Part shown: piece after piece, positions 1-32,920 of the stretch
How the letters are laid out: every line of letters begins with the position of its first letter
Position numbering within the stretch: position 1 is the stretch's first letter
Assembly (NCBI GenBank): GCA_964362865.1
Contig: CAYIGD010000003.1
Location: 7,926-40,845 of the forward strand
Origin: an uncultured Candidatus Saccharibacteria bacterium
GTDB taxonomy: Bacteria > Patescibacteriota > UBA1384 > JAGVHQ01
Length of the DNA: 32,920 nt
Direction: 5' to 3'
Position numbers and translations under genes: made by a program
The notes under the pieces: generated by a model
The model's database searches: none
What the model saw: only the letters and a program-made list of their open reading frames with translations
What the model was told of the DNA's origin: nothing

Positions 1-830
1 ATTGATGAGTAGGTCCCGATGATAATTCCGAAAAGCAGCGTAAAGACAAATCCATGGGTGCTTGCGCCGCCAAAAATGTAGAGTGCCGATAGTACAAGCA
101 CGACCGTCAGTGAAGTTCCGAGCGAGCGCGCGAAAGTTTGTACGACGCTAAAGTTTGCAACCACATCGAACGATTTAGAGGGATGCAAGCGCAGGTTCTC
201 CCGAATACGGTCAAAGATTACGATTGTGTCGTGCACTGAAAATCCCATCACGGTAAGAAGCGCCGTGATAAACAAGCTGTCAATTTCGTAACCGGTAAAA
301 TGCGCAACAATCGCAAATACCCCCACGGTTGTTAAAAGATCATGCAATAGCGCAATAATCGCGACAAATCCAAAGCGCCAAGAAGAAGCAGGATGCGGGA
401 CGCGCCGAAAGGCCCACGCGATAAATACAATAATCCCAATCGAAGCGAGCCCAATGGCCCACAATGCTTTGGTAGTTAAATCGCGGCTTACGGTTGGACC
501 GACCGTCTGAAAACTGATTTCGGTGTACTCCCCTATTCCACCACGTAGCTGTTCCTGTAATTGCCCTTTTCTCTCCTGTTCTAAAGGAGGGATTCGGATC
601 TGTGCTCTTCTCTGTCCTGCTGGGGTGACGATCGCTTTATAGCCGTTTTTCTCGAGGGTTTCTCTGATTGTTGCAGATGATGTTTCATTTTTTGTTTCAA
701 TTTCGATAAGGGTTCCGCCTCGAAAATCGATTCCGATCGGTAAGCCCCATGTCACGATCGCTGCAATTCCCGGGATCAGCAAACAAATGGATAAGATGTA
801 CCACCATAAACGGTGTCCAATGATATTCAT
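1..830 (-). CDS. secF: Protein translocase subunit SecF (3' end runs off the window)
   Basis: The minus-strand ATG at 830..828 overlaps the secD stop as ATGA. My translation reads MNIIGHRLWWYILSICLLIPGIAAIVTWGLPIGIDFRGGTL...AIIALLHDLLTTVGVFAI...DTIVIFDRIRENL, a typical SecF. The position directly after secD also fits. Confidence 0.85.
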   Translation of the reverse strand, partial: MNIIGHRLWWYILSICLLIPGIAAIVTWGLPIGIDFRGGTLIEIETKNETSSATIRETLEKNGYKAIVTPAGQRRAQIRIPPLEQERKGQLQEQLRGGIGEYTEISFQTVGPTVSRDLTTKALWAIGLASIGIIVFIAWAFRRVPHPASSWRFGFVAIIALLHDLLTTVGVFAIVAHFTGYEIDSLFITALLTVMGFSVHDTIVIFDRIRENLRLHPSKSFDVVANFSVVQTFARSLGTSLTVVLVLSALYIFGGASTHGFVFTLLFGIIIGTYSS

Positions 831-2113
831 TGTGCCTTCCGTGTGCCAAAGGCTGCCAACAAGGTGCGTGTTACTATGACAGCCGTGAACATTGAAACAA
901 GGATTCCGATCGAAAGCGTCACCGCAAATCCGCGTACAACTCCGCTCCCGAGCCAAATCAGGATCACTGCCGTTAGCAATGAAGAGAGGTTTGAATCGCG
1001 CACGGAAAGCCAGGCGCGACGAAACCCTTCTTCGAGAACAGACGCGGGAGTTTTACCGGTCCGCTCTTCTTCTTTCATTCGTTCAAAAATGAGGATGTTC
1101 GCGTCAATGGCCATTCCGACCGAAAGAATGAAACCCGCAATCCCCGCCAAAGTGAGAGTGACGGGTATTAACTTGAACAACGCGAGCACGATCGCGGTGT
1201 AGATTGCAAGGGCAATCAGGGCGAATAGGCCGCGTGTGCGGTACTGGGCGAGCATGAAGATGCTGACTGCAAGCAAGCCGATAATGCCGGCTACCAATGA
1301 GCGTCGGATTGATTCTTCCCCAAGTGTTGGTCCGATTGTGCGCTCACTGACCAGCGCAACCGGCACTGGTAAAGCCCCCGCGTTTAAGAGGCGCGCAAGC
1401 TCTTTGGCTTCGTCCAGCGTAAACGTACCAGTAATGACTGCTTGCCCGCCGCTGATTTCACCCTGTACAACCGGTGCCGTTAGGATTTGGTTATCAAGTA
1501 CGACCGCAATGGTTTTACCCACGTTTTCGCGGGTCAATTTTTGGAAGAGCTCGGCTCCTTTTGCGTTGAACTGGAGTGAAACAACCGGCGCGGTTCCCGC
1601 GCTTTGCTGGCCGGTTGGATCTTGGAACGTGACATCCGCCGCGGAGAGAAACGCACCCGTGAGCTCCGTGGGCATGTAATTACCCAGCGGATCACCATTG
1701 CCGAACGTAGCATTCGTTCCTTCAGCATAGAACGTTAGTTGTGCCGTTCTACCAATCAGATTCGTGGCTTGTTGGACGTCCTGCACCCCCGGTAATTCCA
1801 CGAGCACGCTATCCTTACCTTCTATGGTACTTGTTTGGATGATCGGTTCGGTTACCCCAAGCGCGTTAATTCGGCGGTCAATGACGTCAACTAAGCTTGA
1901 AAGCGCTTTCGCACGATTTTCAGCGGCGACCGTCGACATGTCCGCTTGATATGTGAGTTGTGTCCCCCCTTTAAGGTCAAGCCCTTGTTTTATTTGCAAT
2001 GCCCGATAATACTTGCCGATTTTGAGGTCTGGTCCATTTGGAATTACAATTAATGTCGCCAAGATGGTGATGACCGCAATCATGATTAATCTGATCCAAA
2101 TTTGTTTATGCAT
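827..2113 (-). CDS. secD: Protein translocase subunit SecD
   Basis: 428-aa ORF with an N-terminal TM segment, the motif LDLKGG, a periplasmic domain, and C-terminal multi-TM region (AIDANILIFERMKEE). It is followed by secF with a 4-nt overlap. Confidence 0.9.
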   Translation of the reverse strand: MHKQIWIRLIMIAVITILATLIVIPNGPDLKIGKYYRALQIKQGLDLKGGTQLTYQADMSTVAAENRAKALSSLVDVIDRRINALGVTEPIIQTSTIEGKDSVLVELPGVQDVQQATNLIGRTAQLTFYAEGTNATFGNGDPLGNYMPTELTGAFLSAADVTFQDPTGQQSAGTAPVVSLQFNAKGAELFQKLTRENVGKTIAVVLDNQILTAPVVQGEISGGQAVITGTFTLDEAKELARLLNAGALPVPVALVSERTIGPTLGEESIRRSLVAGIIGLLAVSIFMLAQYRTRGLFALIALAIYTAIVLALFKLIPVTLTLAGIAGFILSVGMAIDANILIFERMKEEERTGKTPASVLEEGFRRAWLSVRDSNLSSLLTAVILIWLGSGVVRGFAVTLSIGILVSMFTAVIVTRTLLAAFGTRKAQ

Positions 2114-2136
2114 ACGTCAAATTATTATGTCGCACA

Positions 2137-3210
2137 TTATAGGTATATCTCTTTTCCTTGTTTCTTCAGTTCGTCCAGAATTTTTTTGACATCCTGGGCG
2201 CGGTTTTTATTCAGCACCAGCGTCACATCCGGCGTGCTTACAATAATCATATCTTCCAGTCCTACTGTAGCAACCAGATGGCGTTTCGAATAGACAAGAA
2301 TATTTTTATCATCCACACCGATATGCTCCCCGTATTTAACAATGTGATGTCCGCTGCGCTGGGCAAGTACATCGTGCAGCGTTGACCATGAACCGATATC
2401 ATCCCACCCCAATTGAGCCGGGATAACGAGAATATCTTTTTCTTTTTCGTTAATCGCTGTATCCACTGGTTCGCCTTCAAGAGCACTATATTTTTTGATA
2501 AAGGTTTCTTTCTGCGTTTTATCAGTAGCACTCGTGACGGCTTCGAAAATTTTAGGTTGATGTTGCTTGTAGAGCTTGAGCATGTGGTCAGCGCGAAAGA
2601 GTAGATAATTGGCATTCCATAAAAAACGCATTGATTTTACATACTTACTCGCGGTCTTTTGATCTGGTTTTTCGTGGAATTGGACGACTTTAAAAGCACT
2701 GAATGATTCGTGCTGATCGTATTTCTCTCCCATTTCGATGTATCCTAATCCAGTATTAGCCCCAGTAGGGGTTAAACCGATAGTCATAAAATAATCCGGG
2801 TGGCGGGTAATAATTTTAGCCCCTGCCGCAAGGGAGTTTAGAAATTCATCCGTATTTTCTACTAAATGGTCAGATGCAAGGGTGGCCACAATCGCATGGG
2901 GAGAACGCTCATAAATAGTTTTTGCAATTAACGCAATCGCCGGTGCAGTGTTGCGCGCCGCCGGTTCAACAATAAAGTTTTCTTTAGGGATCTGGGGCAG
3001 TTGCGCTTGAGTTTTTTCAAGATGCGCGGGGCTCAGACATACATATATGTCCCCTGCTTTATACTGCTTGCGAAGCCGCGCATACGTTTCCTGCAAAAGA
3101 CTTTTTTTACTGATAAGAGCGGATAGCTGCTTTGGGAAATTTCGACGTGAAAGCGGCCACAACCGTGTTCCGGATCCCCCGGCGAGGATCACGGGAATGA
3201 GCTCCGACAT
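2137..3210 (-). CDS. Mannose-1-phosphate guanylyltransferase-like sugar nucleotidyltransferase
   Basis: The N-terminus VILAGGSGTRLWPLSRRNFPKQL is the NTP-transferase signature of ManC/CpsB-type enzymes. At 357 aa it has no PMI/cupin extension. Confidence 0.75.
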   Translation of the reverse strand: MSELIPVILAGGSGTRLWPLSRRNFPKQLSALISKKSLLQETYARLRKQYKAGDIYVCLSPAHLEKTQAQLPQIPKENFIVEPAARNTAPAIALIAKTIYERSPHAIVATLASDHLVENTDEFLNSLAAGAKIITRHPDYFMTIGLTPTGANTGLGYIEMGEKYDQHESFSAFKVVQFHEKPDQKTASKYVKSMRFLWNANYLLFRADHMLKLYKQHQPKIFEAVTSATDKTQKETFIKKYSALEGEPVDTAINEKEKDILVIPAQLGWDDIGSWSTLHDVLAQRSGHHIVKYGEHIGVDDKNILVYSKRHLVATVGLEDMIIVSTPDVTLVLNKNRAQDVKKILDELKKQGKEIYL

Positions 3211-3795
3211 TTACACGTGCTCCGCGATGGCTTTCTCGGCGAGTTCAACCGTTGCGTCAAATTGCCCGTCAGAATTTTTAATCACTACGTCAAACTTACC
3301 CTTATGAGCAGATTCTTCTTTTGCCGTTTCAGAGCGGACATCCACCTCTTTATCCGAAAGTTTCCGTCGTTTTGGGTCGTTGGCAAAACGCTTAGCAATT
3401 GCCTCGCGTAAAGTAGTCGCCGGATCAAAGGTTAAAAAGATTGTGAGCGGATTGAACTGGTGAAATTGAGCTTTGATTTTAAGCGCGCCTTTGTAGTCAA
3501 TATTTAGCAAGACATTTTTGCCGGCAGCAAGCGGCTCTTCGACCGAGCGTTTCAGTGTGCCGTAGCGCCAGGTATGAACATGTTCCCATTCCAGCAATGC
3601 ATTATTCTTCACGAGCTCGTCGAAATCCTCATCAGTCACGAAGTAGTAGCGCTTGCGGGTATTCTCTGCCCGCCGTTTCGGGCGCGTTGTGACGGATGAG
3701 GCCACTACCCAATCAGGGTGATGTGCCAGCAGCGCCTCAATTACGGCGTCTTTGCCGATTCCTGTGGGTCCTGAGATAGTAACCAGCCGTGCCAT
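3211..3795 (-). CDS. gmk: Guanylate kinase
   Basis: P-loop GPTGIGKD, then SVTTRPKRRAENTRKRYYFVTDEDFDELVKNNALLEWEHVHTWRYGT, which matches the guanylate kinase core (TTR..R..E..G..Y.F....F...I..g..lE.a.v.gn.YGT). Confidence 0.8.
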   Translation of the reverse strand: MARLVTISGPTGIGKDAVIEALLAHHPDWVVASSVTTRPKRRAENTRKRYYFVTDEDFDELVKNNALLEWEHVHTWRYGTLKRSVEEPLAAGKNVLLNIDYKGALKIKAQFHQFNPLTIFLTFDPATTLREAIAKRFANDPKRRKLSDKEVDVRSETAKEESAHKGKFDVVIKNSDGQFDATVELAEKAIAEHV

Positions 3796-3806
3796 GATTA
3801 TTTTTA

Positions 3807-4562
3807 TTATACTCTATTGCCTGTTTTATTTGCTAGACGTAATCGAGCAAGAGCTGCCGTAAAATCTGGTGGCAGCGGCGCAACAAGCGTAAGGTGCTCC
3901 CCAGTTATGGGGTGTGCGAGCGTTAGGGAACGGGCATGTAACATCTGGCGCGTTATTGCTAGTTTTTTGGTAAGCGCACGCTCAGGTTTGGTCGTATACA
4001 GCAGATCTCCCAGTACGGGATGTCCGATCGCATGCATATGAACTCGAATCTGGTGTGTGCGCCCAGTTAAAATGACAACGTTTACATAGCTTGCCGGCAG
4101 CCTGGGAAAGGTTTCGAGGGTACTGTAGTGCGTATGGGCAGTTTTAACATTTTTCTCCCATGGTAATGCTAGCCCGCTTACGCGCCGCTTTACCCCTGCC
4201 TTTTGATCGAGCGCAATTGCAAGCTTAATCTCTCCCTCTGTGGCGACACCATAGACAAGCGCCTCGTATTTTTTTGAAATTATCCGCTGTCCAAAGGCTG
4301 CTTTCAACGCTGAGTATGTCTGGGGATCGCGGGCAATCAGTAAAACGCCGGAGGTATCTCGGTCCAGACGGTGCACAATTCCTTCGCGCCCTTTTGCTTC
4401 AGTTGGCCAAGTATGGCCTCTTATGTCCGGGTAGCGTGCCAGCATCAAAGAGCTCACGCTTGTTCCCTCGTGAGTGTGGGCTGGATGAGTAATCAGTCCG
4501 GCTCGCTTGCTGATCGCAATCAGGTATTGATCTTCAAAAAGGACGGGTATTGTTTCGTTCAT
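3807..4562 (-). CDS. RluA-family pseudouridine synthase (no S4 domain)
   Basis: Catalytic motif HRLDRDTSGVLLIA and C-terminal GRTHQIRVHM. Overlaps the upstream gene by 4 nt. Confidence 0.85.
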   Translation of the reverse strand: MNETIPVLFEDQYLIAISKRAGLITHPAHTHEGTSVSSLMLARYPDIRGHTWPTEAKGREGIVHRLDRDTSGVLLIARDPQTYSALKAAFGQRIISKKYEALVYGVATEGEIKLAIALDQKAGVKRRVSGLALPWEKNVKTAHTHYSTLETFPRLPASYVNVVILTGRTHQIRVHMHAIGHPVLGDLLYTTKPERALTKKLAITRQMLHARSLTLAHPITGEHLTLVAPLPPDFTAALARLRLANKTGNRV

Positions 4563-5365
4563 GGCAGGATCGCGGAAAAATTGGTCGTATTGTTAACCCT
4601 CACTCGTGGTAGTTCGTACGGGTTGACCGTGTAGGAGGCGACCCCTGCTTTAGTTGTGACGGCGGTCTCATACCCGGCGCTTTTTACCAATGCGGGCGTT
4701 TCTGCTGTATAGCGCCCTGAAGGGTAACAAAAGTGCCGTACGATTTTTCCGAGTTCCTTCTCGATTGTTTTTTTGCTTTCAACTAATTCAGTTAGTTGGT
4801 CTTTCTGAGAAAGTATGGTTAAGTCGCGGTGGCTTGGCCCATGGCTTTCAATCTGCATTCCCGCCGCTTGCATCTGCCGGATTTGGTCCCACGTGAGCGA
4901 GCCGCTCTTTCCGACCGCGTTGGTCACAATGTAAAAAGTGCCGGTCATAGCGCGCGCTGCCAATGCCTGAAAGGCCTCGGTGTAGTGATCAGCATACCCA
5001 TCGTCAAACGTGAGGATCACGGATTTTTCTTTGAGGCGGTGTTCAACAAAGTCGTTGAGGGTTGCGCTCGTATATCCGTGTTCGATCAGATAGTCGAGTT
5101 GCCGTGCGAAGGTTTGGGGAGCAACTGACAGATTTATTCCAATCTGATCTTCTGGATCGTTGTAGGCGCGGATGTAGTGATACATCAAAACCGGCACTGA
5201 GCTGATCGTACTTGTGGGTTCGGGTGTTGCGCTCGGTTGGTTAACAGGGGTGGTCGGGGGTGAAATTTCGGAAGCTCGGGGCTTGGAAGACCATCCTTGT
5301 GCAATCAGATACATACCAAAACCGATCAATCCGAGCACAATCAAAATTCGAACAATACGTACCAT
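4559..5365 (-). CDS. Membrane-anchored polysaccharide deacetylase (NodB homology domain)
   Basis: N-terminal TM (IVLGLIGFGMYLI), then LTFDDGYADHY and ESHGPSHRDL motifs typical of CE4 deacetylases. Confidence 0.8.
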   Translation of the reverse strand: MVRIVRILIVLGLIGFGMYLIAQGWSSKPRASEISPPTTPVNQPSATPEPTSTISSVPVLMYHYIRAYNDPEDQIGINLSVAPQTFARQLDYLIEHGYTSATLNDFVEHRLKEKSVILTFDDGYADHYTEAFQALAARAMTGTFYIVTNAVGKSGSLTWDQIRQMQAAGMQIESHGPSHRDLTILSQKDQLTELVESKKTIEKELGKIVRHFCYPSGRYTAETPALVKSAGYETAVTTKAGVASYTVNPYELPRVRVNNTTNFSAILP

Positions 5366-5371
5366 CTTTAA

Positions 5372-7198
5372 TTAATTTTTTAATTCTAGAATAGTCCTGA
5401 TGATAGCAGTTTTTGAGATTGCTTCATAGTCTAAGAGCTCGCTTTTGGCGCCTGAGCGTGGGCGGCGGATTACGGCAAGGCAATAGACCGGAATGCGCAT
5501 TTTTGCAAGCGCGCTGGTGACTGCTTCCCCCAACCCCCCGGCCGCGTAATGGTCTTCAACCGTTATCATCGCGCGCGTCTCGCGCGCTGCATTGAAAAGC
5601 GTCCGCTCATCGAGCGGCTTGATACTATAGGCGTCGATGACGCGTACGAAGATCCCCTGTTTTTTGAGTTCGTCGGCTGCTTCCAGCGCTTCAAAGAGCG
5701 TGATGCCCGCTGTCACAATCGTATAACGGTCGTGGTGGCTGCCGCGTACTGTTTTGCTACCCCCGATTGAAAATTCCTCGTCCGCCCCATACAGCGGTGG
5801 TGTTTTCGCACGTGTAGTGCGAAGGTAAACTAGCCCCTTGAACGCGCCTGCCGCTTGTATAAGCGCGACGGTTGCCCGCGCGTCTGCCGGATAGAGCACC
5901 ACACTTGCGAATACGCTGCGGAATAAGCAGATATCCTCCAAGCCCATTTGGGAAGGGCCGTCTTCACCAATGGAGACGCCGCAATGCGAACCGACAAATG
6001 TAACATTTGCCTTGGAATAGGCAGCCATCCGGATTTGATCTGCAGCACGCGTAAAAAATGCGGCAAACGTCGAAACAAACGGCACCTTTCCGCGCTGCGC
6101 CAGTCCAACCGCGGCGCCCACCATATTTTGTTCGGCAATATACATTTCAAAAAAACGATCGGGGTATTCTTGCTTAAATGTTTGAGCATATGTAGAGTTG
6201 CTGACCTCTGCATCCAGAACGACGAGATTGGCTTGCGTGCGTGCGAGCGCGACCAGCGCCACTCCATACGCCTCGCGTGTGGCAGCAGCTTGATCAAAAT
6301 CAAACTGGATCCGCTTTGTTCCCCGTTTTTCAAACTGTGGTTCGTCCTGTGGGGGCGGGGCAAAGGCGGCGCGCACACTTCGCTCCAGTGGCTCTAGCCC
6401 TTTGAGGGCGCGTTCAAAATCATGCGGGTCAAGCGCTTTACCGTGCCAGCCATCCTTATCTTCTAAGAATGAGACACCCTTACCCTTGACGGTTTTAGCG
6501 ATAATCATGAGCGGTTTTTCTTTTGCCACCCCGATTTTTGCGTACGCGCGCGCGATCTCTTCCTCGCTATGGCCGTTCACTTGAATTGTTTCCCACCCGA
6601 ACGCGCGTATACGAGTGGCATACGCATCTGGGCTGTGGCCATACATTGTTTCCCCTCGCTGACCGAGACGATTCACGTCAATAATCCCAATTAAATTGTC
6701 GAGGCGATAATGGCTGGCGAGTTGAATTGCTTCCCAGATTGAACCCTCACTCATCTCACTGTCGCCCAAAAGCACAAAGGTGTGGTACCCGAGTTTGTCA
6801 ATTTTTGCCGCAAGCGCCATTCCAAATCCGATTGAAAGTCCTTGCCCGAGCGAACCGGTGGCCGCTTCGCAAAATTCAAAATTCGGTGTAGGGTGGCCTT
6901 CGAGCGGGCTGCCGAGTACGCGATATGTCGTCAGGTCAGCTTCATTCACTGCTCCGGCAACGGTGTAGAGGGCGTACAACAGCGGCGAAGCATGCCCTTT
7001 AGAAAAAATCAGCCGGTCGTTTGTCCTGAGATTTGGATTGTGTGGGTCATATCGGAAAGTCCCCCCAAAACAGAGCGTTGCCATTAATTCAACGGCTGAA
7101 AGAGATGATGTTGCGTGGCCGGAACCAGCCGCAGTGGTCATTTTTAAAATGTAATAACGCAATAATTTCGAAATTTCGGTAAGAGATGCTTTTTTCAT
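5372..7198 (-). CDS. tkt: Transketolase (N- and C-terminal sections fused, 608 aa)
   Basis: Contains TTAAGSGHATSSLSAVELMATL, the ThDP-binding GDSEMSEGSIWEA, a pyrimidine-binding middle domain and a C-terminal domain. The start overlaps the DUF2130 stop as ATGA (7195-7198). Confidence 0.9.
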   Translation of the reverse strand: MKKASLTEISKLLRYYILKMTTAAGSGHATSSLSAVELMATLCFGGTFRYDPHNPNLRTNDRLIFSKGHASPLLYALYTVAGAVNEADLTTYRVLGSPLEGHPTPNFEFCEAATGSLGQGLSIGFGMALAAKIDKLGYHTFVLLGDSEMSEGSIWEAIQLASHYRLDNLIGIIDVNRLGQRGETMYGHSPDAYATRIRAFGWETIQVNGHSEEEIARAYAKIGVAKEKPLMIIAKTVKGKGVSFLEDKDGWHGKALDPHDFERALKGLEPLERSVRAAFAPPPQDEPQFEKRGTKRIQFDFDQAAATREAYGVALVALARTQANLVVLDAEVSNSTYAQTFKQEYPDRFFEMYIAEQNMVGAAVGLAQRGKVPFVSTFAAFFTRAADQIRMAAYSKANVTFVGSHCGVSIGEDGPSQMGLEDICLFRSVFASVVLYPADARATVALIQAAGAFKGLVYLRTTRAKTPPLYGADEEFSIGGSKTVRGSHHDRYTIVTAGITLFEALEAADELKKQGIFVRVIDAYSIKPLDERTLFNAARETRAMITVEDHYAAGGLGEAVTSALAKMRIPVYCLAVIRRPRSGAKSELLDYEAISKTAIIRTILELKN

Positions 7199-8355
7199 AC
7201 AATTAGTTTTTGTTCGCGGTTGCTCTCTTCGTTTTCGTCGTCGTCAGGGCCCTCCAACTCGAGTGTTTCAATTTCAGGCAGTTTTGCGCCGACGATTCCC
7301 CTTACATCTCCGTACATCCCGATTGTATTATTTTGGGCGCGTTCAATTTGTTTCTCGCGCTCGTTCCATAGTTTTGTCATCGCCCTTTTCTCCCGCTCCA
7401 GTTGGGCGCGCAACCCGATAAACGCCTCCACGATTGCTTCCATTCGCTGCTTGAACTCGGCACCCGTGAGATAACCGAAGATCATCTCCATCTTCGTATG
7501 TTTTCCTTCTTCGAATTGACGTTGGTGATTAAGACTGATAAGCGTAAAGCGTAAAGCACCGGCTACATCTAAATACGTGCTGAAATTCGTTATCCAAACT
7601 CCGTTAAGGCGGCCGAAGGTTTTTATGTTTTTTGGTAGAACGTTAGTTACGAGAATGGCAAGCGTTGCTCGGGAACGATCTCTGTCATCTTTTAATTTTT
7701 GAATCCACCCATCCGACCAATTCTGAGTCCGTTTTACTTCCCAAATAATTGTTCCACATCCTATACCTTCGTCGAATACATTTTGCATGATGTCGGCGCC
7801 GGTAAATCCTTTTTCTACTGGTTTTACTTCATCAAACGGGAAGCGCTCTTTGAGTGTTTTCTCAAAATTAAGCTCGGCGACTTCACCTTGTAATTGCTGC
7901 GAACCTTGCTCGAGTTTACGGCGTAAATCTTCGTTGACCTTTAAGGCGTCCTGGAGCTGTTTTTCTTTTTCCGCGACCTTGAACCGTTGCTCTTCGGACA
8001 ATTGTTTTGATAGTTCTTCGCGCATTTTTGATAGTTCTTCGCGCAACCGAGTTTGCATCTGGAGTTCCCGTTGCTGATCTTTCACACTGAGCGCGCGCAG
8101 GCTGCGGTTGAGCTCGAGCAGTTGTTCACTTTGCTTTTTATTCTGCTCGCGGATCTCGTTGCGTTCTTCTTCAAGATTTTTTACGCGTTGCTCGTTTTCG
8201 CGCGTTGCCTTTTCCAGCGCCTTTTGCACGGAGTCGGTGCGTTCTTTTTCGAAATCGCTTTTTAAAGATTCGGCAATATGTTGCTCAAATTGATGTTTGA
8301 ACGCTTCTGTTAATTTGACTTGTTTCCCGCAATGGGTACAGGTGATTTCATCCAT
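7195..8355 (-). CDS. DUF2130/RmuC-like coiled-coil protein with a C-terminal PD-(D/E)xK-type motif
   Basis: N-terminal CTHCGK, about 200 aa of charged heptad-rich sequence, then GADIMQ...GTIIWEVKRTQNWSDGWIQKLKDD, which fits a D...ExK nuclease-fold signature. The family name is from memory and was not searched. Confidence 0.55.
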   Translation of the reverse strand: MDEITCTHCGKQVKLTEAFKHQFEQHIAESLKSDFEKERTDSVQKALEKATRENEQRVKNLEEERNEIREQNKKQSEQLLELNRSLRALSVKDQQRELQMQTRLREELSKMREELSKQLSEEQRFKVAEKEKQLQDALKVNEDLRRKLEQGSQQLQGEVAELNFEKTLKERFPFDEVKPVEKGFTGADIMQNVFDEGIGCGTIIWEVKRTQNWSDGWIQKLKDDRDRSRATLAILVTNVLPKNIKTFGRLNGVWITNFSTYLDVAGALRFTLISLNHQRQFEEGKHTKMEMIFGYLTGAEFKQRMEAIVEAFIGLRAQLEREKRAMTKLWNEREKQIERAQNNTIGMYGDVRGIVGAKLPEIETLELEGPDDDENEESNREQKLIV

Positions 8356-8480
8356 GGCTTTGTTATTTTACCACCTTATATATGGATAATGTTCACTCGA
8401 GAAACTCGCGCTCGTCGGCATGAAAGTTTTCGGCTCTGCGCCTCTTCGGCGCTTTCGCAGGGAAACTTTACGCCTCCTCT

Positions 8481-8508
8481 TTGTGCGAAATGCAAGCATT
8501 TCGCACAA
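8481..8508. repeat. 28-bp near-perfect palindrome (13-bp arms, 2-nt centre)
   Basis: TTGTGCGAAATGC-aa-GCATTTCGCACAA, read directly. It lies about 50 nt after the helicase stop and about 125 nt before the DUF2130 start, with no U-tract on the gene strand. Confidence 0.8.
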
Positions 8509-8554
8509 TATATCTAGCGGTTCGAGAGGGGATATAATCGACAACTTTCTTATT

Positions 8555-11461
8555 TCACGGTTGCTGCTTCGGATTAACGGCCGAGTACGGGCAGATTCGG
8601 TTGAACGGGCAATATTCACACACGTAGGTTGAAGGCGTAGCGCTAAATTCGCCTTTCGTTATCCCCTCTACTACGGTGTCTATTTTCTTTTTAACTTTTT
8701 GGGTGTTTATTTTTTGGCCTTCGAGCGTCCCGTATATATTCGAACCGACAAAAAATAGCTGAACCTGTGCGGGTAAGTGTTGATAGAGCTCTTGCCACGC
8801 GAGCGCATAGACGCCGAGCTGAATTGAATCCCGCGCTCTTCGATCCGCCTCTTCCTCGCTGCCCACCTCGGAAGTCTTAAAGTCCACAATCCTCGCTGCT
8901 TTCTTTGAACCGAACACGATGTCGATTACTCCCCGAATGCTGATTTTTTTGTAAGGGAATCGAAAAGGTGTTTCTACCTGGAGTGGAACTTCCCCAGTTT
9001 TGAATGTGTCATAGACTAACGCCAATGTATCGTGCCCTTCCTTCAGGCGCGCCTTTTCATGCTCACGTGAAAGAAATCCAACGCTCTCCCAATTGCGGTT
9101 GAATTCTTTGATTACCGCTTCTAATTTTGGTACGCGAGCGGCAATGAGCTCCTGAAACAAAAATGCAATCGCGCTGTGCATCGCTGATCCATATTGAATG
9201 CTGTGATGCTTTAAGATCGGGATTCGCAAGCGATGAATATAGTGATATTTCAGAGGACACGTCAGGTAGTCAAAGATTTGGTAGGAACTGAGACTTTTAA
9301 GTGCGGTATAGGCGGGCTTTTGCGTAGGCCGTTTAGTCGGTGCAAACGTTTTAATTCGTTTTTGTTCGGAACGCGTAATGGCGTGCCCTTTGGCGTGCGC
9401 AACATCGGTTGCTTCTAAAACAAAGGGTGATACGCGTTTCGTACGTACTCCTCCATAGGAGACCGCCGAGCTTAAGTAACATTCCAGTTTCGCCCTCGTG
9501 AGTCCGACGTAAAATAAACGCCGCTCTTCTTTGAGGTGCGCTCCGCTTTCGGGCAGACGTTCTTTGATAAGTTCGTCCGGAAACGCCAAGCCCTCACCGC
9601 GCTCACGCGTTGGAAAGCGGTCTGCCACTAAATTGGCAAGCACGACAACCGTAAACTCGAGCCCCTTAGCCGCGTGTACGGTTAAGACCCGTACGGCGTC
9701 CTCGTCCGGGTCGGGGGCAGTTTCAGGAAAAACTTCTCCTTGCTCTTCCGCCAACCCAAGGTATTCAACGAATTCCGTAACGTGCGCTTGGGCATGGTTG
9801 TGAATAAAATCCCGAATGATGTCAAAATACCTCGCGATGTGCGTTAAGCGCTCTTGTGCCTGGGCGCTTTCCCCCCGCGTAAGCGTTGCCAGTATTCCCC
9901 GTCCCTCCAACAGGGCGTAGAGAACTTCCCCGGCATTTTTTGTCGGGGCCAAGTCCTGCAATTTTTTTATATCGGCTGCAAACGCCTCAATGACCGTGCG
10001 TTCTTTTTTGTTTAACTCGTCCGGGAAAATTTCTTGCTGGATTAAACGCCAAAGTCCGACGCGTTTTGTGCGGGCAAGCGAAGAGAGCGCTGTAAGCGAG
10101 GAGCCCGAGATATTATACAGCCAGGAAGTTGCCGTAAGATAAATGCTTTGATCATCGAACGTGTTTGAAATTGTGCGCAACGCAGCGGTTAGTACGATCG
10201 AGTCCATGTTCCGGAAAAAACTGTGCCCGCTTGCTGAAAATATCGGAATCCCACGTGCCAAGAGCGCTTCAATAAACGGTTCAGCTTGGGCATGCGAGCG
10301 CACTAAAATCGCACAGTCGCTCCAGTGGATCTTTAAAATTTTTCGTCGCTCCCCAATCAGCTCCGCTACAACTTCAACTTCGGTGCGGCCAGTATCGGTT
10401 GCGAGGTGTTGCACAATAATTCCCGCTCCCCCTCCGATAAGGCGTTTGTTGATTCCGAGTGTCGTTTCCAATCGATCGGGATTGTTGTATTGGATCAAGC
10501 GGTATGCACTGTTTAAGATTTGTTGTGTGGAGCGGTAATTTTTTTTGAGAGTAATTATTTTTGCACGCGGGAAACGCTCTTTGAAATCAAGCATATTGGA
10601 AAGTGACGCGCCGCGGAACTTATAAATTGCTTGATCATCATCTCCAACCACCATCACATTCCCGCGATTCCCGCTAATTAGCATCATCAGTTCGTTTTGC
10701 GCCACATTAGTGTCTTGAAACTCGTCTACGACCAGGTATTGATACGCGGCGCGTACGCGTGCCAGAAGGTCTGGGCGGGAATGCAGCAGATGATAGGGTT
10801 TAACAACCAGATCGGCAAAATCAATCAATCCTTCTTGGGCCATGAGGTCTTCATAAAACGCATACGCGCGAGCGATTTCGATATGGCGTTGACGGTACAA
10901 ACGCTCTGCTTTGTTTGTATGGGGTAAGCGTGCCGCCCATTTTTGATACTCTTGGGGTGTGACAAGCTCATCTTTCGCCCGTCCGATCACCTTCACGAGC
11001 GCGCTTGCGTATTTTGTTGGGTTACCCAGTGGACGTAAGCTTTTTAAGTCCATGTTAAACAAGTGCGTGCGTACAAGATTGATTGTTTCCACCTCGTTTA
11101 GAATTCGAAAATTAGCTGGCAACCCCGCCTCGAGCGCGTATTTTCGCAAGAGCTGTTCTCCAAAGCGATGGAACGTACCGATAAACGTTTGAGTGTAGCC
11201 GTAGGGCAACAGCCGGTCTACGCGCTCCTGCATTTCGTTCGCGGCTTTGTCCGTAAACGTGAGCGCGGCAATGTGTTCGGCATCAATTTTTTGGGCGAGT
11301 ATGAGCCAGGCAATTCGGTGTGTAATCACAGTTGTTTTGCCGGTTCCCGGACCGGCTACGACCAGTAACGGAGCGCCTTTGTGCATCACTGCCTGCTTTT
11401 GTTCCCGATTCAAATCGTCAAGCTGAAAGGTATTTTTCATCGTTTTGACTGTATCATACAA
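8555..11461 (-). CDS. UvrD/PcrA-type SF1 helicase fused to a C-terminal RecB/AddB/Cas4-like Fe-S nuclease
   Basis: Helicase motifs AGPGTGKT, VVDEFQDTN, GDDDQAIYKFRGA, TVHAAKGLEF, YVGLTRAK. Nuclease part: GVIDIVF, RIVDFKTSE, QLGVYALA, plus four Cys (YLTCP ... CEYCPFNRIC = C-x2-C-x5-C). The start is either TTG 11461 or ATG 11440 (MKNTFQLDDLNREQ). Confidence 0.85.
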   Translation of the reverse strand: MYDTVKTMKNTFQLDDLNREQKQAVMHKGAPLLVVAGPGTGKTTVITHRIAWLILAQKIDAEHIAALTFTDKAANEMQERVDRLLPYGYTQTFIGTFHRFGEQLLRKYALEAGLPANFRILNEVETINLVRTHLFNMDLKSLRPLGNPTKYASALVKVIGRAKDELVTPQEYQKWAARLPHTNKAERLYRQRHIEIARAYAFYEDLMAQEGLIDFADLVVKPYHLLHSRPDLLARVRAAYQYLVVDEFQDTNVAQNELMMLISGNRGNVMVVGDDDQAIYKFRGASLSNMLDFKERFPRAKIITLKKNYRSTQQILNSAYRLIQYNNPDRLETTLGINKRLIGGGAGIIVQHLATDTGRTEVEVVAELIGERRKILKIHWSDCAILVRSHAQAEPFIEALLARGIPIFSASGHSFFRNMDSIVLTAALRTISNTFDDQSIYLTATSWLYNISGSSLTALSSLARTKRVGLWRLIQQEIFPDELNKKERTVIEAFAADIKKLQDLAPTKNAGEVLYALLEGRGILATLTRGESAQAQERLTHIARYFDIIRDFIHNHAQAHVTEFVEYLGLAEEQGEVFPETAPDPDEDAVRVLTVHAAKGLEFTVVVLANLVADRFPTRERGEGLAFPDELIKERLPESGAHLKEERRLFYVGLTRAKLECYLSSAVSYGGVRTKRVSPFVLEATDVAHAKGHAITRSEQKRIKTFAPTKRPTQKPAYTALKSLSSYQIFDYLTCPLKYHYIHRLRIPILKHHSIQYGSAMHSAIAFLFQELIAARVPKLEAVIKEFNRNWESVGFLSREHEKARLKEGHDTLALVYDTFKTGEVPLQVETPFRFPYKKISIRGVIDIVFGSKKAARIVDFKTSEVGSEEEADRRARDSIQLGVYALAWQELYQHLPAQVQLFFVGSNIYGTLEGQKINTQKVKKKIDTVVEGITKGEFSATPSTYVCEYCPFNRICPYSAVNPKQQP

Positions 11462-11486
11462 AATCCCTCGATTGCTCGAGGGATTT
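11461..11486 (-). terminator. Hairpin AAATCCCTCGA-gcaa-TCGAGGGATTT followed by T-run; terminator-like and SD-sequestering
   Basis: 11-bp perfect stem with a GNRA-like loop, followed on the minus strand by TTTTTG. The 3' arm contains GAGGGA, the only SD-like sequence in front of the TTG at 11461. Confidence 0.6.
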
Positions 11487-11490
11487 TGCT

Positions 11491-11563
11491 CTCTGAACCA
11501 GTTTGGACCGGGAAAGAGGTAAGGAGGGGTGAACCCCTTTCACCAGTCCAAACTGGCTCAGAG
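11491..11563 (-). repeat. 18-bp inverted repeat (one G-U) enclosing a 37-nt loop with an inner GGGGTtcaCCCC-type hairpin
   Basis: Plus strand CTCTGAACCAGTTTGGAC (11491-11508) pairs with GTCCAAACTGGCTCAGAG (11546-11563). On the minus-strand RNA the loop exposes CCUCCUUA. Confidence 0.75.
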
Positions 11564-11628
11564 ATATCAAACTAGAAGGTGCGATTCATCCGCCAGTCGG
11601 CGGATTGTCATTTGAATTATGACATAAA

Positions 11629-11657
11629 AGTATACCAAAGGTCAAAGGTGTTGTCAA
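11629..11657 (-). promoter_or_regulatory. Sigma-70-like promoter: TTGACA - 17 nt - TATACT
   Basis: The minus strand reads TTGACAacacctttgacctttggTATACT (-35 at 11657-11652, -10 at 11634-11629). Consensus -35, 5/6 -10, ideal spacing. Confidence 0.6.
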
Positions 11658-11742
11658 GAGAGTGAAATGTATTTCGGAACCAAGCTTGACGCGCCTGCGG
11701 AGCTTCCTCAATGCACCTTACTCTCTTGTTGTAAGGAAGATA

Positions 11743-11769
11743 GAAGAAAACGATAGGGTCGTTTTCTTC
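11743..11769 (-). terminator. Probable trx terminator hairpin
   Basis: The minus strand reads GAAGAAAACG-accctat-CGTTTTCTTC followed by TATCTTCC. 10-bp stem with a U-rich 3' side, about 60 nt after the trx stop. Confidence 0.45.
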
Positions 11770-11826
11770 TCCGATCGGCTACCGTCCTCCTCGGAGGGTC
11801 CGCCGATGAGGCGGATTGGCTATTTT

Positions 11827-12147
11827 CTATTGGCCAAGATGTTGTTCGAGTTTCTGTTTGAGCGAATCTTTGCTGACCGCCCCAATTACACGGTCAATTT
11901 CCTTACCGTCTTTATAAAAGATTAACGTCGGGATGCTCATTACCTGAAACTGCATCGCGGTCGTTTGGTTTTCATCCACGTCGATTTTTCCGAACGTCGC
12001 CTTAGCTGAAAAATCGTGCGAGAGTTCATCCACGATTGGGGAAATGATCTTGCACGGACCACACCAAGTTGCAAAAAAATCAACGAGCGCCACGCCTTTG
12101 GATTGGCCAATTTCCTTAGGAAAATTTGCGTCTGTTAAGTTTGTCAT
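11827..12147 (-). CDS. trxA: Thioredoxin
   Basis: 106 aa with active site WCGPCK and the typical thioredoxin fold sequence. Confidence 0.92.
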   Translation of the reverse strand: MTNLTDANFPKEIGQSKGVALVDFFATWCGPCKIISPIVDELSHDFSAKATFGKIDVDENQTTAMQFQVMSIPTLIFYKDGKEIDRVIGAVSKDSLKQKLEQHLGQ

Positions 12148-12203
12148 ATATCTCCTTGCGACACGTGATAACTAACAAGTGACATAGCCAGGACGTTGTG
12201 TTT

Positions 12204-12818
12204 CTACCTGCCGACTGGCAATTGGTTACTGGAAACTAGTTTGAATTTTAATTGTACCAGAGCGTGGGCGCCAAATAAAGTCCCACTGTAGAGCAGGTCA
12301 CTGACCAGCGTTGCCCCAAAGAAAGGGATTCCCATTACATAACTGGTGACTAAACCATCGGCGGTTAAGGGGTACATGTGAGTTGGCAGCCACAATCCTT
12401 CGGCCCAGACGCCAAAGTTCGTGATCAAAAAGAATACGGTTGATGCAAGCAGCGATCCGCCGATAATATTCGGTGCTGTTACCGCACTGGCAAAACTGCG
12501 GCCGATAAAGTGAGTCAGCGTAAATGCAGCATATACGTACCACATGCCGGAGTGAAAGCCGATGAAGGTATCAGAAAGAAGCATTGCCCCAAGAGTAATT
12601 GTTAAGCCCCACCATCGCCCTAAACGCGCCCCGCCAAAGAGGGCGATCGCGCCGATCGGAGCAAAGTTAGGCGGATGCGGCAGCAGGCGCGCAAGGGCGG
12701 CAATCAAAACAAGACCGGCGGCAAGTACCAAGTACCCAGTGTTTGTAGTGCTCTTTTTTTCATTCGTCACTCGTAGCTTGCCTGTCCTGCGCAGCTTGAG
12801 CGAAGTGGGATTATTCAT
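12204..12818 (-). CDS. Polytopic membrane protein (ECF-S-component-like / DUF6580-like), candidate cobalamin transporter
   Basis: I chose the start at ATG 12818 because the context is TAG-AGGAG-tt-ATG, 7 nt after the upstream stop. The longer 12974 start would overlap the upstream gene by 149 nt. It has 5-6 hydrophobic helices and the motif LPHPPNFAPIGAIALFGG. The family name is from memory. Confidence 0.6.
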   Translation of the reverse strand: MNNPTSLKLRRTGKLRVTNEKKSTTNTGYLVLAAGLVLIAALARLLPHPPNFAPIGAIALFGGARLGRWWGLTITLGAMLLSDTFIGFHSGMWYVYAAFTLTHFIGRSFASAVTAPNIIGGSLLASTVFFLITNFGVWAEGLWLPTHMYPLTADGLVTSYVMGIPFFGATLVSDLLYSGTLFGAHALVQLKFKLVSSNQLPVGR

Positions 12819-12825
12819 AACTCCT

Positions 12826-13533
12826 CTAAAATGCTTCCCATTTCCACTCCGTCGTGTCGCTGGCAATAACCGGTTGGGAGCCGGCGCCGACATTGGAGTA
12901 TTGTCCGTTAAAGTAGAAGGCCCAGTAGTGATGGTCGTCAAAGCAGAGATCGCCGAGGCAATCGACAAACTCACCGTAGGGTGGGAATTCCGTGGTACGC
13001 ACGCGGAAGCCGTTTTGTTGCCCGGCGCGCTTGAGCGCCGATAGGGCTGTATCGCCCGCTTGTAGAGCAGGAGTAAATGTTCCCAGATGTTGAATTTTTA
13101 TCGCGACAGTGGGAATCAGCGCGGGTATGGGTGAGGGCGTTGCGCCGGTTGCAGGCGGGCTCCAGTTTGATTGGCTCGACTGCGTTGCTTCTCCAGCGCC
13201 GATGGCGATCACTTGCGCCGGTCCATTCTGGGGTGGCTCTTCGGTTGGTTTTGCCGCCGCTTGGGCCACATTTTTCTGGATCTGTTTCGGTTTACTGTTG
13301 ACTGTTGGCTGAGCGCCTGCTGGCGAGGCAGGTTGGCTTTCCGCAGGCCCGGTACTCGCTGCCGTTTCATCAATGACGCCTTTCGCATTCAGCTGCGATT
13401 CAAGCTCGCGTACGCGTGTTGCAAGCTGTTCACGGTCTTTCCCGCGCCCAAACCCAACCCCGCCGATTACCAGACTAATCGCCGCGATGCCAACAAGCAG
13501 TAGGAATGAGCGTTTATAGAGTGATTGATGCAT
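12826..13533 (-). CDS. Membrane-anchored DUF4430 (transcobalamin-like) domain protein
   Basis: The C-terminal GDTALSALKRAG...YGEFVDCLGDL...HYWAFYFNGQYSNVGAGS...EWKW fits DUF4430. It has an N-terminal TM and a Pro/Ala/Gln-rich linker. I prefer the start at ATG 13533 (AGGAGG-aatta-ATG); an upstream ATG at 13590 has no SD. Confidence 0.65.
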   Translation of the reverse strand: MHQSLYKRSFLLLVGIAAISLVIGGVGFGRGKDREQLATRVRELESQLNAKGVIDETAASTGPAESQPASPAGAQPTVNSKPKQIQKNVAQAAAKPTEEPPQNGPAQVIAIGAGEATQSSQSNWSPPATGATPSPIPALIPTVAIKIQHLGTFTPALQAGDTALSALKRAGQQNGFRVRTTEFPPYGEFVDCLGDLCFDDHHYWAFYFNGQYSNVGAGSQPVIASDTTEWKWEAF

Positions 13534-13596
13534 TAATTCCTCCTGAAGATCCCTCCGTAGCTTTCGCATCAGGGGGACTTTCGTTTTCATAATTGC

Positions 13597-13750
13597 CTAT
13601 TTAAAAAAGTCTCACGGAGAGACTTTTGCCTTATCCGTGCCTTTCGACCGAAGGCGCGTAACGATTGGTATGGAACGCTAGTTTTCTGACTTTAACAGTT
13701 GCGGGACAGTGGCCGAATTGCACGGCACTTGCCTACGCGTTCCATAGGAT
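13597..13750 (-). promoter_or_regulatory. Cobalamin (B12) riboswitch, compact form, with intrinsic terminator expression platform
   Basis: Minus-strand RNA: UAUGGAACGC-GUAGGCAAGUGCCGUGCAAUUCGGCCACUGUCCCGCAACUGUUAAAGUCAGAAAACUA-GCGUUCCAUA. P1 is UAUGGAACGC/GCGUUCCAUA (13746-13737 with 13678-13669). The core carries the cobalamin signatures AGGcAA, the hairpin GCCG-UGCAAUU-CGGC, GCCACUG, CCCGCAACUGUuAA and AAGUCAG. Next come the hairpin GCCUU-cggucga-AAGGC and the terminator AAAAGUCUC-uccgu-GAGACUUUUUU (13627-13603). Confidence 0.8.
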
Positions 13751-13832
13751 TAATTTTTTAAGTCAAGAGCCTACTCACCATCACATGAGTGCTTGAGCTT
13801 GTCAAATTGAAACAGTCACGAGGTAGGTTCTA

Positions 13833-14369
13833 CTAGAAATCAATCCCCTGCTTGGCGAGAACGCCTTTGTCATAGGGGTGTTTAATCTTGCGCATTTCAG
13901 TGACCAAATCAGCTGCCTCTTCAATTTTAGGCGTTAATTTATGGCCGGTAATCACAAGGTCCAGCATGGGTGGTTTGGCGCGGATGAGCGCGAGCACTTG
14001 CTCTTCTGTTACGAGCTCTCCCGCGAGTGCCGAAAGCAATTCGTCCAGCACTACCACGTCCGCTTCCGGGTTCTTTACCAGCGCGAGCGCTTTACTATAT
14101 GTTTCTTTGACCGCGCGCAAATGGTCACGAAGCGGTTTTTTGTCGCCCATGATTTTGACCCAACCATCGCCCCAGCGTGAAATCTCAACCGTCGGCAAGT
14201 ACTTTTGAACCGCGCGGTACTCCCCTGTCTCCCACTGCTTCATGAACTGTAAAATCTTGACTTTTTTTTGATACCCTGCCGCGCGCAACACAAGCCCCAA
14301 GGCCGCGGTGGTCTTACCCTTCCCGTTGCCGGTGTAGATGATTACGAGCCCTTTATCAGACGCTTTCAT
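13833..14369 (-). CDS. cobO: Cob(I)yrinic acid a,c-diamide / cob(I)alamin adenosyltransferase (CobO/BtuR type)
   Basis: GLVIIYTGNGKGKTTAALGLVLRAAG...VVVLDEL...LVITGHK...VTEMRKIKHPYDKGVLAKQGIDF is collinear with E. coli BtuR as I recall it. Confidence 0.88.
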   Translation of the reverse strand: MKASDKGLVIIYTGNGKGKTTAALGLVLRAAGYQKKVKILQFMKQWETGEYRAVQKYLPTVEISRWGDGWVKIMGDKKPLRDHLRAVKETYSKALALVKNPEADVVVLDELLSALAGELVTEEQVLALIRAKPPMLDLVITGHKLTPKIEEAADLVTEMRKIKHPYDKGVLAKQGIDF

Positions 14370-14454
14370 AAAGCCACCATGGTGTTATGCGAGTTTCAGG
14401 GTTTTTTTCGATCCGGAGTATGTCTTTTTGTTGTTCGTCGAGCTGTTTTGGGAT

Positions 14455-14697
14455 TCATCTTATTGCTTCGTTCGTGAAAATTCGCTCCTGATCAATCCGA
14501 GTAAGAAGAGCGAGCATCTTATCCATACCGGTCATTATTTCGTTTTTAAATTTATAAAACCCTGCCTTTGTGAGTATCTCTTCAAACCGGTGATCATGTT
14601 CGATGAGCTTACTTGTTATCCGGTCAAACCGCTTGTCATGATCATCAAATCGTTGATCGTGCTCAAGTAGTGTGTTGATGATTATCTTTCCATTCAT
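14455..14697 (-). CDS. Small hypothetical coiled-coil protein with HDxRF(D/E) repeats
   Basis: 80-aa ORF with EHDQRFDDHDKRFDRITSKLIEHDHRFEEI. It is AT-richer than its neighbours, and I recognise no family. Confidence 0.5.
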   Translation of the reverse strand: MNGKIIINTLLEHDQRFDDHDKRFDRITSKLIEHDHRFEEILTKAGFYKFKNEIMTGMDKMLALLTRIDQERIFTNEAIR

Positions 14698-14789
14698 GTC
14701 CTCATCTTACTCCGCTAGCTGGCGGATGGCTAGTTTGTCTCGGTATGCTTACTAAGACGAGTCATACTAAAAGTTGTATAGTTTATGTC

Positions 14790-15137
14790 ATGGACGACAC
14801 TCAACTCTCACAGCGGGTCTGCATTGCCTGCCGGGGTGGCGTACCCCCGCTTGCGGGCGCAAAGCTTGCATGGTGGGTAGACAAGCTTAACCGTGAAACA
14901 AAGGGTTGGCAGATGATTGACGACCATCATCTGCGCAAAGAATTTTTATTTCCCGATTTCAGCTCAGCATTAGCGTTTGTGAATAAAATCGGCGCGCTTG
15001 CTGAAGAACAGGGCCATCATCCCGATCTCGAACTCGCATGGGGTCGTGTAGCCGTGAAGCTTTTCACGCACAAAATTGACGGCCTCTTCGACAGCGATTT
15101 CATTCTCGCCGCGCATATCGAGCAGCTACCACGCTGA
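14790..15137 (+). CDS. Pterin-4-alpha-carbinolamine dehydratase (PCD/DCoH)
   Basis: GWQMIDDHHLRKEFLFPDFSSALAFVNKIGALAEEQGHHPDLELAWGRVAVKLFTH matches the PCD signature (..HHPd......v...l.TH). The start is uncertain (ATG 14790 or 14745), and neither has a clear SD. Confidence 0.8.
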   Translation: MDDTQLSQRVCIACRGGVPPLAGAKLAWWVDKLNRETKGWQMIDDHHLRKEFLFPDFSSALAFVNKIGALAEEQGHHPDLELAWGRVAVKLFTHKIDGLFDSDFILAAHIEQLPR

Positions 15138-15292
15138 CTGTCTAACTTGCTTTTTGGGTAAAAACTCTACTTGTTGCAACAACCACAACTGCACCCATGT
15201 CCACTCACTGCTTCTCCTTTCATTAATTGCCAATCGCTTACTGTACCCTGACGTTAAAACACCCATCCGACTTCACTCAGTGTGGTTTGACG

Positions 15293-18200
15293 TCAGGAAC
15301 ACCCTGATGTGGAACCGCAATTCATACATTTGTAGCAGGTACCGTTGCGCACCATAATCGCGCCGCAGTCGGCGCAGCCGGGCGCGTCCGCATCGTTATT
15401 GAAGCTAAAGTTCAGTGCTTGTTTTTGCGCGCTGTCCTCGGGCTCAGCGGAAAGTAAACCTTGCTGAACGGGCGTCACGGGAGTTTCATTGCCAGTGTCT
15501 CTTTGCAGTAGTTTACCGGTCGGTGGATCAAACGTTGGAATCCGCTCCGCCTCGATTTTATCGGTGAGGGTCTTTGTCACACGCGTTTGCTCTTCAGTGA
15601 AGTTTACTCCTACTTGGCGTTGGTCCTCGATGCTCATAAAGCGCCATGCCATCCAACGAAAAATGTAATCAATCATTGATTTTGCGATCCGGATTTGGGG
15701 GTGATTCGTAAAACCGGCTGGTTCAAAGCGCATATGCGCAAACTTGTTGATAAAGGTGCGCAAGGGAACGCCGTACTGCAGTGCAATCGAAACCGCCGTG
15801 GCAAAGGCGTCCATCATCCCGGAAATCGTGCTCCCCTCTTTGCTCATCGTAATAAACAGCTCTCCCGGGGTGCCGTCTTCAAACAAACCGACGGTCAGGT
15901 AGCCCTTGTGGCCAGCGATGTTGAATTTATGCGTAATCGCGCGGCGCTCATCCGGCATCTTGTGGCGGAGCGGGCGGTAAATAATTTTCGTCTGTTCTTC
16001 GGCTTTTTCAACTTTATCTTTGGTAATGTTGAGCGGCTGGGAGTGTTTGGATCCATCGCGATACAAAGCGATTGCCTTGAGGCCCAGCTTCCAACCTTGC
16101 ATGTAAATTTCAGCCACTTCCTCAACGGTTGCGGCTTGCGGCATATTGACAGTTTTGGAAATCGCTCCTGAAATGAACGGCTGGGCCGCAGCCATCATCT
16201 TCACGTGCCCCATCGGGGCGATAAAGCGCGTGCCGTATTTTCCGCATTTGTTGGCGCAGTCAAAAACCGGTAAATGTTCGGCCTTAAGGTGCGGCGCGCC
16301 CTCCACGGTCCCCCGCCCGCAGATGATATCGGAGGCTTCCGCAATCTGCTCTTTTGTAAATCCAAGAGAGTGTAACAGCGAAAAATCTGTTTGCTTTGCT
16401 TGTTCGCTTAACCCTAAACGCTCCAGCGTTGCCTGCCCCAGGACCCAGGGCGCAAACGCCTGTTCCAATTCAAAGGTGAAGTGCAGCGCGCCTTCGATGG
16501 CGATCAAATCGTCTTGAGTTAACCCTTTTTCCGTCAGGGTTTGGGTGTTAATGTGCGGCGCGCCTTCCAAGCTCATGCTGCCGGTGGCGTAGCGCACGAT
16601 TTCTGCGACATGGCCTTCACTGTAGCCCAGGCGGCGTAAAGCTTCCGGGACGGATTGATTAACGATTTTAAAGAATCCGCCGCCCGCCAATTTTTTTAGT
16701 TTCACAAGCGCAAAATCTGGTTCGATTCCGGTTGTGTCGCAGTCCATTAAGAGACCAATCGTGCCGGTGGGGGCGATCACGGTTGCCTGGGCATTCCGGT
16801 AGCCGTATTGCTCCCCTGCTCGCAGTGCTTCGTCCCAGGCCTGCTGGGCGGCATTGAGCATGTCTGGCGGAGCGTCGTCAGGATTAAGGGCGTAGGCCGC
16901 GGCGCGGTGCTTGCGCATCACGCGCAAAAATGGTTTCTGATTTTTACCATATCCTGAGAAAGGTCCGATCCGCGCTGCAATCTCGGAGGATGTTTGATAC
17001 GCTTTGCCGGTTAAGACGGCAGTCAATGCCCCGGCAATCGCGCGCCCCTTATCGCTGTCATAGGGAATGCCCATCAGCATCAGCAGCGTCCCCAGGTTGG
17101 CGTACCCAAGCCCTAACGGGCGGTAATCATGCGAGTTTTGTCCAATTGTTTGCGTGGGGTAAGAGGAAAAATCCACCAGGATTTCCTGGGCGGTTGTGAT
17201 CACTTTAATCGTGTGGCGATAGCCGTCCATATCGAAGCCGCCGTCATCCAAGAGGTACTTGGCAAGATTGATTGAGGCCAAGTTGCAGGCCGAGTCATCG
17301 AGGAACATGTACTCCGAACAGGGGTTTGAGGCGTTGATGCGCTCCGTATTCGGGCACGTGTGCCAGGCGTTGATGGTCGTGTCGTACTGTATCCCCGGGT
17401 CGGCGCTGGCCCATGCCGCTTGGGCGATCATATTCCAGAGCTCACGCGCCTTGTAAGTTTCATGTACCTGCCCAGTTGTGCGGTATTTTGTTACCCAATC
17501 GTTATCATTCTTTACGGCATATATAAATTCATCCGTGACGCGTACGGAGTTGTTCGAGTTCTGGCCGGAAACGGTTTTATAGACTTCGCCGTTGAAGTCC
17601 GCAGGATAGCCGGCGGCAATCAGCGCCGCGGCTTTCTTTTCTTCGTGCACTTTCCAGTTGATAAAGTCTGTGATCTCTGGATGGTCCATATCTAAGATCA
17701 CCATCTTAGCCGCGCGTCGAGTAGTGCCCCCTGATTTTGTTGCCCCGGCTCCCCGGTCAAATACTTCCAAAAAGCTCATTACGCCCGAAGAAGTGCCGCC
17801 GCTGGAAAGCTTTTCAAATTTGGCGCGTAAAGGAGAAAAGTTAGAGCCGGTTCCAGAGCCATATTTAAATAACCGCGCCTCGGTTTTTACGAGTTCATAA
17901 ATCGAGTCTAAGTTATCGTGGACTTTTTGAATGAAGCACGCCGAGCACTGGGGGTGTTCATAGGCGTTTTTTGTTTCGCTCATTGCGTTTGCCTCAAAAT
18001 TCCAGTACCAACTCCTCCCTTGATCTTGGATTCCGTACTGGTGGTACAATCCGCAGTTAAACCAAACCGGTGAGTTGAAGGCTGCTTTTTGGTGGATGAG
18101 GACGTGAGCCAGTTCGGCCTCAAAGGTATCGGCTTCTTCGCCCTTTGCAAAATAACCCCCCATTTTTTCTCCAGCTTCCCGAATGGAATGCACAATGCGG

Positions 18201-18601
18201 TGTACTACCGCCCGAGCTCCGGTCTCATGTCCTGTTTTAGGTACTCCTGCTTTGCGAATGTATTTGAGGGCAAGAATGTCAGTTGCCAGCTGGCTCCAGC
18301 TTTTAGGCACCTCCAAATCGGGGAGCTCGTGCACCACATTCCCCTGCTCGTCCATAATTGCCGACGAACGCTGTTCCCACTCGATTTCATCGAAAGGGTT
18401 GCTCCCCACCGTGGTGAATCGGCGCGTAATCGGTTCCGACGCTGCGCTCGGAACTCCGGCCTCTGCGCTCGTGGGAGTCGCGGGTGTTTGGGTGGGCCGT
18501 TTTGGGCGGGCTGCTTTTGATCGAGGCTCAGCTCCAGCACGCTTCTTTTTCTCAAAGAGCTCTTGTCTGGTTTCGGCTGGTTGTTCGGAAACTGGACCCA
18601 C
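15293..18601 (-). CDS. nrdJ: Class II (adenosylcobalamin-dependent) ribonucleotide reductase
   Basis: 1102 aa. Active-site region ASNPCSEYMFLDDSACNLASINL, RNR barrel motifs, and a C-terminal Cys-rich tail CADCGAIMVRNGTCYKCMNCGSTSGCS. GTG start at 18601 sits 4 nt after AAGGAGG. Confidence 0.9.
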   Translation of the reverse strand: MGPVSEQPAETRQELFEKKKRAGAEPRSKAARPKRPTQTPATPTSAEAGVPSAASEPITRRFTTVGSNPFDEIEWEQRSSAIMDEQGNVVHELPDLEVPKSWSQLATDILALKYIRKAGVPKTGHETGARAVVHRIVHSIREAGEKMGGYFAKGEEADTFEAELAHVLIHQKAAFNSPVWFNCGLYHQYGIQDQGRSWYWNFEANAMSETKNAYEHPQCSACFIQKVHDNLDSIYELVKTEARLFKYGSGTGSNFSPLRAKFEKLSSGGTSSGVMSFLEVFDRGAGATKSGGTTRRAAKMVILDMDHPEITDFINWKVHEEKKAAALIAAGYPADFNGEVYKTVSGQNSNNSVRVTDEFIYAVKNDNDWVTKYRTTGQVHETYKARELWNMIAQAAWASADPGIQYDTTINAWHTCPNTERINASNPCSEYMFLDDSACNLASINLAKYLLDDGGFDMDGYRHTIKVITTAQEILVDFSSYPTQTIGQNSHDYRPLGLGYANLGTLLMLMGIPYDSDKGRAIAGALTAVLTGKAYQTSSEIAARIGPFSGYGKNQKPFLRVMRKHRAAAYALNPDDAPPDMLNAAQQAWDEALRAGEQYGYRNAQATVIAPTGTIGLLMDCDTTGIEPDFALVKLKKLAGGGFFKIVNQSVPEALRRLGYSEGHVAEIVRYATGSMSLEGAPHINTQTLTEKGLTQDDLIAIEGALHFTFELEQAFAPWVLGQATLERLGLSEQAKQTDFSLLHSLGFTKEQIAEASDIICGRGTVEGAPHLKAEHLPVFDCANKCGKYGTRFIAPMGHVKMMAAAQPFISGAISKTVNMPQAATVEEVAEIYMQGWKLGLKAIALYRDGSKHSQPLNITKDKVEKAEEQTKIIYRPLRHKMPDERRAITHKFNIAGHKGYLTVGLFEDGTPGELFITMSKEGSTISGMMDAFATAVSIALQYGVPLRTFINKFAHMRFEPAGFTNHPQIRIAKSMIDYIFRWMAWRFMSIEDQRQVGVNFTEEQTRVTKTLTDKIEAERIPTFDPPTGKLLQRDTGNETPVTPVQQGLLSAEPEDSAQKQALNFSFNNDADAPGCADCGAIMVRNGTCYKCMNCGSTSGCS

Positions 18602-18618
18602 GCGCCTCCTTTATGTAA

Positions 18619-18656
18619 GAGACTTTCGGACCCCTTCCTTGTGGCCCGAAAGTCTC
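18619..18656 (-). other. Intercistronic stem-loop between nrdR and nrdJ
   Basis: GAGACTTTCGG (18619-18629) and CCGAAAGTCTC (18646-18656) form an 11-bp perfect stem with a 16-nt loop. There is no U-tract; it is followed directly by the nrdJ SD. Confidence 0.7.
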
Positions 18657-18662
18657 GTCCCT

Positions 18663-19106
18663 TTATTTTTGTAACGCTTTTAATTCTTTTTCAAAAGCAT
18701 TCGCGCTTCGGAACGCTTTATACACCGACGCGAACCGCAGGTATGCAACCGTATCGACGGTACGCAGCTCTTGCATGACCAGCTCACCAATCACGCGCGA
18801 GCTGATAAAGTCATCGCCACGGTCGTAAAGCTGTTGTTCGATGGTCTTAACTATTCGGTGGATATCGGCAAGCGACAAGGGCCGTTTTTCAGCCGCTTTC
18901 GCGATTCCTTGGGCTATCTTCTCTTTCTGGAATGGGGCTTTGGAACCATTGCGTTTGACCACGATTAAGCGTGGCATTTCCAATCGTTCAAATGTAGTAA
19001 AGCGGTGTGCGCATTGCAGACACTCTCGCCGCCGCCGGATCGAGTGTTCGGTATCTTCACGGGAATCTATTACGCGCGTCTCGTTATGACATTTAGGACA
19101 CAGCAT
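18663..19106 (-). CDS. nrdR: Transcriptional repressor NrdR (Zn-ribbon + ATP-cone)
   Basis: MLCPKCHNETRVIDSRE...RRRRECLQCAHRFTTFERLE is followed by an ATP-cone sequence. It lies immediately upstream of nrdJ. Confidence 0.92.
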   Translation of the reverse strand: MLCPKCHNETRVIDSREDTEHSIRRRRECLQCAHRFTTFERLEMPRLIVVKRNGSKAPFQKEKIAQGIAKAAEKRPLSLADIHRIVKTIEQQLYDRGDDFISSRVIGELVMQELRTVDTVAYLRFASVYKAFRSANAFEKELKALQK

Positions 19107-19132
19107 GCGTTACCTTTTTTCTTTTTCTTTTA

Positions 19133-19181
19133 ACCCAATATATCGCGCTCGCCCATCTACCGTACCCCCAACATATAGTGG
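19133..19181. promoter_or_regulatory. Two tandem NrdR-box-like palindromes overlapping a TTGACA promoter element
   Basis: Box 1 is 19133-19148, accCAATATATCGcgc. Box 2 is 19166-19181, cccCAACATATAGTGg. The published NrdR-box consensus is acaCwAtATaTwGtgt. The boxes start 33 bp apart. A minus-strand TTGACA (19187-19182) abuts box 2. Confidence 0.55.
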
Positions 19182-19258
19182 TGTCAAATTGGCAGTTATC
19201 CACAGGATTTCCATTCCCAAAAAATGTATCGGAGGTTACTTCAGCTTTCTTATAAGTT

Positions 19259-19579
19259 TTATTTAATCAACCCCAAATGGCGCTCGACCTGAATCAGGCG
19301 CCCCTCAAAATCTAAGAGCTCCTCACGGGTGGCAAGGCGGTTCATCCGCGCGTGTAAATTTTCAACCGTTTTTCTTATGTGTTCCACATTTACTTCGAGG
19401 GTGTCGAGCCGCGCTGCCATATGGTCCAAACGCGCTTCAATCTGGAGAAACCGTTTTTCAAACCGTTTCTCCATTGCGTCAAATCGTTGATCAACCTTAG
19501 TAAATTTTTCCGTCATCTCCTGAAAACCGCGAGCGGTCATGGTGGCAAGATCGTCAAGTGTGATCGCGGACTTTTTCAT
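19259..19579 (-). CDS. Small hypothetical coiled-coil protein
   Basis: I prefer the start MKKSAITLDD at 19579, because the longer ORF to 19684 would read through the upstream terminator hairpin. It contains VDQRFDAMEKRFEKRF and heptad repeats. Confidence 0.5.
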   Translation of the reverse strand: MKKSAITLDDLATMTARGFQEMTEKFTKVDQRFDAMEKRFEKRFLQIEARLDHMAARLDTLEVNVEHIRKTVENLHARMNRLATREELLDFEGRLIQVERHLGLIK

Positions 19580-19612
19580 TATGTATGTATTGTAGCAAAC
19601 ACGCATGTATAC

Positions 19613-19638
19613 AAAAAAGGTCCCGAAAGACCTTTTTT
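19613..19638 (-). terminator. Bidirectional-type intrinsic terminator
   Basis: AAAAAAGGTC-ccgaaa-GACCTTTTTT, lying downstream of the 19832..20491 gene on the minus strand. Confidence 0.65.
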
Positions 19639-19831
19639 GTTTCTCTAAAAAAAGAAAAATCCCCCGCATTGGTGCTATAAACACCGGGCCGAGGACTTTT
19701 CACCACCAAGGTTAAACCAAATATTATGCGTTTGTCAAGAGTGATTTTGTGTTTGCTTCAGCTACGGTTTGTTTTATCTAGATACTAGAAAAGGATGAAA
19801 CAGGCGATATGTATGATGGATTTATCAAATA

Positions 19832-20491
19832 TTAGCAACTACCTGAGGTAACTTTTGAAAACATTGAATCTAATTGCGCCCCGTATCCGTCAGCTTTTCC
19901 GGCCCATTCTGAAGCAGTTCGAATATCCGAAGCAGCAAGATCATAGTACCCATTTGTAGCATCAAGGATCGCATCTCCAAGCCAATCTATTGTATAACCA
20001 ATCGCTTGGTCATATAAGTTGAGGGTACTCTTCGCTCCATTGAAGACAGTTATACATTTATTTACTTTTTCCAGTTCTGATTTTTTTGCATTCAATTCTG
20101 TTTGTGCTGCATTCAAATCAGACTTTGCTCGAGAAGCAGATGCTTCGGCGCTTTGTGCACGTGCGCCCTGTGCAGCGCTTTCTGCTTCAGCTTTATTTTT
20201 AGCATCTTCGACTTGTTTCTTACCTTCCTCTGTTTTGTTTAGACTTTCTTTCAATATTTCAAGTTCTTTCGCTGAATCTTCGAGGTCCTCATTTAATGAT
20301 CTAACTTGGTTTCTCTCCTCTCCGAGAGCTTTATTTGTGAAGCCGAGCCAAATTGAAAGTCCCGTAATTAAAACAACCGCCAAAATGGAGGCGGCAATAT
20401 AGATAATCGGATGTTTTTTGATCTCTTTGACTGCTCGATCAGGTAGGGCGAGCTCTAGCTCTTTTTCTACTTTATCTTCGGAGCTTTTCAT
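19832..20491 (-). CDS. Bitopic membrane coiled-coil protein, hypothetical (candidate divisome-associated)
   Basis: Short charged N-terminus, one TM (IIYIAASILAVVLITGLSIWLGF), about 100 aa of coiled coil, then a 70-aa C-terminal domain ending in Cys. It starts 28 nt after the ftsZ stop and is markedly AT-rich. Confidence 0.6.
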   Translation of the reverse strand: MKSSEDKVEKELELALPDRAVKEIKKHPIIYIAASILAVVLITGLSIWLGFTNKALGEERNQVRSLNEDLEDSAKELEILKESLNKTEEGKKQVEDAKNKAEAESAAQGARAQSAEASASRAKSDLNAAQTELNAKKSELEKVNKCITVFNGAKSTLNLYDQAIGYTIDWLGDAILDATNGYYDLAASDIRTASEWAGKADGYGAQLDSMFSKVTSGSC

Positions 20492-20519
20492 AAGCCCCCT
20501 TTCTTAAGGTGATATGCGT

Positions 20520-21662
20520 CTATTTCAACTTCCGGCGAATAAAGGCCGGTACCTCGAGTTCGTCTTCTTCGGTTTCCGGGGTCAAGGGCGTGGAAGGTGT
20601 TGCGGTGTGTCGTTCAACCTGCTCGAGGCTGCCGAGCGGCGTGAAGCTTGGTTTATTGAGCATGGCGGTTTCAGGCCGCATTGCTGGGCGTAAAGGTTTA
20701 GCTTCGACGGTCTCAAAGCCGGTCGCGATCACGGTGATTTTCACCTCGCCGGTCATTGCCTCATCCACGATTGCCCCGAAGATAATGTTGGCATCCGGAT
20801 CAGCCGCTTCGGTAATTGCTTTGGCCGCTTCGTCAATTTCGTACATCCCCATGTCTGGCCCGCCGGTGATGTTAAACAGAATTCCCTTGGCGCCGTCAAT
20901 TGAAAGTTCCAGAAGCGGCGAATCAATCGCGGCGCGGGCCGCTTCAATCGCGCGGTTATCCCCGGTCCCTCGCCCGATCCCCATCAAGGCCGAGCCGGCA
21001 TCCGCCATAATCGTGCGCACGTCCGCAAAGTCCACATTAATGATCCCATGCAAGGTGATGAGGTCGGAGATGCCCTGCACGCCTTGGCGCAAAACGTCGT
21101 CAACAATACCAAAGGCATCTTGCAGCGATGTTTTTTTGTCGATGACTTGCAAGAGGCGGTCGTTGGGGATCGTAATCAGGGTATCAACTTTGTCTTTCAG
21201 TTCTTCAATCCCCAAATCCCCTATTTTTTTGCGGCGCAAGCCCTCAAACGAGAACGGTTTGGTTACCACACCCACGGTCAGCGCTCCAAGCTCTTTGGCG
21301 ATCGAAGCCACCATCGGCCCGGCGCCCGTGCCGGTTCCCCCGCCCGCGCCGTATGTTACAAACACCATATCCGCGCCTTTGAGTACCTCGTAAATTTCTT
21401 CTTTGTCTTCTTCGACTGCTTTACGCCCGATTTCTACATCCGCTCCTGAGCCAAGCCCGCGAGTCGTTTCTTTGCCGATTTGGACCTTAATCTGGGCTTC
21501 GTTATGGACAAGCGCTTGAGCGTCGGTATTAATCGCGACAAATTCAATCCCTTTCAGGCGTGAAAGAATCATCCGGTTGACGGCATTGCCACCTGAACCA
21601 CCTACGCCAACAACTTTAATGTTAGCAAAGGTGTCAAACTCGGTCTGGTCCTTCATTGCCAC
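20520..21662 (-). CDS. ftsZ: Cell division GTPase FtsZ
   Basis: [17 protein letters not shown], tubulin signature [17 protein letters not shown], and the C-terminal peptide [11 protein letters not shown]. Confidence 0.97.
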
Positions 21663-21683
21663 AGCATTCCATTCCGGAAGAGA

Positions 21684-22898
21684 TTAGGGGCGGAACTGTT
21701 TCAAAAAGTCCCACGCCCGGTCAACGACCCTTCCTAATTTCGGGATTGATAATCCGCTTGTTCGACGGGTAGGCACGGTGGTCGACTCCATCGCCCACAA
21801 CATTAATCCTGCAGCCGTAGTGTATTGGGGGTCGTCCAGCTTGTCAACCATGCCCGACAACTGGATCGTGGGTGTGCCAATTTGCGCCGGCAGCATCAAG
21901 GCCGTTTTTGCCAATTCCGCCACCCCTTCGATTTGGCTTCCGCCTCCGGTTAAGATTGCGCCGGCCGGCAGCATTCCATCCCGCCCCGCGGCCTTCAGCG
22001 CGTCCTTCACCATTCCCAGAATTTCGTTCAAACGGGCCTCAATGATTTCGGCCACGAACCGGCGTTGGACTTTGTGTTTTTCGCGCTCATCGATTTTACT
22101 AAGGTCAATCTGCTCGCTTTCGCGCACCTTGGCGGAGAGAGCATGCCCGAACTTTGTTTTAACCACTTCCGCGGTTTCAAGCAAGATGCGCAACCCAATC
22201 GCGATGTCGTTGGTGATGTGCATCGCGCCCACCGGAAAAACCTCGGCCGTCACGATATCGCCTTCTTCAAAGACCACCATACTCGTCGTGCCCGCCCCGA
22301 TATCAACGAGTACCACCCCAATTTCTTTTTGTTTTTTAGTCAGTAAAAGGTGGGATGTTGCCAACGGCGAAAATACCATTTCATTTACTTCGAGCCCGGC
22401 CTGAAACACGCTGCGGGAGAGGTTTTTGATGGCGGCTGAGGAGCACGTAATCAGGAGTGTTTCGACTTCCAGGCGTATGCCTTTCATGCCGGTCGGGTCT
22501 TTAATCCCCTCTTGCCCGTCTACGCTGTAGGAGCGCGGAATCACGTGCAAGACCTCGCGATTGGCGGGGATCGCCACGGCCCGCGCGGCATCGAGCACCC
22601 GCTCCATATCGGACGCTTGAATTTCGCCGTCGGCCCGCGAGACCGCGATCACGCCTTTTGAGGTTGAGATCGTGGTGTGGGCCCCGCCTACCGCGACCGT
22701 TGCCGAGGTAAGGGGCACGCCTGCGAGGCGCTCCGCTTCTTCAAGCGCGGCCGAGAGCGCGCTTACGGTTTCTTCGATATCAACAATAATGCCCTTGCGT
22801 AAGCCGGAATTGGGCACCAAGGCGCTGCCGATAATGTGGACTAAACCTTCTTGGACCGCACCAACGCAGACCGCCACTTTCGTGCTGCCCACGTCCAA
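21684..22898 (-). CDS. ftsA: Cell division protein FtsA (true start probably upstream, CTG at 22931)
   Basis: Actin-fold sequence LDVGSTKVAVCVG ... DIGAGTT ... LTGGGSQIEG. The track start TTG 22898 falls inside the first beta-strand motif (VGLDVGS); see the finding on this. Confidence 0.9.
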   Translation of the reverse strand: MDVGSTKVAVCVGAVQEGLVHIIGSALVPNSGLRKGIIVDIEETVSALSAALEEAERLAGVPLTSATVAVGGAHTTISTSKGVIAVSRADGEIQASDMERVLDAARAVAIPANREVLHVIPRSYSVDGQEGIKDPTGMKGIRLEVETLLITCSSAAIKNLSRSVFQAGLEVNEMVFSPLATSHLLLTKKQKEIGVVLVDIGAGTTSMVVFEEGDIVTAEVFPVGAMHITNDIAIGLRILLETAEVVKTKFGHALSAKVRESEQIDLSKIDEREKHKVQRRFVAEIIEARLNEILGMVKDALKAAGRDGMLPAGAILTGGGSQIEGVAELAKTALMLPAQIGTPTIQLSGMVDKLDDPQYTTAAGLMLWAMESTTVPTRRTSGLSIPKLGRVVDRAWDFLKQFRP

Positions 22899-23013
22899 TC
22901 CTACTGTTGGTGTGATTCCTGCTTTTGCCAGAGCTTCTCCTTTTAACTATCTACCACTCATTATAGTATCACGTGCCCTGTCCGTATCGTGACATCGAGC
23001 GCCCCGTCGAGGT

Positions 23014-23379
23014 TTACATCCTGCGATGATAATGCAGAAGGTTCTTCACCCCATGTATCAACAACTCCTTCCAATCATCCAGTGTCGAATCCCGGCCGAG
23101 TGTGCGCAGGTGATCTGTAGCGCTCACCACAATTGAGCCAAGGTGCACGACCGGTTCATTTCTTGTCGCTGTTGCCGTGGGGAATTCGAGGATGTCGGTG
23201 GATTCGTCTTTTTTTCGATAGGTTTGATTTAAATACCGCATTTCTTCAGGTTCGACAAACTTGATTTCAACGGCAATCGCCGCGTGGGAATGCCGGACAG
23301 TGCCTAAAGCGCGTTGAATCAGTTCTCGAGTCAGTCCTCCAGGGAGCGCGCCCACGATCTCCAGCTCAAACTGTGCCAT
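23014..23379 (-). CDS. ybeY: YbeY-like endoribonuclease (divergent metal-binding motif)
   Basis: FVEPEEMRYLNQTYRKKDESTDILEFP and LGSIVVS match YbeY. The C-terminus reads HGVKNLLHYH instead of HGxLHLxGYDH. The position after an HD-domain gene mirrors the yqfF-ybeY arrangement. Confidence 0.7.
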   Translation of the reverse strand: MAQFELEIVGALPGGLTRELIQRALGTVRHSHAAIAVEIKFVEPEEMRYLNQTYRKKDESTDILEFPTATATRNEPVVHLGSIVVSATDHLRTLGRDSTLDDWKELLIHGVKNLLHYHRRM

Positions 23380-24301
23380 TTTCCTTTTTCAAGTCAGCTG
23401 GATATTTAAGGCGACGGTGATGGATCACTAATTCCGCCTCTACAAATGCCCGCGAGATTCGATTGAGTAAGGTTTCATTGACGCTGATGAGTTCGAGTTG
23501 TTTGTCAGCGACGCGCTCTTCAATCACCTCTTGCACAATTTCTTGAATTTTCGCGCGGGTGAACTCCCCTACGGCCCGCACGCGCGCCTCAATCGCGTCC
23601 GCGAGCATCACGAGCGCTGTTTCAAGGGAAAGCGGCTTCGGGCCTTGATAGCGAAAATCGTTAACCTTGACACGCTTGCCTTCATCCCGCGCGCGATCGT
23701 AAAAATAGCGCATCACCGCCGTGCCGTGGTGCTGGGGAATAAAGGCCGTTATCTCAGGCGGCAGGTTGTGCTCTTTGGCAAGCTTGAGGCCTTCTTCTAC
23801 GTGCGCCATGATTTTTAGAGCCGCGGCTTCATAATTTTCACCCTCTGGGGAGAGCGTTTTTCCCTCCCGTTGATTTTCAACGAACATCTCAGGATTTTTG
23901 AGTTTGCCGATGTCGTGGTAATAGGCCCCGATGCGGGTGAGAATCGGGTCGGCCCCAATCGCTTTTGCGACTCGGTGAGCAAGGTTGGCGATCATTAAAC
24001 TGTGGTGGTAAGTTCCCGGGGCTTCAGTTGCAAGGCGTACCAGTAGAGGATGCGAGAGACTGTCAAAGCGCAGCAGCCGCCGGAATGTGATTAAAAAATC
24101 TCGTAATACGGGGGTGATCACAAAAACGACTCCCACGGTGATCGTGGCTGATACAACCGAGCCGATAAACATCATCCCCAATCGGAGTAAACGATCGTCC
24201 GAGGTGAGAGTTCCAAAATATAAAAAAGAAACAATCGTAATGAAGTTCAGAATTGCTAGAACAAGGATGAGGGCTAATGCCGATGAAAACGGCCGATACA
24301 T
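23366..24301 (-). CDS. Membrane-anchored HD-domain phosphohydrolase (PgpH/YqfF-like HD domain, only about 2 TM)
   Basis: Two N-terminal hydrophobic helices, then HHSLMIANLAHRVAKAIGADPILTRIGAYYHDIGKL and IPQHHGT, typical of the 7TMR-HD family HD domain. Confidence 0.75.
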   Translation of the reverse strand: MYRPFSSALALILVLAILNFITIVSFLYFGTLTSDDRLLRLGMMFIGSVVSATITVGVVFVITPVLRDFLITFRRLLRFDSLSHPLLVRLATEAPGTYHHSLMIANLAHRVAKAIGADPILTRIGAYYHDIGKLKNPEMFVENQREGKTLSPEGENYEAAALKIMAHVEEGLKLAKEHNLPPEITAFIPQHHGTAVMRYFYDRARDEGKRVKVNDFRYQGPKPLSLETALVMLADAIEARVRAVGEFTRAKIQEIVQEVIEERVADKQLELISVNETLLNRISRAFVEAELVIHHRRLKYPADLKKENGTV

Positions 24302-24314
24302 ACGTTAGGCAAGG

Positions 24315-24409
24315 GAATGATGAATTATGAGTGATGAATTATGAATTTCGAAAAAGGGCGTTTTGCCTATGCGCTCATTCATAATTAATAATTCGTAATG
24401 CATAATTAT
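24315..24409 (-). repeat. AT-rich palindromic element, copy A
   Basis: Minus strand: ATAATTATGCATTACGAATTATTAATTATGAAT-gagcgcataggcaaaacgccctttttcgaa-ATTCATAATTCATCACTCATAATTCATCATTC. Stem is AATTATGAAT/ATTCATAATT. It lies between the yqeY-like stop (24406) and the HD-gene start (24301). Confidence 0.8.
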
Positions 24410-24852
24410 TTATTTGCGAGCTTTTCCCCAACTAACTTAGCCACCGCTCCCATGTCGGTCGTGGGGTCGAGTTTTTGCTTGAGCGCTCCCATTACTTTAC
24501 CCATGTCGTGCGGTCCGCTTGCTCCGGTAACGGAAATCGCTTCCTCAACGTGTGAGGTTAATGCTTCATTGGAAGGTTGGGCCGGTAGGTAGGCGTCCAG
24601 AATCTTAGCTTGCGATTCTTCTGCTTTGGCAAGCGCCCCGCGACCTGCTTTTTCGTAGTGCACGGCAGCCTCATACCGCTGCTTGATTTGGGTACGCACG
24701 ATCGTGATCTCAGCGGCCTCATCCAGCGGTTTACCAGCAGCAATCTCGGCATTCTGAAATGCCGCCTTCAAAAGGCGTAGAGTATCTACGCGCTCGGTGT
24801 CCTTTGCCTTGAGCGCGCCAACCAGTTCTTTTTCGATCTGGGAGCTAATCAT
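24406..24852 (-). CDS. GatB/YqeY domain protein
   Basis: 148 aa. IEKELVGALKAKDTERVDTLRLLKAAFQNAEI and the C-terminal MGKVMGALKQKL are typical of the YqeY family. Confidence 0.85.
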   Translation of the reverse strand: MISSQIEKELVGALKAKDTERVDTLRLLKAAFQNAEIAAGKPLDEAAEITIVRTQIKQRYEAAVHYEKAGRGALAKAEESQAKILDAYLPAQPSNEALTSHVEEAISVTGASGPHDMGKVMGALKQKLDPTTDMGAVAKLVGEKLANK

Positions 24853-24936
24853 TTCGCTAGTCTCCTATTGTCTCACGCCAGCTGCTCAGTTCTCTTTTTC
24901 TGGATACTGGTAATTGGTCACTGGCTACTACTTTCC

Positions 24937-25176
24937 CTAATACCCTCTCTTAATGCGCTTGCGGACAGCCTTACGACGCGCAATCACGCGTAATTTCGAA
25001 CGCGATAAACTTTTCTCGCGAAACCGGCGTTTTTTAATTTCAGAAAGAATCCCGCTTTGCTGTACGTCGCGGAAGAACCTGCGCAATGTTACTTCAAAAC
25101 TGGGTCCCCTGCCTCGCGGGGCAAGAGTGTCGGTTTCTTTTTCGCCTTGGTAATCACGATAAGGTGCGGATTGCAA
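24937..25176 (-). CDS. rpsU: 30S ribosomal protein S21 (with N-terminal extension, TTG start)
   Basis: FEVTLRRFFRDVQQSGILSEIKKRRFREKSLSRSKLRVIARRKAVRKRIKRGY matches the S21 core. There is an in-frame TGA three codons upstream of TTG 25176, and an AAGGAAGGGG SD. Confidence 0.8.
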   Translation of the reverse strand: MQSAPYRDYQGEKETDTLAPRGRGPSFEVTLRRFFRDVQQSGILSEIKKRRFREKSLSRSKLRVIARRKAVRKRIKRGY

Positions 25177-25199
25177 ATGTAATCACCCCTTCCTTGTTA

Positions 25200-25260
25200 G
25201 TGAATTATGAATGACGACATTAAGCATAGATGGGATGTTTTATATTCATAATTCATAATT
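25200..25260 (-). repeat. AT-rich palindromic element, copy B
   Basis: Minus strand: AATTATGAATTATGAATA-taaaacatcccatctatgcttaatgtcg-TCATTCATAATTCAC. 12-bp perfect stem TGAATTATGAAT/ATTCATAATTCA. It lies between the HIT stop (25261) and the rpsU SD. Confidence 0.8.
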
Positions 25261-25626
25261 TTATGATCCCGAACCGTTCAGTTGTTCGTTCATTTTCCCA
25301 AGCGGCTGCCCGCCGAGAATGTGCAGATGGACATGGTCCACGATTTGGCCAGAATCCTTGCCAACGTTAAACACCAAACGGTAGCCGTCTTTGTTAAGCT
25401 CTTTGTTTTTGGCGACTTTGCGGGCGACGTCAATCATATGCCCAAAGAGTTTTTCGTTCACTTCACTCATATCATCAACAGACGCAATGTGTTTTTTGGG
25501 TACAACTAAAAGGTGCACGGCCGCGCGCGGGTTGATATCCCAAAAAACGGCAACATCGTTGTCGGAGTATTCGATGTTTGCCGGGCTTTTTCCGGCGCTA
25601 ATACGGCAAAAAATGCATTCGTCCAT
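25261..25626 (-). CDS. HIT-family (Hint-like) nucleotide hydrolase
   Basis: CIFCRI...HLLVVPKKH...HVHLHILGG (histidine triad). Confidence 0.9.
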   Translation of the reverse strand: MDECIFCRISAGKSPANIEYSDNDVAVFWDINPRAAVHLLVVPKKHIASVDDMSEVNEKLFGHMIDVARKVAKNKELNKDGYRLVFNVGKDSGQIVDHVHLHILGGQPLGKMNEQLNGSGS

Positions 25627-25652
25627 CTCGTCCTTTCAGTCCTCGATGTGCA

Positions 25653-26138
25653 CTAGCTTATCCAGACAAAACGTTTACGTCGTAGCCGATTGCGCAGAAT
25701 CGGTCTCTTTAAGATGCCCTGCGCACGCGCTTCGCGTACAAAGGGTTGCCAATTCCGCTTGAGCCAAGTCTTGGATAAATATACCACCTCTTTGAGCCCG
25801 CGGTCAACCAGTTCCCTACCCACCACGCCCCCTCGATGGGGGTGGCGATAAGCTCGTTCGGAAACAGTATGCACACCATGGACCCAGTGGGCCAACTCAT
25901 GCGCGATTACTTCGCGGACCACAAAGCGCGGAATCCGTGGATTACGGAATAGGCCGTTTACGCGAATCAGTGTGCCCTCAGCAGGGTCGCTCGGTTTCAT
26001 TAACCTGATCGAACCTAACCTGACGGCCGTCGGACGACCAAACACAATTCTGATTGAATCAGTTTGTTCAATCTGGGGAAAATGGTCGCGCGTGAGCTGA
26101 TTAAATTCGTTTTGAAGCCATTCTTTAGTTCGAAGCAT
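25653..26138 (-). CDS. SprT-like / DUF45-like zinc metallopeptidase-fold protein
   Basis: HExxH motif (VIAHELAHWVHGVH) preceded by FGRPTAVRLGSIRL. The start is ATG 26138 or GTG 26150. The family assignment is approximate. Confidence 0.5.
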   Translation of the reverse strand: MLRTKEWLQNEFNQLTRDHFPQIEQTDSIRIVFGRPTAVRLGSIRLMKPSDPAEGTLIRVNGLFRNPRIPRFVVREVIAHELAHWVHGVHTVSERAYRHPHRGGVVGRELVDRGLKEVVYLSKTWLKRNWQPFVREARAQGILKRPILRNRLRRKRFVWIS

Positions 26139-26285
26139 ACTATGTCCCACTACTCAGTATATAGAAAAACCGTCCCGATCGGAGCGATTTTTTTGTTCGT
26201 TTCCAATGCATGACTCCTTGACCCACTTCCCTCCTCTTTCATCTAAGCCTCGATTGATCTGTACCCTGTTCATACCGTAAATTGC

Positions 26286-26314
26286 TTGACACCATAAAAG
26301 ATATATGCTATTCT
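26286..26314 (+). promoter_or_regulatory. Sigma-70-like promoter TTGACA - 17 nt - TATTCT upstream of the SLT gene
   Basis: Read directly: TTGACAccataaaagatatatgcTATTCT. Confidence 0.5.
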
Positions 26315-26320
26315 CCTGTG

Positions 26321-26351
26321 TTCTCTTGGGTATGTCCCGAGAGAATTTTTT
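26321..26351 (+). terminator. Promoter-proximal intrinsic-terminator-like hairpin
   Basis: TTCTCTTGGG-tatgt-CCCGAGAGAA (10 bp including one G-U) followed by TTTTTT. It starts about 7 nt after the -10 element and 88 nt before the SLT ATG. Confidence 0.6.
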
Positions 26352-26438
26352 AATCGCCTCATCGGCGAATAACCCTCCGTAGCGAGACCTATTTTTCCAA
26401 AAGGTAACGCGCAGGACGGGTGTTAAAAGGAAATCGCA

Positions 26439-27134
26439 ATGAAAACGACTGCAAAGAAAATTCGTACAACCAAACAAACGGCCATTCCCTTCTGGAAAAA
26501 GGCCATTGCTGTAATCGCTCGGGCAGCCGGTGTTGCGCGCGTTCTTTTTGCCGTGCCAGTGATTGCCGCGGGAGTCGTTCCCGTTCAACCGGTTGGGCCA
26601 TCTCATGCTCCGGTTTCCTCTGCGCTCGTTTCGTTTGAGCGCTTGGCAGTACCAACCGTCCGTTTCGCCCGAGCCGATTTTACCCCGCATCTTGTGTATG
26701 CGCGTTCTTCGGTTCGGGACGTTACCGCGCGCGAACGCCCCCCGCAGGCTGAAATCACTCCTGAGCCTTCGTTTAGTGAAAAGCGGGCCTTGGTGCAGCA
26801 AGCGGCTGCCACCTATGGGATTGACTGGCGTTACCTGGAAGCGGTTTGGCAGGTGGAATCCGGTAAAAGTTGGGATACCCAGATTACCTCATACGCCGGG
26901 GCGCAGGGGCCGTGGCAGTTTATGCGCGGCACCTGGAGGGCGCACGCTTTTGTGGACGCCAATGGCGACGGTGCCATTTCGATTAACTCCGCCACCGACG
27001 GGGCCTATGCCGCCGCGCACTTACTTGCTTTTGCCGGAGCCGACCGAGGCGACTGGGACGCAGCGTTGTTCTCGTATAACCACTCCCGCGCCTACGTTGA
27101 GCTGGTCAAACAGATCGCCGATTCGATCCAGTAA
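26439..27134 (+). CDS. Membrane-anchored lytic transglycosylase (SLT domain)
   Basis: N-terminal TM, then YLEAVWQVESGKSW, GAQGPWQFMRGTW and FSYNHSRAYV (the E-S, GxxQ...T and YN motifs of family 1 LTs). SD is AAAGGAAA. Confidence 0.85.
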   Translation: MKTTAKKIRTTKQTAIPFWKKAIAVIARAAGVARVLFAVPVIAAGVVPVQPVGPSHAPVSSALVSFERLAVPTVRFARADFTPHLVYARSSVRDVTARERPPQAEITPEPSFSEKRALVQQAAATYGIDWRYLEAVWQVESGKSWDTQITSYAGAQGPWQFMRGTWRAHAFVDANGDGAISINSATDGAYAAAHLLAFAGADRGDWDAALFSYNHSRAYVELVKQIADSIQ

Positions 27135-27138
27135 CTTT

Positions 27139-27834
27139 TTAGTAATTTCCGGGTGGATTACCGGGCCAGCCAGGACTGGCAAGCTGTAAGTATTTTTTTG
27201 TGTTACGAATGAAATCGTCTGTCAGTTCGACATTATTTTGATTCTCTAAAAACGTTACAAAGCGGTACGCCCCGCCTTTGCACCCCGCGACCCCCGCGTT
27301 GTTGGGGTCGGCTTGATCAATCACACCGTCACCATCGTTGTCCTGCTTGCTTTCATATTCATACGGGAAGTCTGTGAGCAGATTGCGGGAAATCTTAAAG
27401 GCCGGATCTTCTGGCAATGGGTTGATGTATTTGGGGGTCAAAAGCGTTTTTGCGGGAGAAATCCACCCCTGGACAATCGTGTCTGCGTTCAGGTAATACA
27501 CACCCGATCCATTATTGGAAGGAGTATTGGGGTAGCAGCGTTCGTCCGCCCACAATTGTTCGGCAGCCGCCTCGAGCGCTTTCAGATCTCCCTTACGCGT
27601 CGTATCACGGGCGGCAACCCGTGCGTGCCCCACGGAAACCATGATTACAAGTGCCAGAATGGATAGCACTACCATCACAACCAAAAGCTCGATCAGCGTA
27701 AAGCCAGAGGCTTTACGCAAATTATGAGTGATCCCACTTCGCCAAGGCTTCGAGGGATGAGTGAATGATGAATTACGAATGCCTGCACCTGCATTCTTCC
27801 GGTCATTCATAATTCGTAATTCATAATTCGTCAT
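27139..27834 (-). CDS. Type IV pilin / pseudopilin-like protein 1 (start uncertain)
   Basis: Class III signal G|FTLIELLVVMVVLSILALV followed by a variable globular part with two Cys. The ORF from ATG 27834 gives a 44-aa pre-sequence. An in-frame TTG at 27720 would give the canonical leader MRKASG|FTLIE. Confidence 0.85.
   Translation of the reverse strand: MTNYELRIMNDRKNAGAGIRNSSFTHPSKPWRSGITHNLRKASGFTLIELLVVMVVLSILALVIMVSVGHARVAARDTTRKGDLKALEAAAEQLWADERCYPNTPSNNGSGVYYLNADTIVQGWISPAKTLLTPKYINPLPEDPAFKISRNLLTDFPYEYESKQDNDGDGVIDQADPNNAGVAGCKGGAYRFVTFLENQNNVELTDDFIRNTKKYLQLASPGWPGNPPGNY
27763..27834 (-). repeat. AT-rich palindromic element, copy P1 (inside the pilin-1 5' end)
   Basis: Minus strand: ATGACGAATTATGAATTACGAATTATGAATG-accggaagaatgcaggtgcaggc-ATTCGTAATTCATCATTC. 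13-bp perfect stem ATGAATTACGAAT/ATTCGTAATTCAT. Confidence 0.8.
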
Positions 27835-27838
27835 TATC

Positions 27839-28489
27839 TTAAAAGCTTTTTACTCCCCATAAAGCGTTGTCCCACAGTGCGCCGCCGGTTTGAATGAGAG
27901 TCATTACCACCCCTTGCTCGCAAAACGGCGGGTTTTGGCCAGTTGAAACGAGAAAACTGCATGATACCGTTGGCTGGTCGACGTCTCCTTCCAGTTCCAG
28001 GCCGGCAAGCAAGCGATAACGGCTTGCGCCTTTGGCCGGAGTAATCACATTGTTGGTGCCATCCGTGGCCTGGAAGGCGTAGAAGTTTGGGACAGCTTGG
28101 TTGCGTGGCCGCGGGTCAGCCGGCACTGTGATCAGAAACTGCGGAACCAAGGCGCTTAAGCCATCTTGGGCTTTCCAACTGCCATGCATTGAGGGGTATT
28201 GGCGGGTTGCTTGAAAATACGTTTCCAGTCCAGATTGAATTTGGCGTAAATCTTCCTTGCGGCGCACGTCCCGGGCCCGGGCGCGTGCCGCACCGCCGCT
28301 GACGGCCACGATGGAAATTAGAAGCGCAATTATGACAATCACTAAGAGCATCTCGACTAACGTAAATCCACTCGATGAATGACGGATGATCCCACTTCGC
28401 CACGGCTTTGAGGGGCGAGTGAATGACGAATCATGCATGTGGGTCGTGTGCCTTCGATAATTCATCACTTGTAATTCGTCATTGGTCAC
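27839..28489 (-). CDS. Type IV pilin / pseudopilin-like protein 2 (start uncertain)
   Basis: G|FTLVEMLLVIVIIALLISIV class III signal. The ORF from GTG 28489 gives a 41-aa pre-sequence, and internal ATGs give 33- or 24-aa leaders. There is no canonical start close to the cleavage site. Confidence 0.85.
   Translation of the reverse strand: MTNDELQVMNYRRHTTHMHDSSFTRPSKPWRSGIIRHSSSGFTLVEMLLVIVIIALLISIVAVSGGAARARARDVRRKEDLRQIQSGLETYFQATRQYPSMHGSWKAQDGLSALVPQFLITVPADPRPRNQAVPNFYAFQATDGTNNVITPAKGASRYRLLAGLELEGDVDQPTVSCSFLVSTGQNPPFCEQGVVMTLIQTGGALWDNALWGVKSF
28421..28489 (-). repeat. AT-rich palindromic element, copy P2 (inside the pilin-2 5' end, overlapping the DUF3048 stop)
   Basis: Minus strand: GTGACCAATGACGAATTACAAGTGATGAATTATCG-aaggcacacgacccacatgcatg-ATTCGTCATTC. 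10-bp stem AATGACGAAT/ATTCGTCATT. Confidence 0.7.
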
Positions 28490-29648
28490 TCTTTTCCGCT
28501 GTTCCTTCTGTATACGTAAAGGTTGCTCCGGGTGAGATCACCTCGATCCACATCTGGCCTGGGTTGAATTTTATTGCCTTGGAATTTTCGTCTTGAAACT
28601 GAATTCGCTCCTTTTTGTTCGCCTTTTTCCAGGTGCCTTTAACAACACCGCCATCCTGAAAAATCGTCGCTGTGCCGGAGCCGATCGTTTGCAAGTCCCA
28701 CCCTGCTTCATTGATGCGGGTTATGATCGGATTGCCCTTGAGTTCGATCACGGCCACAACCACGGGGGCAATCTGTGCACCATTCTGCGCGTCTTTGTGG
28801 GGCGCTGCGGCCTGAGCGCGTTTGTAGGTATTTGATTTTAGCTCATACGTGTACACGACTTTGTAAGCGGGAGCCGAAAAATCAATCGTTACCGATCCTC
28901 CATTCAGCCGTTTCTCTTTGGCAAGCGGTTCTTTAAATGCGTAGGTGGTAAAGTTTTGTTGCGCGCCGTATCTATCTTCTCCCAAGGCGAACAGCGTTTT
29001 TGTATCCGAAAACATTGTGTGTTCGGTGGCCAACCCCACTCGCGGCTCGCGGCGATAGGATTTGCCGTTGGCAAATTGGTCAAGGTCAAGGACGTTGTCG
29101 GCGCGAATTTGGTCTAAGGCGTCAATATTGCCTCCCACATGCGCCAGATACGCCCCTAACCCGAGCGCCCAGTCCACGAAATAGGTACGCGCGCTGCGTA
29201 CCGGGCCCACCTTGGGGGCATCCTGCGGACCATAGATGGCCAGAAATCGGGTGATGCCGCCTTCCGCGATTGCTTCAAACACAATACTTGCTTTTGTTAG
29301 GCCACTTTGGGGGCGGGCGTCGGTGTGGTTTTCAATCACAACTGCCAAGGGATTGCGGGCGGCCAAAGCCGGTTCGGCACGCGTGCCGTCCAGCGCTGAG
29401 CTGACTCGCGTATCTTTCTTGTGATCTTTTTTTTGCAAAATTGACGCAATCGAGGGCGTCTTGCCCTGAAAATAACGGGTATAAACGGCCCACCCCCCCA
29501 CAAGCAGAATTACCGCGATCAGCCCTACCAGGGACCATCGTAGGGTGCGTTTGGGATTGATGCTTGATTCCACCCGGACCACGTCTTTTTTAGGTGGGAC
29601 GACTGGTTGATGGTCTTGGGAATCAAACTCGACAAGTTCTTCCGACAT
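28479..29648 (-). CDS. DUF3048 (YerB-like) membrane-anchored protein
   Basis: PLAVVIENHTDARPQSGLTKASIVFEAIAEGGITRFLAIY is the DUF3048 signature. I prefer the start at ATG 29648 (AAGGAGG-ggt-ATG), giving a cytoplasmic tail plus one TM. Confidence 0.8.
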   Translation of the reverse strand: MSEELVEFDSQDHQPVVPPKKDVVRVESSINPKRTLRWSLVGLIAVILLVGGWAVYTRYFQGKTPSIASILQKKDHKKDTRVSSALDGTRAEPALAARNPLAVVIENHTDARPQSGLTKASIVFEAIAEGGITRFLAIYGPQDAPKVGPVRSARTYFVDWALGLGAYLAHVGGNIDALDQIRADNVLDLDQFANGKSYRREPRVGLATEHTMFSDTKTLFALGEDRYGAQQNFTTYAFKEPLAKEKRLNGGSVTIDFSAPAYKVVYTYELKSNTYKRAQAAAPHKDAQNGAQIAPVVVAVIELKGNPIITRINEAGWDLQTIGSGTATIFQDGGVVKGTWKKANKKERIQFQDENSKAIKFNPGQMWIEVISPGATFTYTEGTAEKSDQ

Positions 29649-29764
29649 ACCCCTCCTTACGTCGCAACCAATACGGACATTTGTTGTGGGTAAAACACCT
29701 GCATTTTTAGAATACAGGATTGAGTAAAACGAACATACCGCGTAGATCTCGTGCGATTGCCCTC

Positions 29765-29992
29765 CTACAGTAAACCTTGCATCCAAGTAAGCACCTGGCT
29801 CAACAGGTTTTTGATGATCGGCACCGAGGCAGGCACAAACAGAACGAGGAGCACGATAAATAAAATACTCTTGCGGATAAAATGCACAAACACGATCAAA
29901 AAAGCGAGCAACAGAAAAAGCGAGACCGCCCAGTGGTACTGGGTCGGGAAAAACCCCAGGATCAAATCGTAGATCCGCGTCAGAATATCCAC
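29765..29992 (-). CDS. Small two-TM membrane protein, hypothetical
   Basis: 75-aa ORF with two long hydrophobic segments. I recognise no family. Confidence 0.4.
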   Translation of the reverse strand: MDILTRIYDLILGFFPTQYHWAVSLFLLLAFLIVFVHFIRKSILFIVLLVLFVPASVPIIKNLLSQVLTWMQGLL

Positions 29993-30126
29993 CTTTTTAC
30001 TATAGCAAATGTCAGCTACTCACGTCTTTACTCTTGAATTAAAAGAGTTTTTGCGATATCGTGGCCGTAGCACAGATTGCGCCGCAACGCGTAACTGAAC
30101 AAATCGAATCGAAAGGTTTTTTACGC

Positions 30127-30579
30127 ATGGTTACTGATGAGCATCCTGGCATCCGTTTCACCTCGCGGGAGTTGGCAGTCCTTGATCAACTTTGCAAGGG
30201 CTATACGGACAAGGATATCGCCTGGGAGCTCTATGTTGCTCCCAGAACCGTGAGTTTCCATCTGACCAATATGCGGCAGAAAGCGGGGGTGCATTCCCGC
30301 ACCGCGCTTCTGATGGTCGCCATCAAAGCCGGTATGATTAAGATTGATTCCGGTTTGCAATTGTGCTTGCCCGTCACGCTCACGCTCCGCCAGATTCAAG
30401 TCCTGCAACTGGCGGGCGAACACAGCAGGCAAGCAGCCTCAGCGCTGGGGATTGCCAAGCACACCGTGGATTATAATTGGGGGAGAATCTACGCTGCGCT
30501 TCAGGTGTGTAATCGCCCGCAGGCGCTTGTACGAGCGTTTCAGCTCGGTTTGATCACGCTCCCCTCCTCGTCCGATTGA
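30127..30579 (+). CDS. Transcription regulator with two tandem LuxR/GerE-type HTH domains and no sensor domain
   Basis: Domain 1: FTSRELAVLDQLCKGYTDKDIAWELYVAPRTVSFHLTNMRQKAGVHSRTALLMVAIKAGMI. Domain 2: LTLRQIQVLQLAGEHSRQAASALGIAKHTVDYNWGRIYAALQVCNRPQALVRAFQLGLI. The start is ATG 30127 or GTG 30061. Confidence 0.75.
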   Translation: MVTDEHPGIRFTSRELAVLDQLCKGYTDKDIAWELYVAPRTVSFHLTNMRQKAGVHSRTALLMVAIKAGMIKIDSGLQLCLPVTLTLRQIQVLQLAGEHSRQAASALGIAKHTVDYNWGRIYAALQVCNRPQALVRAFQLGLITLPSSSD

Positions 30580-30615
30580 CCGCTGGGCCCCGCTCCCGCG
30601 CCCCCGAAGCGGTTT

Positions 30616-30649
30616 GATCCCTCGCCTGCCCGGAAGGAGGCGAGGGATC
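30616..30649. terminator. Hairpin between the convergent LuxR-like and nfo genes
   Basis: GATCCCTCGCCT-gcccggaagg-AGGCGAGGGATC, a 12-bp perfect stem. On the plus strand it is followed by ATTTAATTT. It overlaps the nfo stop codon. Confidence 0.6.
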
Positions 30650-31517
30650 ATTTAATTTCAAGTTGAGCGCGGATTTTATTGAGCCAAGCTGTATCAGACG
30701 GCGCGGTTTTGAGAGAAGGCGTTTCTAAAATGAAATTGAAATTCTGAAAGCGTGGGTGATGCACAAAGCGCGCCAAGGCTTTACTCCCGATCTCCCCCTC
30801 TCCGATATCCTCATGCCGGTCCACGCCCGATCCAAAGGGGGCTTTGCTGTCGTTTAAGTGGATCAACTCTACTCGGTCAAAACCGATTGTTTGTTCGATT
30901 GTGGCGACCAGTTCATTCAGCGCCGTAAGCGTGCGCAGTTCTACGCCCGCAGTAAACATATGCGCGGTATCAAGCGTCACGCCGAAATTGTACTTTTCGA
31001 ACGGATCCAATATGGTCTTCAGCTCTTCAAATGTCTTGCCGATGTGGTTGCCGGTGCCAGCCGAAAACTCGAGGCACAAACGGGTTCCAACGGGATTGTA
31101 GCGGTCCAGGGTGGTTCCTACGCGCCGAAGCGCCTCGTGTACCCGTTCCAGCCCGACTTTGAACCCCTCATCCTTGGGCGACCCGACGTGGGTGATTACC
31201 GCCCGCGCGCCAATTTCGCGTCCTAAAAGGAGCGCGTCAATCAGCGCTTGGATCGAAAGCTCCCAAAATTGGGGGGTGGATGAAGCCAGATTGATGAGGT
31301 AAATCGTGTGGATGAATACGGGACCAACGTTGAGTTCCCTAACCGCTTCCCGAAAGCGGTGTTTTTCTTGGTCGCTTACTTTAATTTGACGCCAGTTGCG
31401 TGGGCTTGTATTGAAAATCTGAAACCCTTCGCACCCGAGCGCGTGAGCCCTCCCCGGTGCGTTCGTGAGCGCTCCGGCAATCGAAACGTGTGCTCCGAGT
31501 TTAATGGTGTGCGGCAT
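30648..31517 (-). CDS. nfo: Endonuclease IV (AP endonuclease family 2)
   Basis: From MPHTIKLGAHVSIAG: ...VITHVG...LCLEFSAGTGNHIG...TLDTAHMF...HLNDSK...DRHEDIGEGEIG...FILETP, which are Nfo metal-site motifs. Start ATG 31517 overlaps the upstream gene by 17 nt. Confidence 0.88.
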   Translation of the reverse strand: MPHTIKLGAHVSIAGALTNAPGRAHALGCEGFQIFNTSPRNWRQIKVSDQEKHRFREAVRELNVGPVFIHTIYLINLASSTPQFWELSIQALIDALLLGREIGARAVITHVGSPKDEGFKVGLERVHEALRRVGTTLDRYNPVGTRLCLEFSAGTGNHIGKTFEELKTILDPFEKYNFGVTLDTAHMFTAGVELRTLTALNELVATIEQTIGFDRVELIHLNDSKAPFGSGVDRHEDIGEGEIGSKALARFVHHPRFQNFNFILETPSLKTAPSDTAWLNKIRAQLEIK

Positions 31518-32319
31518 ATGCCCTTTTTTTGATAAATCGCCGTCCACCGTATAGCGCCGCGGCAATCATAAGCGAGAATATAATCATACCAAGACTAAGT
31601 AAAGTTGCCATTGTGAGCGCTTCGCGCCCGACTGCCGGATCAATCGCCCGGGCGGCAAGGTATCCCCCGCCCCCTAGCAACAGGGCATCCACAAATACAT
31701 AGCTTAAATTTTCGTGTTGTTTCATGAGCTCGACAAGCGCGATGAAAAGAAAAACCACGAACCAAAGGTTGGTGAGCGTGGCGACAACGGCGATCAGAAG
31801 CCCTACTCCGGCCGAACGTAAATCCACCATACTGGGCGCAAGCGAGGCCGAAACCGTGAAAATAATAACGAACATTGCCCAACTTTCGAGCGCTAATGGG
31901 TTGAACGTTTGAATAAATGCCCCAAGCCAAGCGCTGTAGATTTGGGTGAGGGGCTGTGTAAGATCGGTTGCCAGGAGCGCCTCGAATAACTGCGGGGTGA
32001 GAAAACTTAAGGTCATGATGATGACGAATAAACCCCCCACGATTGGGGCGAGTGCCACAATCGCGTTCCCGATATAGGGGACTCGCGGCTGGGTATGGCG
32101 CACGTGCCCGCCTGTGGGTGAGAGGAGTGCGAGCTCTTCTACGCGTGCGCCCACGATAAAACAAGCGATAGCGTGCGAGAGTTCGTGCACGATGATGCCC
32201 GGTGCCAAGCTCCAACGATACCATTTATACGGGAGGGCACGCACCAGTAGCCAATTGAGCGCCTCTCCCCCTAAAACCACGAACGTCAACCAGCCGAGAA
32301 AAATCACGATTTGAGTCAT
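31501..32319 (-). CDS. Polytopic membrane protein with HExxH (M50B-like putative metalloprotease)
   Basis: About 7 hydrophobic helices, with GIIVHELSHAIACFIVGA in the second. The family call is approximate. Confidence 0.55.
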   Translation of the reverse strand: MTQIVIFLGWLTFVVLGGEALNWLLVRALPYKWYRWSLAPGIIVHELSHAIACFIVGARVEELALLSPTGGHVRHTQPRVPYIGNAIVALAPIVGGLFVIIMTLSFLTPQLFEALLATDLTQPLTQIYSAWLGAFIQTFNPLALESWAMFVIIFTVSASLAPSMVDLRSAGVGLLIAVVATLTNLWFVVFLFIALVELMKQHENLSYVFVDALLLGGGGYLAARAIDPAVGREALTMATLLSLGMIIFSLMIAAALYGGRRFIKKRAYAAHH

Positions 32320-32384
32320 TGTTTAAGTGTACATCGAATACAAGATCCTGAAGTGATACAACTCATTTTTTACTTATGATTGAA

Positions 32385-32429
32385 CAAAAAAATGACCCAT
32401 CCCCGCTTGAGAGCGTGAAGATGGGTCAT
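32385..32429 (-). terminator. Intrinsic terminator downstream of the purB-like gene
   Basis: The minus strand reads ATGACCCATC-ttcacgctctcaagcgggg-GATGGGTCAT followed by TTTTTTTG. Confidence 0.65.
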
Positions 32430-32591
32430 GCACTTCGCCGTTATTCACGGCTCTTGCTTGCGATTACAATTCCTTTTTTCGTGGCCCCGCCTTCTTCTTT
32501 GGACACGAGCTTCCCGGAAGTGAATTAACTCATGTGTGTCACTGTCCGGAACCGATCCGTCCATCGTAAACGACAACGCCCGTGGATCGGA

Positions 32592-32920
32592 CTAGAGTTC
32601 GAGTTTTTGCTTCCATCTTTCCGCGACCGCTTTCGCTTTCTGGGCGGCGATGCCGGCGTAGAGAGATGGGTTCGAGAGAATCCGCCGTTGATACGGAGTC
32701 ATCTTTTCGAGGTAGTCTTTCATGTCCGCATCGCCGACAACGACTTCTTCGAGCGGTCGCGCCTCGCGTTGGGCTTGAAGCGTGAGCATCCGCACCTTCT
32801 CATGCGCGTCGGGATGTCCCTGCGCGGCGAGAATGATGTAGAGCGGCTCGGCAACCACCAAACCTTTTTGCATGGCGAGGTTGCGCTCCAAGTTGGCGCG
32901 GTCAACAGTGAGCTTCTTCA
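32592..32920 (-). CDS. purB: Adenylosuccinate lyase-like protein, C-terminal part (5' end outside the window)
   Basis: The ORF is open to the window edge. ...LERNLAMQKGLVVAEPLYIILAAQGHPDAHEKVRMLT...LSNPSLYAGIAAQKA resembles the ADSL C-terminal domain. Confidence 0.6.
   Translation of the reverse strand, partial: KKLTVDRANLERNLAMQKGLVVAEPLYIILAAQGHPDAHEKVRMLTLQAQREARPLEEVVVGDADMKDYLEKMTPYQRRILSNPSLYAGIAAQKAKAVAERWKQKLEL

Follow-up and report, generated by a model that had tools for sequence, protein, structure and literature searches.

In most prokaryotes that depend on vitamin B12, the membrane proteins responsible for its uptake have yet to be identified (PMC6072759). Patescibacteria have minimal genomes and no B12 synthesis, yet many of them, including the organism studied here, rely on an AdoCbl-dependent reductase for all of their deoxynucleotides; a B12 importer would therefore be essential for growth and would shape their dependence on neighboring cells. 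Which genes could supply such an importer? We analyzed a 32,920 nt stretch of DNA (the window) from an uncultured Candidatus Saccharibacteria bacterium, a member of the Patescibacteria whose 705 kb assembly is 91% complete. An initial annotation had singled out two adjacent genes, here called gene 1 and gene 2, as a candidate importer behind a cobalamin riboswitch. They encode a DUF4430 protein and a DUF6580 membrane protein, respectively. The pair in the window is a single example among many, and its value lies at the level of the family rather than of the locus.

A predicted cobalamin riboswitch and its downstream genes

When the whole window was searched with Rfam cmscan, a single family scored above its gathering score: RF01689 (clan CL00101), which covered all 81 model positions (1-81) with 45.8 bits against a threshold of 36.5 (E 3.9e-08). 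In the P1 helix of this aptamer, GGAACGC (13737-13743) pairs with GCGUUCC (13672-13678). A whole-genome search with RF00174 recovered the same site at 29.1 bits, and it was the only cobalamin riboswitch found in the 705 kb assembly. RNA folding placed a 9-bp terminator stem, AAAAGUCUC-UCCGU-GAGACUUUU (13605-13627), with a U-run ending at 13603, directly 3' of the aptamer, and an additional hairpin at 13639-13655 in the leader. The terminator hairpin and the aptamer coexist in both the MFE and the centroid folds. The initial annotation had described a cobalamin riboswitch with a terminator platform on the minus strand and had named both Rfam families as candidates, a description that these matches and folds bear out. 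The riboswitch terminator was missing from the list produced by a simple terminator pattern scan, presumably because part of its U-run is taken up by the stem.

We considered one candidate antiterminator, in which AAAGUC of the aptamer pairs with the 3' arm of the terminator, and rejected it, as forcing this pairing cost 7.7 kcal/mol relative to the MFE. By-eye inspection of the leader sequence revealed no complement for a class-II L5-L13 kissing loop in the downstream hairpins. From the aptamer match and the adjacent terminator hairpin, the leader is predicted to bind cobalamin and to switch expression through a presumed antiterminator helix. Aptamers of class II are expected to favor cobalamins with small upper ligands.

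Table 1. Features of the locus, numbered by position in the window.
Feature	Coordinates	Strand	Basis
Terminator-like hairpin, 12 pairs, after the thioredoxin gene	11742..11770	-	Terminator pattern scan
Thioredoxin gene	11827..12147	-	56 nt downstream of gene 2, own SD
Gene 2, 204-aa DUF6580 membrane protein, six TM segments	12204..12818	-	Pfam, AF2 model
Gene 1, 235-aa type-II membrane-anchored DUF4430 protein	12826..13533	-	Pfam, start-site evidence, structure model
Intrinsic-terminator-like hairpin and U-run, expression platform	13603..13627	-	RNA folding
AdoCbl-II (RF01689) class-II cobalamin riboswitch aptamer	13672..13743	-	Rfam cmscan
cobO/btuR, ATP:corrinoid adenosyltransferase	13833..14369	-	PF02572, 196.5 bits
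nrdJ, class II (AdoCbl-dependent) ribonucleotide reductase	15293..18601	-	PF02867, PF08471, TSCPD
nrdR transcriptional repressor	18663..19106	-	Domain search

The pattern scan found no terminator between gene 2 and the thioredoxin gene, and thioredoxin recurs beside DUF6580 at other loci; the transcript controlled by the riboswitch probably includes thioredoxin as its third gene, and the hairpin that follows it is likely the operon end. The cobO gene lies directly upstream of the riboswitch and is therefore not itself behind the switch. Together with the AdoCbl-dependent nrdJ and with nrdR, cobO had already been recognized in the initial annotation, and domain searches confirmed all three as well as thioredoxin. 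NrdJ is the only ribonucleotide reductase (RNR) and the only recognized B12 enzyme in the genome: we found no second RNR (no NrdJ paralogue), no NrdD and no B12-binding domain, nor did we find CobS or any sign of a corrin pathway.

A tethered transcobalamin-like domain and its membrane partner

From its N-terminus, the gene 1 protein comprises a TM helix, a short coiled stretch, ~100 aa of linker rich in Pro, Ala and Gln, and finally the DUF4430 domain (PF14478; 37.7 bits against a cut-off of 23.8; aa 179-252, about 12835-13056). Its membrane anchor and DUF4430 C-terminus had been correctly called; the start codon originally chosen, ATG 13590, probably lies 57 nt upstream of the actual one. 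Translation probably begins at ATG 13533, which yields 235 aa: an SD sequence, AGGAGGA (13536-13542), lies 6 nt 5' of this codon, the protein is present in the database in its 235-aa form, and homologues start ~8 residues ahead of the membrane helix. In the 235-aa form, the DUF4430 ectodomain corresponds to residues ~155-235.

By sequence, the gene 1 protein showed a weak match to haptocorrin. The AF2 model of the DUF4430 domain (pLDDT 93) aligned by Foldseek with the transcobalamin beta domain (5no0/5np4) at a TM score of 0.82, an rmsd of 2.0 A and a probability of 1.0. Transcobalamin, haptocorrin and intrinsic factor accounted for 17 of the 19 top matches, and the remaining two were chains of the bacterial protein 3u7z. 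We conclude, on the basis of the model, that DUF4430 here adopts the fold of the transcobalamin beta domain, as had been proposed from the sequence. Fold and genomic context suggest that the domain may bind cobalamin.

Elsewhere in bacteria, cobalamin riboswitches also control transporters of cobalt and of B12 precursors, and CbiM, which is S-component-like, transports cobalt. The module could import a compound related to B12 (cobalt, cobinamide, alpha-ribazole or DMB, for example) instead of complete cobalamin; cobinamide is also taken up by ECF-CbrT (PMC5997447). We regard this as very improbable. The partner fold is that of a transcobalamin beta domain that was crystallized with cyanocobalamin (5np4), and the co-located CobO or PduO and NrdJ all act on complete cobalamin. 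With a 705 kb genome that lacks CobS and shows no trace of a corrin pathway, the organism would have no use for cobalt or lower-ligand precursors.

Gene 2 is translationally coupled to gene 1: its ATG lies 7 nt past the gene 1 TAG and is preceded by GAGGAG. Its product matched DUF6580 (PF20221) across profile positions 7-159 of 162, with 162.1 bits (cut-off 27). The sequence LPHPPNFAPIGAIALFGG occupies aa 46-63, and the conserved R-x-x-P-H-P-P-N-F motif lies at the outer end of TM1/L1. These coordinates and sites agree with the multi-TM gene first described, and both Pfam families suggested then, PF14478 and DUF6580, scored above their cut-offs. Neither protein has an NCBIfam model.

The best Foldseek matches of the gene 2 AF2 model (pLDDT 87) were the ECF S-components FolT, RibU, PanT, BioY and ThiT, with probabilities of 0.84-0.99 and TM scores of 0.5-0.63 but weak E-values (0.27 to about 1). 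BtuM (6FFV) and CbrT were not within the top 50 structural matches. A search of the PDB with the DUF6580 family profile gave a sole, marginal match (E 0.014), to the ECF-CbrT cobalamin transporter 6fnp; the gene 2 protein sequence itself returned only noise against PDB chains and no match to the S-component Pfam families PF12822 or PF07155 at E<=1. As modeled, and with weak Foldseek E-values, DUF6580 has a six-helix, ECF S-component-like fold, in agreement with the S-component-like permease envisaged in the initial annotation. A full-text literature search for DUF6580 or PF20221 returned nothing relevant (matches to the latter were reagent catalogue numbers), and we found no demonstrated unrelated substrate for the family. 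A literature search combining Patescibacteria with cobalamin riboswitches likewise returned nothing specific.

Distribution of the gene pair and the case for a B12 importer

We examined 401 Patescibacteria genomes for the two families. DUF6580 was present in 94 and DUF4430 in 99, and 88 contained both (odds ratio 395, p 4e-68). In 61 genomes, DUF4430 lay directly upstream of DUF6580, on the same strand and no more than 500 bp away. An RF01689-like riboswitch was located upstream of DUF6580 (same strand, <=4 kb) in 22, and under the stricter filters, ~60% of the DUF6580 genomes in this sample lacked a riboswitch of the RF01689 type. The order cobO-DUF4430-DUF6580 was found at 14 of 30 CPR loci, and cobO-DUF4430-DUF6580(-trx) recurs. 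DUF6580 comprises >5,000 clusters at 50% identity in CPR, Bacteroidota, Ignavibacteriota and other phyla, and it was present in none of 14 model control genomes. Carriers that can be cultured include Akkermansia muciniphila, Thermomonas hydrothermalis DSM 14834 and Larkinella/Fibrella species. Across phyla, a cobalamin-clan riboswitch lay within 3 kb at 37 of 80 DUF6580 loci. The neighbors that recurred at these 80 loci were a TonB-dependent receptor (33 loci), a PduO adenosyltransferase (10), a class II-type RNR (9), DUF4430 (8) and thioredoxin (5). In diderm phyla, DUF6580 immediately follows BtuB-like receptors at loci headed by B12 riboswitches. The co-occurrence test suggested at the outset thus came out strongly positive, inside the phylum as well as beyond it.

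Comparative evidence of this kind supports the reading of the two-gene module as an importer. We consider it probable that the riboswitch-controlled DUF4430 and DUF6580 genes form a cobalamin-repressed B12 scavenging operon, encoding a solitary importer of S-component type and a tethered binder. When intracellular cobalamin is low, the riboswitch would permit readthrough into three genes. The membrane-tethered DUF4430 domain, extending outside the cell on its long flexible linker, would capture a corrinoid; the DUF6580 pocket, opening outward, would accept it, and the corrinoid would then cross the membrane without an ECF ATPase module. Both the hand-over from DUF4430 to DUF6580 and the translocation are steps that we infer. 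Inside the cell, CobO would adenosylate the imported vitamin for NrdJ, the sole RNR, and thioredoxin, probably encoded by the third gene of the operon, would re-reduce NrdJ. Plentiful cobalamin would bind the aptamer, the terminator would form and the operon would be turned off.

An S-component fold is no guarantee of autonomous transport, since CbrT on its own moves no B12 when its ECF module is missing (PMC5997447). DUF6580 might accordingly be a true S-component, energized by an unrecognized or highly divergent T-component/ATPase or by a generic ABC ATPase encoded elsewhere, in which case the two-gene module would be an incomplete importer. Apart from the modeled fold and the weak profile link to CbrT, this alternative draws on transcobalamin-like SLBB proteins, which are usually encoded beside CbiO/CbiQ genes (Burroughs et al., PMC1796856), and on one CPR genome in which DUF4430 lies beside EcfT. 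That genome, however, has no DUF6580, which suggests that the two systems are alternatives. EcfT (PF02361) was absent from the organism's own genome and present in only one of the 94 DUF6580-carrying Patescibacteria, and no ABC genes recurred beside DUF6580 in 80 + 30 loci. The absence of BtuCDF and ECF parts from the window, already remarked on in the initial annotation, extends genome-wide for BtuC and EcfT (at 91% completeness), and a transporter on unassembled DNA is unlikely because the pattern is phylum-wide. We therefore judge a dependence on an energizing module to be unlikely.

DUF6580 could also be a corrinoid-handling or sensing membrane protein that does not transport, such as a docking receptor for DUF4430, a decyanase/reductase or a signaling module, with translocation left to another protein. 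Histidine kinase sensor domains also use the S-component fold (PMC11109136), and BtuM demonstrates that chemistry, in its case decyanation, can reside in such proteins (PMC6072759). Against this, the gene 2 protein is a bare 6-TM core without an output or catalytic domain, and its diderm relatives behind BtuB-like receptors occupy the position expected of an inner-membrane transporter. Known alternatives for the translocation step are missing as well: the genome encodes no FecCD/BtuC in addition to lacking EcfT, and a clear FecCD match (true BtuC) was found in only one of the 80 carriers tested among the 94. A non-transporting role appears to us about as improbable as the need for an energizing module.

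Returning to the autonomous importer, we tentatively put forward a broader proposal, to which we give somewhat less than an even chance. DUF4430-DUF6580 may be a two-part B12 importer of a kind not described before, dependent on a binding protein but on no ATPase. A membrane-tethered transcobalamin beta domain would hand captured cobalamin directly to a solitary permease of S-component fold, and trapping inside the cell, by CobO adenosylation and binding to NrdJ, would provide the pull for uptake. DUF6580 would then fill the vacant role of inner-membrane B12 transporter in Patescibacteria and, behind BtuB, in many Bacteroidota, Ignavibacteriota, Acidobacteriota, Verrucomicrobiota (including Akkermansia) and Xanthomonadales. 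If so, a family of several thousand sequence clusters would gain a function, a third type of inner-membrane B12 transporter would join BtuCDF and ECF-CbrT/BtuM, and the transcobalamin beta domain alone would serve as a bacterial capture device. B12 auxotrophy and cross-feeding could also be better predicted in metagenomes, including for Akkermansia in the gut.

Comparison with known B12 uptake systems

BtuCDF, a type II ABC importer, fills the same physiological role as that proposed for the module and is under cobalamin riboswitch control in many bacteria. It differs from DUF6580 in being unrelated in fold and mechanism, and it is absent here, with no clear FecCD in 79 of the 80 carriers tested.

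BtuM of Thiobacillus denitrificans (6FFV) is closer, as it moves B12 as a solitary protein without an ECF module (PMC6072759), the ECF-independent uptake that we propose for DUF6580. Both are small, solitary membrane proteins (~20 kDa) of S-component-like fold; their hosts have neither an ECF module nor BtuCDF, and both proteins are tied to btuB and B12 regulation. BtuM, however, has an invariant cobalt-ligating cysteine (Cys80; PMC6072759), whereas the DUF6580 protein of the window contains no Cys. Across the family, 17 of 41 homologues have no Cys, the best alignment column holds Cys in 19 of 41, and no Cys column is conserved. Neither phmmer nor the family profile recovered 6FFV with DUF6580 at E<=10. 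We therefore rejected the identification of DUF6580 as BtuM, given the lack of a conserved Cys and of detectable sequence similarity. BtuM is also mostly proteobacterial, with 131 homologues reported, compared to the thousands of DUF6580 clusters in many phyla, and has no tethered binder partner.

ECF-CbrT of Lactobacillus delbrueckii (6FNP) was discovered via an nrdJ-cbrS-cbrT-pduO cluster (PMC5997447), which, like the window, combines a class II RNR, an adenosyltransferase and an S-component-type membrane protein. A CbrT fragment matches ECF_trnsprt PF12822 / PF07155, neither of which matches the DUF6580 protein of the window, and we rejected the identification of DUF6580 as CbrT because the two belong to different Pfam families (CbrT to PF12822). 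CbrT moreover requires EcfAA'T and ATP, whereas the organism's own genome and 93 of the 94 DUF6580 carriers have no EcfT.

The gene 1 protein finds its counterparts in animal transcobalamin, haptocorrin and intrinsic factor and in the bacterial transcobalamin-like SLBB proteins, which are predicted B12 scavengers (Burroughs, Balaji, Iyer, Aravind 2007; PMC1796856). It shares the beta-domain fold with this group and, with the SLBB proteins, a predicted surface-exposed position, a B12 auxotroph as host and a predicted scavenging role. The gene 1 protein differs in having the beta domain only, without the alpha/alpha toroid, and in its anchoring, for which it uses a TM helix at the N-terminus followed by a long linker; its partner is DUF6580, in place of the CbiO/CbiQ (ECF) genes that usually accompany SLBB proteins.

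Riboswitch and transcription unit

Gene 1 (DUF4430 protein) and gene 2 (DUF6580 protein) had been placed behind a cobalamin riboswitch with a terminator platform. In an Rfam cmscan of the entire 32.9 kb window, RF01689 was the only family to pass its gathering score, and it matched over the full model length (45.8 bits, cut-off 36.5, E 3.9e-08). In a whole-genome search, the classic RF00174 model also picked this site, and nowhere else in the 705 kb assembly was a cobalamin riboswitch found. Folding of the leader gave three elements, the aptamer, a small hairpin and a 9-bp hairpin (z = -3.0 vs. shuffles), and the last of these, together with its U-tract, is an intrinsic-terminator-type expression platform; both parts of the predicted element were thus recovered. 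This hairpin was absent from the output of a simple pattern-based terminator scan, which we attribute to pairing of the A-tract with the U-run. A candidate antiterminator lay 7.7 kcal/mol above the MFE, and no antiterminator was identified with confidence. Class-II aptamers reportedly favour cobalamins with small upper ligands in general; if this preference applies here, the switch would sense the imported, not-yet-adenosylated pool.

Features of the riboswitch locus (window positions)
Feature	Position	Strand	Source or detail
Pterin-4a-carbinolamine dehydratase gene	14745-15137	plus	PF01329
AdoCbl-II aptamer, RF01689 (cobalamin clan CL00101)	13672-13743	minus	Rfam cmscan
Aptamer-closing helix P1, GGAACGC/GCGUUCC		minus	RNA folding
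Small hairpin	13639-13655	minus	RNA folding
9-bp hairpin, AAAAGUCUC/GAGACUUUU	13605-13627, into U-tract ending 13603	minus	RNA folding
Gene 1, CxxxxC and His-His region	12925-12978	minus	
Gene 2, DUF6580, 204 aa	12204-12818	minus	PF20221, 162 bits
Strong terminator-like hairpin closing the unit	11742-11770	minus	

The initial annotation started gene 1 at 13590, where an ATG lacks a ribosome-binding site comparable to that at 13533. We corrected the probable start to 13533 because AGGAGGA sits 6 nt upstream of the ATG there, the public protein for the locus (P0122) is the 235-aa form, and close homologues all start ~8 residues ahead of the membrane helix. Gene 2 begins 7 nt past the gene 1 stop, as had been read, and is preceded by GAGGAG. 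A thioredoxin gene starts 56 nt past gene 2 with no terminator between them. Upstream of the riboswitch, on the same strand, we confirmed the previously named cobO (PF02572), class II nrdJ (PF02867 + PF08471 + TSCPD) and nrdR. The pterin-4a-carbinolamine dehydratase gene, which lies between cobO and nrdJ but is encoded on the other strand, interrupts this otherwise B12/dNTP-themed cluster.

B12 requirement and protein folds

Pfam searches of the window's own genome (91% complete, 0.2% contamination), in each of which control genomes returned the expected positives, found no EcfT/CbiQ, no FecCD/BtuC and no B12-binding domain protein (MetH, mutases). Neither CobS nor a class III RNR was found in this genome, and tblastn detected no second RNR barrel. 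This leaves NrdJ as the sole ribonucleotide reductase found and the sole recognised B12 enzyme, with its cofactor form provided by CobO and its reducing power by thioredoxin. The organism depends on B12 import, with no known importer in the 91%-complete assembly. The absence of BtuC and EcfT noted for the window therefore extends to the whole assembly, and the reading that corrinoids must be imported for dNTP synthesis is supported.

At its N-terminus the gene 1 protein has a signal-anchor helix that lacks a lipobox Cys. A short heptad-like stretch and ~100 residues of Pro/Ala/Gln-rich linker then lead to a C-terminal 95-residue domain matching DUF4430 (PF14478, 37.7 bits against a cut-off of 23.8). 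The human haptocorrin C-terminal domain (4kki) was a weak direct sequence match (E 0.006). An AlphaFold2 model of the domain (pLDDT 93) superimposed on both the apo and the cyanocobalamin-bound isolated human transcobalamin beta domain (5no0/5np4; TM 0.82, rmsd 2.0 A, 100 residues, probability 1.0), in agreement with the transcobalamin-like fold first proposed. Transcobalamin, haptocorrin and intrinsic factor entries made up 17 of the 19 top structural matches, and the remaining two were chains of 3u7z from Ruminococcus gnavus, deposited as a putative metal-binding protein.

Gene 1 residues FVDCLGDLCFDDHHYWAF, in the hairpin region, carry a CxxxxC pair and His-His just ahead of an invariant YWAF motif. 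These residues are typical of DUF4430 domains in the gene 1 clade and missing from other DUF6580-adjacent DUF4430 proteins; the pair may form a disulfide or serve to ligate cobalt.

A DUF6580 structure model built from 41 homologues (pLDDT 87) contains six membrane segments, consistent with the multi-TM protein described from the sequence. Its best structural matches were ECF S-components (FolT 4z7f, RibU 5kc0, 5edl, PanT 4rfs, BioY 4dve and ThiT 3rlb), with probabilities of 0.84-0.99, TM of 0.5-0.63 and weak E-values; the earlier S-component-like assignment is supported at the level of the fold. When the family profile was compared with 177,635 PDB sequences, exactly one match was returned (E 0.014), a membrane chain of 182 aa from the ECF-CbrT cobalamin transporter entry 6fnp, which is a suggestive rather than a firm result. 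The positive-inside rule puts both the N-terminus (7 K/R) and the C-terminus in the cytoplasm, and the conserved polar residues (R44, H48, N51, D83, N134, W138 and Y149, the first three within an R-x-x-P-H-P-P-N-F motif at the TM1/L1 junction) would therefore lie in the outer half, where S-components bind substrate.

Homologues carry the NCBI label 'DUF6580 family putative transport protein', and no paper found by full-text literature search mentions the family, which numbers 6,838 clusters at 50% identity for E<=1e-3 and 5,164 for 1e-10. DUF6580 was found in 0 of 14 model control genomes, which would explain why it went unstudied.

Distribution and genomic context of DUF6580

Across an even sample of 401 Patescibacteria genomes, DUF6580 was present in 94 and DUF4430 in 99, and 88 had the two together (odds ratio 395, Fisher p 4e-68). 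In 61 genomes DUF4430 immediately preceded DUF6580 in the same orientation, the HMM matches being a median of 44 bp apart. Of 63 genomes with an RF01689-like riboswitch, 33 also carry DUF6580 (odds ratio 5.0, p 5e-8), and in 22 genomes the riboswitch precedes DUF6580 by 0.4-3.8 kb in the same orientation; co-occurrence of pair and riboswitch, a check named in the initial annotation, was thus found. Nine of the 401 genomes had EcfT, but only one of the 94 DUF6580 carriers did. Among 80 carriers examined, one had a clear FecCD permease (313 bits) and three more had partial FecCD matches barely past the cut-off. Among 30 further CPR loci, with flanks of only 1.5 kb, the order cobO-DUF4430-DUF6580(-trx) recurred (cobO in 14, DUF4430 in ~22, trx in 5).

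Several variants were seen in Patescibacteria. Locus L071 encodes a 605-aa protein (363-2180) that joins an alpha/alpha-toroid (prenyltransferase/SQHop-cyclase-like) region to DUF4430, the full transcobalamin-like architecture; its gene follows an RF01482 AdoCbl riboswitch (L071:162-310) and precedes DUF6580, and tblastn detected such toroid proteins in 3 of the 30 further CPR loci. An RF01689-like riboswitch was present without DUF6580 or DUF4430 in 28 of the 401 genomes (e.g., G338:C16:183-254, G183:C3:69247-69319 and G371:C1:9832-9929). In sample genome G026, which has no DUF6580, DUF4430 adjoins a strong EcfT/CbiQ match (106 bits; C28:14908-16382), apparently a classical ECF arrangement alternative to the DUF6580 module. 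DUF6580 matches in five genomes (G236, G155, G390, G279 and G114) contain one in-frame TAG or TAA within the scored stretch, which could reflect six-frame scoring edge effects, pseudogenes or recoding.

In a species-representative genome set, DUF6580 occurred in at least 582 loci; carriers among the matches listed included Bacteroidota, Ignavibacteriota, Xanthomonadales, Acidobacteriota, Verrucomicrobiota (including Akkermansia muciniphila), Planctomycetota, Patescibacteria and Nanoarchaeia. We kept 80 of these loci (~+/-3 kb each), clustered all neighbour proteins and annotated the cluster representatives. A cobalamin-clan riboswitch scored above gathering in 37 of the 80, nearly always on the gene's strand, against a roughly estimated chance expectation of ~1%. 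The most frequent neighbour was a TonB-dependent receptor (33 loci, typically in the order riboswitch, receptor, DUF6580), followed by PduO-type adenosyltransferase and DUF5074 propeller (10 each), class II-type RNR (9), DUF4430 (8) and thioredoxin (5).

The DUF5074 beta-propeller, found in diderm phyla (e.g., L057:1837-2886 and nine other loci), may, by analogy with Bacteroides BtuG, be a surface B12-capture protein. In an Akkermansia muciniphila MAG (contig CAMAWP010000075.1, L067:2347-3564), one open frame combines PF01902 (Diphthami_syn_2 / ATP pyrophosphatase-like) with DUF6580; upstream of this frame are a cobalamin riboswitch (L067:245-408) and an ORF of 565 aa that matches no Pfam family. 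In Thermomonas hydrothermalis DSM 14834 (L049:2317-3582), DUF6580 ends a 421-aa frame whose 244-aa N-terminal part has no assignment, and PduO is next. Either long frame may represent a fusion or an ORF call extended too far; both organisms are culturable carriers.

Proposed mechanism and comparison with known systems

The analysis shows the RNA element, the folds, how the two genes are paired, their genomic contexts and the lack of known importers; corrinoid binding, hand-over and translocation by the module, and its energetics, are inferred. At low cobalamin, transcription would pass the terminator; the tethered beta domain would catch corrinoid outside the cell and hand it to DUF6580, which would move it across the membrane without an ECF module. 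The imported corrinoid would be adenosylated by CobO and used by NrdJ, which thioredoxin would recycle, and at high cobalamin the ligand-bound aptamer would favour the terminator. We consider it likely that the module serves corrinoid uptake, and somewhat less so that DUF6580 itself is the translocator. The original reading of a B12 uptake module is supported, and we classify the module as a putative solitary S-component-type B12 importer with a tethered transcobalamin-beta binder. Its interest is mainly at the level of the DUF6580 family, since equivalent modules occur at many other loci.

A functional precedent is BtuM, a solitary S-component-like B12 transporter that adjoins btuB in bacteria without ECF and without BtuCDF, and whose defining feature is an invariant cobalt-ligating cysteine (PMC6072759). 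Unlike BtuM, the window DUF6580 protein and 17 of the 41 homologues have no cysteine, and no column is Cys-conserved; sequence and profile searches against PDB sequences detected no similarity between the two. Identity of DUF6580 with BtuM fails on both counts. Of the solved structures, CbrT is nearest in sequence; its gene sits in an nrdJ-cbrS-cbrT-pduO cluster, and the protein requires an ECF module (PMC5997447). This cluster is analogous to the window gene neighbourhood, but the ECF module is absent from the window's own genome, and CbrT belongs to PF12822, which the gene 2 protein (P0002) does not match. Bacterial transcobalamin-like SLBB proteins were predicted as B12 scavengers by Burroughs et al. 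2007 (PMC1796856); those proteins were described with CbiO/CbiQ genes, whereas the DUF4430 protein of the window accompanies DUF6580.

Follow-up and report, generated by a model that had tools for sequence, protein, structure and literature searches.

Heptamer-armed hairpins at gene junctions of an uncultured Saccharibacteria genome and their probable kinship with PF05635-carrying palindromic cassettes

Introduction

What are the short AT-rich hairpins that occupy four gene junctions in a 32,920-nucleotide stretch of Candidatus Saccharibacteria DNA (the window), and to which known elements are they related? The first-pass annotation described them as a family built from decamers, with REP/MITE-like elements, attenuation hairpins or protein-binding sites as candidate identities and no known function. 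We propose that these copies represent gene-less miniatures belonging to a widespread palindromic cassette family whose full-length form carries a PF05635 gene, a reading to which we assign a probability of roughly 0.6.

Results

Four copies of a hairpin family with a 7-nt unit

All four hairpin-forming copies were found where the first-pass annotation had placed them, with the stems it had described (Table 1). Over the whole window, the motif GAATTAYGAAT with up to one mismatch gave 17 matches against 1.46 expected, a number reached by none of 100 shuffles, and 15 of the 17 fell within the four copies, confirming that this is a genuine hairpin-forming repeat family. The unit is the heptamer GAATTAY with its complement, in tandem arrays for which TRF returned a period of 7 and 2.4-4.7 copies; the supposed decamer is one and a half heptamers. 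In each copy, inverted heptamer arrays flank a core of 16-31 nt, and the cores are mutually unrelated. The same orientation ascribed to the four copies holds little information, since a palindrome is identical read on either strand. The copies are located in a co-directional gene array and are able to fold into AU-rich stem-loops. The weak hairpin noted earlier at 11607-11623 is present but is not a member of the family, and lies just 3' of a canonical TTGACA-17-TATACT promoter. Further heptamer arrays are present in the window and in its nearest relative, L124.

Table 1. Positions and make-up of the hairpin copies and associated features in the window
Feature	Position	Strand	Description
Copy A	24315..24409	-	fills the YqeY-to-HD-domain gene spacer
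Copy A, 5' array		-	~4.4 heptamers: TAATTAT GCATTAC GAATTAT TAATTAT GAAT
Copy A, core and 3' array		-	core 30 nt; ATTCATA ATTCATC ACTCATA ATTCATC ATTCC
Mini-ORF over copy A	24305..24403	-	32 codons, MHYELLIMNERIGKTPFFEIHNSSLIIHHSLA then stop; covers all of copy A
Copy B	25200..25260	-	between HIT stop codon and rpsU Shine-Dalgarno; AATTATGAATTATGAAT + 31-nt core + ATTCATAATTCAC
Mini-ORF spanning copy B	25197..25256	-	19 codons, MNYEYKTSHLCLMSSFIIH then stop; starts 4 nt past HIT stop
Copy P1	27763..27834	-	at pilin 5' end, in frame
P1, arrays and core		-	GAATTAT GAATTAC GAATTAT GAATGAC, core 24-31 nt, then ATTCGTA ATTCATC ATTCACT
Polymorphic unit of P1	27823..27829	-	one additional GAATTAT in L002
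Alternative P1 pilin start	27718..27720	-	in-frame TTG 3' of the element
Copy P2	28421..28489	-	at second pilin's 5' end; AGTGACC AATGACG AATTACA AGTGATG AATTATC, core, then GATTCGTCATTCACTCG

The 31-nt arms of copy A (24316-24346 and 24377-24407) show 81% complementarity and include a perfect 10-bp core, and copy B forms a perfect 12-bp stem (25255-25244 paired with 25212-25201). The mini-ORF over copy A starts 2 nt past the YqeY stop, and 3 nt separate its end from the ATG of the HD gene, at which no Shine-Dalgarno sequence was found. As reported previously, an in-frame TGA lies between copy B and the TTG start of rpsU. Open sense-strand frames were not enriched across the heptamer-hairpin family, and the significance of the copy A mini-ORF is uncertain.

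Copies P1 and P2 are fused in open frame to both pilins, and the readings MTNYELRIMN... and ...IRNSSF first proposed for them were recovered. The 18-nt arms of P1 (27763-27780 and 27812-27829) are 94% complementary, including a 13-bp perfect run. The insertion of P1 separated the ancestral pilin ATG (27834) from the leader codons; in the distant relative L179, TAATG is followed directly by MKRA/FTLIEL. Initiation at the TTG 3' of the element would yield the canonical short prepilin leader (M)RKASG/FTLIELLVV, and short leaders are found in the pilin homologues P0003 (MSQGKSAG/F) and P0004 (MKRA/F). In P2, the 10-bp stem is formed by AATGACGAAT and ATTCGTCATT, and the first units contain the stop codon of DUF3048 (28481-28479). 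No canonical start codon was found between this element and the G/F site, and therefore the pilin begins at the loop ATG 28438, which is the core/3'-arm boundary, at the 5'-arm ATG 28465, or further upstream. A 62-nt minus-strand segment (27720..27781; 3' arm plus CCCTCGAAGCCTTGGCGAAGTGGGATCA...) matches P2 at 28378-28439 with 81% identity and is better conserved than the mature pilin N-termini. From this match it follows that P1 and P2 are a single duplicated or converted unit and hence non-independent copies.

Comparison with relatives

In the nearest relative, L124, whose pilin is 84% identical, three of the four sites (those of A, B and P2) are empty. Its YqeY-HD spacer measures 2 nt; its HIT-rpsU spacer, in which the SD sequence is unchanged, measures 18 nt; and in relatives the end of DUF3048 and the start of the pilin overlap. 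These junctions are therefore without copies A, B and P2. At the P1 site, L124 carries two non-complementary arrays, TGAGAAC and TTGGCTA, so that pairing is not always retained. A hairpin of the same family lies upstream of DUF3048 in L124 but not in the window. L002, a contig of the same aquifer with 99.8% identity, differs from the window by a 7-nt, one-unit indel in P1, and the phage contigs L147 and L148 have 8 and 7 units, respectively. These comparisons show that the miniatures arose recently at gene junctions in this lineage, directly past the upstream stop or just past the downstream start codon, and that their arms lose and gain single units through slippage. The first-pass annotation had missed the 7-nt periodicity and this microsatellite-type behaviour within a population, and had not recognised the copies as insertions specific to this lineage, with unoccupied sites in the nearest relative.

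Such behaviour would be expected of pure microsatellites, produced in situ by heptamer slippage and made palindromic by intrastrand template switching, functionless and of no cassette kinship. The one-unit polymorphism of P1, the three different array units at the P1 site of three relatives and the other heptamer arrays in the window and L124 all fit this explanation, as does the over-representation of heptamer LSSRs in bacteria mentioned in PMC4679880, which cites Mrazek 2007. However, entire 60-100 nt blocks with unique cores occupy junctions that measure 2-18 nt in the relative, and some copies lie within conserved coding regions.

The empty sites bear also on cis-regulatory DNA, that is, on promoter elements or on operator- or centromere-like sites for a protein that would bind 7-bp units cooperatively, as WATCACW heptads are bound by the omega repressor of pSM19035. 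Every copy stands immediately upstream of a gene start, the AAT core positions of the unit are more conserved than positions 5-7, weak CATAAT -10-like matches occur, and deletion of TTTTGAA/TTCAAAA upstream of recO alters reporter output in Nostoc 7120 (bioRxiv 10.1101/2022.06.06.494920). Nevertheless, the nearest relative's orthologues lack the elements, which therefore do not mark a conserved regulon; elements are found inside coding regions and, at chance frequency, between convergent genes, the GAATTAC units lack the -10 consensus, and no candidate binding protein was found. A cis-regulatory role seems highly improbable to us.

Breadth of the family

GAAT-heptamer hairpins were detected at 120 or more loci of species-representative genomes (GC 0.30-0.63) and at 22 more loci in viral contigs, and two same-composition control patterns gave zero heptamer arrays. 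The matches listed include Bacteroidota, Cyanobacteria, Chloroflexota, Patescibacteria, Acidobacteriota and Planctomycetota. The family therefore extends beyond its own genome to at least five phyla and to viral contigs, which the first-pass annotation did not recognise. Among the matches listed, 100 of 103 elements were intergenic, and no recurrent neighbouring gene was found around them. Two miniatures lie within a Chlorohelix methylase CDS and one within TsaD of a Saccharibacteria MAG, in the same reading frame as P1 (RIMND...NSSF). Arm complementarity is element-specific, with a mean best stem score of 19.3 within elements versus 15.7 between elements.

Among the stem mismatches, G.U pairs were not in excess on the sense strand (57 vs. 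45), so that selection at the RNA level is not favoured over a palindrome at the DNA level; this lack of bias also suits microsatellites. It argues against a dedicated functional RNA under selection at these sites, acting as attenuator, terminator or mRNA stabiliser, for which the capacity to form hairpins, the intercistronic placement and the REP and Correia precedents would speak. The folding energies of the copies are modestly better than those of shuffles (z -1.7 to -2.2), the nearest relative does not conserve the copies, they lack a U-tract, a terminator scan gave no excess, and they belong to no Rfam family, the sole match being caiA at E=0.08, far below the gathering score. The attenuation hairpin suggested earlier is thus not backed, no evidence for an attenuator, terminator or promoter was found at the copies, and we hold a dedicated RNA function to be very doubtful.

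A conventional MITE or REPIN, in which a transposase or RAYT acts in trans on the arrays as terminal inverted repeats, would account for the inverted termini, the presence/absence polymorphism, the small size and intergenic placement, and the 62 nt that P1 and P2 have in common beyond the arm. Like REP and REPIN sequences, the elements are short extragenic palindromes that fill operon spacers in many copies and form mRNA hairpins. Yet comparison of filled with empty sites revealed no target-site duplication, copies A, B and P1 have unrelated cores, which excludes descent from a master element, and neither a recurring transposase nor a RAYT-like family was found near 142 loci among the matches listed. 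Also unlike REP/REPIN, they have tandem-repeat arms, some copies lie in frame within genes, and they lack the GTAG/CGTC tag that, according to PMC3733652, defines REP superfamilies. The earlier view that the copies are neither an IS nor a CRISPR array holds; 'REP/MITE-like' is apt only loosely, for a small non-autonomous palindromic insertion, and the conventional transposon is very unlikely.

Heptamer arrays bracket PF05635 genes

Complementary heptamer arrays bracketed PF05635 / TIGR02436 genes at about 15 of the 19 loci examined in five phyla (L008, L147, L148 and 16 plasmid loci), and this bracketing is our main new result. The units vary among loci and are complementary within each locus, as in the pairs TTTTAGA/TCTAAAA, AATCGTA/TACGATT, GTAATTC/GAATTAC, CAATTCG/GCGAATT, TTCAAAA/TTTTGAA and CCAGTGA/TCACTGG, with a complementarity score of 22.1 within the same locus versus 9.1 between loci. 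Three of the bracketed loci have GAATTAY-type units, and the array beside the PF05635 gene of a Chlorohelix plasmid is matched by the arm of copy A; over 50 kb of this plasmid, arrays of at least three units occurred only around that gene and as two miniatures. The Nostoc-type TTTTGAA, a GAATNNN unit, brackets PF05635 genes in L214 and L216. Neither the window nor the relative's 20-kb syntenic locus contained a PF05635 gene, and no similarity to PF05635 coding sequence was detected in the cores of the four copies. The association might run the other way, with four-helix-bundle genes inserting preferentially into pre-existing heptamer hairpins.

The tight tie of the arrays to PF05635 genes, together with the recurrence of the GAAT-core unit and of the array-core-array layout in at least five phyla and phages, with zero in same-composition controls, also stands against pure microsatellites, which we regard as unlikely.

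Discussion

In the proposed cassettes, the ends would be inverted tandem 7-nt arrays, with GAATTAY at one end of the window copies and the complementary unit at the opposite end, and the full-length form would hold between them one small gene for a '23S rRNA intervening-sequence' four-helix-bundle protein. The nearest described relatives, overlooked when the copies were said to have no known function, are the 23S rRNA intervening sequences (IVS) that carry PF05635 and variable heptamers and are excised by RNase III. In Coxiella, two or three strain-variable heptameric repeats precede the ATG of the S23p ORF, and RNase III cuts in the middle of a 28-bp terminal stem (PMC4990558). As this IVS has the same features, we read the window copies as ORF-less miniature IVS-like cassettes. 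Both have complementary ends that form a long stem; the IVS of Coxiella burnetii and Leptospira also have tandem heptamers of strain-variable copy number adjoining the ORF start, short ORF-less versions and a sporadic distribution of horizontally acquired appearance (PMC4990558). The partner gene that we identified for the cassette family is of the same Pfam/TIGRFAM family as the IVS ORF. In contrast, the window copies lie in mRNA spacers or gene 5' ends and not in rRNA helices 9, 25 or 45, have no ORF, are made of heptamer arrays in both arms, and their cleavage, observed for the Coxiella IVS, is only predicted.

By analogy, the window copies are likely to be co-transcribed and to be RNase III substrates. 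In untranslated spacers, the stem would be cut like those of rRNA IVS and Correia/NEMIS, severing the polycistronic mRNA where two genes meet and so uncoupling the fates of the flanking cistrons. For RNase III, however, the stems of B and P2 are short at 10-12 bp, and in-frame insertions within essential genes argue that cleavage is not obligatory. Ribosome read-through would melt the hairpin, and the element would be tolerated as extra codons in the two pilin leader regions and possibly in the bridging mini-ORFs of A and B. With a 7-nt unit, changes of unit number in P1 or P2 may also shift the pilin frame in the manner of a contingency locus.

Other palindromic insertions offer partial parallels. 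The Neisseria Correia/NEMIS elements, reportedly described by De Gregorio and colleagues in 2002-2003, are said to be small palindromic insertions co-transcribed with their neighbours, whose folded repeats are RNase III substrates and alter flanking mRNA stability; their copies are reportedly near-identical and have terminal repeats of 26 bp as well as a TA duplication, whereas in the window elements the cores are unrelated, the arms are of microsatellite type and a duplication is absent. The Rickettsia palindromic elements (RPE), reportedly described by Ogata and colleagues in 2000, are said to be palindromic selfish DNA lying in frame within protein-coding genes and translated, as are the insertions in the pilin leaders, the Chlorohelix methylase and the Saccharibacteria TsaD; however, RPE are reportedly Rickettsia-restricted, 100-150 bp long and of conserved sequence, unlike the tandem heptamers here.

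Heptanucleotide repeats such as cyanobacterial STRR, LSSRs, TAACTGA (PMC4679880) and the TTTTGAA/TTCAAAA of Nostoc 7120 share with these elements the 7-nt unit, intergenic positions often just 5' of start codons, 7-nt-step indels, overlapping taxa (Cyanobacteria, Bacteroidota) and the lack of an assigned function. They were described as direct arrays, whereas inverted pairing, a unique core and a link to four-helix-bundle genes are not part of those descriptions. The cassette family may help to explain heptamer repeats across many bacteria.

Four heptamer-armed hairpins in one gene array

When the window was scanned for GAATTAYGAAT with at most one mismatch, 17 matches were found against 1.46 expected, a number reached by no shuffle, and 15 of them fall inside copies A, B, P1 and P2 (see table). 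TRF returned a period of 7 for the arms of A, B and P1 (2.4-4.7 units), those of P2 being more degenerate. The repeat that the first-pass annotation had described as decamers is therefore real, but its unit is a tandem heptamer, as in the heptanucleotide STRR/LSSR repeats, and the decamer is one and a half units. Like 23S rRNA intervening sequences (IVSs), all four copies have complementary termini, with arms of 10-31 nt and 81-100% complementarity: an inverted-repeat finder gave arms of 31 nt (81%) for copy A and 18 nt (94%) for P1, and the stems of B and P2 are perfect over 12 and 10 bp. A, B and P1 enclose mutually unrelated cores between their arms, P1 and P2 are joined beyond their 3' arms by a 62-nt direct repeat of 81% identity (repeat finder), and the copies fold as RNA modestly better than shuffles (z of -1.7 to -2.2). 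A scan for two-unit arrays found no further family member in the 33-kb window. The observation is of wider interest than an AT-rich repeat confined to this locus.

Because the element is palindromic and both strands look alike, the common orientation reported for the copies carries little information. A weak hairpin that had been noted elsewhere in the window turned out to be unrelated and lies just downstream of a promoter -10 element. A CRISPR array had rightly been discounted: there are no regularly spaced identical direct repeats, the arms are inverted, and the copies lie 0.6-2.6 kb apart with genes between them.

Coordinates of the hairpin elements and of other features; minus is the sense strand of nearly all genes around the copies
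Feature	Sequence	Position	Strand	Remarks
Copy A	window	24315-24409	minus	
Copy B	window	25200-25260	minus	
Copy P1	window	27763-27834	minus	
Copy P2	window	28421-28489	minus	
In-frame TTG in P1	window	27720-27718		would yield MRKASG/F
P1-site 5' array	L124	10002-10032		TGAGAAC, 4.4 units
P1-site 3' array	L124	10060-10085		TTGGCTA, 3.7 units; not complementary to the 5' array
P1-site arrays	L178	2848-2945		GAGACAA, 4 units; CATGTCA-like units
Methylase miniatures	L220	26070-26145 and 27535-27660		ORF-less, in frame
tsaD hairpin	L045	3270-3324		GAATTAT-type, in frame
Unrelated weak hairpin	window	11607-11623		
Sigma-70 promoter	window	11610-11660	minus	TTGACA-17-TATACT, canonical; upstream of 968-aa ORF 8555-11461
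AdoCbl-II aptamer	window	13672-13743	minus	45.8 bits, gathering 36.5, E 3.9e-08
caiA RNA match	window	25176-25252	minus	28.8 bits, gathering 55.5, E 0.08
21-nt tandem duplication	window	8005-8045		2.0 copies, 100% (TRF)
21-nt tandem duplication	window	20075-20129		77-80% (TRF)

The window comes from groundwater of the Hainich aquifer, as proteins identical to its own are present on ENA and Logan contigs of samples from there. The Pfam neighbours of the copies are DUF3048, two N_methyl (type IV) pilins, HIT, ribosomal protein S21, YqeY, an HD-domain protein and YbeY, together with an SLT transglycosylase on the opposite strand and one ORF without Pfam assignment. Copy A fills the YqeY-HD spacer and copy B the space from the HIT stop codon to the rpsU Shine-Dalgarno (SD) sequence; P1 is preceded by the first pilin's stop codon, and the first units of P2 contain that of DUF3048. 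None of the four is inserted in a 23S or 16S rRNA helix, all of them being located between or 5' of protein-coding genes. Mini-ORFs span copies A (32 codons) and B (19 codons), starting 2-4 nt past the upstream stop, and that of copy A stops 3 nt short of a start codon with no SD sequence. An open sense frame crosses all four window copies, compared with one of four in antisense. As a general property such bridging was rejected, since among the matches of the family scan listed 23/67 were open in sense and 28/67 in antisense, and the mini-ORFs over A and B are a curiosity of uncertain weight.

With respect to a regulatory role, a promoter in the arms is represented by weak CATAAT-type -10 matches alone, and a terminator scan showed no excess at the copies. 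No Rfam family reached threshold over the copies at gathering or permissive settings. The sole hit, a sub-threshold caiA match that covers copy B and the rpsU leader, is most likely due to chance.

Elsewhere in the window, the aptamer of an AdoCbl-II (cobalamin) riboswitch is the sole Rfam family at threshold, and the two 21-nt tandem duplications both lie within long ORFs.

A family of hairpins across phyla

The four copies are members of a cross-phylum family. Exact matches to AATTAYGAAT-N(12-42)-ATTCRTAATTCA were sought in one genome per species, which gave at least 120 loci in Bacteroidota, Cyanobacteria, Chloroflexota (including a Hainich Anaerolineales bin), Patescibacteria, Acidobacteriota, Planctomycetota and others, at GC contents from 0.30 to 0.63. 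More units lie next to the matches, and in these the (G)AAT core is conserved and the 3-nt tail varies. In viral contigs, the identical scan found 22 loci, mostly multi-unit arrays, several per contig and often immediately 5' of a ribosome-binding site. Two permuted-heptamer control patterns of identical composition gave zero arrays. A swapped-arm control on the viral contigs produced mostly low-GC chance matches, but the swapped arrays of one phage group are genuine, so the usual arm order is preferred and not absolute. In that group (L150, L155, L158, L165 and L167), (ATTCATA)n is followed by (AATTATG)n around a core with GTTGAGA repeats.

Three other viral contigs (L134, L139 and L129; GC 0.55-0.60) carry several (AATTACG)n hairpins each, with a conserved ribosome-binding region, AGCGAA(A/C)GGAGAGAGC, and then a start codon after every hairpin, a pattern that suggests a repeated intergenic module of one phage group. 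No match was obtained when a phage-type element was compared with cultured phages by BLAST.

Across the family, arm complementarity is specific to the element. Among the matches listed, the mean best stem score was 19.3 within elements vs 15.7 between elements, and scores of at least 20 were reached by 41% of within-element and 16% of between-element pairs. A naive covariation test on the outward flanks gave no signal, since the register is ambiguous in tandem arrays, and the best-stem test was used instead. Mismatches on the sense strand gave no RNA-strand signal among the matches listed (57 G.U vs 45 A.C).

By a crude ORF call, 100 of 103 elements among the matches listed are intergenic, usually filling the spacer. 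Orientation relative to genes, proposed in the first-pass annotation as a check, matches the background and shows no terminator- or promoter-like bias, the neighbours among the matches listed being tandem in 67 cases, convergent in 19 and divergent in 14, against a baseline of 310, 61 and 83. All-against-all BLASTP of 1078 ORFs from 142 listed loci revealed no recurrent neighbour or mobility gene; the shared clusters are common families (SDR, histidine kinase, ABC, MreB). REP/REPIN sequences are unlikely in view of the lack of a GTAG/CGTC 5' tag in the sequences and of any RAYT-like cluster among the ORFs of the listed loci.

PF05635 genes bracketed by heptamer arrays

A BLAST search with copy A against plasmids matched an array on the plasmid of Candidatus Chlorohelix allophototropha (86.8% over 38 nt, E = 7e-3), directly 3' of a gene for a 121-aa 'four helix bundle protein'. 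A complementary array (GGATGAA GGATGAG CGATGAA TTATGAA) lies directly 5' of this gene, whose ATG is within the last array unit, AATTATGAAT. The protein belongs to PF05635 (23S_rRNA_IVP, E 3e-21) and TIGR02436, a large family for which we know of no function outside diversity-generating retroelements. In 50 kb of this plasmid, arrays of at least three units occur only around the PF05635 gene and in two miniatures, that is, ORF-less hairpins. Three ORFs within the scanned loci are also array-bracketed PF05635 genes, one beside a Sphingobacterium hairpin and two in the phage contigs L147 and L148, between GAGTAAT/ATTACTC arrays.

Tblastn of the Chlorohelix protein against plasmids gave 31 records, of which 16 were examined. 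Most of these 16 genes are flanked by inverted heptamer arrays, with a unit that varies by locus and is complementary within the locus (TTTTAGA/TCTAAAA, AATCGTA/TACGATT, GGAGATT/AATCTCC, GTAATTC/GAATTAC, CAATTCG/GCGAATT, TTCAAAA/TTTTGAA and CCAGTGA/TCACTGG). TTTTGAA, a GAATNNN unit, brackets PF05635 genes in two loci. For 19 PF05635 genes, the best flank inverted-repeat score averaged 22.1 within the same locus vs 9.1 between loci, and a score of at least 15 was reached in 15/19 loci vs 18/342 cross-locus pairs. Thus, PF05635 genes are bracketed by heptamer arrays, and the bracketed genes are positioned between cistrons of operons, such as RND adaptor/permease.

On the plasmids (L204-L219), PF05635 genes are often wedged in defence or restriction operons, the contexts including cas2/cas1, a position beside cas1, HsdS/HsdR, DUF1156/Swt1-HEPN and helicase/N6-methylase.

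Empty sites and array turnover in relatives

The closest relative found (L124) has a pilin 84% identical to P1, contigs of 143-867 kb and the same gene order. Its HIT-rpsU spacer is 18 nt with an unchanged SD sequence, its YqeY-HD spacer is 2 nt, and the DUF3048 end and pilin start overlap; this genome thus lacks copies B, A and P2. Conversely, DUF3048 is preceded in the relative by another hairpin of this family (GAATGAT/GAGTGAT ... CATTCGTCACTCG), which has no counterpart there in the window. YqeY used as a query against metagenomes brought up no close relative beyond this one.

These filled and empty sites bear on a MITE, which had been suggested. No target-site duplication was found at A, B or P2, the copies are not near-identical, given the unrelated cores of A, B and P1, and no transposase family recurs at the 142 listed loci, so a MITE is unlikely.

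At the P1 site the arrays differ by lineage. In the window they consist of GAATTAY and its complement, and both L124 and a further relative, L178, carry arrays of other units around a short core, through which the pilin frame stays open from the ancestral ATG. In the more distant L179, TAATG is followed directly by MKRA/FTLIEL with no arrays between (here and below the slash marks the G/F site or its equivalent). The P1-site spacers of the three relatives align poorly, and core homology is not provable from that alignment. L179 supports insertion as the probable polarity at the two pilin sites, the comparison giving presence or absence only for A and B. Our conclusion is that P1 and P2 were inserted into the 5' ends of pilin genes.

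In a 99.8%-identical contig from the same Hainich aquifer population (L002), the P1 5' arm is longer by exactly one GAATTAT unit. The arms thus behave like microsatellites. The two phage contigs with PF05635 genes likewise carry GAGTAAT/ATTACTC arrays of 8 (L147) and 7 units (L148), so that the one-unit steps between close strains typical of STRR/LSSR repeats are seen in both pairs. The four copies are young, unstable and lineage-specific, and change by single units.

Elements within reading frames

The long N-terminal pilin extensions are not conserved among homologues, whose leaders are MRTKNSELRTED...WRKSAG/F (P0002), ...HMSQGKSAG/F (P0003) and MKRA/F (P0004), and are therefore meaningless as protein sequence; a peptide search with the P1 extension gave no candidates. 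In P1, the in-frame TTG would yield a canonical leader. In the window, in L124 and in L178 no stop codon interrupts the ancestral-ATG frame within the arrays, GGGGAG being kept upstream of the ATG, and the TAC and ATC variants of P1 occupy the exact places where an in-frame TGA or TAA would otherwise be. P2 has no canonical start codon from the element to the G/F site, and three of the four differences in the segment shared by P1 and P2 are at third codon positions. The open frame, the variants, the P2 start and the third-position changes thus leave translation through the element open: P1 and P2 may be translated within a cleavable leader. If they are, we infer that 7-nt slippage can switch the pilin frame.

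Miniatures can be in frame in coding regions. Both ORF-less hairpins of the Chlorohelix plasmid (L220) lie within an Eco57I/MmeI-type N6-methylase gene adjoining the PF05635 gene and read ...NDERGIMNDERGNQNSSFRSGFDVVLGNPPW... and ...RIMNDERGRGNDGRGIMNDERETPNSSFIPHNSSF...; one directly precedes the NPPW catalytic motif, and the 1402-aa ORF remains open. In a Saccharibacteria MAG (L045), a hairpin within tsaD (..ILWKRIMNKELRIKNKKSMIHNSKFVIPDLLAVTVGPGL..) divides the Pfam TsaD match into two stretches, and its frame is that of P1 in the window (ELRIMND...IRNSSF).

Discussion

Catalogues of heptanucleotide repeats from cyanobacteria and other bacteria date back to about 1990, and we know of no accepted origin or role for these repeats. 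Full-text searches turned up no paper with the present repeat strings, and none tying PF05635 to heptamer arrays in general. Beggiatoaceae, Cyanobacteria and Bacteroidetes are known to carry direct heptamer repeats just 5' of start codons, with no mechanism given (PMC4679880), and in Nostoc 7120 TTTTGAA/TTCAAAA upstream of recF and recO affected reporter output (bioRxiv 10.1101/2022.06.06.494920). The one described case closely matching the heptamer cassettes is the 23S rRNA IVS of Coxiella burnetii, which carries an S23p ORF of the same family as the bracketed PF05635 genes, terminal inverted repeats forming a 28-bp stem cut mid-stem by RNase III, and 2-3 tandem heptamers (GACAGAT) directly 5' of the ATG in strain-variable number (PMC4990558). 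The rRNA genes of CPR bacteria also contain 23S_rRNA_IVP ORFs, as well as short IVSs that lack an ORF (PMC11270868).

The window copies are best filed as IVS-like, heptamer-armed palindromic cassettes, gene-less miniatures within an mRNA-coding gene array. We infer that they either derive from the PF05635 cassette, with no ORF, or are relatives of it handled in trans. By analogy with rRNA IVSs, the transcribed stem would be cut by RNase III in untranslated spacers, and translation through the element would neutralise the hairpin. Against this reading stand the lack of a PF05635 ORF in the copies, in the window or in the 20-kb locus of the relative, the lack of any remnant of such a gene in the four cores, the short stems of B and P2 and the non-complementary arrays at the P1 site of L124. 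As far as sequence goes, the association between arrays and PF05635 could have arisen in either direction. A broader reading, to which we give roughly one chance in four, is that the palindromes are the termini of an unrecognised selfish cassette whose sole gene encodes an Avd-like PF05635 four-helix-bundle protein that recognises the arrays and propagates or protects the cassette, the miniatures being handled in trans. By analogy with rRNA IVSs, the transcribed stem would be cut by RNase III in untranslated spacers, and translation through the element would neutralise the hairpin.

If true, this selfish cassette would give a common origin to much heptanucleotide repeat DNA, hitherto unexplained, in Cyanobacteria (STRR, TTTTGAA, TAACTGA), Bacteroidota, Chloroflexota, CPR and phages, and a first function to stand-alone PF05635 proteins. 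Heptamer repeats and PF05635 may form one cassette with a central gene, complementary array ends and miniatures scattered over spacers and even, in frame, within genes, and both puzzles would then be testable by simple experiments. For annotation, the elements would account for N-terminal extensions that are spurious or hypervariable, MTNYELRIMN... among them, and for odd inserts within conserved proteins, and 7-nt slippage may act as an on/off switch for the two pilin genes of this bacterium.
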